Assembly: GCA_020891255.1 (NCBI GenBank)
Contig: BQFW01000014.1
Coordinates: forward strand, 1,674,001-1,738,000
Direction of reading: 5' to 3'
Origin: Entomortierella parvispora E1425
Lineage: Eukaryota; Fungi; Mortierellomycota
DNA length: 64,000 bases
A model generated the notes under the pieces. That model was not told where the DNA came from. It was given only the letters and a program-made list of their open reading frames with translations, and ran no database searches. Shown one piece after another: positions 1-64,000 of this stretch; position 1 is the first letter of the stretch, and every line of letters begins with the position of its first letter. A program made the translations under genes and the position numbers.

Positions 1-183
1 GAAAAGTTCCCACACAAGGATGAATCCAGCACCACTTTTGTTGGGAAAGAAGACATCTTTTTTTTTTTTTTTTTTTCGTTCTGATGCCTCTCTTTTACTT
101 TGAAACAAAAAGAAGGCGGAGGAGCAGAGGGAAGGAGGAAAAGGTGGGAAGAACAGGAAGAAAGAAACTCCTGTGCAACTTAC

Positions 184-622
184 CAGTGGCGAGCTTGAGA
201 AGGGCCGAGATGACATAACCGAGGTAGAAGCGGTCGACACCGACGTATCCAAAGAAGATGGAGAGGAGGATGGCGATGGGGTAGCTGCGGTCTGATTGGC
301 AGACGTCGGGGTGGTGGGCACCAGTCTTCAAGAGGACCTCGGACATGAAGCCAGCCTCACCACCGTCGGGGGTTCCTGGACCGGGAGTGGGAGTAGGAGT
401 GGGCGTGGTGTCCTTGTCGTGGAGATGGTAGTAGTGCAGTCCGACGACAGCAGAGATGGCGACGACGGCGGCAAAGAGCCAGAGAGCAAAGTAGCGCTTG
501 CGGTGGTGGTGCACATGGCGGAAGGTCCTGCCAACGAGGGTGACCTGGACTTGGTCGTCGTTGTTGTTCAAGAGACCGCGCGACTCGTCGTCAGTTCGCT
601 GGGTGGTACCGTAGTGGGCCAT
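184..622 (-). CDS. TM2-domain membrane protein, first exon; gene continues past the left edge
   Basis: ATG at 622 (MAHYGTTQ...), an N-terminal TM helix, then the TM2 signature 'IAILLSIFFGYVGVDRFYLGYVISALLKLATG'; GTAAGT donor at 183. Confidence 0.8.
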
Positions 623-1545
623 AGTTGGATGTTGAAGGGTTGATGAGAGTGATGGGAAGGAGGAGAGCGGTGGAGAACAAGGAGTGGAAGAAGAGAAGAG
701 AAGGGAAGGTGAAGAGAGGAGAGAAAAAGAAGAGCGGGACAGGGACGGAAAGAGAGAGAAATGGGCGAGCACGCGACAAACACGAATAAATTATAAATGA
801 TTTCATCTTGATATAGGATATGGAATAATTTAATCGCATTTCCATCCTGCAATCCCCGCTCGTCCCTTTCTCCCTTCCCGCCCTTCTCTTTCTCTCTCTC
901 TGTCTCTCTTTTTTTTTTTTTTTTTTCCTTTTCTTGACTCTCATCTCAATCCCTTCATCTCTTCCCTCCATCTCTTTCTTTCTCCATCCCTGTCCATCCC
1001 CTTCTCTCTCTTCCCTCCCGCCTCTTTCCCCCCCTCTTTCTTCTCCCTTCCCTCGCTAACGATCCCTTCCTGCATTGATATGACACCTCCATATCGCATT
1101 CTTTAATGACCTTTGACCATCACTCTCTATCGACCTCTATCTCTTTCTGAACCACCAACTCGCTCTCTACAACCACCGCCATTCACCATCATTGTCTGAT
1201 TCATTCCGTTCATTCCGCTGAATCATTCATTCTTCTCTTCTTTTTGGCAGTGCTTGTCTATTGAAGCTTATCTTGTGTTGCTTGCTCCACCTCCCAATCC
1301 TCTTGACCATCGTGCTAGCGCAAACTAGTTCAGCCGGACCACACTTACCCTCACCCTTCTCTCTTTGTGGGCATTTTGTCTCTTTGACCCTACCACCCTA
1401 CCTTCTGTCTCTTCGACGCCCTCTTCTTTCCTCTACCCTTCCATACCCTCTTTCTTCTCTGCAAGAAGAAAGAACAAAACTACACAGCTTTTTCTTTTTC
1501 TTTTTTTTTTTTTTTCCCTTTTTTTGGGTATTCCTTGTCGCCGAC

Positions 1546-3891
1546 ATGGGAAACTTTCTCTCTCAATTCAACGAGCTCGTCAACCGGGATGCAGACTCGA
1601 AGGTACCTGACGTCAACCTTGACTTTGAAGGTAAAGCCGGGAATACTCCATCCATCCATCCATTCATCGATCCATCCCCGACGCGTCATGCTGAGACATG
1701 GATTGTCTCCGTCTTGGAATCATACATTCCTAGCCCTGTCTGTTTAACATGCGCGACGCCCACCTTCTTTTTGTCTTGCCTTGGTTGATCTCTAGATTCA
1801 ACCATGTCCGAGGAGAATCTCGAGCCGTTCGAAGCCTTGGGACCAACGGCCGAACTGCTAGACATGCTGCGAAACTACGAGGGGTGTGGCGAATATATCC
1901 GTCAGGTAAGGAATTCTTTGCCCAGGACACCGGATCGGCTTTCTAGCAGGAGCGGGAACAGGACTCCTCGACATCGCCATGGTGGATCGTGCCATTAGTA
2001 ACAGCAGGAACTTTCCAGTTTTTTTTTCCGGCCCATTTGGAAACTTGAGGAGGTCATGAGAGAGAGAGGCGTTTACAACACCCCATGAGCCCCTCCACTG
2101 TGAGACGACGTTCAGACCAACCATCCGTTGTTTACGACGTCCACACTGTGGTTAGAGCCGTTGGATCACGGTTGTTGTTTTGGTTTTCGCTCTCCTTCGT
2201 TCTCCCTTTCTCCCTTTCTTTTTCTTTTCCTCTTTACCCCGGTGCATCAGTGGCGTCAGTGGAGAAGAACGGCGGCTCTATGCGTTACCCACTCTTCATT
2301 TCTGGTCCTTGACTGCACGGGACAAATCGAATTGAGACGCTATCCGTATCTATTCTCGGCGAAAGACATGGTGGCGGTCATTGTACATGTGCTTGGACGA
2401 GGGCAAACAGGATCAACACAAACTGCTGTTTGTAGGAGCAATTGAGTTTTCGTCGTCTGTTGGACCTGGAGCATTCTTTACATGAGGATGTATATCCCCA
2501 CGGATGCGCCAAAGTATTTTTACAGCCACTTGGAAGCTCTCGTGCATGGATGTCTGTGCTTTTTTTGACAGGACTGGCTGGACCCTCCTGCTGTTGTTGT
2601 TCTTTCCTGTCTGCGCCTGATCTTTTTTTGACATTCAGACTGCAGCTGCGAGGTGGCATGAGTTCGGGGCGTCGACTGGTGTGGATTCTGTCGCGTCATT
2701 GCGTGGTTGTGCATCCCTCCGCGGGCATCAACGCCAACACTCTTTGGGCAAAGTGGTTCATGCCTTGTGGATCGTTGCTCCTCTGTCCCTCCTTTTTTTT
2801 CTCTTTTTTTTTTTTTTTTTACGCAAGGAAGGCTATTTTTATGAAGTTGTGTTGAGCCCATATCTTTAATTTTTTTTTATTGCAACAGCGTAATGACAGG
2901 GAGCGCTGGAAAGTCTGATCTTTGTTTTTGAAATTGAAGAGCAGCAAGCGCAGTCTCAGGACCGGAGCCAGGATGATTACAGATGGATGGGCGGAGTTCA
3001 GCAACCCCGGCTCCACTTATTCCTGGTAACCATTACCCTAGATTATTAACATACCTTTGTTGGTACTTTTTTTTTTGATAGGCCATTGGAGCTCCTGGCA
3101 CAGAGGCAGAGACGGAGGCTTGGAATCATGTTCGACCAGCAGTGGACAAGCTTAAGCAGTTTTACGAGTACTCTTCAGCAATCGAAACATGCCTGCCTCT
3201 GATCCTTCAGACCCTTTGCATTGGAGATGTCAACAAGAACTTGGAGCGCCATAAAGGACTCGCCCGGATCTTGTGCAATCTGTTGGACTTTGTTTTTGAA
3301 TTTGACTCGCTCAAGATGAAGAAGCCCCAAATCCAGAACGACTTCTCATACTACCGCCGCTGTCTCTCTCGTGGAAAGCTGTCGAATGAGGTTGACCTTC
3401 GGTCAGCCATGAACGAGGATGAGCTTGCAAACCGTCTGTCCATGTTTTACGCCTACCCAACGCCGATGCTGAAGACAGTGACGGAGGTGACGACGCAATT
3501 CGTTGCCAAGAACCGAGTGGGTCGATCAGTGTCCGAGTGCCTGTCAACGTTGGCGGGTGTGTGTTACCACAGCGTGGGTTCGAGCACGAGTCCTTCTAGT
3601 AGCAGCAGCTTCAAGAAGAGCAGTAGCAGCAGCAGAAGCCCACCACGACCTGAAACGACTGCTTTCTGCCTGAGAGTCATGGTGATCTCGATTATCATCT
3701 ACGACCACATTGATCCACAAGGAGCGTTTGTCAAGAGTTCGCCTATCAACATCAAGAATTCTGTCAAGGCCATTCAGTCATATGGCAACGCAAACGATAC
3801 ACCCAACTTGATGTCGGCTCTGCGGTACAATACCAAGCATCTGAACGATGCCACCACTTCAAAGTCGATCAAGTCCTTGGTGGCCTCCTAG
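1546..3891 (+). CDS. CYRI: CYRI/FAM49 (DUF1394) Rac1-interacting protein, 3 exons (1546-1630, 1796-1905, 3082-3891)
   Basis: Spliced product starts MGNFLS (myristoylation-type) and contains 'DVNLDFE', 'LRNYEGCGEYIRQAI', 'EFDSLKMKKPQIQNDFSYYRR', 'RLSMFYAYPTPMLK' and 'ALRYNTKHLND', all FAM49 hallmarks; GT-AG introns keep the frame. Confidence 0.92.
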
Positions 3892-4198
3892 ACCATTCGC
3901 GCTGATCCAAAGCTTTTCCGAAAGAAGCGACAGTAACACCGCTCCTATGTTCCAATCCAATCCATTGTTTCTACTTTTTGTTTCCTCCCTCCGCTGCTCC
4001 TACATACTACCCTCCGTCGTTTTTTGCTATTTTCGTCGTTTTTTTTTTTCTTCTCAAAAATGTCTGTCCTTTACAATAAACAAACTTCACTTTTATACAT
4101 ATTCAACACTTTTTTATTTATCGGTTTTGACAGAGAGGGAGGCATTGTTGCATAAAGGCCATTAGGATGGCAGAGAAGAGGATTGGGCTTGATCATGA

Positions 4199-4580
4199 CT
4201 AGACGTTATGACGAGGGGTCCTCTCCTCTTCTTGCTGCTGTTGTCGGCGGAGGTAAGCCTTGGGTGGCCATGACTTTCTACTTTCATAGGGTTCAGGTGA
4301 CTCTTCATCTCTTGGCACCTGCTGCTCGTCCTGTTGTTGGCGATGGTGGCGGCGATGCCAGCGAGAGGAACGACGTTCCTGACGTGGATCTTGTGCCTCT
4401 TCCTCCTCTTGCTGGTGTCTGTAATCACCATATTTCTGCTCATGTTCTTCTTGATGCTGTTGTTGTTGCTGTTGCTGACGACGGTAAGCGCGCTCACGCC
4501 ATTCTCTCCATCGATGATTTCCATCCGAGTGGACCTGTTCCTGAGGCCACGAAGACGGCTGCTGCTGCTGCTGCTGCTCC

Positions 4581-4620
<40 letters not shown>

Positions 4621-6169
4621 GCTGCTGATACTGTTGCTGATATTGTTGCTGATATTGCTCCCTTTGTTCTTTCAAAGCACGACGACGTTCGGACCAAGTA
4701 AGATGATGCCGGATTTGATCCATGGGCTGATCAGGCAAGGATTCCTGGGTCTTTGGCTGCTGCTGGCTGTGGGATGGAGGTTGGTCCATACTCTTTCCGC
4801 TGAACGACATGAAGGGTGTGTTTCCGCTTTTGGTCGTCACAGGTGAAGAGGGCACAGTGGCCTCAGCAGCCTCGGCGGCCGCGCGTTGTTCGAGAGGAAT
4901 GGTCCGATGATGGCGTCCCCATTTCCGTTCCCACACGACGCGATCCCGTCCTTGAACATCCTTTCGTGTCACGGATTCTCGGACCAAGACTCCCTCTGGT
5001 GTCAATTCTCGGAAGCGGGTTTCGGAAACGAACTTTGTGGGCCAAGAAGAAGAGGCGGCCGTGTTTGCGTTTGGATCCAGGAATCGAACGGTTCGGATCT
5101 CCATCGAACCATCACGACGCGTCAATGTAGTGGTTGTCTCGTGGAAGGGTCGGGGCGAGAGTGGTGCTGAGGCCGGTGATGGTGCTGATGAGGATAAGGG
5201 TGATTGCGGTGATGTTGCAAGACTGGCCGGTTCACGGGTCTGAGAAGGAGCAGAAGTAGGAGGAGGAGGAGGAGGGGGAGAAGGAGTGGCCGCCAAAGGA
5301 GTTGACAAAGGACACACTGCCTTGGGCCCGCTTTCCAACGCTCTCGCCTGCTGTCTCTCCATTTGAACCTCAATCTGACGACGTTCCCACCAAGGCAGGG
5401 AAGACAAGTCCCGAGGGATCTCTTGCTTCGATTGGGTAGTTGGGTTGTTGGTGACAGCAGCAGCGGCGGTGGCTGCTGCAATCACAGAAGCGGTCGATGT
5501 CTGCGCTTGGAGGTCAAACTGATGCTTTTGTCCTTGCCCCTGCTGTTGTTGTTCTTGCAAAGAAGTGGTCGCATTCTCTGCTGCGTGAGTCGACTGAGGA
5601 GCAGTGGCGGCGGTAGCGGCCGGAATCTCTCGAGGCAAGCTGTGGGGGATGGATTCGACCGATGGGGGCACTGCCGTCGTAATCGACGAGCCCGTGGTGC
5701 TAAAGAGGATCCAATCCAATAGCCCAGGAGGACCCATGACCGTCGTGGAGACCATACTGGTTGTCGAGTCCTTACTGTCGTCCTTCTTTGACATACCACC
5801 CTCTTCTTGCACTTGTTCAATCGTAACCTTGTATTTTTTAAACCCGGCAGAGGCAGCCTTGGCCGAGGCCATCGAGCCTGGCCAGGCCCACCAGGAGGAC
5901 GAAGGTGAATCCTCTGAAGAATAGGAAGGGGTCACCGCCCCGGCGTCCTGCCGTTCGTTTTTGTTACCCCAAGGGTGAAAGTGATGAGAGTGAGGGGCAG
6001 GGTTGACAGGTGGAGAGTTGGCGAGAATGGCCTCTCGTCTCAAGGACCCAAAGCTGCCCACGATCAACGAGGACGAAGACTGGAGGGTATCGAGAAGAGA
6101 GATGACTGGATTGGAGCCAGCCAGGATCTGCTGCTGTAACTGTTGTTGCTGTTGTTCTTGTGGAGGCAT
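4199..6169 (-). CDS. Hypothetical Gln/Ser/Pro-rich, largely disordered protein (656 aa)
   Basis: Long single ORF with poly-Q tracts and one short ordered-looking segment (MEIRTVRFLD...WERKWGRHH); no recognisable domain. Confidence 0.6.
4553..4665 (-). repeat. (CAA/CAG)n trinucleotide tract encoding poly-Q
   Basis: Plus strand shows (gct)n and (gtt)n runs, in frame with the 656-aa ORF. Confidence 0.9.
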
Positions 6170-6495
6170 TGTTTGGGAGGGAGGGGGAGAGTGCTGGATC
6201 GGGGGAGTGGAGGAAAAGGGGAAAAAGTGAAGGAGAGTACAAGAGAAAGAAGCGCGTTCCCAGACACCACAAAGCCATCGTTTGAGGTGGAGGTGGTGGG
6301 TGACCCATTCCCCCCCTCACTGGCCCAATAAGGCAAAAAATCGACTTCAGTTTTGTCTTGGGAAACAGCGCGTCCTTTTTTTCCTATTTGGTTTTCGACA
6401 GGCCGATCGGACGCTCACTCTATTCATTCCCTTCTTTGTTCTCGGCTGGTTTCTTTTTTTTTTTTTTTTTCCTTTTATTGTCAAGAAGATAACGA

Positions 6496-7893
6496 TTAAG
6501 AGTTGGGCACACGGCGGGAAGGGTAGCCCGAGTCGGTGCCGGATGGTCCCAACGGGGCTTGGGCCTGCGCACCGGGTTGTGACGGATATTGTTGAGGACC
6601 GGGAGGGTGTGTCGACCCCACGTTCTGCCCACCGATCAACGGCAACGGCGCAGGTGCAACAACATAGTCCAGCATCTGGTTCGAGTGTTGTTGCAACACA
6701 GCCGGACGTCGGTAATATCCCGAGGGCGATGCACTTCCTGATTGATAACGGTATTCATTTTGCACATCCTTCCAAAACTTCTTGACGCTCGAAACCACTG
6801 GAGATCGCATTGATAAGTTCTTTAGCGTTTGAGTGTAATTAATGGTTCGCCAGTGGGCAACCGACGATGAAGATGGTGATGAGGGGGAGGAGGATGAGGA
6901 TGAGGAGGATGAGCCATAGGGAGCGTGTGGTGCGGGAGCAGATGACGACGAGGATGATGACGAGGAGCCATAGGGAGCATGGGGTGCTGGAGCCGATGAC
7001 GATGACGATGAGGAGGAGCCATAAAGAGTATCCGGCTCAGGTGTATAGTAGACTAGAGCCGGCTGAGGATGCAACGGAGGCTGAGAATGTGCTGTGGTGT
7101 GGTATTGCATTTCCCTAGAGTCTGTAAAAGAGCCTGCACTTCCCATTGACAGTGGTCGGTGCTGAAGACCTTGTCCTGCTGGGGCCTTTAAGCTTTTTCG
7201 AACCGTCCTGCTAAAGCATTGGACTCGTTTGCAGACCTCGGACTCGGACTCTAGTTTCCCTCCACATTCTTGACATCGGTAATGTACCACCAAGCCCGGT
7301 CCTTTTCTTTCTTCCGCGGACGCCTGTGCAATCTCTCTGGGCTGCGTCAAAGCCATTGGTGGCGGTGGTGGAGGTGATGCTGACACGGATGCCGAGAGGT
7401 CTGGCATAGAAGGTGTGGGTCGTGGGCGGTAGATGTTTTGAGCAATTTGTTCCTGTGAGATCCACGAGCTCGCCGCCGCTGCCGCCGTTGTCGTCGTCGA
7501 TGTCGTTGAAAGAGGCTGCAAAGGTGGGTGAACGAATGGGGCTTTTGACTTTTCATCCTCTCCCGTCCAAGAGCTCTGGGATGGTGTCAAGGACGGTGTT
7601 CTCACGAATGGACGCTCACGGTGGACAGGGTCAAAATCTTCCTCTGTCATGTTTGGGGCTGACGGGAGCCGAGTGGGCATCAGCGCAAGAGGAGGTAAAG
7701 AACCTTGGTCGGGCAATTGAGACTGAAGGGGCGGTGCGTGTGGTTGTTGTTGTTGTTGTTGTTGCCCTGTATACATGCCATCCATTGAGCTTGTGGACTC
7801 GGCCGTTGCAGAATAAGGTGGTGGCGCTTCACCGTCTTCGTTGTGTTCGTGAGGTCGGAAGGTCGACTCGGGAATCAGGCTCGTCGTCGTCAT
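6496..7893 (-). CDS. Hypothetical Pro/Ser-rich protein with an internal tandem repeat (PAPHAPYGSSSSSSSS) and a small Cys cluster
   Basis: Open frame 6496-8121; likely start MTTTSLIP at 7893; PPPY motif and 'YRCQECGGKLESESEVCKRVQC'. Confidence 0.55.
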   Translation of the reverse strand: MTTTSLIPESTFRPHEHNEDGEAPPPYSATAESTSSMDGMYTGQQQQQQQPHAPPLQSQLPDQGSLPPLALMPTRLPSAPNMTEEDFDPVHRERPFVRTPSLTPSQSSWTGEDEKSKAPFVHPPLQPLSTTSTTTTAAAAASSWISQEQIAQNIYRPRPTPSMPDLSASVSASPPPPPPMALTQPREIAQASAEERKGPGLVVHYRCQECGGKLESESEVCKRVQCFSRTVRKSLKAPAGQGLQHRPLSMGSAGSFTDSREMQYHTTAHSQPPLHPQPALVYYTPEPDTLYGSSSSSSSSAPAPHAPYGSSSSSSSSSAPAPHAPYGSSSSSSSSSPSSPSSSSVAHWRTINYTQTLKNLSMRSPVVSSVKKFWKDVQNEYRYQSGSASPSGYYRRPAVLQQHSNQMLDYVVAPAPLPLIGGQNVGSTHPPGPQQYPSQPGAQAQAPLGPSGTDSGYPSRRVPNS

Positions 7894-8688
7894 TTTTTGA
7901 ATATTGGGTTTGTCTGTTGGTGGGGAGGAATGAGGAATGACCTTTTTCTTGAATGGGGGACATTTGATTTGCTTTATAACTACTGTAAGGCCTTCCTGGG
8001 CTGTCCTTGTTGGGTCTAAAATAAGAACCCCTGGTTGGTCTGTGGCACTTCCAATCTCTTGGCACACGCGTGGCACCCAGGCGGGCCGGGGCTGAGCGGC
8101 ATTAATGCCCATCGACATCAACGCTGCACAGTCGTTGTGGGGAATGAGCCATCAACATGGTAGCGACCCAGAAAAGCAGGTAAACGGCTGAAGGGGCAAG
8201 AACAGAGAACTGTCAAGAAGCTGCTGTTGCTGCTTTTGCTGCCCAAGTAATAATAATAAAAAAAAAAGTGCTGTGGGACAGGAAATGACAATACGGGAGT
8301 AGGGGTGCTGCGGGGTAGGGCTCTGTTGGAGCTCAACCATGACGCCCTGTGGGACCGTGTCTGCGCCGTGCTACGAATGTTTTACGTGCTGTTCCACTTT
8401 TTTCATTCTTCCATCCTTCAAATGCACAAAACGTTTTCTAGATTGAATTGCAAGTCTTTTATGGTTGACAGAAAGGGGACGTAAAAATGCTATTATTGAG
8501 ACTATTGGGAGTTTTGTACAAAGGCGAAGACATAAAAAGCAAGCAAGCAAATGGTAAAAAGGACAAGACTTGTCAAGGAGCGTGAAAGCAAACAAACAGA
8601 CAAGCGATATGGTGATAGAAGAATAGAGTACAACGGGGAGAGAAGAAAGACATTGCGGAAAGAGGTGCATACTAAAGGTCTTCGTTCC

Positions 8689-10389
8689 TTAGTCCTTTCG
8701 GAACAGGAAGAGTCCCTTGATGCTGTCATTGTCAAGAGCCTTTGGACTCGACAACAACGCCCTCACCAAAAGACCGCGGGCCACATCCTTGCGACCCTGA
8801 CGGAATTCTGTGACAATTTCCTCAACCACGGATGAGTTTAAACTGGAGATGGTGTTCTTGATGGATCCTAACTGGGCTTGGAGACTACGTCGCAAAATAT
8901 CCGGCTGTGGATTAGACAGACGACTCGAGAAGAGCTGTCGTTGTTGGATAAAAAATTGCGCCAGCTGCTGAAGCCGTTGCTCCTGCGTTGGAAGCGGCGC
9001 TTGCGGATTGCTCGATTGCGCTCCAGTCGAGATCAAGAAAAGAGTCGAAAAGTTCAGCATCAGCTGGGGCAGCATGTTGGTCAAAAAGACCATCATAAAG
9101 AGCGCCAGCGGACGTGTTCCCGCCGTTGGAGAAGAGGCCACTGGAGAGGAGGAGAGCGTCAAGGTCCTTTTGCGACTGTTGTTGCAAAAAGGCCGACAGC
9201 TGGTCTCCATCCTGTTCCGAGTAGCACTCTGACTCGACAGACGGGCTTCCCTGTTCAGACTCTTGGTCTTGCTCATCGAGGTCATCGTCGTCATTGAATA
9301 AACTCGTCGGTGTTTGTTGGAGTTGGAGGTTGTCGTGTGAAAGTTTCCCTTTGATGGAGTCAGCTTCTGCTGCGGAGAGTTGGTCAAGATGTTACTCTTG
9401 GCCTTCTTTGCCAGTACTGCAGACTATTGAAAGAAAAGGAAGAGGTTAATTAACTGTGCTGCTCCAAAGACAGATGGATGGATTTTGCAACGGTTGGATA
9501 TATTTTGCAGTACCTGGCAAAAGCCGACCCCGGGTTGGTTGTTGATGGTGTTCTCGTCGTTGTGGTTGTTCTTCTTGATATCGTTATCGTTGTTGGTGCT
9601 GACGACGCCAGTCATGGACATTGTCATGGCCAACTGTTGCTGCATTAGTGAAAACTGAGCAGTGAGGGTCTCCAGACGTTGAGAGAGGGACCGGTTGTCA
9701 CTCTCCACTGTCTTGAGTCTCTTCAACAGTTGGCAGTTCTCCTCCTGAAGGGTCTCGTTCGAGGCTTCAATCTCTGCGACATACTTGCGCTTCTTGTCTC
9801 TTGATTCTTGGGCCGCTGCTCGGTTGCGGAGGACACGCTCGCGAGCCTTGGCATCCTTGTCCATGGGGTCAGCTGCTGAACGCTTTCGACTGCTGCTATT
9901 TGAGCTGGCAGCCGATGACGATTCGGTAGAAGTAGCAGCAGCATTGGACGAGGCACGGCGGGCCTTGGAGGTCTTGGTCGAAGCGTTGGATGGCTCGGGC
10001 ATGTGGGTCATGACCGGCGACTCAAGCTTGAGGACCATAGGACTGATAGAGGGAGAGGTTGACCAGTCCGAAGACGAAGAAGAAGAGGAGGAGGTCATGG
10101 CAATAATGCTAGGGTCACTTGAGAGGGAAAGGTTGAGGTTGGAGGAGAGCGAGGCGGTCGAGGCCGAGTCCATCAACTGACTCAGCATAACGAGCTGCTG
10201 CAACTCTTCCCGGGTGGATGTGGATGTAGATGTAGAGGCTGTGGTGGTAGAGGAGGGGGTTGCAGAGGGGGTTGTCGCGGATACCTCGCTGTCCAGGTCT
10301 GCGTTGGACACTTCGCTGTCAAAGGGAGCATCAGCTGAAGAGGCATGGGCCATCATGTGTGGCAAAAGGGGAAGCGTTGTCGAGAACAT
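8689..10389 (-). CDS. HAC1: HAC1/XBP1-family bZIP transcription factor (UPR regulator). Exon 1 10389-9514, spliceosomal intron 9513-9424, exon 2 from 9423. Unspliced form ends at 8689 (about 536 aa); IRE1-spliced form ends at 8912 (about 446 aa)
   Basis: Basic region 'KARERVLRNRAAAQESRDKKRKYVAEIE' plus leucine zipper matches the HacA/XBP1 type; IRE1 cleavage loops and a frame-shifting 47-nt intron lie downstream. Confidence 0.92.
9373..9419 (-). other. Unconventional (IRE1-excised) 47-nt intron
   Basis: Bounded by CUG|CAGU and CCG|CAGC 7-nt loops; 47 mod 3 = 2; removal joins the bZIP exon to a stop-free acidic frame ending at 8912. Confidence 0.88.
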
Positions 10390-10623
10390 GATGGCCCGGA
10401 CAGAGGAGTCGAAGTTAAAGAGGGTTTATATAGAGGGGAGGGAGAGGGGGGCAAGGCTACGTGTCAAGAGGAGAAGAGAGCAGACAGGACAAGAAGGGAG
10501 AGCAGGGCGAGCAAGTGAAGGTCAAGAAGAGAGAGAGAGAGTGAGAGAAGTAAAGAAGAAAGGGAGTATGTGCCGTCGTGGCATTATTATAGAGGCAGCA
10601 GCGGGAGGGGCGTCGCTTAAGGG

Positions 10624-10792
10624 GCCACGCCGACGTGCGCTGCAACGTGGACGCTTCTGCGTGCGAGACTCACAAGAGCAAAGTCTTGGCATTCTCGACG
10701 TTCTCGCTGCTTCCACGGCGTGAGACCCCGTTCTCAATGGGGGAATATCGTCATGTGACTGGGACATACTCTCTGTCCAGAGTGCCACGTAA
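10624..10792 (-). promoter_or_regulatory. UPRE-like ACGT-core cluster upstream of HAC1; TATA-like TATATAA near 10426-10433
   Basis: GCCACGT at 10784-10790, AACGTGG at 10644-10650, GACGTG at 10632-10637, GCCACGC at 10624-10630. Confidence 0.4.
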
Positions 10793-10979
10793 ATGAACAA
10801 CGGACCAGGGAGATAAGAAACAGTACAGCCCAACCATGGAAGCTTCGCCCCCGCTCATCATTCCTGTCAATCCATCCTGTGCAACCGTGGGGCAAGTGCA
10901 CAGAGAACAGCGCAATTGAGTTCATGCAATCTATTTTTATGGTCACTTCTTTATTGTCATGCCTGCTCGGTTCTAGCGT

Positions 10980-11777
10980 CTAGACAGCGAGGCCACCGTT
11001 GACACGGAGCGTCTGCCCATTGACCCACTTGGAGTCAGGGCTTGCCAGGAAGCTCACTGCTCCAGAAATGTCATCTAGCGCTCCGAGACGGTTCTGGGGA
11101 TGCAAGCTCTTGAAAAATCCAATGTGGTGCTCGTCCAATCCACGGCGGAACGATTCCGTGTCCACTGGTCCGGGTGCGATCGTGTTCACAGTGATGCCAC
11201 TGCCTCCGAACGACTTGTCCTTGGCCAAAACTCGCGTGATCTGCTCGAGTGCTCCCTTGGAAGCGCTATACAAGAAGTGATCACCCTGGACCATGGACAA
11301 GGACGTCAAGCTGGTGGAGATGGTAATGATTCTTGCTCCGGAGGTGCCCAGCTCTTGCGATTGGGCAAGGTAAGGCTGAACCAACTTGGAGAAGAACATG
11401 GGACCCTTGACATTGGTGTTGAATGCCTCGAGGTAGGACTCCTCGGTCATATCATGGATCGACTGGTAAACCAACCAGCCTGCGTTCAAGACAACGACAT
11501 CCAGGCGTCCAAAGGCTTTAATGGTTTGCTCCAACAGAGTCTTGCCTTGATCGACATGTCCAATATCGGCCTGGACGGCAATGGCACGGACAGGCTCGTT
11601 GTTTCCGTCAGAGACGACAGTCTTGGCGACCTCATCGACGACTTCCTGCGCCTTGGCAGCGTTGGACTGGTAGTTGACGACGACGTTGAATCCATCCTGA
11701 GCAAGTCGGAGGGCAATTCCACGGCCAATTCCGCGAGAGGATCCGGTGATAATAGCAACGCGACGAGTGGAAGTCAT
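10980..11777 (-). CDS. Classical short-chain dehydrogenase/reductase (FabG-like), intronless, 265 aa
   Basis: TGSSRGIG Rossmann motif, 'LNAG', YSASK catalytic motif, 'VNTIAPGPVDT' and 'VNGQTLRVNGG'. Confidence 0.95.
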   Translation of the reverse strand: MTSTRRVAIITGSSRGIGRGIALRLAQDGFNVVVNYQSNAAKAQEVVDEVAKTVVSDGNNEPVRAIAVQADIGHVDQGKTLLEQTIKAFGRLDVVVLNAGWLVYQSIHDMTEESYLEAFNTNVKGPMFFSKLVQPYLAQSQELGTSGARIITISTSLTSLSMVQGDHFLYSASKGALEQITRVLAKDKSFGGSGITVNTIAPGPVDTESFRRGLDEHHIGFFKSLHPQNRLGALDDISGAVSFLASPDSKWVNGQTLRVNGGLAV

Positions 11778-12445
11778 TTTTTGGGTAGCTGGTTTTGGTG
11801 GAGGTCAAGTGGTGGATTGGGTGAGTGTTGAAGAGGCTTTTGTTCTTGCGAGAAGCTGAAGATTGATGAGTAGTTTGTTGAAGAAAGTTGCCATGATCTT
11901 CCTTTGCTTTTATATGAGCTAGAAACAAACTCTGGTGCTGGTGAGATCATGAATGATCGAAGCGGGATGAAGATCGATGAGGGTGTTTTCGTGTTGGGTG
12001 CGTATCCATGGTGCCTGCGGCACAACGATGAACGACTTGAACTCTCAGAGCGCTCAACAGCGCAGTGGATCCTACTCAATGGACGTCCTCAAAAAGAAAA
12101 AAAACCAGCGCGGCGATCAGACTGTGACTGCGAACTGCTATTGCCTACATAGTTTGGCCGCGTCATTTTTGAGTGTGCTCCAGAAACGATCGGGCCACCC
12201 ACAGAAGGAGTCTTTCATTTCTTTCCGAAAATGGCTGTATGCCTGCTGGGAAAAGAAGCGCACGGCCGCTGACTTGTCGTTCTTGCCCGTCAAAACGTTC
12301 TTCTCCGCCAAAACAAAAATAAAACTGATCGATCTTTGAAGCAAACAGAACACCCGATTCTGACGCGGCCTGTCCTTTTTTACTGTAATGATCGATAAAC
12401 ACTCCATCCTGACGTAGCTCTTCATAAAGGTGATCGATCGGGGGC

Positions 12446-12482
12446 ATGGATGCGTCAGAACACTTTGTTCTGACGCGTCCAT
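12446..12482. repeat. 17-bp inverted repeat (hairpin/cruciform) between the SDR and MAPR genes
   Basis: ATGGATGCGTCAGAACA-ctt-TGTTCTGACGCGTCCAT with one T:G pair; a degenerate second copy at about 12346-12367. Confidence 0.8.
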
Positions 12483-12683
12483 ATGTTTTTTTTGTTCTCG
12501 ATCGCTTTGGGCATGCCTGTCTTTTTTTTTCTTTTGTTGTCCCTCATCGATCTCGCTATTTTTGCCCGCCTGGTCGCCTCTAGGGTAAACACAAGAGATG
12601 GGTCCAGAGTACTGTACTAGAGTTTATTTTCGTTGTGCAACGAATATGCATGTGTGGTGGTTTATACAAATGGGTAGAGAATA

Positions 12684-13514
12684 TCAAGAAGAGGGCTTGG
12701 CTGCTACAGGCTTGTTGCAATCTTCAGGGATGGGTGAGTGTGGATCAATTGGGTCCAAAATAACAGTGCCAACCTTGAAGTACTTTGGGTGATTCCGGTA
12801 GAAATTAGCCCATCCATCAACGGCCTACTCAAGTAGCAAAATGAATAGTAGGTGAGAAACAATTCTTTGAGGAAAGAATAGGACAATAATAGCTCAAATC
12901 AATACATGTAATTTACCCCAAGTTGATCCTTAGTGAGTCCACGAAGATCATGTGTCAAGTGCGTCTGGAAACAGCCAGTACTGTAAGCCCGAGATGCGTC
13001 TCTTCCAGAAAAGAATCCATATCCTCCGCCTTTTGCGTAATAAGGTCTGCCGGCTGTCACGTCAAAGACCTCGCCTTTTACAGCCAAATAAATATTCTTT
13101 GTTGGATCTGTTCCATCATACTGGGCCAGTTCTTGTTGTGTGAAGACTAGTTGCTTTCGCTGTGATTCAATGAGGTGATGAAAAGATGGAGCATGGTGTC
13201 AGTCCTTTTGCCACGGAGATAATATGCTCTTCTGGTGGTCAGAGGAAGAAAGCACTTACAGGAACCCAGTGATGGTAGTTGAGATACTTTCCCTTGTAGC
13301 CCCAGAACCAAGTATCGGTGATCAGATATGAAGCCAGGAAGAGGAACACAACAAAGAGGAGGAATCCCTGAAGCACTGACGACCATGCAGAGGACGATGA
13401 TGTAGACTTCTTGACGGCGTCTGTTTTGTTGAATGCCTGGCCCTTTAAGCTAGAGGGTTCCTGGCCTTGGCGAGCGCCATTCTTGCGCTGTTTGATCGAG
13501 TTATTGCTGTCCAT
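12684..13514 (-). CDS. Membrane-associated progesterone receptor (MAPR)/cytochrome b5-like heme-steroid-binding protein, 3 exons (13514-13260, 13159-12917, 12824-12684)
   Basis: N-terminal TM helix; '[36 protein letters not shown]...YGFFSGRDASRAY' and 'GWANFY...KYFKVG'. Confidence 0.92.
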
Positions 13515-13762
13515 AGTTCCAGTGTTTTCCAAGCGAGCGAACGAGTGAGCGAGTCAAGAGATTATTTGCATGCATGTGCCCTTGTGCATGCGATGCATTG
13601 GACCGAGGTCACGTGTATTGCCACCAACTGCACCAATACACAAAAAGAAAGAAGCGCGCTTTCTCTCCATTGTTTCCTCTTTCGCATTCCCTTTCGCTCA
13701 TTTATCAAAGGATCAGCATCCGAGAATCCTCTGCTAATCAGCCCAAGTTATACCGACACTAC

Positions 13763-15742
13763 ATGTTCCAGAAGTCGATGTCCGGTCGCCCTGTATCGAA
13801 CATTCCTCGGCCCAATTCATCATCAGGCGCAGGCGGAGGAATGAATGGCCCCCCGGGCAATGGTGGCGTCCTTAATGGCCCCAGCAGTAACGTCAGTAGC
13901 AACATTCACAGCAGCAGCAGTGCCAGCGCAGGCGGTGGAAACAGCAACTTTGGTCATTCTGTCCGGGCTACCAGCAGCAACGCTGCCAAGCCAAACGCAG
14001 GCAGCAGCAACGTTAGCAGCGGTCGATATTTGTTCCCTCTGTTGAAGCCAGCCCAGGTCGTCCAGTGCATGGCGGATTTGAAGTTGAATTTTACTGGCGA
14101 CGATCTCGAAAAGCCAACACCTCAAAAGATTATGGAGGTATGCGATACCTTCATGGATGTGGCCCAAGGGTATATCAAGGATGTCGTTTACCTCGAAGAC
14201 ATTCAGGAGATGACTACTTCCCAGAATCCGGTAGGGGAATCTATAAACAACAAGACTAATGGAACAAGGATGCTGGTGCTTCTCATACGACACATACCAA
14301 TATCTTCTACCATTTCCTTTGTTGCATACATAGGAGTTTGTTTTCGAAGCAGTGCGGTTCTATGTGTTCCTTACACAACTGTACGTGAGCTTTTTCTGAC
14401 GCATACAGCCAATAGCTGTTCTATTTGAAATCAAGACGGTACTGATTTTTTTGTTTTTGTCTTTGTATTGACTATCCTACTCATAGGTCAAGGATGATGC
14501 GCGACATTGGTATCTCAGATTTCTCTTCTCGGGATCTGACAAAGCCAGAAGCGGATCGGGCACGGAGAATGATCAGTGCCTTGATCAACTTTGCAAAGTT
14601 CAAACAGGAGAGGGAGGGCAAGTTCTTTGAAAAGTTGAAAGAGACGGACAATGTCATCGAGAGGTGCGCAAAACTGGAGGAGGAGTACGACGAGATATTT
14701 GCAAAGCTGGAAACGTTCAAGTAAGTTTGTTCTACACAACGGCAATTTTCTCCACCGGATTACCTTTAATTTCTTACATTTTGGTTTCTTTTTTTTTCCC
14801 CGTTATTGTAGACAGATTCGGGCAAGCGAAGGACCGCAGATTGAGGAACACAAGGCCAAGAATCAACTGTTGGTCGAGCAGCTCGAAATACTGAAAGCAC
14901 AGGAGAGCGACATGACAAAGAGAAGAGATGCGGTATCTTCAGAACGGAATGCTCTCCTAGCAGAAAACGTAAGTGGCCTAATAATACCAAACCTGTAACA
15001 TATGGTTTCCATTGAGCTGTTTTTGCGGTGTGATCTCATGCTAAATCTATGCTGTCGTTTCTGATTCTGATTCCTTTATCCTCCCCTCATTTCAAAGAAA
15101 GAGCTCAATGAGCTTATTGAAAAGGCAACCGACAGACTGAACAAGATGCAATCGATGAGAATCGAGGTCCCTGAAAATTTGGAGGAAGAACTTGCCCAAC
15201 TACCTGTCACCATTGAAGATTTGCAAGCACAGTCATCACAGTTACGAAAGCAAGTCCAGAGTCGATACGCAGCTGTGGAGCGTATCGAGGCAGCTCCGAA
15301 GGAAGTTCAGGGAGTCCAGGGACTCATGGCAGAGACTCTTGATCTTCAGGAACGACTTCAAGAGGACACAGAGGAGCTTGATCGACTTCGATCGGCGATG
15401 GAAAAGCGCCGGTTGGAGTTGGACTCTGTCCGTCAACGGAAACAACAGCTGAAAAACTCGATCCTTGCCGCGGAGCAAAAACTAATGAAGTTGAAGACGG
15501 ATCAGCAAGCGAAACGTGAGGGACTGGAGCAGAAGATGTTGGAGGAAGATCGCGTTCGAGGTGAAGCAGAGGGGAACCTGGCGGTTGGAAAACAGCTGGT
15601 GGAAGAGCAGCAGAAGCGACAACAGGAGATCTTGGCAGGGGCCGCAAAGTATGCTCGGGAAACGGACCAGCAGGTGGAGCAACTCAAGCATCAGTTCGAG
15701 TGCTACTCTACGGAAATCCTGCAAGCATTGAAATTGAACTAA
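13763..15742 (+). CDS. NUF2: Kinetochore protein Nuf2 (multi-exon)
   Basis: CH-domain start 'FPLLKPAQVVQCM', 'DFSSRDLTKPEADRARRMISALINFAKFKQER', then a long coiled coil. Confidence 0.88.
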
Positions 15743-15892
15743 GTTTGCACAAGATCAACAGCTCATGGACTCGTCGCCAGCTTGACTATGGTTAGCTTTG
15801 GATTTTCCCCATTTGCACAATTTGAAGAAACTAAAGGTTTATTCACAGATTACGTTAAGACTTCTTGAGAGGGTGTCGCATTGAACTACAAA

Positions 15893-16627
15893 CTACACGC
15901 GTCCTTTGCCCTTGTCAACACCAGACTGGCGACCGAATAGGCGGTCCAAGAGGCCGCCGCTGGGGCGACGACCACCCTGTTGCTGCTGGTTTGTGTTTCC
16001 GGTGTTGTTGTCGATGTTGTTGTTGATGTTGTTGTTGAGGTTCTTGTTGAGGTTCTTGTTGAGGTTGTTGTTGAGGTTGTTGCTGTTGAGGTTGCTGTTG
16101 AGGTTGTTGTTGTCGAGGTTGTTATTATTGTAGGCAATGTTGTTGATGTTGTTGTAGCCATCGCTATTGGCATCCATGAGAGTGCCATCGCCATAGACCT
16201 CAGTCGTGGTGATGGTCTTGAGCCAAACGAGTTCCTCACCAGGTCGGAGCTGAGGAATGGGGCCATGGTAAGTCTCTGGAATGGCGGCCGCGATCTTATC
16301 TGCACTGTCAATCTCCTTTGACGAGGCTGCGGCGAGCCTGTGGGAAGTCGAGGACATGTTCATGGAGGACATGGCAGGTGCAGAAGCAGTCGTGTTGGGC
16401 GTCGTAGTGGTCATCTGGCGGTAGCCAGTGGCGGCGGCGGCAGCAGCAGCCACGGGTGCAATTGCTGCGGCAGCTGGCATGTGAGTAGGGGTCGTGGTGT
16501 ATTGTTGCTGCTGCTGAATGGGAGCGGGCGCGGCCGTGGTGTACTGCTGTTGCTGCTGAGTAGGTGCAGCGGTGGTTGTGGTGTATTGTTGCCGCTGCTG
16601 AGTAGGTGCAGTGGTGGTCGTGGTGTA

Positions 16628-16667
<40 letters not shown>

Positions 16668-19633
16668 ATAGGTGCAGTGGTGGTCGTGGTCTTGTTCATG
16701 TACATAGCAGGGACCGCGGCTGCTGTGCCTGCCATCGCGGCGGTTCGAGTAGCGTCCAACGCTGGATTCGTTGTGGTGGTGCTTGCAGTGTAAGGGGTGA
16801 CAACGGGGCCCGAGGCATAATTCTGTGCGGTGGTCGAGATCGAAGACGACGTGATGGGGTGGACATCCGCGGGCTTGAGAGTATACTCGACATGCTCCAA
16901 AGGCTTCATGGGAGCAGCGGTGGTGGTCGTCTTGGGGGTGGAGTACTGCTGGGTCGTCGTGGTTGAAGGATGGGCCAAAGAGGCAGCACCCATAGCGGCG
17001 GCACCAGTGACAGCTGCAGCGGTTCCTACGACGGGGGCAGTGACCTTCTCGAGCAATGGCTTGTGGGCCTGATCTTGAAGAGTGGTCGTGGTGGTAGTGG
17101 TCTTTTGCATGACGGGAGCAGCGTTCACCGAGGTTGCGGCAGTCTGAATGTTGGCTGCTGGAGCATTGGTGTTCATGTACCGAGTGTCAAAGACAGGCGG
17201 GGCCACAGGAGCAGGGGCATTGTGTGTACCCTTGTCAATAGGCGTGAGGACTTGTTGCTTGATCCCTGTGGTTGCGGTATAGGCGGCAGGGGCTGCAGCG
17301 GCGGCAGCAACCATAGGAGCAGCAGAAGAGTGGTGGACATGGGCAGGGGCTGCAGCTGTGTTCGATGTCGTCTGAATGGAGGCAGGGGCGCCATACGACT
17401 GAGTGGTGTTGTTTGCCAAGTAAGCCTGGTGCTCCGTAGGAGCGGGAGGCATGGTATTGTCAACAAGTCCAGACCCAAGCTGATGCTTGGGAGCAGATCC
17501 TTCCTTGTCTAAATACGTAGCTACGCCTGCGGCCGTTCCGGCAGTGGCCGCCACAACAGGCGCCGCCATCCTGGAGGCGGTCGATGTGGTGTGGACGGCA
17601 GGAGCAGCAGCGGGTTGAACCATGGTCGTGTTGAGGTGCAATGGAGCGGACTGATGGTGCTGAGCGTTGTACTGTGAGATGGGAACTTGCTCAGTCTTGT
17701 TCATAGTCATCACAGGTGCAGCAGAGGTTGTGGCAATGGTGGCCGTGTTGTGAGTGACAGGGACAGTGGCCTCAGCAGCAGGCTGGTGATGGTGGTGCAC
17801 AGCGGCAGCACCTGCAGCGGCGGTACCTGCAGCTACAGCTGCAATTGCAGGGGCAGCTGCAGTGTGGAGAGGAGCGGCGGTATGGCCAGACTGGATAGGA
17901 GCTGCAGTAGACTGGATCGGGGCGTAAACAGACTGGACTGGAACAGCAGACTGGACTGGGGCAGCAGCACCGTATTCTTGCTGAGCCAAAAGAACGCTGG
18001 CCTGGGTGGCAGCAACCTGAGCAGTTGTGTCGCTATCAATCTTTTGGTGGCTAGTGGTGGTGGTGTCGTGATGGAGCACGTTTTTCATCTTGTCCATGAA
18101 GGACTTCTTGCGGCGACCTGGAGCCGTAGCGGTAGCAGTTGTAGTGGCAGTGGCGGGAGCAGCCGAGGACTGCATGGCTAAGGGAATAGCAGCAGCGGCC
18201 ATAGGAGCGCCGTTGTACTGCTGGGGCTCTTGGTGCTGGTACGTGTTTGTGGAGGTCTGGATGGGATGAGAGATATCAGTAGGAGGCTGTGCAATGGGGA
18301 TTTGCTTGGCAGGCTGATTCCACTCTTGACTCTGAGTAGGGGGCTGTGCAATTGGGATCTGCTCAGTCGCGGTTGTAGTTGGAGGCTGGGCAATGGGGAT
18401 GCGCTGAGCCGTGGTTGTTGTCGGAGGATGAGCAGTTGGCATTGAGGCCATCGTGGTGTGAGAGATTGACTGCGATGCAGGGGCGTCATGGTGCTGGTGA
18501 GCAACTGCAGTAGTTGTTCCAGTAGCAGCAGCACCCAGAGCGGCAAGGGTTGCACCAGCGCGAGGGTTGTGGTGACCAGCAGAAGCATGTGCAGATGCTG
18601 CGGAGATCTCATCTTGGATCTCGGTCTGAAAAGAATAAAAAACTCATCAGTTACAGTGTTGCATGGGATGTTTGTTCCCTAGACATAGTTTGCTCATTGG
18701 ACTTACTCTCAATCCTGAATGAGTACGGGTGACATCAGCAGGGGCTGCAGTGGCCATCTGAGTAATGGGAGCCGAGGCGACGGCACCAGGAGCAGTGAAG
18801 GACTTTTCGACATGATCTTTCATAGGACTGTTCTGACCATAGGGACTTCTATCAAAGTCCTCTGATTTGGGGGTGGAGACCTCACGCTCATGGGAACCAT
18901 CGTTCCAGTTAGTGACTTTCACGGGGCCAAATGGATCCGCGATCGTCTTTGGAGAATCGGCCACAGGGACCGCACCAGCAAGTGCACGCTCGGACAAAGG
19001 TCCTGGATGAGTCGTAGCGCCAGGGGAGTCCAAGTTGCCAAAGGTGGCCTTGTCGCTGGGCTTCATGGCGTGAACAGCAACCTTAGGAGGAGCACGATCG
19101 CCTGGGTTCATCTTTGCAGAGGAAGCGACGCCAGTCGCAGAAATGTTGGCCTCATGGCCTTCCTGGTGAACAGCGTGCTCCTCATCACCGTGATGGATCA
19201 GCTTCTTGGTTGCAGCAATTACAGATGCACCCGCGGCAGCAGCTCCGGTGGCTGCAGAAGAGACACCAGAAATGACGGTGTTAGTCAAAGAAGGGCGGCG
19301 AGCATGGCCAGTTCCGGTACTGGAGACGTTCAAAGTGTTATCAGAAGTAGATTTGTGGTTCGAACTCTTCAAGCTGTCAGCAAGATGCTCCTTAGCCTGC
19401 TCCAGTCTGTCACTGCTGAAGGGGGAGGGGGCGCCACCCATGGTAGGTCCTGCCACCTCAAAGGCAGACCCATGAGGGTTGACAACATTCGAGGCTCTCA
19501 AGGGGGTCGCGGTCGAAGCACCTTGGTTGCCAACAACGGCGCCCGAGAGGTTGGTGTTGTTGACGTAGGAAGCATCAGCGCGGTTGGACTTGAATCCACC
19601 GGGCATGTTGAGTTTCTCGTCTTCACGCTGCAT
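15893..19633 (-). CDS. Very large Ala/Thr/Pro/Gln-rich intrinsically disordered protein (about 1219 aa), 2 exons (19633-18707, 18625-15893)
   Basis: A GTAAGT donor at 18706 and a TTTTCAG acceptor at 18626 join the 328-aa and 852-aa ORFs in phase 0; internal repeats; short ordered-looking C-terminal motif 'PIPQLRPGEELVWLKTITTTEVY'. Confidence 0.75.
16490..16695 (-). repeat. About 39-bp coding tandem repeat (QQQQQYTTTTTAP, x4) with a poly-Q expansion
   Basis: Repeated plus-strand unit similar to 'gctgctgagtaggtgcagtggtggtcgtggtgta'. Confidence 0.8.
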
Positions 19634-20228
19634 TATACGACTTGTTAGCTATGGGACAACGATACTATGGTTGTAGAGTGGAAGAGATGAGGAGGGATTG
19701 GTAGTTTTGGTAGAGTATGTACAAGTAGTAATATTATTTACAGAGGAGAAGGAGGCAGGGCGAGAGGGTGAAACAGGGTAGGAGCAGAAAGAAGAGGGTG
19801 AAAGGGAGGGATTGACAGAGAACAGGAAAAAAAATCTCATTCATGTCATAAAGAAAGGACGCGTCCGGTAAAACAAAAAAAAATGCTGGGATGACCTGGG
19901 ACAGATGTGCGCCAAGGCATGACGATCCCAAGTGAGACGCGTCCAACAACCGCTCACATCTTGACCCATTCCAGCCCAACAGACAGCGAAACACAAAAAA
20001 TTTTCCTTCAGGTCTCACATGCATTGGGGAAAGACATGGTGCACGGGCCACATCGGCCATCTGGCCAAGGCGACACTACGCCAATGCACTTCTTCACCAA
20101 CTTCTTTCCCCTTTCGCGAATTGACAGGAAACTGGCACCATCGAGTCATTGGACCACGGCAGATTCATTTATCCTAGTAGAGGTCATTTTTTATTTGCCA
20201 AGGAGCTGTTTGGAATGACGGCAGTTCT

Positions 20229-25105
<4,877 letters not shown>

Positions 25106-25228
25106 GGCGGATGCTTATGAAAGGAGAAGGGCGACAATGCAATGGCGGCAAAAAGAAAGCAATGAGAAAAAAGGAGCAGACAACCAGGGGCAAAGAGAGG
25201 CGCCATTTGCCACCATTTTTTAATTTCG

Positions 25229-25234
25229 ACGCGT
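25229..25234. promoter_or_regulatory. MCB-like element (ACGCGT) 124 bp upstream of the SMC3 ATG
   Basis: Exact ACGCGT; SMC3 is an MBF/MCB target in yeasts. Function here is inferred. Confidence 0.4.
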
Positions 25235-25419
25235 CCGAGAGACGTGGCGACCAAAACAAAAACATTTGTGACTTGTGTCACCTCCACGCTTTCCTGGCCC
25301 TTGGCCTAGGGAACAACAGCATTCTGGAAGGGTAAAAGTCGCTTTAAACGCTTGGCTGCGACTAACCGCAGGTATCCTCCATCCGCTTGGGTGTAGCTTA
25401 TGGTGTTTATACCCTCTTG

Positions 25420-25800
25420 TCTTTTTCAGCATCCCCTTTATCCTATCCTTCTATTATCCCTTCTTTATTTCCATGCCCCTCTCTTTTTCTATCCTCTCTC
25501 TTTTCCCTTTCTTTTTATCATTCCCTCCCCGTCCCCCCTCATTTTTTCCAGCATCGTACTGTACCTGCCCTTACTTTTCACCACCTCACCTTTCCTGTCT
25601 CAGTATCCTTTTTCCAGCCCGCACTTCCTCGCTGTCCCTTGTTCTTCCCCTGTTCTGGCTTTGCTTTCCAAGCATCCTTTTCCTTTCTTTCCTTCCCCTT
25701 TCATTTTCTGTCCCTGATGCATGCCTTTATTTTCTCTTTCCATCTCCTTCACTATCTCTCTGATGCAACCACCTTTACTCTCCCGCCCCTCTCCCCATAC
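25420..25800 (+). repeat. Long polypyrimidine (CT-rich) low-complexity tract with loose 'tttccagcatcc'-like units
   Basis: Nearly purine-free stretch between the SMC3 and M35 promoters; it generates spurious F/L/S/P-rich ORFs. Confidence 0.7.
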
Positions 25801-26174
25801 GTTGGCCTGTTGCGTGTTTCGCTTATTCCTTCACCACCTCCTAGTTTCCTGGTCCCTAATCCTCCTGTTGCGATTTAGCGATTTAGCGCTGCCTGACCCT
25901 TGCCGTGCGTTTTTTTGGGTCAGTCCCCAAGGCGCTTTCATGTGCATGAAATTCCGTATATATATAAAAGATTCACGCCTGCACTGCTTGGATTAAAGGC
26001 ATCCAACTCTCCTCAAACCCTCAAGTGCTCATTGCAGATACCACTGTCGGAACCCTTGTTCGTATTCCAATTGGTAAGAAACGTCGCATGAGATGCATTT
26101 AATTCCATTGTGATGTTGAATATTGACTGACACAGAAAAAACATTCATTCTGAAGATCGTCCAGATACACAACG

Positions 26175-26735
26175 ATGAAGCTAGTTTCAATGCTCATGTT
26201 TTTGCCACTTGTGGCGAATGCAGCCACCAGTTTCACTGGTTGCTCAATTCCTCAACAATCCCAACTCAACGCTGCCATTTCGGCGGCACAGAGTTATATC
26301 AGCGCAGCCTCCGCTTATATCGATTCGCACAATTCGGCCACCCCGCGCTACACTACTTGGTTTGGCACATTTACTGCCTCGCGGCACGGCGCTGTGGCTT
26401 CCATTTTCGGGAGATTGAAGTGGAACAATTTGGCGTCTTTCACATATGACTGCAGCACTTGTCATGAACCTAATGAGTACGCCTACGTTTATCCGAATCA
26501 ATTTGGCAAGATATATTTGTGTGGATCTTTCTGGAGAGCACCCTTGACTGGCACTGACAGCAAAGCCGGAACCTTGATAAGCCAGGCAAGCACTTTCACA
26601 CAGAACGGTGGCGCTGAAGCTTACGATTTCTCGCAGAAAGGCTGCAAACATCTAGCTAATGTGAACCCTGAAGGAGCAGTACAAAATGCAGACAACTATC
26701 AATATTTTGCAGAGAATAATCCACCTCTGTCTTGA
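26175..26735 (+). CDS. Secreted M35 (aspzincin; peptidyl-Lys metalloendopeptidase-like) protein, predicted catalytically dead, intronless, 186 aa
   Basis: Signal peptide MKLVSMLMFLPLVANA; 'TPRYTTWFG', 'YAYVYPNQFGKIYLCGSFWRAPLTGTDSKAGTLI' and 'NADNYQYFAENNP'; the HExxH position reads SQAST. TATA (TATATAAA) near 25957-25968. Confidence 0.9.
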   Translation: MKLVSMLMFLPLVANAATSFTGCSIPQQSQLNAAISAAQSYISAASAYIDSHNSATPRYTTWFGTFTASRHGAVASIFGRLKWNNLASFTYDCSTCHEPNEYAYVYPNQFGKIYLCGSFWRAPLTGTDSKAGTLISQASTFTQNGGAEAYDFSQKGCKHLANVNPEGAVQNADNYQYFAENNPPLS

Positions 26736-26989
26736 GCTGCGTCCTCACCCCGCTTATTATGCTTTGCACCTAAAAGAAATAAACTTGCAGATATCATGAT
26801 GAGAAAACTGCCCGCCAAGGCCTGCACCTGTTCGTTTTTCCTTTCTTCCTTTCTCAACTCACCCACCATTTCCCCCCCCCCCCCCCAACAACAACAACAA
26901 CTACCGAACACCACACCTATATACGGACACACACCTACGCCTATACAAGAGGCTGGAGGAGGTGAGGAGAGGACGAAGACGAGGTAAAT

Positions 26990-28223
26990 GTTCTGCTCTC
27001 TTTGGAAGTTTTGTAAAGGAGCCTTGCTAGAGGTTGTTGCTATTCTGTACCACTTGGAGCATCTATGCTGACTTTCCTTCGTCTCGTGAACGATCGTTCT
27101 TTGCCTCCTTATGTAACCTTCAGGTTTGTGTAAAAGCTTTGGAGGATAAAGGCAGTGCATCGCTGTGAAATAAACGTGGTCGTTAGACCTTGGCTTTCTA
27201 ACTTCCACCTCCGCCCGCACTCTAGACTTGCGAACATCTTTTGCGTATATTTTTTGCGAACAGGCACCATTGTTTGGTCGCACCCCCGAACGAACACCAG
27301 CTCCTTAGGATTGGATCAAAACCTTCCACATGTATCGCGAGTCGATCCCATGTTAGGAACTGAGTTCTCTCTCGACTTATGTAAGTATTCTCAGGTCAAA
27401 TCTGCCTTCGGTCATTTCTACCTGATAGTCTCTGACGAGAATACGTAGACGATGGAGATACAAATCTGATTATCGGTTCTTACCCTTGCTTGGGTCCTCT
27501 TTCGCTGCAGTTAAACACGTCCAGTAACGCAAGACTTTCTCTTCGATGACGTTGGCGTCTAAGTATCCAGCTTCCGTGCACCATTTCTAGTCAATAATGA
27601 GTTTATGGGTGGTTGTAGTAGACGAATTAGAAAAAAAAGAAAAAGATAAAGGCACTGCCAGCCATGATCGTACACTTGGCCCAACTTACAGAGATACGCC
27701 TTGATATCGGTCATAAAGTGCACGCGTCGACGTCCTGATACTTTCCCTTCGCTGTTCGCGGACAAGTTGCATACAGGCCAACTCCTTTAGTCTCAAGTCA
27801 AGCTCATGAGCTTGACGCGCCTTCTCGTCGGCATGGAACTGCGCGACAATAGAAGTACTAGACGAGATTCCTTGCGTGTTCTCGTGTTGTCGTGACGCCG
27901 CGAGCTCGGACGCGTCGAGTGGTGAATCCTGCAGGTACAACGAAGCCCAGAGAGATGGAGCATGAGTATATAAGCAAACAGAATGGCACATAGGCATACA
28001 GGTGGCACTGTTCATTCCGCAGCATGCGTAGAGCTGACGCAGTCGAGTCGAGCATTACATTAGATTGACGTCGAGATGAATCGACTTGCTGGGAGCGTGG
28101 TTGCTGGCCAGTTGTCGGAGGCTCCCGTTTCTGTCGTTTTCGCGTCCGCTGTTGTTGCTGTTGTTGCTGCTTGGGTTCCTGGGGCGGTTCCTGGTCCTGC
28201 TGAGACAATTGATCCTTGGGCAT
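26990..28223 (-). pseudogene. Hypothetical gene or relic with a Crypton/NDC10-like (tyrosine-recombinase core-binding) N-terminal motif, apparently truncated
   Basis: Putative exons give 'RTSTRALYDRYQG|KWCTEAGYLDANVIEEKVLRYW', then 'YFTAMHCLY'; I could not splice the downstream frame cleanly and there is no catalytic domain. Confidence 0.3.
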
Positions 28224-28500
28224 TTGGAGAAGGTGCGCCAATGAAAGGATGTAAGAGAAAAGAATGATGTGGCAAATGTGCGCGTGCATGAACAGGCACA
28301 GGCGCCTGACCCCCCTTTATTCCCGTGGACAAAAGAAAGTATCTGTTTTTTGGCCCTTGTTCAATTTCATGGGCTGGTTCATCGGGCCAATAATGGACTG
28401 CAGGCGCGACGACGATTGGCCGACTTGGTCACTGACTTTGTGGACCGTGAATGTCCAGGAAGCGTCTCAATCAAAATGGACAATTAAAAATAATTGTATC

Positions 28501-30535
28501 CTAGAGACCCTCCATCTCACGGATGCGGCCTTCGACAAGCTGAAGCGTGGCGCGCGTCGGCATGGGTAGGCGCCACGATCCATGTGTGACAATCTCGTGT
28601 TGCATCGGAGGGTCCTATGATGAAAAATACAGGCCAGTGTAAGTTTGCATTGTTTTGCACGATAATGAGCGAGGAACAAAAGAAAAAAAATGCATTTACC
28701 GCGAACGCAGGGCAAAGATCCACTGGCAGATACTTGTCATGTTTCTCAGAGAACACTGTCCTATGATGCATTTCATCTAAGTACAAAGGAAGGCGCTATT
28801 AACATATTTTGTATAATGTCAAGAATCAACCCACTTCCCTGTTCCTTACCTGCAAGCGCTGACTTCATCTTCTCAGTAAACTCTTTCACAAGCGTTTGCT
28901 GTATTTGATGGGCCTGGTGTCGCCTCATTATTTCAACAGTCATAGCTCCATAAGAGTTGTAGAACTCTTCGTACCTATGTATCATACAACGTTATGTACG
29001 ACTTAGCGGACAGAGTGATGGAGATCTTGAAGACTACCATTAACGCACGACTTACCAAATCGCCAAATTGTCAATCTCGGCCACAAGTTTCGAGGTCTCT
29101 TCAAAGTCTCCTTCCAGTGTATCTGCCGTCTTGAACACGTCAATAAGCTCCACGAGTTCCGGCTCTAATGCTTCGATCCGCTTGAAAAACGCCACGGCCT
29201 CTTGATACGCTGTCATGTAGAGATGCTCGCGAACGCCGATTTCTTCACTGGAATCGCACGGCAGTGACGTTAGTTCAAGAGACATTCTGTCACTTGATTG
29301 ATGCTATATTATGTAGAGAGTCATTGCTTTACCTTGTTGCTTGGACTAAAGCAAGTGAATCCTCTAGTTCCTCGATAATAACAAGTACTTCCGCTGTATC
29401 ACCTTCCAACACTATTCAAGTAAAAAATCCCTTGTCAGTCAGAATTGAATGCGGGCGAGGCATTAGGGAGGAAAGGGAGTCGCTGGTGATAGTATACCTC
29501 CAAGTTCTTCATCCGTGGGTTGAATGTCCGCACTATATCAAACATACAATGCAGTTAGAGCCCGGAAGAGTTACCAACTGTCAATCGTTAATTCCGTAGT
29601 TCCCAGTGTCGTACGTTAAAACCCCCGCCACCTGATCATAATGGTTCGCTAATGATACGAGAGACTCTGCCATGGTAGTTGTGTGGTGTTCTTGCAATAG
29701 CATCTTCTCTCTGGCAAACGACAAGGCGGACTCGTCCAACGTGATGGCATTTGTCAAGTAGCCCTTGAATTCTGTCCTCTGCTCGCTGAAGTGGTATATC
29801 AACTCTTCTAGTCGAGTGGTGGTCGACTGTATCCTATTCATCCGTTCATTCGACTCGCGATGCAGCTGTTGCAGTCTAACTTCATCCAAAAAGTCAAATA
29901 AGACTGCTCGACCTTCATGGGGCATGGATTGACCTCCTTGCTGTCGAGTCTTTTGAATTTCTGGGTCCACCTCCTTGTTTCTCAGCGCACGCAGAGCTTG
30001 GTCCATTCGAAGGGACACAGTTTTGAGGTCTTTTTGCAAATCCTAAGATTCATAAAATAAAGACCTTCCTTTTAGAGCTGCGGGAGACCTTCCTTTTAGA
30101 GCTGCGGGACATTTCTAGCTCGGTTTTTCGATGGCTGCATCACCATACCCTTGATGCCGCAGACAGCTCGCCAAGTCTGGAGCGCGCTATACGGAGAAGT
30201 GATTCGACCGTCTAAGGAGTACGAAGGAAGGAAGCAACAGGATAAGTCGGCGAAACAGTCACTCTTTCAAAGACCGCGTCTCGTTCCTGCAAGGGAATAA
30301 AGAGGCCATCCCTCATGTTCCAACAGCTAGGGGTGGTAGACAGTACCGTTACTTGAACTTTTATTTGACGCGAGATAAAGCACAGTTTGGAGTAGATCTT
30401 TTCGATTTCGTCGGAATGGCCCTGGCATGCATCCAGTTCCTGGCGTGCTTGCTTGCAAACCTGCTCTGCAAATGAAAGTCCTTTTTTGGACTTGGACATG
30501 AGCTCCAGCAGCAATGAGCGAGCAGAGACATCCAT
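28501..30535 (-). CDS. ATG17: Autophagy scaffold Atg17 (multi-exon)
   Basis: 'LFDFLDE', 'LVSLANHYDQ', 'FYNSYGAMTVEIMRR' and 'FSEKHDKYLPVDLCP' match the Atg17 helical scaffold. Confidence 0.82.
30061..30108. repeat. Perfect 24-bp tandem duplication inside an ATG17 intron
   Basis: agaccttccttttagagctgcggg x2. Confidence 0.95.
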
Positions 30536-30658
30536 GGTAGTTTTAAACGGTGTCGTGTGTATGTGGTGGTGTGTGCTGCATGCATGCAAACCATGAACAT
30601 CTTTTTGCGCAGGTCAAAGCTACTTAAGGGCCAGCCAAGCAACCACCTGCCCAAAAAT

Positions 30659-32592
30659 TTAGAGGTCGCCGCCATCCAGAAACGACTCTCGAGCTGCCAA
30701 AACGTCGTCTACCCACCACGTATCCAAATCATCTCTGGTGCCGGTCTGGATAATGCGCTCTGCCTCTTCAAAGTCGACTCCATTTCTCTTCATTGTGAGG
30801 CGTGCAATCGTCTGTGGAAGGAGCACGTCCATGACAAAGTGAAGGCGCATCTGATCCGAGAAATCTTTAGTCAAGTCGCCTTCCCGTTTCATGGGAGTTC
30901 CAGGTGCCTCACTTGTTGGGGGATTCTTCGTTGTCTCTGTTGATTGCTCCATCTCCGTGTTGTTTTCCTGTGTAAGATCCATCTTCTTTGTGGTGCTCAG
31001 GTCCGGCAAGAACTCGGCCTGTAACATGGAGCTGATGAGTGCATACTGCGCTTTGTTGAAACACCCGGGTCCAACACGCTGCGCCAGTGATAGACGCGCC
31101 TTTCCTCCTTTCATGAACGCCTGTGAACGCCCTCCTTCGTCCTCCTTGCCCGCAATAATGGCGTAAAGTTCTGGGTATATGCCAACAACGAGATTTTGCA
31201 GCTCTGGTTCGCGATAGTTCTCTATCACGGTAGGCATTGCCATCTCGCCAAGCTACAAACATCATGTAAAGGTCAGTCAATGTTTCTGGAGAGAGTGGCA
31301 TGAATTGAGGGTACTCTGCAGGTGCTCATACCGGACACTTCTGGAATTCCTTCTCGTAGCGTGTATAGAATTTTTTCCGTTCAATTGACTTGACATGACC
31401 TGTGGCAAACTCAATCTAAAAAACAGATCATATCAGACATTTGTACTTCTGGGCTACGCTTTCTTACGAATTGCAGAGCGATCTTTTACCTTGTACTTGT
31501 TGGAGCTTTTGTTGAAAGATGTTATCCTTGCGGGATAATAAAGCCGACCATCCAAAGCCAGGATTAACTCTCCCGGGATAGACAGGCTAAGGATAGTAAT
31601 GTAATAACATCAATAAATATAGTTGCCATTCCGATTGACGTCCATAAAGCGAAAGTACAAACAAACCTCGAATCGACATGGCACTCTGAGCCACCACTTG
31701 ATCTATATGGATGAAGAGCCTGGTCTTTAGTACATAGACTCTTGATCTATTATAAATATATCCGGGCTTTGATATTACAGTTTCCGGGTCCCACCCATCG
31801 TAGTAGTCGCCCCATTTGTTGATGCCGTATTCTTGTGGGGTGCTGGCAAAGGCGTTGATGACATGTTGCTCAAAACATCGTCCAAACTGGGGAGATCATC
31901 GTCGTCCTTCATTTGCGCCTCAGTAGCTTCTGTGTATGCATTCAGGAATACTGCTGATTTCGAACCAGCGCTGTAGTGAGATTCTTTGCTAGGGTGTTCA
32001 AACGGAACAATATTTGCTTCTGTGCACTCCATTGTCAACATCCTAGAAATAGAAAGAAGACGTCGCGTCAGTATCCACCTTTTGTTCAATTGCCCATAAT
32101 CATCACGCAAAATGCTTTCTGTTGTTGTACTTTGGCTTGACTTTTCCGAATCGTGAAACTTGGACAGTGTTGTTTTTTTGATGAAACTGTCGAAGCTGTG
32201 TTGCAATTGAGCGTCAGGATCATGGCCTCACTTCAAAACCTCGAGAGTTGTTCTTTTCTTTTGGACCAGCGGATAAACCATACCTTTCCTGGCCACCAAA
32301 ATCCTTTTTCATCGCACACCCATACAACTTGAGGTAGGGTAGCGGACCAAGGAATTTCCACTTTTTGATATTTCGTGGGCGGCAACTCTAGCTCTCTTTC
32401 AGTTCTCTTCACTGGAGCGGTCGCAGTCTCGGCTTCTGAAGAAGTATTATTCCTGACGGCATTACTCTCATCGTCCTTGGCTTTGGTGTCTGCGATCACT
32501 GATGAAGGTTCGTTGCTCTGTGGAGCAAGTGTAATGTGCGAATCATGAACTTGCTGCTCCTGTTTCTGCCTACGTCGTGTTTGCATGTCCAA
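30659..32592 (-). CDS. Hypothetical protein with PWWP/Tudor-like modules (multi-exon)
   Basis: 'VVWVCDEKGFWWPGK', a second module 'PGELILALDGRLYYPARITSF...YK|IEFATG', and a C-terminal helical region 'LHFVMDVLLPQTI'. Confidence 0.6.
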
Positions 32593-33179
32593 CTAGGAAT
32601 GATTGAGTGGGAATGTGGCGAAATAAAGAGGGAAACAAGCAGGAAGAGAAGTGGAGCGAAAAATGAATGAATGAATGTTGAATGGAAGAATGAATGTAGA
32701 ACGACTGCTTTTTTGTACCTTGCTCTCTTGGGTGCATCCTTCGGGGTCAACACGCGAGCGAAGGAGCAAAGGAGAGGCCCAAGAGCCGAGATGGATTCTT
32801 CTTCCACCCTCCTTCTCACGTCCTCTATCCATCCTTTTTATCTCTACACTTCTGTTTCTATAAGTCTGACTACGCGTCCTACCCCTGGCTCCTCTGTTCG
32901 CGTGCCATATCCATGTCGATCTGCGCTTGCAAACCGCGTGCACCTCCCCAGAGCCAGAGTGGTGGCGCATGTGGCTTGGCAACATGAGCAGGCGGCCATC
33001 GAGACTGTGTGCCCAGGCTCTATCTTTTTCGGCTCTTTTCCCCTGGCGGCCGTTCCTTCCTCAGTCTTTCTTCTGTCCAACCAAGTCCATCCCTCTCCTA
33101 CTCAGGCCCTTTGCAGGACACATTTCGCCCTGCTCTTCCTCGATTTATTGCAACTATTTATAAATTATAGACGATTCCC

Positions 33180-34747
33180 ATGGACAGAATCGACAGGAGT
33201 CTTGACGACATCATTGCCGCTCAGAAAGGGAAGAAGAAGCCGGATGTGAAGAAGGCACCGAGGTTGGCGAGAGTGCCGAGCAAGGGCCGAGTGTCGAAGC
33301 CATTTACTAGAGGAGTACGTGTGAATTCCATGAGCGGTCCGGCAGTTGAAGGCATTCAGCCATGTCATCTTGACTAACACTTGATCTACCCTGCAGCATG
33401 CTGTCACTGCGCGAGAAGCAGCCATCTTTTCAGAGACCTACAGGGCCATGAACGCTCCAGTCAAAGAGATCTTTACTTCTCAATATATCCCGAACTATGG
33501 ATCGATTAAGCTTGTCGCGCACAACCCCAACGCTTCGAGAGACGAGGCGGACAGGACATCGCCAGTCTCAAAAATCTCAAGATCACCTTCAGTGAGAATG
33601 TCCACAGGACCTACTTCGTCACATGGCAGTTCACGTTCAGCAAGCGACATCTCGCGCTCATTGTCAAGCAGCCGCCAAGGAGATTTCTACCGACCTTCGC
33701 CTTCCAACAGAGAAAACAATAGGAGTAGGGAGACCGAGAGGAGCATGCGTTACAAGGAGGAGCATGGCGGAAATATGAGACGTCCGTCAGATGCATCTCA
33801 TTCCAGACGCAGGAGTGAGAGCAGTTCTTCTCGCCCTGTTAGTGGTCACGAAAATCGCAACTCGATGAGCAACGGCAATTCTCGAGCACCATCTCAACGT
33901 ATAGAGTCGAAGGCGCCTGCTTCGCCTGTCACAATCAAATTGGAAGATACAACAGACGAAATGGAAATAGATGAGGGCCCTGTCAAGGCAGGGCGCATGT
34001 CACCACAGGAGGAATTCACAATCAGGGGTGAAGGCGGGCCAGCTACCGTTGAAATTGATAACTTGGATCCAGAAACTACAACGGAGGATGTCAAGGTCTC
34101 TATCCCTACACAGTCGTGGAATGATGGACAGCGTAGCATACTTGACATTAACACGGTCGTGTGATTATCCATTTCTAGGTCGTATGCTCACGATATGGAG
34201 AGATTAGATCTTGCATCTGCTCCAATGGATCCGCCCAGGTCACATATGCCAGGAAGGCTGCAGCAGTAGCAGCTTTGGAATGTTTGAATGGAAAGAAAGC
34301 TGACAATGGTATGGCTACATTATTTGTCAGATATGACCAATCGATGTGTGTTTGGACTTGTGCGATGAAGTGCTAACTGTACCTGTATTTTAGATCGAAT
34401 TTTGAAAGTACGGATGAGAAAGACGGCGATTATTCACCACAACCCTATTGTGGGTGTGACCCATATACCGACACCAATTGCAGGACCGATGAGGCTCATC
34501 AGCAAAGCTGTCCAAGGAAGGTAAAGACGGCTCTGTGTGTAAAATCTGTAGAAGGAACTCTCAGCTATTAGGCCCTATACTTACACTCTTTCTTCCATGC
34601 TATGTTAGTATTTCCAACGTTGGAGCAATATACGCGGATCAGTTGGCAACAGCGCAGGCCATTCTGGCCGCACAACAGCAGAGGCTGGAACAACTTCACC
34701 AAGAGGAAAGGCGCCTCGCTGCAAACAGGCAGCAAAATGTCGAATAA
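33180..34747 (+). CDS. RRM-containing RNA-binding protein with an ALYREF/Yra1-like N-terminal motif
   Basis: Starts 'MDRIDRSLDDII' (resembles the UAP56-binding motif); RS-rich middle; RRM 'ATVEIDNLDPETTTEDVK...FGEIRSC...AQVTY...AAAVAALECLNG'. Confidence 0.7.
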
Positions 34748-34934
34748 AAATAATTTATTTTGAGACTATTTATTCAAGGAGAACAGCATCCGAACAGTCC
34801 GGCCAAGGTTGCACCCAACGTCTCGTGCTCCCAGCTGGTTGAACTCATCCCTCTGCACAACCGCACATTGGCCTCTGCATATTTCAACTCCATTCTATAG
34901 TTCAGCCTGCCTGTTTTCCTCCACATCAGTCCCC

Positions 34935-37480
34935 ATGGTCTACCACAGTATTTCTGACCGAACCTCAGGAAAGAATGTCGCTGCCATCCTCAGCGACATT
35001 GTTAATGGTATGAGCCCATAAACGCGCAATGAGGTTTCGTCCCCAAGCTTTTCATGTTCGTTGTGGATGACTAACTGTAGAGTCATATCCTACAGGCAGT
35101 GCTGCTCTGGATTATTCGGAACGTCGTCCCGTCATCGATGCGCTGATGCAAGACTTGAAGGAAGACGGTGTCTACAAGAACTGGACCGAGAGAGGTAGCG
35201 CGCGTCAACTTGAAGTTGCAATATTTGAATTGGCTCGCTCTACCCAGTGTTGCTCATGTTCTGATCCATCCGCTGCAAAATATAGAGCGAGTCGTGGCAT
35301 TGCAAGCACTGAAGACATTGGGTCGTCAGACAGAGGGCTGCGAGAGTATCTTCACTGAAGAGGTAACCGTCATGCATCCCATTTTGCTCATCAGCCACCG
35401 CCCCTGGCCCCCTTGTTCTTCTTCATCTCTCCTCTCGCTTTTCACCTACGCCGCGGGTCCCATTCAAACGAATGTCTCCTTAATGTCTCCTTTAACTCTT
35501 CGTGCCTTTTGCAACTCAGGGCATCCGTACGCTGATGTACCACTCCGGTTTGAACAAAGCCACGGAAACATTTGTGGACAAGTCTGGGTCCAAAGAAGCC
35601 CTAAAATGCCTGGCCAATGTGCTGCTGCTAAAGCCCATCACAAAACCCATATTCGAAAGACTTGAAGGTCATGTACAATGCTGTCAGCTGTTAAAGGTAT
35701 GGCTGGTCCGCTTCGTGAGGTCGTCTTCAGTACCCCAAGAAAGATTTTGCTAAACTTCTTATCCAATATAGAGACCCCACCTTTCGAACGAATCTCAGTT
35801 TTTGTTCAATCGCATTCTGTTTTTGGTCACATTTGACGCGATTACGATTGTAAAGAGTCTTATTGATGACCATAACGCTGTGTCCAATATCGGGGTGGTA
35901 AGTCTGATGGAAAAAAAATAACGGCTTGAGCAAGTAACCAATGTCACTGACATGTTGTTGCAATAGGTTCTTAAAACTCAACTGGCCAGGACACCGGACG
36001 GCACCATGTTCACGCAAACCATGGTGCTGAGTGAGGCGTTAAAGTTCCTTTTCAACCTGATGATGATGGATCCAAAGATCGACCGCGGAGGCAACATTCT
36101 TTCAGACGAGGAAAAGAACATCGAGACAGGAAAGAGATTCCAAAGGTAAAAATAATCAGAACAATTAATGCAAGTCTGAACCCTGTCACTCACTCGCAAT
36201 AACAATTGATCATTGAAACATAGCTTATTGCCCACAATCGTGTCCATCTTGACAGCGATTCCTCACTCGCCCTCCAACCCACTGTCGCCACCACATTCTC
36301 ATGCCATCCATGTACTGCTCAATTTCCCAATTTCGGTCTCAGCGTTACTTGTTACCCGCTCTCAGCAAGCGCTCTTGTTAAGCGTCCTTATTCAAATGTT
36401 GGACGACACGCTTAAGTATCTACTGAACACGGACGAGGAGACCGATGGATTGAGCAACGGAGCGGATCTTGATGAGATTGTACCGCCGTTGGTACTTGTT
36501 CTTACAAACATTGCATCTTCTGGAGGCGAAGGCAAAGTCGCACTCAAGGCTAGGCTTCTTCCAGACGACGTGTAAGTCTTAGCAGTGTTCGTTTTATTAC
36601 TTGAAAACACCGCGGGCTTGAAATTTAATAACGATCTTTTGTTGTATTAGGGACCGGTCGCAGCCCTTGGAGAAAGGCAACTCGTTCTCGGCTAGACTTA
36701 TTCGAAGAATGACATCGATCCGGTTCCCACAGATCAGAGAGACCATCAGCCAGTTACTTTACGTTATCTGTGATGAAAATGGTATACTTTACCAGCTTTT
36801 TTTTTTATTTTTTTTATCCATGCACGTTGCCACCAAACTCTAACCATTTTGAGAATATTTCATGTCTAGCTTCAACCTTGACACGTCATGTTGGATATGG
36901 AAATGCTGCAGGATTTCTCATGAACAGGAACCTGGGTATGCCAACTTCCATGCAAAGTGGTGGAAGCAACAGCGCAAGTCGCGAGAGCGATGATGAATCA
37001 CATTCTCCGCAAGTGGAAGACATTGACGACCTGGAGGCGTCTTCAACACCGCCAGCCACTTCTTCTTCTCGGAAGGTTTCTTCTGAAACCGAAACGAACA
37101 AAAAGGGGACAACGACGACCACAACAGCGGCTCCAAAGCCTAGACCAACCCTGGATGCAAACCGGCGATTTTCGTCGACATCAACTAAATCTCCTTCGGC
37201 GGCGAGTCCTCCAGTCAATCCGATTACAGGTGCCTATTACCCAGACCTTGCTTCGATCCGCACTGCAATGGCAGATATGACAGAGGAAGAAAAGGAGGAG
37301 GAGGCGGGTCGATTGTTGGACATGTTTGACAAGCTGCGTCGAAACGGAGTGATGCAGGTTCAGAATCCAGCGTTGGAGGCAGGACTGAGGCAGCGGGAGC
37401 TGGATCGGTACTACGAAGAAGAAGAGCGGCGAGAACAAGAGGAAGACGAAGAGCTGGAGCGAACGTACGGCAAGATATGA
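34935..37480 (+). CDS. RIC8: Ric-8 (synembryn) G-alpha chaperone/GEF (multi-exon)
   Basis: 'EALKCLANVLLL', 'RHVGYGNAAGFLMNR', 'VNPITG' and 'MTEEEKEEEAGRLLDMFDKLRRNGVMQV'. Confidence 0.93.
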
Positions 37481-38009
37481 AATGTTTGCTTTCTCTACGA
37501 ATGGAAATACACATCTTTTACAGTACCCCCCTGGCGGAACACCAAAAAAAAAAAAAAAAAAAAAAAAGAGCAGAGGCACCACAGCCCTTAAGCGTACGTC
37601 CAGTTTGTATGGTGTGGAAGCCAGCAACAATTTTTCTTCAGCGAGAAAGTTGTAAACAAAGAAAAAGCGAGGCCAAGAAACACTCGCAGTCGCCTTTGAG
37701 TCGCTGGAGACACTGCTTGGACAGAGGCAGGCCGGTCTTTGTTCTGCGAGAGTGAGAGCGAGACAGAGACAGAGAGAGAGAGAGTGCCTCAAGAGTTGTT
37801 GCCAGCCACGAATCATTTCATTCTCTCCTCTCTCTTTCCCACTACCCCCCTCCATCCCCCTTCCCATCCCATCCATCTCCCCCTCCCCCTCCCCTCCTCC
37901 CTCTTCTTCCTTTTTTCATTTCTAATCTTTTCTCTTTACCACCCCTCACCCCCACCACTCTCATTGTAACTCCATCCCCCGTGGGTTATGTACTAATCGA
38001 TCACCTATT

Positions 38010-41000
38010 ATGAAAAGGAATTCCACCCAACCCCCATCATCCGGTACCACTCCCATCAGCTTTGCCGCGGCTGCCCAAAAGAACACCACCAAAGCCAACT
38101 CTCCAGCACAGACACCCGCTACGACGACGCCTCAGCCAGTTCAGCCAGCAGCCTCATCCGCAGCAAACGTCTCTGCTTCCGCCTCTGCCCCAGCAACCCA
38201 GACACCTTCGTCGACTGCAACGACGTCGTCTTCTGGAAGCCAGGCTGCAGCCTCCCCCTCAACCCCTTCTACCCCCTCAAAGCAACAGTCGGCCCCCAAG
38301 CCTGTCTCGACTGCCAATGGCAACTACTCTGCTGTAGCCGCCAAGGCTAATGCGTACGTATACCCCCCTCCCTGTATTCGATCAACTTTGTGTACAGCTG
38401 GACATGCAAAGGATCTGTGTGCACACCGAGTTCAAATCTCGCTTGTGCTGGCAAAGAGAAAGGAAGGCAGGAAAGGATGCCCGAGCCCCCCTTCATGCCA
38501 CTGCATCCTCTTGAGATCGTTTTTATTCAGTTTGCAAGGACCAGGGACAGCGATCAAACCCTGGATTCATGGCCGGAATCAACATTATAGGGAATGGCTA
38601 GCTCGTCATTCTCAGACTGGCGTCCAGTTTATGCAGTAGCGATGCAGGCGCAGGCGTCATTGCTGTCCATGGTGGTTTTTTTTCTTCCTTATTTTTATTT
38701 TGATCTGCCGATCCCTTTGCCACATTTGTTCTTTTTATTTTTGTCATGTGTTTACTGCGGGCATCTCGGTGCGAAACTGACCTCTTGGAGTGGGGGCTTG
38801 AATGCCAGCTGCGCCGTTGCCGCTTTGGGTGTTTTCAAGCAGTGGCCCGTTCGCAAGGCACTGGACGCAAGAGAATATCATCACCGATAGTATCAATCAC
38901 TCACGCTCTGCCTCTTTTATGATGACATCAAATAGTGCCAACAGACGATCGCAGGTACCACCCGCTGCCGCGCCTGCCGTGAAGGGCGCCCCTGCAAAGG
39001 CCGCATCCCCTGCCGTCTCTCAATCTAACGCACCCGCTGCGTCTTCCCCTGCACCTGTCTCGGGAAGCTCTGGTAAGCTTCAGTCGCACACAATGCACGC
39101 ACACAGGGACCTCCGACGCGAGATTTGATCAGGAAGCAACAGTCAGGGATATCGACCGATGCACAAACTTACCCACACACAGGAGGCCGACATTGAGCAC
39201 TCTGCATCAAGGGGCTGACATACCAGAACACAGAAAGAGAACGGAACGGAACTAACCTCGCTTTTTACTCGTCCATGTTTGCTACAGCGTCCTCGATTCG
39301 CTTTGGATCCATCAATGACTCTGCCTCAGGATCTGAACCCACCGTTACCCAGGACGGAGCCAACTCTGCCGCTGCTGCTGGTGCCTCCATGACTTTCGGA
39401 AGCATTGCCGCCTCTGGCAAGATCCCCAGCTCAAAGGCTGATGAGGTAAGGCACCTACTTCGAATCTCACAAAACGATACAGTGGGTGGCTGCGAACCAT
39501 GAAGACTAAACGTGACATTGTTCTTTTTTCTAGGCTGTTGCTGTTGAGAACACTCAGGCCCCTGCACAGGCCCCTGAGCACCAGAACACCTATAAGCCCA
39601 TTCCCCATGTCCCTCAGCCTCACTTGGCCCATGGACACCACAACTCTCACAGACGCACGGACTCAACCTCTTCAGCGCACAACGAGCACCCCCATTACCG
39701 TGCCCAGGTTCCACCTACCCTCTCGCAGGCTCCCATGATCCCCGCCATGGTTCCCCAGTCTGGACCAGCTTCGTTCGCCTCTCAGCGTCCCCCTCTTAAG
39801 AACCAGGGTGGCATGGGACCCATGAACCCTCAAGCTCAGCACCATGGAATGCATTCTCACACCCAGCAGCCTTGGCAAGGACAGCCTTACCATGTAAGTC
39901 GAAAGAAGTACCTGGATGCAAAACGTCTTTGATCAGAAGGACTAATTGGATATTTCTTTTTATATAGTACATGCCTTCTTACGACGCACCCTATTACCAG
40001 CCCATGTACGCTCCCCCCATGTCCGGCTATGGAGTTCCCCAGCGTCCCATGAACAACAGAACCTCCTTCAACACCAGCGCCCCTGCTTTCACACCCCAGA
40101 CCCAGGTTTCAAAGCGTATTGCTATCATTGATCCCAACACTCACACGGAGGTCAAGCCTCTGCCCGCAGCTGTTGGCTCGCCTTCGTCCACTGAGGCCAA
40201 GGCTGCCAAGAACCCTGTTGTCATTGACGTGAAGAACCCTGAAGAGGACAAGAAGACCATCATCACTCCTCCTGCTGTCAAGAACGCCATCAAGATCGTC
40301 AACCCAGCTGATCGCGAGCGTGAAGAAAGAGAGCGCAAGGAGAAGGAAGAGAAGGAGCGCCTGGAAAAGGAAGAGAAAGAACGCAAGGAGCGTGAGGAAA
40401 AGGAGCGCATCGAACGGGAGGCCAAGGAGGCCGAAGAGCGTCGCATCCGCGAGGAACAGGAAGAGAAGGAGCGCATCGAGGCCGCTGCTCGCGCTGAACA
40501 GGAGCGCAAGGAGAAGGAGGCTCGTGAACTCAAGGAAAAGGAAGAGCGTGAAGAAAGAGAGCGTATCGAGGCCGAGCGCAAGCGCAAGGAAGAAGAGGAG
40601 CGCATTGCTCGCGAGAAGGCTGAGGCCGAGGCTGAGAAGGCCCGCCTTGAGAAGGAGAAGGCCGAGCTTGAGGCCAAGGAGAAGCTCGAGGCCGAGCGCC
40701 GCATTGCTCTTGAGACCGAGAAGCTTGCCGAGAAGGTCAAGCAGGAAGAGTTGGCCGCTGCTGCCGCCAAGGCCGAGGCCGAAAAGGCTGCTGCTGCTGC
40801 TGCTGCCGATGCCAAGCCCTCGGTCCCTGCCGTGGAGTCTCTCAAGGCCGGTCTCTCTGTCGACCTTGCCCGCACTGTCTCTGCCCCCACCCCTAGCCCC
40901 TCTGCTCGCATCGACAACTTTGGCGCCGTCACCTACCCCTCGCACATTCAGTCGCCCAGCGGTGCTGATGCTCAAGGAAAATTCAGATACGATCGGGACT

Positions 41001-43280
41001 TCTTGATGCAGTTCATGAACGTATGCAAGGAGAAGCCAGACTCTCTCCCTGCTCTTGATGTCTTAGCTGATGGTAACGACCGTGGTATGTCTTCCCCTGG
41101 AGGACCCTCTCGTAACAACTCTCGTGGTGGACCTATTCCCAACGGTCGTGGTAAGCCATCTCAGCCCATGGGATCTTTCAACCTCGGAAGCATGGGTGGT
41201 ATGTCTAGAATGGGCAGCATGCCCATGGGTGGCCGCAACCCCAGCGGTGACAGCCGCATGCACCGCTCTCCCAGCGACAACAACTTCTTGCCCCGCAACG
41301 GTCTTTCACGCCCTCCTTCGGGCCGCGGCTCCCGTGGTGGAAAGCGTGGTGGTGGACCTGGTCGTGGTGGTGATCGCTACCAGGAGACTCCTCAGTTGAC
41401 GATTCCTCTCGCCGACATTGTTCCTTTGGAGAAGACCGAGAATGCCTGGACCCCGAACATCAACGCTGCTCCCGTCGCCATCTCTACCGAAGAGCCTTTG
41501 GCCCAGGATGTGGTTGCTCGTAAGGTCAAGGGTCTCTTGAACAAGTTGACCTTGGAGAAGTTCAACAGTATCTCGGACAAGATTCTCGAAATCGCCAACT
41601 TGAGTGTCAAGGAGACGGATGGTACTACTTTGAAGCACTGCATTCAGCTTATCTTCGAGAAGGCTACCGATGAGCCCAACTTTGGAAGCGTCTACGCCCA
41701 GCTGTGCCACAAGCTTTTGGAGAAGGTCTCGAACGATATCAAGGACTCTGAGGTAGAAGGTTCGACTGGAGGCAAGCTTTTCCGCAAGTACTTGCTTCAC
41801 AGATGTCAGGAGGAGTTCATGAAGGGCTGGAAGGACAAGGCCACCGCTGGAGGCGTCTCCCTTGGTGACAAGGATGGCCCTGATCTGATGTCTGACGAAT
41901 ACTATGTCCTTATGAAGGCCAAGCGTCAGGGTCTCGGATTGATCCACTTCATTGGAGAGCTCTTCAAGTTGTCTATGCTTACTGAGAAGATCATGCACGA
42001 GTGTATCAAGAAGTTGCTGGCCAACGTCAAGGAGCCCGAGGAGGAGGAGACCGAGGGTCTCTGCAAGCTTTTGACCACTGTCGGTCTTCAGTTGGACCGA
42101 CCCCAGGCCAAGCCCCACATGGATGTTTACTTCTTGCGTATGGCAGAGTTGACTAAGACTGACAAGCTCCCCAGTCGTATTCGCTTCATGGTTCAGGATG
42201 TCATTGACTTGCGTGCCAGCAACTGGGTTAACCGCAGAGCTGCCTCTGGACCCAAGACCATTGCTGCCATTCACGAGGAGGCTGCCAAGCAGGCAGAGGA
42301 GAAGGAGATGATGCGTCGTACCGCCTCCTCCGGTGGTGGACGTGGACTCCCCAACCGTCGTGAGCAGCTTAGCCGTGGACCCTCCTTCCGTGGAGGCTCT
42401 GGTGATGCTCGTTACGATAATGGAGGTGTTGCTCAGGTTGGCGCCGATGGCTGGTCCATGGTTGGATCCACCCCTGCGCCTCCCAAGAAGGCCGGCGACT
42501 TGTCCTCATTCGGAAACACCAGCCGCTCCAAGGGTGGTATGCCCTCTTCCCTCGGACCCCAGGCTGCCGTCTTTGGCTCCCTTGCCAAGGGCAAGCGTGC
42601 CGAGGCCAAGGCTGCCACTCAGAGTGAGGCCGCTCGCCCCATCGGCTCTGCTAACCCCTTCGAGTAGGTTTTTTTGCCATTGTTTTATTCTTTAGTTTTT
42701 TGAACGTGTTTCTCAAGGGTGCTTTGAACTAATTTCTCATCTTGGTTCCTTTTTACTACTTTTCAGTGCATTGGAGGGTGAGAACGGAGATCGCCGTGGA
42801 AGCGTAGATGCCGAGAAGCCCGTTGAACGTCCTCGTCTGAAGTTGTTGCCCCGCTCAGCGCCACCAGCAGCTGAGGCCGAGGCCAGCAGCGCGACCGAGC
42901 CTGTTTCAGCAGCACCCAAGAAGACAGAAGATGAGGCCAAGCGCAGCATCGCTAACACGCTCAAGGAATACTTGTCGATTCGGGATATGAGCGAGTTGTT
43001 GATGAGTGCAAAGGAGTTGGACGCTTGCTACAGACCCTTGTTTGTCACAGAGTTTGTCAACCAGTCCATGGAGATGAAGCAGTCCGATGTGGACAGCATC
43101 GCCGAGATTTTCAAGAAGATGACTTCGGAGGGCGTGATTTCGACCGAGGAGTTCGAGACTGGATTTGCAGACCCTCTCGAGTTCTTGTCCGATACCGCCA
43201 TCGATGTCCCCAACGCATACAAGTACGCCGCTCAACTTTTGGAAGCCGCTGGCCTGGATCCAGCCAAGGCCAAGCCTTAG
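38010..43280 (+). CDS. TIF4631: Translation initiation factor eIF4G (multi-exon; MIF4G and MA3 domains)
   Basis: eIF4E-binding 'YDRDFLMQF'; MIF4G 'RKVKGLLNKLTLEKF...LIFEKATDEPNFGSVYAQLC...FIGELFK'; C-terminal MA3 'LKEYLSIRDMSE...DVPNAYKY'. Confidence 0.96.
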
Positions 43281-43583
43281 TTCATTGGAAAGAAAAAAAG
43301 CATCACCCACCCCCCTCCTCCAAAAAAAACTCTCCAGCAAAACAAACAACTCGATACCGCTTTCTCTCATCATCTTCTCTCAACGCTCTTGTACTTGCCG
43401 AAAAACTCAAACTACAAACACACAGACACTCCATCCTCAACATCACTTCTTATATACACCGCACAACCTAACTCGCATATCAAAAGTCACCCCCTCTCCT
43501 CGAAACCGCATGCACATGAATAAAATTAGTTGTTATTTTCACAAAAAAACGAAAAGATGTAATTAAGGTATGATTTTTGCATG

Positions 43584-45123
43584 TTACTCTACATGGATCT
43601 GGTGCTGGTGTGGCTGCTGGTGCTGTTGGAGCCATTGGGCTTGCATTTGCTGCTCGTGTAGCCTTCGATCTTGAATCAACCCCTCATAAAACCGAACTTT
43701 TTTAGTAACACCCGGGCAAACCATCCAGGCCGTCCTCACCTCGGTTTTCAGGATATGTCGTTCATTCAACATGACGGCCAGGCTGGGTCTTCCATTGAAC
43801 AGCCAATGACTCAGACGTTCGCCCTTGAGCAAGAAACTTAACTGGGCTGTCAATGGCACCAAATCAGGGGAGGTTGACGCAAAAGCCACGAGATGATAGG
43901 CATGCAAGACCGTCGCCGTTTTGGGGGATTGGCTCAATTCTGCGGGGGAAGGACGTTTTTGAACAAGTCGAGAGAGTCGGTCCCGGTCCATGGCCCGTCG
44001 CAAGAGCTCAATCTTGGGGACAAGAACCATACTGATGGATTTGCGTTGTCGACGGGGTCGACTTGACGGTGACAGCTGAACGTTATTAGAATTATGGAGG
44101 TCGTCCCGTGGTGAGCGCTCGTGATTCCCTGGCATCCCTGGTGGCGGTGGGATGGCTGGCATGGACGTCGATGGGGCTGTTTGTTCATACGGTAAAGCGC
44201 CTTTAGGGCCGCTGATTAATGGGTGGGAATGTTCAACGGCGCTCATGGCTGCATCTTTGTCTACAGCTTGTGGCCCATGTGTTCCCTCCCGTAAGGGTAA
44301 TGAAGAGGACTGAAGTTCTTGCAACTGCTCGTGTTGCTGTTGCTGATGATGATGGTGGTGATGATGATGATGGGTATGTTGCACTAAAGGGCGATGTGTC
44401 CTCTGCCTTTGAAGTTGATAAACCCGCCACTTCTCCTTGACTTCCGAGTCTTCTGGCTGGACAAACATTTCCTCTGGAATCAGACCTCTGTCCACCAATT
44501 CTGTCCAGTCGGGCCGACTTTTGAGCTTTCTCGAGATTCTCAGGCTGAGCATTTGTCGTTCGAGTCGACAAGAGACCTGATAAGACCGAACCGAGGAATC
44601 GCCGCCAATGTAATGTCCTTGACGGATATGTTGATGGATGTGCACGCCTCGGAGAATGTTTTGCTTCGCGAGGGTGTCTCGCGAGGGTCGGAAGGAAAGA
44701 GAGGATTGAAGTCGGGCGGGTGTCCGGATGAGCAGGATATGTCGGCGGAGAGGGCCATCCAGAGCCAGGGATCGCAGTCTCTTGCATGTTAAAGCTAGGG
44801 TCTGGAATGGAAAGGAGGTCCGCAACAGAGTTATACTATTAGGTTGTGGACTTGCTCTTTATCTTTTGTCGTTTGTTTTTCACTCCCTCTTTCTATCAAC
44901 TGAGGTTGTCGATGCGTTACCTGTAGGTCCGTATCTTCTGCATACTGTCGTTGGGAAAGAATGGGTGCCAGTTAGTGGGCTTTGCTCAGGAAGAAGATGA
45001 TACAAAAAGTCTTGGATGTTCCCAAAGGGCATGCTACGCCTAGCGCTCTGAATGAAAGGACCGCAGACTACGTACGGTCAAGAGGTGGCAGAGCACCTCA
45101 TCGGGCATGCTCAAGAGAGTCAT
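43584..45123 (-). CDS. F-box protein with RPEL repeats (about 429 aa), 3 exons (45123-45076, 44944-44921, 44801-43584)
   Basis: Spliced N-terminus 'MTLLSMPDEVLCHLLT|YAEDTDLQ|TLALTCKRLRSLALD' is an F-box; RPEL-like units 'LSFRPSRDTLAKQNIL', 'KLKSRPDWTELVDRGLI', 'LVQKRPSPAEL' and 'GRPSLAVMLNERHILK'. Confidence 0.85.
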
Positions 45124-45858
45124 TGTGCTGTAATGAGGATGACTATCAGTCATTGTTAGAGGAAGGTGTGGATTGCGAGCGGAACGACAAAGAGTGTATA
45201 AGTAGAAAACAGAACGCGACAGAAGAAGAGTTCCCTTTCTGAGAGGAAAAAAATCTTTTTTTTTTATTTTATTTTTTTTTTTTTTGGTTGTGGTGAAACG
45301 AGCCCTGTAGCCGTATAGGGGCGATCTCTGCTAGCCATCCTTATCATCATTTGCGTCATCGGTTACTCCCGCTCGAGTCGTGGTGATTCAGTCATCTTCA
45401 GTCTGCTCGGTCACCGACCACATCCATTTATGTTTACACACCTCGGTGATGATAGCCCGAGCAGTCAAAGGTTCAAACGGCGCGTTTTTTCCCCCCACGC
45501 GTGCTTCTGAGCCCAAAATCCCAAAGAAAAAAGTGTGGCTGTGCGGATGAAAGAGGTAAAACAAGAGCGAGCTAGCGAGGGATACAAAAAAAATCCGTTA
45601 CTTAGGGTGAATACGAATACATGACATTCGGATATGACCACGACCACCCGAGGGACCTCTACGTGAGGATATCGATTCTGAACCTGGCTATCCTTGTCAT
45701 CCTGGATCCTCGATTATCAAGAAGATATTTTGCCACTAGATCCGTTTTGTCAACCACCAAGTTTATTATCTCTTCAATATCCTTCTGATTGACTTCAAAC
45801 CTCAACCCCCCCTTCACTCATATAGACCTCTCCTCGCTACTACCTCTTTCCTTCAATT

Positions 45859-46839
45859 ATGATCTCGAAGACTGCTTCAGTACAACAATGTCAAGAGCAG
45901 TGCAATTTTTTCTTTGGTAGAGCAACTCATTCATTCATATACACTCCCTCTCAAGAGGTCATGTGCGTCTCTTATGTACTAAAATTAACAGGTATCCCAT
46001 CCTTTTTCCCTCTTTCAGAATTACCTTCCGAGATTCAATTGATGATCATGGGTCATTTGGACCTACATGAACTCCTCGGTGCAAAGCTGGTAAAGTAAAT
46101 TTCAGAGAGAGTATACATCGAGGCATTGCTATGTAAAGCTAACTCCTTTCTCAGGTCAGTCGGTCTTTTCAGGCTCTAGCCAACGATGATCAGCTATGGA
46201 AGCAGTTAACGCTCTTGGCCAGCATTCCAGACCATATTCTGGAAGAGGCTCGAGAAACCCAACGTGGTACCGCTGGAGGGGTGTTTGTTGGGAAGTCAAA
46301 ACATGGCAGGCAATGTCAATGGCAGCACCTTCTTAAAACATGTAAGAGTTGGCCATATTTTTTAAAGTGCAACAATTGGTTCCTTACAATGACCAAGTAA
46401 CATGAGCTTGATACCCACCCTCTTCTATGTTTACCAATTCATTTCTGGTAATGTACTCCTACCAGCTACAATGATCATCCGCGAAAATGACAAGAGAGTT
46501 GAAGGCACATTCTCTCAAATGAGAATCAAGATTGACTTAGTTCGACAAGCTCTTGAGCAACAAACACAAGACTTAGAGCAAACTCATCAAAGGTTATCAC
46601 TTCTCTCGACTCGGTTGCACCAGATGGAGGAGCAGAACCGTGTACGGGATCTTGAGCGATTGCGTGCACAAGAAAGAGAGAATCAGAGACTGGAAGACGA
46701 AAAATGGATACGAGCGTGGGACGCTTTGAGCATCTCAGAGAAAGAAGCTGCAGGCATGAGCAGTGATGCCGAACAAGTCCCGGAAATGCCAAACATCCAA
46801 GTAAATCGTGGCAATCGAACTCAGGGCCCCAGAAGATAG
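45859..46839 (+). CDS. F-box protein with a C-terminal coiled coil (multi-exon; start uncertain)
   Basis: 'LSELPSEIQLMIMGHLDLHELLGAKL|VSRSFQALANDDQLWKQL' followed by heptad-rich 'LVRQALEQQTQDLEQTHQRL'. Confidence 0.75.
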
Positions 46840-47372
46840 TAACACGTATAATACTCTCAAATACTACAAGACAGGCCCTTCTTGAACACCTACTTAGTGC
46901 GACGATCATTCATATGCAGCTCGTTCAGATGATCCTTTGGTGTGTCAATGGACTGTGACAAGCGTGGAAGCGACATGGTCAAGTTTCACAGAGAAACTGG
47001 GGAGAGACAAACAAGAGTATTTTTGAGGAAAGACAGGCAGTCGCGAAGGTGGCTGTAGTGACGCGACAGCTGCCCCTCAACTGGTGCTCTGGCCCTGGCG
47101 AAAACCGAAAAAGTGTCAGCTGGGAAGGCATCTTTGTGTCTTTTGAGAGAACCATTGGTTGGGTCTTGGTTATGAACGGTCCTGCGAGTCCAACAACCGG
47201 GTAACGACGAACCGTACGACCACACCGCAGAGACGGTAAGGGAATATGCAACGGCCCTCGGGTTTTCTGACTTCTCTCTTGTCCAAAAATCCAAATGCAT
47301 TCATCTTTCCCTACAAAAGCATCCGCTCCCTCCCCACATTCACACATATAGGTCCTTCTCAAAATACATACG

Positions 47373-48172
47373 ATGGCCCAGCTCAGCCAAGAGTATACGG
47401 ACTACAATAAGATGTTCCACACATCAAGTGGTGACCCAGGCTACAACTACAATCCACAGACAGCTTACATGCATCCACTTGCTTCCACGCAATCTGTTCA
47501 AAGCAGTGTCCGCAATAACCATAACATCAGCAATTCCAATCTCAATGGATACGGCCCTCTTGACTTTGGCTACGGCATGACCCCAACCGCGACCACCTTC
47601 TCTAACGTCGACGTAAATATGGCTCCATTCACTGCCCCCAATGCCGCAACTTCCCAACGCCACCACTACAACGGAAAGGGAAGTGCCGGTCGCCGTCGAT
47701 CTTCAATCAGTGACTTTTTCTCTAGTATTGTAGGAGGGGACAGTAGAGGACGCGAACACCATACCCGAAGCTCCATTTCAAAGCTGCTTTCACCAGGCGA
47801 ACACCGTTCCGGCGATAACTTGGGCCGCCGTCGGTCATCTGCATACCTTTCTATGGGCTTTAAGACTGATGCGGATGGCAATGAACATAAAGGGTGAGGG
47901 GGCCTTCGTTGCGTCAGTTTTGTTCTGTGCTACGCAACCGTTCTTTTTTTTGACCAATGATATCTCCAAATAGTCCCTACGCCCACGTGAGTCGGAGGCA
48001 GGCTGAACACATGGAGCGCATTCGCGAGGCAGAAAGAAACCTGCACCTCACCCATAACGTCGATGGTCTTCCTTTGCCCAATAACCAGGCTTTGGGTCTA
48101 GATCCCCGTCAGCGCAGACGTTCCAGCTTGGCACGGGCTCTGGGTTTCGACAAGCCGTTGTTGGCTCGCTAG
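47373..48172 (+). CDS. Small hypothetical protein with three RRRSS motifs, 2 exons
   Basis: ORF 47373-47897 splices to 'PYAHVSRRQAEHMERIREAE...RRRSSLARALGFDKPLLAR'. Confidence 0.6.
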
Positions 48173-48548
48173 TTCCCGACTATTTTGCATGTTCCAAAAA
48201 AAAATTAGAAAAAGTCATCTTAGTGGAGTCGTGTCCTGTGTACCTGTTCGACGTTGGTTTGCTTGCTGATGTGAGTGCCAAGATACACTGGTGTTGACAG
48301 CAATAAAGACAATGACTAAAGTCACTTCGCGAGCGCTTCTGTTGGAATCAAAGAGTTAAAGCAGACTCCGTTAGGATAAAGAAGAACATGTGCACCCGAC
48401 GTCTCGAACCGGGCCATGTCGAGTCCATTTCGGATCTCCTCTTGCAAGGATAAAGAGTTGAGCGATAATCGACGTTTAAACTGTATTCTTTCACCCGTGT
48501 CCAGATCCACACTGCAAATAGCATCTTCAAGTCTGCCTTTTTGTCAAA

Positions 48549-49782
48549 ATGTCTGAGCCAGTACCCATTATCTCAAATATGCAGCGATGGTACATCCCAG
48601 CCATTGGTGAATTCATTGGCACGGCCTTCTTCTTGTTCCTGGCCGTCGGAGGAGCCGATGCTGTCTCTCGTGGAGCCAGCGAGGGAACGTAAGATCACCC
48701 ACCATATCTCTATTCTTTCCGCGCAGAGAAACATGCAACTCGTGCTCGGGTCGATAATGGTGCGTTAACACCCATTGTCGAACTGCATGTCCTAGTGCTA
48801 TCCTGGGTGTCGCCTTTTCATTTGGAATGGCGCTGATGGTAACCGCATGGGGATTTGGACGTATCTCAGGCGCCCACTTTAATCCAGCTATCACTCTGGC
48901 GTCTCTTGTCGCGGGAACATGCACAATCCCCAAGGCCATCATGTACTTTTTCTGTCAATTGTTTGGCGCTTGTCTCGGTGTCGCTATGGCCCGTGGAACG
49001 ACACCTAGCTCTGAAAGAGTTGGCCAGATCAACTACCTGGTATCGTAAAGTTCCATCTTTTGGAAGCCATTGCAATTCATATCAACATATCTTGACCAGT
49101 TCCTCATCTCTGTCTTCTAGCACGGTGGGGAGTCGATCGCTCGCGGATTCTTTCTTGAATTTTGGGTACGAAAAATATATGAGTTTTTTATCGTATGAAC
49201 TTGGCACTGGATCAACTAACCTTTCTGGCCAATATCCCGTCAAACATAAACAAAAAAACCTCTTTCAGCTTACTTGCATGTTGTGCTTCGTGTATTTGAT
49301 GACTACGGAAGAAAGAAACAAGTCCTCATTCATGGCGCCATTGCCTATCGGATTCACTTTGTTCTCTTGCCATTTGTTTGCTGTCCGATACACAAACAGT
49401 TCAATCAATCCCGCAAGAGCCTTTGCCACTTCCCTGGTGTCCCACGATTTTACAAAGGAACACTGGATCTACTGGATCGGTACGCACACTCCAAAGGAGA
49501 GCAGTGAAAGGGGTCCCCATTCGGGTCCGTCCAGGAAAAAATACAAGAGGATGAAATCTTAACCGCCTCCCATGTCCTCTTTTAGGTCCCTTCGGTGGTG
49601 GAATCACCGCAGCTGCTTTATACATCTTCTTCTGCTACTTTGATTTCGATATCGTCACCGCGGCGAACAAGGCCCAGCATCGGGCTGAGGTCGCTGCAGG
49701 TCCAGGTGAGACGGTGACAGTCCAAGTGGTCAGTGCTCCTGCTGCTCCGACCACAGCTTATGAAGGAGACCAAAAGATATAG
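48549..49782 (+). CDS. Aquaporin (MIP family), multi-exon
   Basis: 'GEFIGTAFFLFLAVGG', NPA1 'SGAHFNPAIT', NPA2 'SINPARAF' and 'HWIYWIG|PFGG'. Confidence 0.93.
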
Positions 49783-49931
49783 CGGTAGTCACCAAAATAT
49801 GGATCCCAAAATATACACAACGCCACCAATTTGGATCAACAGTCACAAAATTGCGGGAGACAACAAAATAAAACTGATTAAACTGATCTTCGCATGCATT
49901 ACACATACACATACACACACACTCATACATC

Positions 49932-50734
49932 ATGTTCGCTGCTACAAGGACCATCGCCCGCACATTCTCTACATCGGCATGCAAGCTTAATGGTAATACC
50001 TCGATGGTCATTTACCTAACTTCTTGAGCCAGCCTGGTTCAAAGGCGAGGAGTGTTTGCCCGTCCGACCAAGAACGGAGCTGATAGGAAGATGGCAACAA
50101 ATAATCTAGGCAACCATGGCATCATCATTGTCAAGCCAGATTCCTCAATCTAGTTGCAGACACTCCTGTAGACTATGAATATAAGTGCAGAGAACGCCTG
50201 CTACCCATTGGCCAGTTTACTTACCGGTATCATCAATCTTCTCCAATTTGCAGCACCCGCCGCTACCCCAGTTGTCGCTGCCGCCACCTCAACAACCGCT
50301 TCCACCTCCCCAGCGGCAACCACCAAGGCTGTATCATCGAAATTGCCTAGAACTTACTTTGTCGAGCGCACGAAATCAGGACAATTGCCAGTCTACTCCG
50401 AGTTCAAGAACGCCGGCACCCGTCCTTTGACTATTATTCGCAAGATTCAGGGCAACGCAACGGTAAGCAGGAATGACATGCACGAGTGCAGATCGGATCG
50501 CAGACGTACAGCTTTCTGGAAGCCATACGGATGCAACATGTCTGGATGGTGGTTTACTAATGTGTATACTGTTTTATTTTGTTTTATTCTTGGATATTGT
50601 AGGCGCTCAAGACCGACATCATGGTGACATACCCAGGAGCAGAAATCCGTGTGAACGAGCGTAGCAACCAGGTCATCTTGAAGGGCTTGGTCATGGACGA
50701 TGTCCGTCAATGGCTCACTGTCAAGGGTTTCTAA
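49932..50734 (+). CDS. IMG2: Mitochondrial ribosomal protein mL49 (IMG2), 3 exons
   Basis: Presequence-like 'MFAATRTIARTFSTSACK', 'YFVERTKSGQLPVY...TIIRKIQGN' and 'VRQWLTVKGF'. Confidence 0.9.
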
Positions 50735-51044
50735 GGGACACAGGGTCGCAGAGCAGGCCATAAATGGCTCTACTCGGCGTGTATATCAGATATTACTAGT
50801 AAAAGCATAGATTTCACTCAACATATTATCTCTGCGCTTCTGTTTTGTGTGGCCTCCATTTCCTGTAAAACACCAGCGGGATCTTGGTGCTGCATGATCA
50901 TATCAAAGAGGGAGATGCAAGGACATATTTCTCGGAGGCACAGGTGGCACCATGGAAATCAAGTGTTTTTGGGTGGCTTGGAGGGGCATTAAATCAGCTG
51001 CGCCAAAATTTACATTTGTTTCCTCCTTTCCGCCGGCCTCAAAC

Positions 51045-52779
51045 ATGAAGGTGCGAAATCCAGGCCAGCCAATCAGCGTTCAACTGATTTGCTGTTGCAC
51101 ATCCGGCATCCATCGTCGACCTTTTCCCATCCAACAACAATCGATCATGGATACACACCTTCTGGAACCCATCTTGCACCGGATTTCAGCAAGGATCATC
51201 GAGGATTGTCGAGGCGAACCTATCGTCAAAAATTCCTACATCTTATTGTCAAAAGAGCCATGGCACATGGATTTAAGGGATGGATTTGATGTCAAGACTT
51301 ACATCTGCTCGACCAATGACAAAACCCAGCAGCGATGGAATATTTACTGCCAAAGACAACACATCTGCGGGACATCTGTCGTCGTCACCAAAACAACAAC
51401 ACCACAATGATCGCGCTGTCCCAACCATCAGATTGTTAAAGCGATTCATGAGACTGATGGATCTCTGCATTCTGTTTTATTCACTACTTTATAGTTGAAC
51501 ATTGCCAACCCAGCCACTGGCTGCCAGAAGACCATCGATTTCGATGATGAGCGCAAGACGTAAGTTTTTCACTCAGGCCGTCTGCATCAGGATCAGTTCA
51601 TGGACCAATGGATGAAAAAGTCAAAGGAAACAACATCTAGAATCCATGGTCAATCAGAGAGAATACCTCAGTTTGCTTTCAAGGGCAAAACTCGGTTCTT
51701 TCTCTCGATACTGAACAATGCAGGACCGACACTACCAACAGGGGGAGTTTATAAAACCTGTAGGACAAAGCACTCACCCTTCACTATTTTTTTCCATACA
51801 GCCGTATCTTTTACGACAAGCGTATCTCCGCTGAGGTCGCCGTCGACACTCTCGGCGACGAGTTCAAGGGTTACGTTTTCCGTATCACCGGAGGTAACGA
51901 CAAGCAGGGTTTCCCCATGAAGCAGGGTGTCCTCCTCCCCTCCCGTGTCCGCCTCTTGTTGTCCAAGGGTCACTCTTGCTACCGCCCCCGCCGCACCGGT
52001 GAGCGCAAGCGCAAGTCTGTCCGCGGTTGCATTGTCGGTTCCGACATGTCTGTCCTCTCCGTCACCATTGTCAAGCAGGGTGAGCAGGACCTCCCCGGTC
52101 TCACCGACACCACTGTCCCCAAGCGTCTCGGACCCAAGCGTGCCAACAACATCCGCAAGTTCTTCGTACGTAACCCGGCTTATCTGATATCAGCAGGAAC
52201 AGGAACAATATGGACTTTGTGTATCGGGATGGTCAAAGGAGATATACTGTGGATTGCATTCTTTTTGGAATGCATGTTGGACTTGAGCTACTTTGGCCTC
52301 ATCTGATGACTTTTGCAGATTGGACGACAGACAATGACAGATCCAGCAGGCTCAAAATGATCCAGGAAGAATTTCGTGCACTGCACGCAATGCCTTTCCT
52401 ACCAACACTCTTCTGCAGGATTGCCTCACTGCGCTACACCATCTGTGAACATTTGACCAACAATTTTTTTCTTTCATCTTCTATCTTACAGAACTTGACC
52501 AAGGAGGATGATGTCCGCAAGTTCGTTATCCGTCGCGAGGTCCAGCCCAAGAACGCCGAGAAGAAGCCCTACACCAAGGCCCCCAAGATCCAGCGTCTTG
52601 TCACCCCCGTCGTTCTCCAGCGCAAGCGTCACGTCTTGGCTCTCAAGAAGCGTCGTGCTGAGAACGCCAAGGAGGCTGAGGCTGAGTACAAGGCTTTGAT
52701 CGCCAAGCGTGTCAAGGAGGCCGCTGAGAAGCGCTCCGAGATCAAGAAGCGTCGTGCTTCCTCCCTCCACAAGGCTTAA
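51045..52779 (+). CDS. RPS6: 40S ribosomal protein S6 (eS6), 4 exons
   Basis: 'MK|[12 protein letters not shown]...[14 protein letters not shown]...[16 protein letters not shown]...PKRLGPKRA|...[11 protein letters not shown]...RRASS'. Confidence 0.98.
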
Positions 52780-53155
52780 GTTTATTTCCCCCTCCCAATA
52801 AACTCCATCAACTTTTTGCTGAAGGGCCCAAACTGATCCAACCAGACCACAAAAAAACTGTTTGAATGAAATCTGGATGCCTGGGACCTTCGTTCGTCGA
52901 GGCGACTGTTCCAAAACTCTTTGCGGAATTTGCTCACGTGACTTTTTCTCGAGTTCTTTTTTTCTGCGCTGTTTGTTTTTGCCACTCTTTTTCCATTCCT
53001 TGCCCTGCCATCCTTACCAAACCCATCCATCCCCTCTACTCCTGTTGCCCCTCTTACTCCTTTCCCTATCGCAATCACTATCAGAACTCTGCTAAACACC
53101 ATACTCCCCTACTTGCCTCCTCATTCCTACCTTTTGCATCACACATTCCAACAAC

Positions 53156-54467
<1,312 letters not shown>

Positions 54468-54738
54468 ATTCTTGTTCAAAGCTGTGTGGGTCATTGATTT
54501 CAAGGGCCAAGTCGATAGATAACTTGATCTGGCTCAGAACCCACTTCACTTTATTCGTCTCTTCAGAGGGAGAATGATCACCCCCCTCCAGACACTTTGT
54601 ACTTTACTCGGACCCGTTCAAGTCCATAATTCAAATAAAGAACCCCGCGATGGTTTATTGCGTGTTGTTGTAAATTCTGGGTCGACCTTGAGAGTAGAGT
54701 CCATTCTATCACTGTTGTTTCCTGCACTCTGGACTTCT

Positions 54739-56155
54739 TTACTCGGTCTTTGGCTTTTGTGAATAGATACGGTTCATATGAGGACCCTATACGATGAATA
54801 ATGAACAGAAAAGACGTATCAGTCATCCGGATCGACGCACGACAAGGGATACATATCAAACCTCCTTCTTCAGAAAACAAGGTGCACCGTACCTCAAAGA
54901 ACAAGACCGAAACCCAAAAGATAATGTACATATCGGCAGCCAAGACGTAGCCGATCAACGACTGGTAATAAATGGCAGTGCCGACGAGCGACAAGGTGGT
55001 GCCGACGTACTGAGGATCGCTCATGTACTGGTAAGGACCATCTGTGACAGGAGCATCAAAGAGGAATCCAAAGCTGTCGCCGTTGTACATTCCTTTGATT
55101 CCGAGCGACTATAGAAAGAGAGGAGAAGCCGTCAAGGGTCAATGTGAGGTTGTGTCAAAGACGGTTCTCCTGTAGGTGTGCGCCATTTTTTTTTTAGGTT
55201 CTTTTCTTTACCTTCAAAGTCCACAAGTTCAACAACGCGCCAGAGACAAAGCACACGGCGCCAAGAACAGTTGCTACGGCAGCAGGGAAAATGATAAACT
55301 ATTACGAACGGGACAGAGTGGTGATCGCCCAAAAATGGTCAGCGACAATATCATTCATGATTAGATCCTGTTCAGATGGATCAAGTATAGTCAAAAAGGA
55401 AGCTTACAGATCCTGCATCAGGACCAACGGCCAAGTGAATGAAGTGGTCGCGGACAAGGGCACTGAGGATCAAGTAGACGGCGTAAAAGTAGATGGCGTT
55501 CTTTCCGATGGCCTATTTTTTTTTTTTTTTTTTTTTTTTTTTGTGGGGGACCAAAAGCCAGCAAGTTAGCATCACGTGGAGGACCACTGTTCATTGTTTT
55601 TCTTGTATTCCCGTCCGTTGGGAATCTTTTTCAGCCTCGAAAAATTACCTTTGTGAACCCATGAGTGTTGTATTCAAAGCGTGCCGTTACGTTGTAGTTG
55701 GCAACATGAAGAATCATGGACACTAGCAAGGGTAGACGATGGTGAAAAAGAGTCCCAGTAAGTACAAAAAAAATATCATTTCAGCGAAGGGAAGGGGCCA
55801 CCTTGGAATGAATCCCAGAGCACTCTTTTTTTTTTTTTGCCCCAGAAATTTAAGTGAGGTCCAAAGTCCGTCGTTTCGGTCGCCGGTAGTTGAAAGGGTC
55901 TTTCTGTCATTCCTTCTTTTTGTCGCATCGTGAGGTGTAAAAAATGAAAACAACACTCAAGACCAAAGTTCCTGGGAAGAGGAGATTCCGTCCTCAAGAT
56001 CCATTACAGGGACGGCCCTGGTTTTTTTTCTACCTGTCCTTACAAATGGCGATCTGGCATGCAGGCGTGTTGATCTTGTTCCACAAAAACTCCATGAACT
56101 CTGGGGAATGGAGAGCTGCAAATGAGACCTCGAATGAATCGGTAGGAACGCCCAT
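54739..56155 (-). CDS. Phospholipid N-methyltransferase (PEMT/OPI3 family), divergent, 6 exons
   Basis: Spliced product has 'ANYNVTARFEYNTHGFTK', 'LSALVRDHFI', 'LGIKGMYNGDSFGFLFDAPVTDGPYQYMSDPQYVGTTL' and 'FFE|GPHMNRIY', collinear with Opi3. Confidence 0.85.
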
Positions 56156-56353
56156 GGTTGCAAAAAGTCGACGGTTGAAGACGGGAGTGGATTGAAGAGA
56201 AGAAGAAAAGAGAAGACCAGAGAACAAATGAGACCAACAAGGCACGCGCATTCCATTCCTTTGGGGGAATATTTTCTCGCACGCGTCCTGAAGGCGCACA
56301 GTCACTGAGATCTTGTGTCAATTGGCACATGGGATCAGCCAAAGTTCATTTTA

Positions 56354-58305
56354 TTATTGTTGCTGTGTGGTGGTATCATCCGTCTTCCGTGCATCCTCCT
56401 CCAGTTCTACACTCTCCTCTCCCTCTTCTTCCTCGTCTCCAAAGTCAAATCCAAAACTGAACCCTCCAGCACCTGAGGCCTCCTTCTCCACCTCTGAGGA
56501 TCCATCGGCGCGGCCCGTCTCTGATCCCGCAGCACCAAGCTTGGCTTGCTCCCAGAATGAAAGTACCTCAGGTCCTCCAGTTTCGTCGCTAGGTTCTCCT
56601 TTGCATCTCTTCACAGACCTGGAAATCCGCTCAATTTCCTCCTCATTCTCGATCCAGAGCGCCATCAATTGCTTTCGCTTCTCCAGTTCTGCTGTTGTCA
56701 AAGGCTGCCCATTCTGATCCACCGGTGAAGCGCTATCGTTCTTTTCATCTGATGTAACATCCGTAGGGGGGGTCCAATTGCTCTTGAAGAAGGCTTCCTT
56801 GAACTCTTCAAACAGCCCCTCCTTACGTTCCTCCGAAACGCCCGAGACTTGGTCACGCTTGAAGTACAGGAACTGCATGGTCTCTTTCAAGTTCTGGGAT
56901 CCAACATAGTTCTGAGTGACTGCAATACAGTCGTCCAGGTTCACAACCGCATGCCACCATCCTCGAGGCACAAACATGATTTCGCCCTCGCGACAAATAC
57001 CCTCCAGTGGTCGCTCGAGAGGATCGTCAGACATTTGTGTCGCAGCGTAAAAGTTACTGAACCATTCCATCAGTGACACTGGCGAGGTGACCTCAGATTC
57101 GTCTATTGGATTTGTCAAAAGTTAGGTTCCCATCCTAGAAGAGGACATACGTAGAACAGAAGGAGTCAAAGCAAACGACGTACCTTCGTTCGTAAAGACA
57201 CCGGGGGGCAGAATGTGAGGTGGGAACATGATCCACTTTTTGGATCCTGTAATGACAGCGTTCCAGGCAGAGGTGGCGTTTGGATCCTATTAAAGAAAAG
57301 CACGAACCATTAGTTATCTTTTGGGTTCTCTCTTAATTTCACCATCGCCATCCTTTAGCCTACCTTATGAAAGGTTGATCCAGATCGAGCAGGTCCAACA
57401 ATCAACCACCGGTAATCGGGTCTCTGGAGTCCCATCATTCCAAAGAAATCTTCCCGAAAGTACACTGGGACCTCCATGTCGTCCAGGATTCCCTCGCAGC
57501 GTTCTCCGAATTTCTTGTCAAACAAGTACAGTGGACTCTCATCCTGGGTGCCCTCTGCATACTTGAAGTAGTTCTTTAACGTCATATCCACCGACTCTGC
57601 TCGCAGGACCGCATCTGGCCAAGTCTTCAAAAAGTAGTCCGTCGACCATTTGGTCATGGCAGGCCAATGCTTGGCTCCGTCCGTAATGATCACAGGATTT
57701 CCAGGGCGTTCATAGTCGTTGATAAAGTCCTCGAGACTCAGATTGGATCGACGATCAATGTTCTCGACCGAGATGTAGGGATCCATTCCGATGGCGGCAC
57801 AGTAAAAAGGTTGAAAGAGTACATCCGAGTAAAAATTCTTCATCTTGAGTTGTTCCCGGTTCTTGAGGATCCATGAAGGATCGTAACGAGAGTCTGATCG
57901 CTTCAGGAACGTGGCCCTCCAGGTATCATCTTGCCATTCCCAGTTTCCTTTGTACCGATCGATCAAGAGCGTCTTCCACATCTCGTCCAAATGCGTGAGA
58001 CCATAGAGCACTCTTGAGGTGGCGCCAAGAGTGAGAAGATCTTCAGGTGAGAGTAGGTTGAGGATCTCCATCACAATCTCGTCCGTCACTTGAGAGAGGC
58101 GGCCTAGAGAGGGTCCTCGGCAAGAGCCTGTGAAGCCCGGTCGGGTGGCATCCATGTAATAGTTGCCCAATGGTTTGATGCCCAATGGATGTTGCAATCC
58201 CATGAAATGCTTTGTGGTCATTTTAGGTTTCTCATGGCGGATAATGAACCGCTGCTTCTTGGCAGCAGGCTGTGTAGAGGGAGCTGGGGGCTCGCGAGTG
58301 ACCAT
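56354..58305 (-). CDS. F-box + JmjC domain protein (JMJD6-related), 3 exons
   Basis: F-box 'VTDEIVMEILNLLSPEDLLTLGATSR'; JmjC 'WLIVGPARSGSTFHK|DPNATSAWN...KKWIMFPP' and 'FVPRGWWHAVVNLDDCIAVTQNYV'; HxD...H iron ligands intact. Confidence 0.93.
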
Positions 58306-58448
58306 GGCGATGCTGCTTGTTACTGAAAGAAAGTTCAATGAAAAAGGACACATGTGTAATTTTTTTTCATTGTTTTTGTGACTGGCACTATGGTGAATGG
58401 TTGGTGGCAACGTGGTGTTTCTGTTCCTGGTGAACGAACACGCGCAGT

Positions 58449-59859
58449 TTACTTCATGAGCTCAAACAGCTTCAACGCCTTGGAACCAGCCTCGGCCACA
58501 ACATCATCCTTGTCTTCATCATCATCGTCGTCGTCATGGCGCGACTCGAACAACTTGACGGCCTCAGCCATGGCCATACCAGCCAGCACGGCCTTCATCT
58601 CTCCGTGGGAGACCTTCTTGCCCTCCTTCTCCTGGTGCTCCTCATACTTCTTCATGGCCTCGTAGGCAGCTAGAGTGGCAAAACGGATATCAAAAATGGT
58701 CGTTGTCAGCAACAAGAGTAATTTAAAAGTCAAAACTCCCCAAAACGAAAATAAAAAAAGACAAAAATAACCAAAAAGAATCCCATGTCGAACATCAATC
58801 CTCCTTACCAGCGGCAGCAATGGCCTGGTGCTTGCGCGAAGACGACTTGCGCTCCTTCTTTTCCTTCTCCTTCAACTTTTGTGCCTGTTGCTCAGGAGTG
58901 GGAGGCGCCTTGAGTTGCCACCACTTTCTCTTGGCCGCCTTGGCAGCAGCGGCGGCCGCAGCGTCAGCAGCCTCCTGCTCAGCCTTTTGCTTCGCCTGCA
59001 ACTCGGCCAGGACGCGGGCCTGTTCAGCCTCGGCCTCCTTCTGCTTCGCCAACTTGCGCTCAGCATGGGAGCGACGTGGGTGGCAACCCCACCAGTCTCC
59101 AAACTTCTTCTTGTCAGCCTCCTCATCGGCGACCTTATCGACGACATGGTCCTGGTTGTAGAGAGCGCGATGGGCCTCCTTCATCTCCTTGGGGTCGACC
59201 TTGGGGGCCAATCTCTTGCGCTGTCGGCTCTCGAGTCTCTCTTGTTCCGTCTTCTTGTCCGAGTCCGAGTCCGAGTCGGAATCGTATTCATTGTCATCCT
59301 CGTCAAACCTTTCCTTGACACGGGCGGCCATCCTTTGGAAATAATTCTTCTTTTCCAAAAGGTCAGCATCGTCGCCCTGGACACCGAGGTGCTTGAGGGC
59401 AGCATCCGCGGGGACGCTGATCGAGACACCATCGTCCTCCTCCTCATCGTCGTCCTGGGCTTTGGAGCCATGGGTCTTGTGTACGAGCTTGTCCCAGAAA
59501 CTGCGGTCGGCTTTCTGACCTGTGGGGATGGCCTTGTTGACAGTCTTGACCTTCCACTTTTCATCCTTGGGAGGAACTTTTTTATTGGTGAGGGAAAAAG
59601 GGGGCGACGAACGATGAAAAACGCGTGTTATTATTTTTTGGGCTGTTCTGTTTCGTTAACCTTGACCGTTTTGCGTTGCCACCTTATTTTCTGCATGAGG
59701 GCAAGCATGAATGAATGGACATGGCGTACCTGGAGGGGGCACATCTTCGACAGGAGGATCGCTCTTGAGATGCAGCGCCTGCTCGACAGAGTGCCAGGCC
59801 TGCTTGAACACGTTCTCTTCCTTCTCGGGCTTGTTGTCGGCTTCAGGGCGAGCGAGCAT
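58449..59859 (-). CDS. Charged hydrophilic protein with a C-terminal CipC-like (DUF3759) domain, 3 exons
   Basis: Spliced C-terminus 'HQAIAAA|AAYEAMKKYEEHQEKEGKKVSHGEMKAVLAGMAMAEAVKLFE' resembles CipC. Confidence 0.7.
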
Positions 59860-60427
59860 GGTTGGAGACAGGGGAGGAAAGGGGTGCGGGTGCGGGGGTG
59901 CTTTTTGGGGTGGGAAAGTAAAGAGGGAAAAGAAAAGAATGAGAATGAGAATGAAAGGAAAGGTGGGAAAGGAGATGCGCTCTTTTGCTGAGCCCTTGTC
60001 GGCTCTGCCTTGTTTGCCTTCAAGAGGGGAGAAGTGATGACTGCACACTGCACACTGAACACTACACTAAAAAAGAAGCTTATGTACGCTTGTTTGTGTG
60101 CCCTGTAACACACCCGCGGTGGTTTGACACCCCAGGGATTCAAGGCGCTCTCGTCCAGTGTTCTTGGGGGAGTGCACAAATGGTCCGAGGAGAGCCTGGA
60201 CTCGCTCGCTCGTCTTCTCTCGTCTTCTCTCGTCTTCCTTTTCTTTCTCTTCTCTCGCTGCCAAGTCGCGTTCTTGTGTCTCTCCTCTTCATAGAGAACG
60301 CGCTCCTTTGGCGCTATGCCCTCACCATGACAGTCAACAAGGAAGCCTTTCAACAATGGGTTTATTGGCTTAGTGAAATATACAGGTGGTAGGGGGTGGA
60401 GGGAACTACATCTAGCAAAGAAATACC

Positions 60428-63400
60428 CTAGTCATCGCGATCGCTATCTCCTTCCGTTCCACCGTCATCATCTCGATGACGATGTCGATGACCCCCCTCG
60501 AAATCATCCTCTCCTTGATCAGAGTAGTAGCGATCGCGGTGCTCACGGTCATCCGAAGACCGCTTCTTGTGCTTCTTGTGCTTCTTACTCTTCTTGTGCT
60601 TCTTGTGCTCCTTGTGGTCGCGATGACCATCTCGGTTCCGTTCACGGTCCCGATCACGGCTGCGGCTACGGTCCCGCTCGCGATCGCGGTCCAGGTCCAA
60701 CTCTCGGTCGCGACTATCGCGATGCTCCTTGTGGCTACGAGAGGATGAACCAGGGCTGCTCTTGTGAGAACGATGGCTGCTGCTGTGGTGGCGATGCTCC
60801 TTTCTGGAGGACGTCGATGATCCATACTCTTCTGAATAGGATCGCTCCGTCTTTCTCTTTTTACTGCCAGAGCTGGACCTACGATCCCGATCATCGTTCA
60901 ATGCATCGTCGTCACTGCCGTCAGAGCTATCGACCTCTGCCTCCTCATACTCTCGTCTCCTCTTCTTATGTCCAGAATCACTGTCGTGGCGCGAGGACGG
61001 ATGACTGGTGGTTGGCACAGGAGGAGGAGACATCAAATGGGGCGCCTGCAGGCGAATTGGAATTGGTCCAGCGGGCAGAGGCGCAGCTCTGTCGTCATCA
61101 TCATCCTCAGGATCAGAGAGATCACTTCCACTAGAGTACTCCTGCTTACGTCCATGTTTGTTACTGCTGCTGGAGTGATGGTGCTGGCTCTTGGAGGAAG
61201 ACGAACCACCAAATGTGGAACCCTGCTGGCTTGCAGGTGTCGCACTCGCTGAAGCAGACCCATGTTTGTGGGAGTTGCCACCAACAGGTGTTGCAACATT
61301 ACGCAAAGAAGTCGCTGCTGGAGTAGATGAGCCACGGCGACCCTGCGGATGGTGATGCGGAGAAGCGAGACCAGGCACTGTAACGGTCGACGCCGAAGGA
61401 ATATATGCCGGAACAAACTTGAAGTTTGTGGCGTTCGATTTAGGAGACGCAGTCTGCAGCTTCTTTGGCGTCGCCGTCGGAGAATCCACCTTGTGTTTCG
61501 TGACTGGACTGGCAGTGGGCGCTGGAGAGGATACTGACGACTTTGAAAGGAGTAGGCCTTCTTTCTTGACCATATTCTCCCAGACTTTCTTTAGTCGATC
61601 GCCCATGGCAGCTACTGGATCTCCAGGATGTGAGTTGAAGAAGGCACAATTAGAGAAAACCAGACGGACATCGTGAATAACCTCCTCTCCCGATCGATAG
61701 GCTCCTGACACCAGATTTTGCTCGATAGTACCAAAGTCCATAGGCCGCTTGATGATATCAAAGTAGGTGGGGATGCCCAGGGCGATCGGATCGACCGGCA
61801 CAGCGAACACTCCAAAGTCTAGGTTCAGCTTGAGTTTTTCGATGATCCTCTTGTGAGCACTGAGTTCATCATTGGCCAAGCCCTTGGAACTTCCCGAGCC
61901 TCCGCCACCGCTGCCAGCGCCAGGCGAGGAGTTGATGGTACTTGTTGGGTACAACCGTGCGAGCTCCTTTTTGGCATTCTCGAGCTCCTTGATGAGCAAG
62001 GTTTGAATAATAAGGCCACCTTGAGAAAAGGGATGCTCCAAGCCATTGAAATTGACGCAGTTCTGGCAGACAAGCCGAACATCGTCGGCAAAGTCGTCTA
62101 GTGTTGGGTATTTACTGGCGGTCAACTTTTCGCGAATTGTCCTGAAATCCATCGGTTTCTTGATCAAGTCTGGATAGTTTGGCAAATTCAAGGCCACATA
62201 GTCCACCTGCGTAATGCGCAAACAAAGGATGGTCAGAATACATTACAACTTCTAGCCAAAAAAAAAAAAAAAAAAAAAACTCGACCAAAAATAAAATACA
62301 CGTACCGGCTTCTGGAAGGGCGTAGCATGCTTGTGGGCCACAATCTTCTTTAAGATTTTGTCCATGAACTTTTCAAGATCTGCGCGGGAGGGTTCGACTG
62401 CTTTGCCAGCCTTTGGCTTGGAACTCACTGAGGGTCGTCGAGCTCCACCTCCACTGGATGCTGCTGCATCGACAGACTTGGACTTGGAACTGGTCTCCTC
62501 CACCTTTCCAGCTTTGCTCTTTGCCTTTGCTGGCGCCTCGTTGACGACCACACCGGACTTTGAGTGACTTCCTCGACCAAATGCTGCATCCCACTCTGTC
62601 ACCATCAGTGCTTCGAGCGCGTCCGCTTGGTTCACTACGTATGTACCCCTGGGATTAAACTTGCGGCAGTTGAAGATAACCAGCTCAATGTCTGCTCGCA
62701 CCTCCTGTGCATTATGGTATTCATCTCCCTTCAGCTTTTTGGTAATTGTACCAAGATCCATGGGGTGGGTGATGATCTTGGGGTACAGAGGGATTCCCTG
62801 CCTCTCTGGATCGACGGGCTGCAAGAACTCGAATGCACAGGGAGCACTCATGAGCTTTTTCAAGACATCCTTACATTTTGAAACGTCCGATGACTTGAAT
62901 TTTGCAGCCGGAACGTCAGCACCATTGTGTCCATGAGGCGCAGACTTCTCTTTGGTGGTATGAGCAATAACAGGTGAGGAGACTGGGCCCAAGGATACCA
63001 GAGGTGGAACGTGAGTACCAGCTGGCACGGGTTTTGATACTGAGGATTTCCGGGGTGCTGGCGGCAATGCTCCTGCATCCACCCTGGGCACAGATGACTT
63101 TGATGAGACCTGCGCGAGAGGGAGTGGGGCTGAGGATGAAGATATGCTTGCTTTCTTCGGTGTCTCCACAATGGTGATGTTCAGCTCAGGCACGGTGGCG
63201 CCAGCGCTGACCAAAATATCGGTCCACTCTTTCTCAAAAACCGTCTCCAACTCTTGGCCTTCGTTGTAAACATATGTGCCAATTTGGTTGAACTTGAAGC
63301 AGTTGTTGATCATGAGCCGCACATCCTCCTCAAACGACAGCAAGCTGCCATAATTTCCACCGTCAAGCTTGCTCTTGATGGTTCCGAGATCCATTGGATG

Positions 63401-64000
63401 CTTCACGATGTCAGGATACGTTGGGATATTTTCGGCGATGGGATCCACTGGCGAACGGAAATGAAGAGATGACTTATGGGCCACCATCTTCTTCCAAACT
63501 CTGCGACATTGTCGAACATGCTCCGGAGGCATAGTCTGTACTGCCTTCTTAGGTCGATCCTCGGATTGGACTTTAGGCAGTACCGGTGCGGCGACGCTTT
63601 TCTCAACCACTGGAGGAGGAAGCGAGACATCCTTAGGGACTGGAAGCGGCTTAGGCTTGATGTCCGTCTTCTTTGTGGGGGATTTCACGAATTTGAACTC
63701 TGATGGCGCCTTGGGTACAAGCTTGGGTGAGGTCAGGGGTTCCTCCTTAACCTGTGGTAGCGAAACAGGCAAAGGCTCCGCTTCCTTTGGAGGTGGCGCC
63801 AATGTAACTTTTCCTGCAAGGGCTATTTTTGATCAACAAAGATATATTAGTGGCGGCGACGTTAAAAAAAATCGATGAAATCCATAGACAACTTTCGTAC
63901 CTGGTTCATAAACTGGAACTGCAGCAGGAGCCTTCGCTTTTACAGCCTTTGGTGCTTTGGGTACATCTGGCTTTGTTTTTGGCGGCTTTGGAGTCACAGG
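60428..64000 (-). CDS. Multi-bromodomain protein, C-terminal part with four bromodomains (possibly a TAF2-bromodomain fusion); 5' end lies beyond the window
   Basis: Four 'F..PVD....P.Y..I...PMD..TI...L....Y.....DV.L...NC..FN' units, then an S/R/D/H/K-rich tail 'HKEHKKHKKSKKHKKHKK'. Confidence 0.88.

Follow-up and report, generated by a model that had tools for sequence, protein, structure and literature searches.

Among the unconventional introns of the IRE1 type, that of HAC1 in Saccharomyces cerevisiae is 252 nt long, and those of hacA/hac1 in ascomycetes are minimal, with roughly two half-loops and a few bases. In metazoan XBP1, a 26-nt intron lies in a bifurcated stem-loop whose loops follow C(C/U)G|CAGC (Peschek et al. 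2015, PMC4687415), and the S1-ES1 zipper of XBP1 has been demonstrated experimentally (PMC4687415). The intron has 20 nt in hacA/hac1 of filamentous ascomycetes and 19 nt in Candida albicans HAC1 (PMC6222058). Cryptococcus HXL1, which has been described as a divergent bZIP that does not belong to the Hac1/Xbp1 sequence family, has a 56-nt intron (PMC3154848). For Rhizopus arrhizus, an early-diverging fungus, a HAC1 candidate of 149 amino acids (G6F37_009984) with a non-canonical intron supported by RNA-seq was described in 2024 (PMC10946435). In yeast, base pairing between the HAC1 intron and the 5' UTR prevents translation, and an element in the 3' UTR targets the mRNA (PMC11077094).

We analyzed a 64-kb stretch of DNA from a Mortierellaceae fungus (the window), in which an IRE1-type element had been predicted from the sequence. 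Very probably, the gene that carries it is the HAC1/XBP1 orthologue of this fungus, and its mRNA is processed twice, by the spliceosome and then by IRE1-type excision. The element is a real member of the HAC1/XBP1/bZIP60 class and is closest to XBP1. As the original prediction had supposed, the searchable literature holds no description of such an element in the Mortierella lineage; it might be listed in the survey of Hooks & Griffiths-Jones (2011).

A spliceosomal intron inside the hairpin

The gene and all of its features lie on the reverse strand. Exon 1 of this HAC1/XBP1-type bZIP gene (9514..10389) is an open reading frame of 292 codons that begins with the ATG at 10389, and Pfam places bZIP_1/bZIP_2 at amino acids 178-238. 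Orthologues from other Mortierellaceae were found with E values as low as 1e-82, and the PDB matches of the protein were to CREB/ATF only. Exon 1 is followed by a spliceosomal intron of 90 nt (9424..9513; GT..AG, phase 0). The joint made by its removal (9423 to 9514) was present in contigs from four of four metatranscriptomes, with a depth of zero within the intron.

The IRE1-type element is at codons 285-308, shortly 3' of the part that codes for the leucine zipper. The spliceosomal intron interrupts the 5' strand of the element's 5' hairpin, between CAG and U, and it is found at the identical position in ten genera of Mortierellaceae, with lengths of 90-181 nt. Before nuclear splicing, the transcripts of this family do not have the 5' IRE1 hairpin. 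Public annotations of the gene contain only unspliced or chimeric proteins, which are named "hypothetical" or "hy5".

Loops and stems of the element

Once the spliceosomal intron is removed, two 7-nt loops stand 47 nt apart, together with every stem that the original prediction had listed, and all of its coordinates and strings were confirmed in the sequence. The 5' loop is CUG|CAGU (9422-9416), with the cut site between G9420 and C9419, and the 3' loop is CCG|CAGC (9375-9369), with the cut site between G9373 and C9372. Both loops have C-3, G-1 and G+3, with the cut site after G-1. Cutting after G9420 and G9373 would release an unconventional intron of 47 nt (9373..9419).

In the spliced mRNA, the 5' loop is closed by a hairpin of 9 bp (UUUGCCAGU / ACUGGCAAA), the S2 arm. 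Its 5' strand, UUUGCCAG, is in exon 1 at 9521-9514, and its exon-2 part (9407..9423) comprises U9423, the loop, and ACUGGCAAA at 9415-9407. The 3' stem-loop, S3 (9366..9378), has a stem of 3 bp, UCU/AGA. The outer stem had been given as 9 bp, joining 9531-9523 with 9364-9356; these pairs are present, and U9522:A9365 extends the stem to 10 bp. This central stem, S1, is formed by GGGGUCGGCU (9522..9531) and AGCUGACUCC (9356..9365), which pair in the minimum-energy fold as well as in the constrained one. Inside the intron is a further hairpin (9382..9403; GG.CAAGA / UCUUG.CC). Finally, the ES1 "zipper" strand, GCAGAA (9365..9370), pairs with UUUUGC at 9522-9517 and lengthens S1 to 15 bp.

The loop motifs by themselves are not unique. 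The pattern of CTGCAG, 32-60 nt, and CNGCAGC occurs five times in the window, versus 0.46 expected, and the other four of the five fall in a CAG-rich tract at 17.3-17.9 kb. The case for the element therefore rests on the stems, the conservation of the element across genera, the frozen synonymous sites, and the RNA junctions.

Predicted folding

For an mRNA contig of the unspliced form from a relative, the folding z-score is -4.0, and for a natural contig of the spliced form it is -4.6; in neither case did any of 200 shuffles match. Folding had been proposed as a check on the element, and it upheld the 5' loop and S1, but the canonical twin-loop fold is less stable than the predicted minimum by 2.4-3.7 kcal/mol and S3 is weak. 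The 5' loop is displayed in the minimum-energy fold and in the constrained fold alike (its closing pair has a probability of 0.64-0.93 across species), and the full 9-bp S2 forms in the constrained fold only. The closing pair of the 3-bp S3 has a probability of 0.004-0.09, and the 3' site is paired in the minimum-energy fold. The ES1 pairing is already present in the minimum-energy fold of the uncut RNA.

In the predicted fold of the spliced product, ES1 and S1 together form the only helix. In all 10 species, this is predicted to be a 15-bp helix (with one mismatch in Dissophora) that leaves the restored CUGCAGC in a 9-nt loop. An exon-exon helix of about 15 bp after cleavage was part of the original prediction, and it corresponds to S1 plus ES1 of the zipper model for XBP1 (PMC4687415). 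The inner hairpin is predicted in every species; the excised intron alone folds no better than shuffles (z of -0.1 to -1.7). When the genomic region and two mRNA contigs were scanned with Rfam, no HAC1/XBP1 family was found, and all matches were at the level of chance.

Conservation across Mortierellaceae

Both loops are kept in 10 of 10 genera, and the unconventional intron is 41 (in Dissophora), 47, 53, 59, or 62 nt long, which is always 2 mod 3. Variation in the loops is confined to the N positions of CNG|CNGN, while C-3, G-1, and G+3 are invariant. The exon-2 part of S2 is invariant except that either U or C stands at loop position +4, and S3 is invariant except for loop position -2, which is C, G, A, or U depending on the genus. 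These changes at N positions alter amino acids of the unspliced frame (P/R/Q/L and V/A). The variable pairs of S1 remain paired (A:U/G:U and U:G/U:A/C:G), with a single A:C mismatch, in Dissophora.

Synonymous sites in the element are nearly frozen. Among codons for invariant residues, just 1 of 16 varies synonymously in the element, versus 39 of 45 in the bZIP domain, and the frozen sites include the stretch of exon 1 that encodes PGVGFCQ, which is read in one frame only.

The inner hairpin is paired in 93% of cells, with one double change, and species-specific insertions lengthen its stem. With S3 included, 95% of cells pair, mostly at invariant positions. A comparison with orthologues had been suggested for this element: the loops and stems were found to be kept in all 10 genera, but a formal covariation test of the inner hairpin plus S3 did not reach significance, as 308 of 500 shuffles did equally well.

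Two C-terminal reading frames

As predicted, loss of the 47 nt would shift translation into an acidic, stop-free frame that ends at 8912. This spliced-form frame (8912..9372) has 154 codons, a net charge of -25, the motif ELFDSFLDLDW, and a TAA stop at 8912-8914. The acidic tail is kept in 10 genera with a conserved stop, and its acidic blocks are under purifying selection. The tail is presumed to be an activation domain.

The unspliced-form frame (8689..9423) has 244 codons, a charge of +23, and a stop at 8689-8691, and it is open in 10 of 10 genera. It codes for a hydrophobic segment (about 9022-9111) and, near the C-terminus, for a conserved helical block (8746-8865), as compared in an alignment of 18 sequences. 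The hydrophobic segment has a Kyte-Doolittle hydropathy of 1.6-2.0 in all 10 genera, and from this window to the C-terminus there are 91-134 amino acids. In the 40 codons that are read solely in the unspliced frame, dN/dS is 0.24, versus 1.4 in the other two frames. In the hydrophobic block, dN/dS is 0.41 in the unspliced frame versus 1.89 in the spliced frame. Judging from this selection, the unspliced frame is evidently translated, and downstream of the 3' site the dual coding is genuine.

An AF2 model of the unspliced tail, whose mean pLDDT of 50.6 is low overall, has helices at residues 104-132 and 190-220 (pLDDT of 77-87 for the latter). For this tail, we found no similarity to arrest peptides and no match in Pfam or Atlas, and for the two C-terminal tails together, Pfam, Atlas, and the PDB gave nothing usable.

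RNA evidence for both excisions

The original prediction had proposed looking for the spliced junction in RNA data, and we found this junction, TGCCAGTCTG-CAGCAGAAGC, in two RNA-derived contigs. Written around the join, it reads ...GCCAGUCUG|CAGCAGAAG. A contig from a soil metatranscriptome (X1, contig 7) joins 9373 to 9514 with AGA between, so that both the 90-nt and the 47-nt segments are removed. This contig, which comes from this gene or from a close relative, has 149 nt, 23+3 nt on one side of the joint, about 95% identity, and a depth of 3.8, and joints of this kind can mislead. It is the sole instance of the spliced form for this gene itself. The other contig is a Logan transcript of 1697 nt from a relative of Mortierella alpina (L130). 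It lacks both a 91-nt and a 62-nt segment at the same junction, and the spliced form is the only one assembled at the site.

The unspliced form is commoner, both among contigs and in protein databases. The depths in X1 (3.8 vs. 10.9) do not give a splicing fraction, since the two contigs are not identical in sequence and could represent separate strains. Among proteins, just one transcript-derived spliced form was found (P0007), and it carries the acidic tail; three NCBI protein models enter the spliced frame via predicted introns. We also scanned metagenomes with a 17-mer that is unique to the spliced mRNA. Among the matches listed (at least 120 loci), there was no spliced form; these matches were 119 chance matches and one genuine mRNA contig of the unspliced form (L015).

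Proposed mechanism and alternative explanations

In the scheme that we propose, the spliceosome would take out the 90-nt intron and unite the two halves of the 5' stem, which would create the 5' IRE1 stem-loop. The substrate would then be a bifurcated stem-loop with S1 (10 bp) and the arms S2 (9 bp) and S3 (3 bp). IRE1, presumably in the cytoplasm and under ER stress, would cut after the G in both 7-nt loops. The 47-nt intron would depart with its own hairpin, while S1 would hold the exon ends and ES1 would zip into the 15-bp helix, and a tRNA-type ligase would rejoin the ends. Because 47 is 2 mod 3, a basic tail of 244 amino acids with a hydrophobic segment would be exchanged for an acidic tail of 154 amino acids. 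We infer the role of IRE1 as the nuclease, the dependence on ER stress, the ligase, and the order of the two cuts.

The RNAs that lack the 47 nt could instead be artefacts of template switching by reverse transcriptase, or of misassembly, at the GCAG that is common to both cut sites and lies across a stable hairpin; the element would then be kept by the overlapping frames. This 4-nt repeat at both boundaries, the strong local structure, the finding of just two spliced-form contigs, and the real dual coding downstream of the 3' site would all fit such an account. Nevertheless, we consider it very unlikely: L130 was assembled at the site solely in the spliced form, the frozen synonymous sites extend into the single-frame part of exon 1 (PGVGFCQ), variation falls precisely on the N positions of the IRE1 consensus and changes the protein, and the frame that results encodes a conserved acidic domain with purifying selection and a conserved stop.

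We see hardly any chance that alternative splicing by the spliceosome removes the 47 nt as a non-canonical intron, even though fungal introns of 45-60 nt exist and a canonical intron lies nearby in the same gene. The possible registers of the boundaries are CA..CG, AG..GC, GU..CA, and UA..AG, and because none of them is GT-AG, GC-AG, or AT-AC, this is not a canonical spliceosomal intron. A conserved branch site and polypyrimidine tract are absent, the Dissophora version is 41 nt long, and both cuts fall at the same position of CNG|CNGN loops of 7 nt, which is the signature of IRE1. It is just as improbable that cutting by IRE1 leads mainly to RIDD-like decay of the mRNA, with minor ligation and with the unspliced-frame protein as a functional regulator. 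Such a regulator would account for the clear purifying selection on the unspliced frame and for the predominance of the unspliced form in contigs and protein databases, but not for the spliced frame, which is conserved, acidic, and selected up to a conserved stop, nor for the perfect conservation of the S1-ES1 zipper for ligation, and a full-length ligated transcript exists. Excision by IRE1 followed by ligation is our preferred explanation.

Implications

Mortierellomycota are oleaginous, are used in biotechnology, and are plentiful in soil. Our results extend a known mechanism to this fungal lineage and supply a defined UPR switch for it, whose exact junction can be assayed. They also correct the gene model, as the active factor would be the spliced form of 446 amino acids. 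Through the conserved spliceosomal intron within its IRE1 hairpin, the gene offers a natural example of a cytoplasmic RNA-processing signal that only nuclear splicing assembles. Furthermore, a culturable fungus has an XBP1-like set of traits: the metazoan loop consensus, the S1-ES1 zipper, and an evidently translated unspliced form with a hydrophobic segment. With such a fungus, it becomes testable how IRE1 substrates came to the ER in the fungal-animal ancestor.

We think it possible, if somewhat doubtful, that early-diverging fungi use the logic of animal XBP1u and plant bZIP60u rather than that of yeast, so that a translated hydrophobic segment brings the ribosome-mRNA complex to the ER for IRE1. 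Behind the hydrophobic segment that would serve this targeting, the protein continues for about 100 residues, which include the conserved helical C-terminal block. This reading is based on selection on the unspliced frame in 10 genera of Mortierellaceae and on the layout of a homologue from the chytrid Rhizophlyctis (L132), which has twin CAG|CAGC loops 17 nt apart and an unspliced frame of 208 codons with a hydrophobic segment 90 amino acids before its end. If it is true, then co-translational targeting would be ancestral to fungi and animals, and the yeast system of a 3'-UTR element and a translational block would be derived.

Comparison with known systems

Homologues from the Mucorales (Phycomyces and Choanephora) share the bZIP and a GFC(Q/D)S-A motif at the 5' site. 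Unlike in Mortierellaceae, their unspliced forms are short (149-184 amino acids), with a stop soon past the 5' site. In Phycomyces, a candidate 9-bp hairpin with the loop CAGCACG (non-consensus at +3) is followed 204 nt downstream by a 3' CUG|CAGC. It is plausible from these motifs that the two form an IRE1 element, whose predicted fold is unremarkable. In contrast to our element, no spliceosomal intron interrupts the candidate hairpin, and excision of the candidate intron, of about 204 nt, would preserve the frame. Cryptococcus HXL1 is also a fungal gene whose unconventional intron is of medium length and 2 mod 3; by its published description, it differs in lying outside the Hac1/Xbp1 sequence family.

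The gene described here resembles ascomycete hacA/hac1 and C. albicans HAC1 in that it encodes a bZIP in a fungus, has two loops of 7 nt, and contains a short intron whose removal shifts the frame. Unlike in hacA/hac1, the intron in Mortierellaceae is longer, has an extra hairpin, and is accompanied by a long unspliced frame under selection; we know of no report of a spliceosomal intron within the hairpin of ascomycete hacA/hac1. S. cerevisiae HAC1 has twin loops of the IRE1 type and likewise exchanges its C-terminal tail for an activating one. However, the intron in Mortierellaceae (41-62 nt) is too short for a block via the 5' UTR. We found no sign of a yeast-type translational block: local structure takes up the whole intron, and purifying selection acts on the unspliced frame.

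The closest system is XBP1. The Mortierellaceae element differs from it in that the intron is 41-62 nt long and contains a hairpin, S2 has as many as 9 bp and is split in the gene by a spliceosomal intron, S3 is very short (3 bp), and ES1 plus S1 is an unbroken 15-bp helix that is favored already before cutting. Also, the hydrophobic segment is 91-134 amino acids from the C-terminus, versus about 50 in XBP1. At about 50 amino acids past this segment, we found no arrest peptide of the XBP1u/bZIP60u type; basal plants with at least 100 amino acids after the hydrophobic segment are likewise without stalling (PMC11077094). In several other respects the two are alike. Both have the same loop consensus, a central exon-exon stem (S1) with two arms (of which S3 is a weak candidate here), and a short intron that is 2 mod 3. 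In both, the ES1 zipper would remove the restored site from a 7-nt loop after excision, and in both, an unspliced frame with a hydrophobic segment (whose translation we infer here from selection) is lost upon splicing.

An IRE1-type splicing element in a bZIP gene

The gene lies on the minus strand, and translation and Pfam identify an open reading frame that starts at an ATG at 10389 and encodes a bZIP domain at amino acids 178-238 (bZIP_2, E = 6e-10; bZIP_1, E = 9e-8). Upstream of this domain, the Ser/Thr-rich region is hypervariable between strains or species: in a root metatranscriptome (X2), a related contig has 68 other nucleotides in place of the 65-nt stretch at 9927-9993.

A 90-nt spliceosomal intron (9513-9424, minus strand, GT..AG) directly follows codon 292 (CAG, ending at 9514). 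Once it is removed, the mRNA contains a 5' hairpin (UUUGCCAGU / ACUGGCAAA) with the 7-nt loop CUG|CAGU, an inner hairpin (GG.CAAGA / UCUUG.CC), a 3' loop, CCG|CAGC, with the closing stem UCU/AGA, and an outer stem in which 9531-9523 pairs with 9364-9356 and which can be extended to 10 bp. Cuts after G9420 and G9373 lead to the loss of 47 nt; the spliced reading frame (minus strand) then continues for 154 codons to a TAA at 8912-8914, and the encoded protein has 446 aa and an acidic tail. The original prediction described these hairpins, loops, and outer stem, as well as a stop-free acidic frame ending at 8912, and all of them were recovered in the sequence with every coordinate correct. The observation is confirmed, and its interpretation as an IRE1-type unconventional splicing element is very probably right.

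RNA evidence for both splices

We aligned the contigs of four metatranscriptomes (soil, root, and peat) to 8800-10500. In all four, a contig skips exactly 9424-9513, and the 90-nt spliceosomal intron is real because the depth within the skipped interval is zero. The metatranscriptome run X1 includes a contig of 149 nt, at a depth of 3.8, that consists of 9251-9373, then AGA, and then 9514-9536. On the mRNA strand it reads ...UUUUGCCAG-UCU-G|CAGCAGAAG..., so that it lacks the 47 nt as well as the 90-nt intron, and its junction is the one predicted. A sister contig retaining the 47 nt has a depth of 10.9, but the two contigs differ in sequence and we do not take their depths as a splicing fraction.

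A second, independent case comes from the protein database, where P0007 is the translation of a 1697-nt Logan transcript contig (L130, from SRR33245415) whose DNA at the site is GGAGCCGGCUUUUGCCAGUCUGCAGCAGAAGCUGGCUCC. L130 aligns to the genomic locus of M. alpina (L002) in two blocks, and the 153 nt that it omits correspond to a 91-nt spliceosomal intron and a 62-nt IRE1-type intron; L015, a JGI contig, represents the corresponding form, in which only the 91 nt are missing. Together with the X1 contig, this places the double-spliced mRNA in at least two data sets and two species. Thus, the junction left by the predicted 47-nt deletion, or by its 62-nt equivalent, is present in RNA-derived contigs.

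Conservation across Mortierellaceae

We compared the orthologous loci of nine other genera (Gryganskiella, Mortierella (two species), Podila, Linnemannia, Lobosporangium, Entomortierella, Dissophora, and Actinomortierella). Loops and stems were expected to be conserved in orthologues, and both loops are kept in 10 genera, as CUGCAG(U/C) on the 5' side and C(N)GCAGC on the 3' side, where position -2 is any of the four bases. The IRE1-type introns are 41, 47, 53, 59, or 62 nt long, each 2 mod 3. Among codons for invariant residues, synonymous differences are found at 39/45 in the bZIP domain, 1/9 around the 5' site, and 0/7 around the 3' site. Both loop nucleotides that vary fall on N positions of the IRE1 consensus, where they alter the encoded residue. 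By these comparisons, the frozen synonymous sites and the N-only variation are what selection on an RNA signal would produce, and not what selection on the protein would.

In the 5' IRE1 hairpin, the spliceosomal intron (9424-9513, minus strand) splits the 5' strand after CAG and before U. It lies at this one phase-0 point (CAG^U) in all 10 Mortierellaceae genera, with lengths of 90-181 nt and unrelated sequences, so the IRE1 substrate exists only once nuclear splicing is done.

The bare twin-motif pair occurs five times within the window. Four of these occurrences are chance matches in a CAG/CTG-rich tract (17292-17968), so the pair is not diagnostic alone. The motifs are insufficient by themselves; what suffices against chance is the combination of stems, gene context, pattern of conservation, and junctions in RNA.

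Outgroups

The homologues from Phycomyces and Choanephora stop shortly past a conserved GFCDS-A motif. In Phycomyces blakesleeanus (L131:3067-3290), the equivalent 9-bp hairpin is uninterrupted and its loop is CAGCACG (C not G at +3). A candidate CUG|CAGC site lies in frame 204 nt downstream, and the annotated 184-aa protein has its stop within this interval. Phycomyces and Mortierellaceae share the junction motif FC(D/Q)S-AAEA. Rhizophlyctis rosea (Chytridiomycota; L132:2939-2962) has twin CAG|CAGC loops on stems of 5 bp and 4 bp, and the 17 nt between them are a candidate IRE1-type intron; the frame after it is acidic, and the unspliced frame of 208 codons includes a hydrophobic window that lies 90 aa before the end. 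Neither the Phycomyces nor the Rhizophlyctis homologue has a spliceosomal intron in the hairpin, which suggests that this intron was gained inside the Mortierellaceae or at their base.

Predicted folding before and after cleavage

When the whole element is taken from a natural unspliced-form contig, its fold has an energy of -52.9 kcal/mol (z = -4.0). In ten species, the predicted minimum-energy fold differs from the textbook twin-loop form: it has a 15-bp helix (GGRGYCGRCUUUUGC / GCAGAAGCUGRCUCC), a 4-bp stem below the 5' loop, and a paired 3' site. The canonical bifurcated stem-loop (10-bp S1, the central exon-exon stem; 9-bp S2, the 5' arm; inner hairpin; 3-bp S3, the 3' arm) can be enforced at a cost of 2.4-3.7 kcal/mol. 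The closing-pair probability is 0.64-0.93 for the 5' loop and 0.004-0.09 for the 3' loop, and the two folds compared imply that the 5' loop would be presented in both conformers and the 3' loop in the minor conformer only.

After excision, whether computational or natural, the RNAs of all ten species are predicted to form a single 15-bp hairpin with a 9-nt loop, CAGUCUG|CA, in which the restored CUGCAGC lies outside any 7-nt loop. An uninterrupted exon-exon helix of about 15 bp had been predicted, and the natural spliced contig folds accordingly (z = -4.6). In the proposed check by folding and covariation, formal covariation is weak (most pairs are invariant, there is one double change, and 308/500 shuffles are equally good). 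The excised intron alone showed no unusual stability when folded. The inner hairpin is found in every species with its distal part swapped for unrelated self-complementary insertions, which is suggestive but not countable statistically.

The unspliced reading frame

In mRNA not spliced by IRE1, the frame extends for 244 codons (8689-9423, minus strand; stop at 8689-8691), overlapping the spliced frame for ~150 codons and then continuing for ~74 more. It is open for 209-278 codons in 10/10 genera and its tail can be aligned throughout in 18 homologues. The unspliced tails are basic (+16 to +29), versus -21 to -29 for the spliced tails, and have a hydrophobic window (about 9022-9111; Kyte-Doolittle 1.6-2.0) 91-134 residues before the C-terminus. 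AlphaFold gives the unspliced tail low confidence overall, with helices across the hydrophobic segment and a confident C-terminal helical block (pLDDT 77-87). Neither tail matched a known family.

Past the stop of the spliced frame, a 40-codon block (8746-8865), which is the conserved helical one at the C-terminus, has a dN/dS of 0.24 in the unspliced frame and ~1.4 in the other two. Within the overlap, sliding-window dN/dS is a mosaic: constraint falls on the spliced frame in the acidic blocks and on the unspliced frame in the hydrophobic block (0.41 vs 1.89 in the spliced frame). These substitution patterns mark 8689-9423 as a second coding frame under selection. Given this constraint and conservation, the unspliced mRNA is very probably translated, as are XBP1u and bZIP60u, and unlike that of S. 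cerevisiae HAC1 (PMC11077094).

Comparison with known systems

The original prediction noted no known description of this element in the lineage, and we found none for Mortierella in the searchable literature, with the 2011 survey by Hooks and Griffiths-Jones lying outside coverage. For Rhizopus, a 2024 paper reports a likely HAC1 whose intron is non-canonical (PMC10946435). The NCBI models of the orthologues (P0001, P0004, P0012, P0005, P0023, P0024, and P0045), which are named "hypothetical protein" or "Transcription factor hy5," are unspliced-frame proteins or chimeras made via invented introns, and none of these seven is the spliced form.

By its sequence and predicted structure, the element fits the definitions of the IRE1-spliced class, and its nearest relative is XBP1. 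Uncut XBP1 is an equilibrium of alternative conformers, and a zipper strand (ES1) extends S1 after cleavage (Peschek et al., PMC4687415); our predicted folds resemble it in both respects. Compared with XBP1, the Mortierellaceae intron is longer and includes an extra hairpin, S3 is very short, the S1-ES1 helix is uninterrupted, and S2 is split by the structure of the gene. Co-translational targeting of the XBP1u kind is a possibility for early-diverging fungi. The ~50-aa spacing of XBP1u and its arrest peptide are missing from the unspliced tail, whose spacing resembles that of basal-plant orthologues without stalling.

Follow-up and report, generated by a model that had tools for sequence, protein, structure and literature searches.

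A spliceosomal intron lies inside the predicted 5' IRE1 hairpin of a HAC1/XBP1-type gene in Entomortierella parvispora and other Mortierellaceae

How can IRE1 act on a hairpin whose two strands are kept apart in the gene, and does such an arrangement add a layer of control to the UPR? For splicing that bypasses the spliceosome, the HAC1/XBP1 switch is the textbook example, and in the described cases that we surveyed the IRE1 structure is confined to one exon. The question is raised by a gene on the minus strand of the window analysed here (a stretch of 64,000 nucleotides from the soil fungus Entomortierella parvispora, from whose first base all positions are counted), in which a conventional intron lies within the stem that would present the 5' IRE1 site.

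The gene is of the HAC1/XBP1 bZIP type, and its open reading frame begins at the ATG at 10389. Exon 1 (9514..10389, minus strand, as are all features below) comprises 292 codons and ends on a codon boundary with ...GGCUUUUGCCAG at 9514; its product carries a bZIP domain at residues 178-238 (Pfam bZIP_2, 5.2e-10; bZIP_1, 7.7e-08). Exon 2 in the uninduced frame (8689..9423, with the stop at 8691..8689) completes a 536-aa protein, HAC1u. Exon 1 plus exon 2 match the deposited protein EMPS_10504 (536 aa) residue for residue, and the public annotation has the same intron borders; products of the HAC1u type were also found among the database proteins (P0001, P0047, P0048 and P0036). In the induced form, HAC1i (446 aa), the C-terminal frame occupies 8912..9372, with its stop at 8914..8912, and translates into an acidic tail rich in D, E, F and L that resembles an activation domain. 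The same tail recurs in protein P0014, which is encoded by an RNA contig (L013). Genes for an IRE1 KEN-domain protein and for a Trl1-type ligase that has a CPD domain are likewise present in the E. parvispora genome. We regard the gene, on the strength of sequence comparison, as very probably the HAC1/XBP1 orthologue of E. parvispora.

The IRE1 element is built around two 7-nt loops at the borders of a 47-nt unconventional intron (9373..9419), which has an internal hairpin and a length of 2 mod 3, and which is recognised from the sequence, from an RNA contig of a soil metatranscriptome (X2), from L013 and from the orthologues. Both loops match the IRE1 consensus CNG|CNGN (PMC4687415) and are kept in eight genera with two variable bases only. 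By consensus match, the 5' cut falls in CUG|CAGU, between G9420 and C9419, and the 3' cut in CCG|CAGC, between G9373 and C9372. The 5' side of the element begins in exon 1 with the 5' strand of the central stem S1, GGGGUCGGCU (9522..9531; RNAalifold and constrained folds), followed by the 5' strand of the arm stem S2, UUUGCCAG (9514..9521; folds), which makes up the last 8 nt of the exon; five of these bases, 9521..9517, are predicted to re-pair with the 3' exon as a zipper after IRE1 cleavage. The start of exon 2 (9407..9423; sequence and folds) supplies the closing U9423, the loop CUGCAGU (9422..9416) and the 3' strand ACUGGCAAA (9415..9407), and is invariant in the eight genera save for the last loop base in Dissophora. 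The 3' site (9356..9378), delimited by folds and orthologue comparison, consists of the 3-bp stem S3 (UCU/AGA), the loop CCGCAGC (9375..9369) and the 3' strand of S1, AGCUGACUCC (9365..9356); its -2 loop base is C, G or U across species, which the consensus permits. Excision of the 47 nt shifts the frame from HAC1u into the acidic tail of the 446-aa form. The locus shows four features of a HAC1-type IRE1 substrate, namely a bZIP domain, two consensus loops, an excision that changes the frame and the excised form in RNA.

Between the two exons lies a phase 0 GT-AG spliceosomal intron of 90 nt (9424..9513), recognised from the sequence, an RNA joint and the orthologues. It interrupts the arm stem S2 of the 5' arm, with eight bases of the 5' strand before it and the closing U directly after it; only 4 nt separate its 3' end from the IRE1 5' cut (UCUG|CAGU) further downstream. 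It parts the 5' strand of the stem at the end of exon 1 from the closing base, the 7-nt loop and the 3' strand in exon 2. Its borders read GUACUG...UAG, with a CU-rich pyrimidine tract and branch-like UUAAU/UUAAC motifs 22-26 nt from the acceptor; together with the removal of exactly 90 nt in RNA, these are the attributes of a U2-type spliceosomal intron. The initial annotation had described the hairpin as split in this way, and all of its statements on the sequence are borne out by the sequence itself, by the RNA joint and by EMPS_10504. The 321-aa open reading frame that it had described, in which 30 codons of intron are read through up to an in-frame TAG, is likewise present in the list of open reading frames (9424..10389), since the acceptor UAG is in frame.

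In spliced RNA, exon 2 opens at 9423 with U-CUGCAGU-ACUGGCAAAG, and UUUUGCCAGU pairs with ACUGGCAAAG over 10 bp, including one G-U, with a 7-nt loop between them. Folded in isolation, this hairpin reaches -12.1 kcal/mol in the spliced sequence versus -3.9 kcal/mol in the genomic one, and pairing in the spliced region exceeds chance, as indicated by a z-score of -3.6 relative to dinucleotide shuffles (+1.1 for the genomic stretch). Partition function calculations gave the closing pair a probability of 0.65-0.95 when spliced and 0-0.17 when unspliced, apart from 0.41 in unspliced Mortierella alpina, where the CAG acceptor gives a 4-bp Watson-Crick mimic; a 4-bp UAGU/ACUG stem is also still possible in the E. 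parvispora pre-mRNA.

A second structure depends on the same junction. The MFE fold and the RNAalifold consensus of eight species predict a 15-bp exon-exon helix in which 9531..9517 pairs with 9370..9356, joining the end of exon 1 (GGGGUCGGCUUUUGC) to the start of the IRE1 3' exon (GCAGAAGCUGACUCC). This helix requires the end of exon 1. When the fold was constrained to an XBP1-like bifurcated stem-loop, with a central stem of 10 bp, a 5' arm of 9 bp, a 3' arm of 3 bp and both 7-mers unpaired, the penalty relative to the MFE was only 2.3-4.5 kcal/mol in each of the eight species. Of the stems predicted to close the loops, the 5' arm (9-10 bp) is predicted solely in spliced mRNA, and the 3' arm is just 3 bp long. 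After excision, seven species are predicted to form a 15-bp hairpin that closes on the 9-nt loop CAGUCUGCA; the Dissophora product differs by a single A-C mismatch. The arm stems are invariant across the eight species and therefore offer no covariation, and their conservation could partly reflect that of the encoded peptide GFCQ-SAVLAK; in the central stem, one pair varies among genera as U-A, U-G or C-G, and another as G-U or A-U. A scan of the spliced mRNA against Rfam returned no relevant family. Because the 5' arm and the central stem both span the exon junction, they need the joined exon 1, and the models support the view that the canonical IRE1 substrate, with its 5' stem-loop, its central exon-exon stem and the zipper that follows cleavage, would exist only after spliceosomal removal of the intron.

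Both junctions are seen in RNA. We mapped the contigs of four public RNA runs to positions 8500..10600; these are assembled contigs of close relatives, 85-99% identical, which show that forms exist and give no ratios, and among which rare isoforms may be hidden. A 425-nt contig from a root metatranscriptome (X1) joins 9423 to 9514 and skips exactly 90 nt, with 162 nt on its shorter side; the skipped segment ends in CT..AC on the plus strand, that is, GT..AG on the strand of the gene. The same 9423 to 9514 joint is found in a contig of the soil metatranscriptome X2. A second X2 contig runs from 9514 through AGA (UCU on the gene strand) to 9373, with 23 nt on one side, and thus reads exon 1, UCUG and CAGCAG, as expected when both introns have been removed. 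Independently, L013, a full-length 1697-nt Logan contig of the RNA run SRR33245415 from a fungus resembling M. alpina, aligns to the M. alpina locus with both introns missing, the conventional one of 88 nt and the unconventional one of 62 nt, its junction reading ...GGCUUUUGCCAG-UCUG-CAGCAGAAG. The acceptor that the initial annotation had named is hence the one used in RNA, as X1, X2 and L013 agree. At the protein level, P0047 and P0048 from JGI metatranscriptomes, as well as P0036, read GFCQ-SAVLAKK across the spliceosomal junction.

Comparison with orthologous loci in Gryganskiella, Linnemannia, Mortierella, Podila, Actinomortierella, Lobosporangium and Dissophora showed that the position of the intron is identical in E. 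parvispora and these seven other genera of the Mortierellaceae, which refutes an insertion peculiar to one species. In all eight, the flanks read ...GRCUUUUGCCAG|GUA... and YAG|UCUGCAGYACUGGCAAAG, and CUAAC-type motifs occur in the orthologous conventional introns. Their lengths range from 88 to 194 nt, being 0 mod 3 in E. parvispora alone and 1 or 2 elsewhere, and those of the IRE1 intron from 41 to 62 nt, always 2 mod 3. In the outgroups compared, the intron is absent and the genome carries the 5' hairpin as one continuous stretch. Phycomyces has GCGAUU-CAGCACG-GAUCGC, an inferred IRE1 intron of 204 nt, the junction peptide GFC-D-S|AAEA and a product hairpin of the same type as in Mortierellaceae; Jimgerdemannia has a 9-bp stem and an inferred IRE1 intron of 107 nt; and the chytrids Rhizophlyctis and Quaeritorhiza also have contiguous 5' hairpins, with introns of 17 and 44 nt. 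An intron in the basic region is present in Phycomyces, and Mortierellaceae are without it. Protein searches recovered no Glomeromycota orthologues, and the age of the spliceosomal intron is bounded only by Mucorales, Endogonales and chytrids; from this distribution, we infer that it was gained on the stem of the Mortierellaceae or somewhat earlier.

Within the intron, the motif ATCCATCCAT recurs in six of the eight species. As a candidate for an intron-specific regulatory element it was rejected, given 1078 genome-wide matches versus 33 for the reversed control (an approximately 30-fold excess). Elsewhere in the genome, it is often a microsatellite within other intron-like sequence.

The most convincing explanation of these observations, and one we consider very probable, is that the intron is constitutive, specific to this lineage and probably neutral. 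The ancestor of the Mortierellaceae would have gained a spliceosomal intron at the point where the 5' arm passes from its 5' strand to the closing base, with the consequence that the genome encodes the IRE1 structure in two pieces. Constitutive removal of the intron in the nucleus would then create both the IRE1 substrate and the 536-aa HAC1u frame. Under ER stress, IRE1 would cut both loops in the cytoplasm, the exons would zip into the 15-bp hairpin after cleavage and the Trl1-type ligase would join them, so that the loss of 47 nt shifts the frame to the acidic activation tail of the 446-aa protein. The intron would be tolerated because spliceosomal splicing always precedes the action of IRE1, and the low IRE1 competence of the unspliced pre-mRNA that the folds suggest is most likely a by-product. 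The anatomy, the two splice junctions in RNA and the pattern of conservation are direct observations; dependence on IRE1, induction by stress, constitutive splicing and neutrality are what we infer from them. The position fixed throughout the family, together with the recurring CCATCCAT motif, could nevertheless mean that the intron has some function not yet seen.

The initial annotation had gone further, proposing an obligatory order of splicing that gates the UPR through a third isoform. We read the order itself as real, insofar as the substrate is predicted to be complete only after splicing, yet as largely redundant with compartmentation: wherever a HAC1 gene has a conventional intron, the spliceosome in the nucleus acts ahead of IRE1 in the cytoplasm. 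Regulated retention would establish a third state, in which a transcript predicted to be blind to IRE1 encodes a bZIP-only protein of 321 aa, devoid of the activation domain, that gates or dampens the UPR. Such a state would accord with the folds, which predict that the 5' loop is not presented before splicing, with the truncation of the retained form just past the zipper in every species, with the conserved position of the intron across the family and with the recurrence of ATCCATCCAT in most of the introns. However, no intron-bearing contig occurs among the contigs of the four runs (a weak negative, as these can miss rare forms), and depth in the bin within the intron is approximately 0.1 versus 4-20 in the flanking bins. 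The 30 codons ending in TAG are peculiar to E. parvispora; in the eight species, the retained frames reach stops after 5-39 codons and have unrelated tails, and because intron length, its value mod 3 and the tail all differ between species, there is no conserved retained-intron protein. The ATCCATCCAT motif, being common throughout the genome, is not specific to the intron either. We therefore consider regulated retention very unlikely, and the claim of a third isoform is not upheld.

A function linked to the position of the intron rather than to its retention would suit the contrast between a strictly kept position and drifting length and sequence, and the junction does lie 4 nt from the IRE1 cut within the open reading frame. 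An exon-junction complex deposited approximately 20-24 nt upstream would mark the 5' border of the central stem and might make IRE1 competence contingent on export or a first translation round; alternatively, the intron would prevent the hairpin from forming in the nucleus. The outgroups work with a contiguous hairpin, and old fungal introns are often stable in position without having a function, which makes this kind of role quite unlikely. More broadly, the intron might be a conserved licensing device, such that IRE1 acts on HAC1 mRNA only once the spliceosome has processed it and it has been exported or translated; the route could be retention tuned by stress or an exon-junction complex positioned at the border of the central stem, and we judge the idea as a whole unlikely. 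A different acceptor might also serve as the real or an alternative 3' splice site, namely the CAG that closes the loop motif CUGCAG, 7 nt further on. Its use would remove the 5' site of IRE1 and yield a protein of 302 aa here. This AG is found in all species, and the public Lobosporangium model P0010 ends in ...GFCQ-YWQRR, which fits its use. P0010 is a gene model, however, and none of the RNA contigs uses this acceptor. In the contigs of X1 and X2, the junction falls at 9423/9514; UCUG persists between exon 1 and the 3' exon wherever both introns are gone; and P0047, P0048 and P0036 all continue from GFCQ into the SAVLAKK peptide; as the main form, this acceptor is largely refuted, and we hold it to be highly improbable. 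A single larger IRE1 intron of 141 nt, excised directly and with no spliceosomal intron, was rejected: it leaves the wrong frame, its donor CUGCAAA is stemless and has the wrong +3 base, and the RNA has two separate junctions.

The intron within the hairpin sets the Mortierellaceae gene apart from an otherwise familiar architecture. The bifurcated stem-loop and RNA zipper of XBP1 were described by Peschek et al. 2015 (PMC4687415), and as in metazoan XBP1 we find two 7-nt loops of the consensus C(C/U)G|CAGC and a short intron, the loss of which brings an activation domain into frame. Folding further predicts a central exon-exon stem, two arm stems and, once the exons are cut, a zipper that lengthens the stem and leaves the ligation junction in the hairpin loop. 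The structure in XBP1 lies within one exon, whereas the 5' arm in Mortierellaceae is broken by a spliceosomal intron, and the E. parvispora unconventional intron has 47 nt and an internal hairpin, compared with 26 nt in XBP1; the 3' arm, too, is only 3 bp long. The gene also resembles hacA/HAC1 of the filamentous Ascomycota Aspergillus and Verticillium and HXL1 of Cryptococcus in encoding a bZIP protein and in having one conventional and one unconventional intron, as well as CUGCAG repeats at both IRE1 sites and differing HAC1u and HAC1i C-termini. In those fungi, however, the conventional intron lies upstream, within or ahead of the basic region and at a distance from the IRE1 hairpins, and the unconventional intron measures 20 nt (56 nt in Cryptococcus), whereas in Mortierellaceae the conventional intron is inside the hairpin and none is found in the basic region.

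HAC1 of early-diverging fungi has otherwise barely been described, apart from a candidate in R. arrhizus (PMC10946435). The Mucorales and Endogonales loci of our comparison (Phycomyces and Jimgerdemannia) share with Mortierellaceae the GFC-x-S|AAEA peptide, the 5' strand GGCUUUUGC and a product hairpin with a 9-nt loop, and differ in their contiguous 5' hairpin and longer unconventional introns, that of Phycomyces being in frame and containing a stop. In its logic, the arrangement comes closest to stwintrons and twintrons (PMC8469720), in which one intron interrupts a recognition element of another and the inner one is removed first, although the likeness is by analogy and extends across two splicing machineries. 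Stwintrons use one machinery twice, whereas here the nuclear spliceosome would be followed by cytoplasmic IRE1 and tRNA ligase, and the interrupted element is an RNA stem rather than a splice-site motif.

Mortierellomycota are oleaginous, plant-associated fungi used in biotechnology, and among the literature searched this is the first description of HAC1 for the group. In this family, two unrelated splicing systems would operate 4 nt apart, and the spliceosome would have to build the substrate for IRE1, so that IRE1 splicing would have to follow spliceosomal splicing. A functional RNA stem can, it appears, be encoded discontinuously and yet persist throughout a fungal family. If the intron is neutral, as we think most likely, it is an evolutionary curiosity and adds no new regulatory layer; if licensing were true, the UPR of Mortierellomycota would gain an input from the nuclear splicing machinery. 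In either case, the gene offers a natural system for testing such an input. Our literature search, outside which lay the work of Hooks & Griffiths-Jones 2011, reportedly the main survey of Hac1/Xbp1 intron structures, returned nothing relevant on HAC1 in Mortierella or on a conventional intron in an IRE1 stem-loop; in the papers it covered, HAC1-type genes have their conventional introns well away from the IRE1 hairpins. Genome searches for HAC1 introns that rely on a contiguous hairpin will miss genes in which the hairpin is split. In current annotations, the HAC1 genes of Mortierellaceae are labelled 'hypothetical protein' or misnamed.

In Phycomyces blakesleeanus, Aspergillus, Verticillium and Cryptococcus, HAC1 carries an intron within the basic region (K-E-R/V-L-R-N-R), which lies at 2765-2826 of the Phycomyces locus (L008) and is known from the last three genera through published reports, whereas it is absent from the HAC1 of Mortierellaceae (window 10389-9514). 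Mortierellaceae HAC1 therefore appears to have lost one intron and gained another within the same gene.

A P. blakesleeanus protein of 184 amino acids, annotated as a 'Skn-1-like bZIP' (L008:3063-3300), appears to be HAC1u. The inferred IRE1 sites in this locus are UCAG/CACG, cut after 3078, and CUG/CAGC, cut after 3282, and they enclose an inferred IRE1 intron of 204 nt that is in frame and contains the stop. Its predicted excision would prolong the open reading frame into an acidic tail of the DDLFDW type. Canonical twin CAGCAGC hairpins are found in Jimgerdemannia (L012:2595-2710), Quaeritorhiza (L010:2649-2699) and Rhizophlyctis (L009:2439-2462), with introns of 107 nt, 44 nt and a very short 17 nt respectively. 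All three introns are 2 mod 3 in length, and all three host genes are annotated as hypothetical proteins.

On the minus strand of the window, the HAC1u frame that continues past the HAC1i stop (8911-8689) is conserved at the protein level between genera. The conserved tail reads ...VIEEIVTEFRQGRK-ARGLLV-ALL... in the HAC1u-type proteins P0036, P0047 and P0048, and a hydrophobic stretch of the HAC1u frame, PQLMLNFSTLFLISTG, overlaps the acidic frame. This suggests that HAC1u, like XBP1u, is both translated and subject to selection.

The public 278-aa model of Lobosporangium transversale (P0010; L006:2975-3025) takes as its splice acceptor the CAG that forms part of the IRE1 loop motif. This acceptor, sitting 7 nt downstream, is probably mis-modelled, since its use abolishes the IRE1 site and cuts the protein short.

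A single metatranscriptome contig (depth 3) joins position 8788 back to 9372 on the minus strand, a backward step of 585. The 9372 end coincides exactly with the base that opens the IRE1 3' exon, and neither an IRE1-like nor a GT-AG motif is present at 8788. This joint could have arisen by circularisation or template switching of the cleaved 3' exon, or it could be an assembly artefact.

Six of eight Mortierellaceae carry the motif ATCCATCCAT in their HAC1 hairpin intron, at 9474-9483 in the window and in the introns of loci L001, L002, L004, L006 and L007; it recurs in the window at 1650-1663 and 53684-53693. Genome-wide it is about 30-fold over-represented (1078 matches, versus 33 for the reversed control), frequently as an (ATCC)n microsatellite within intron-like sequence, and it could be an element found generally in the introns of these fungi.
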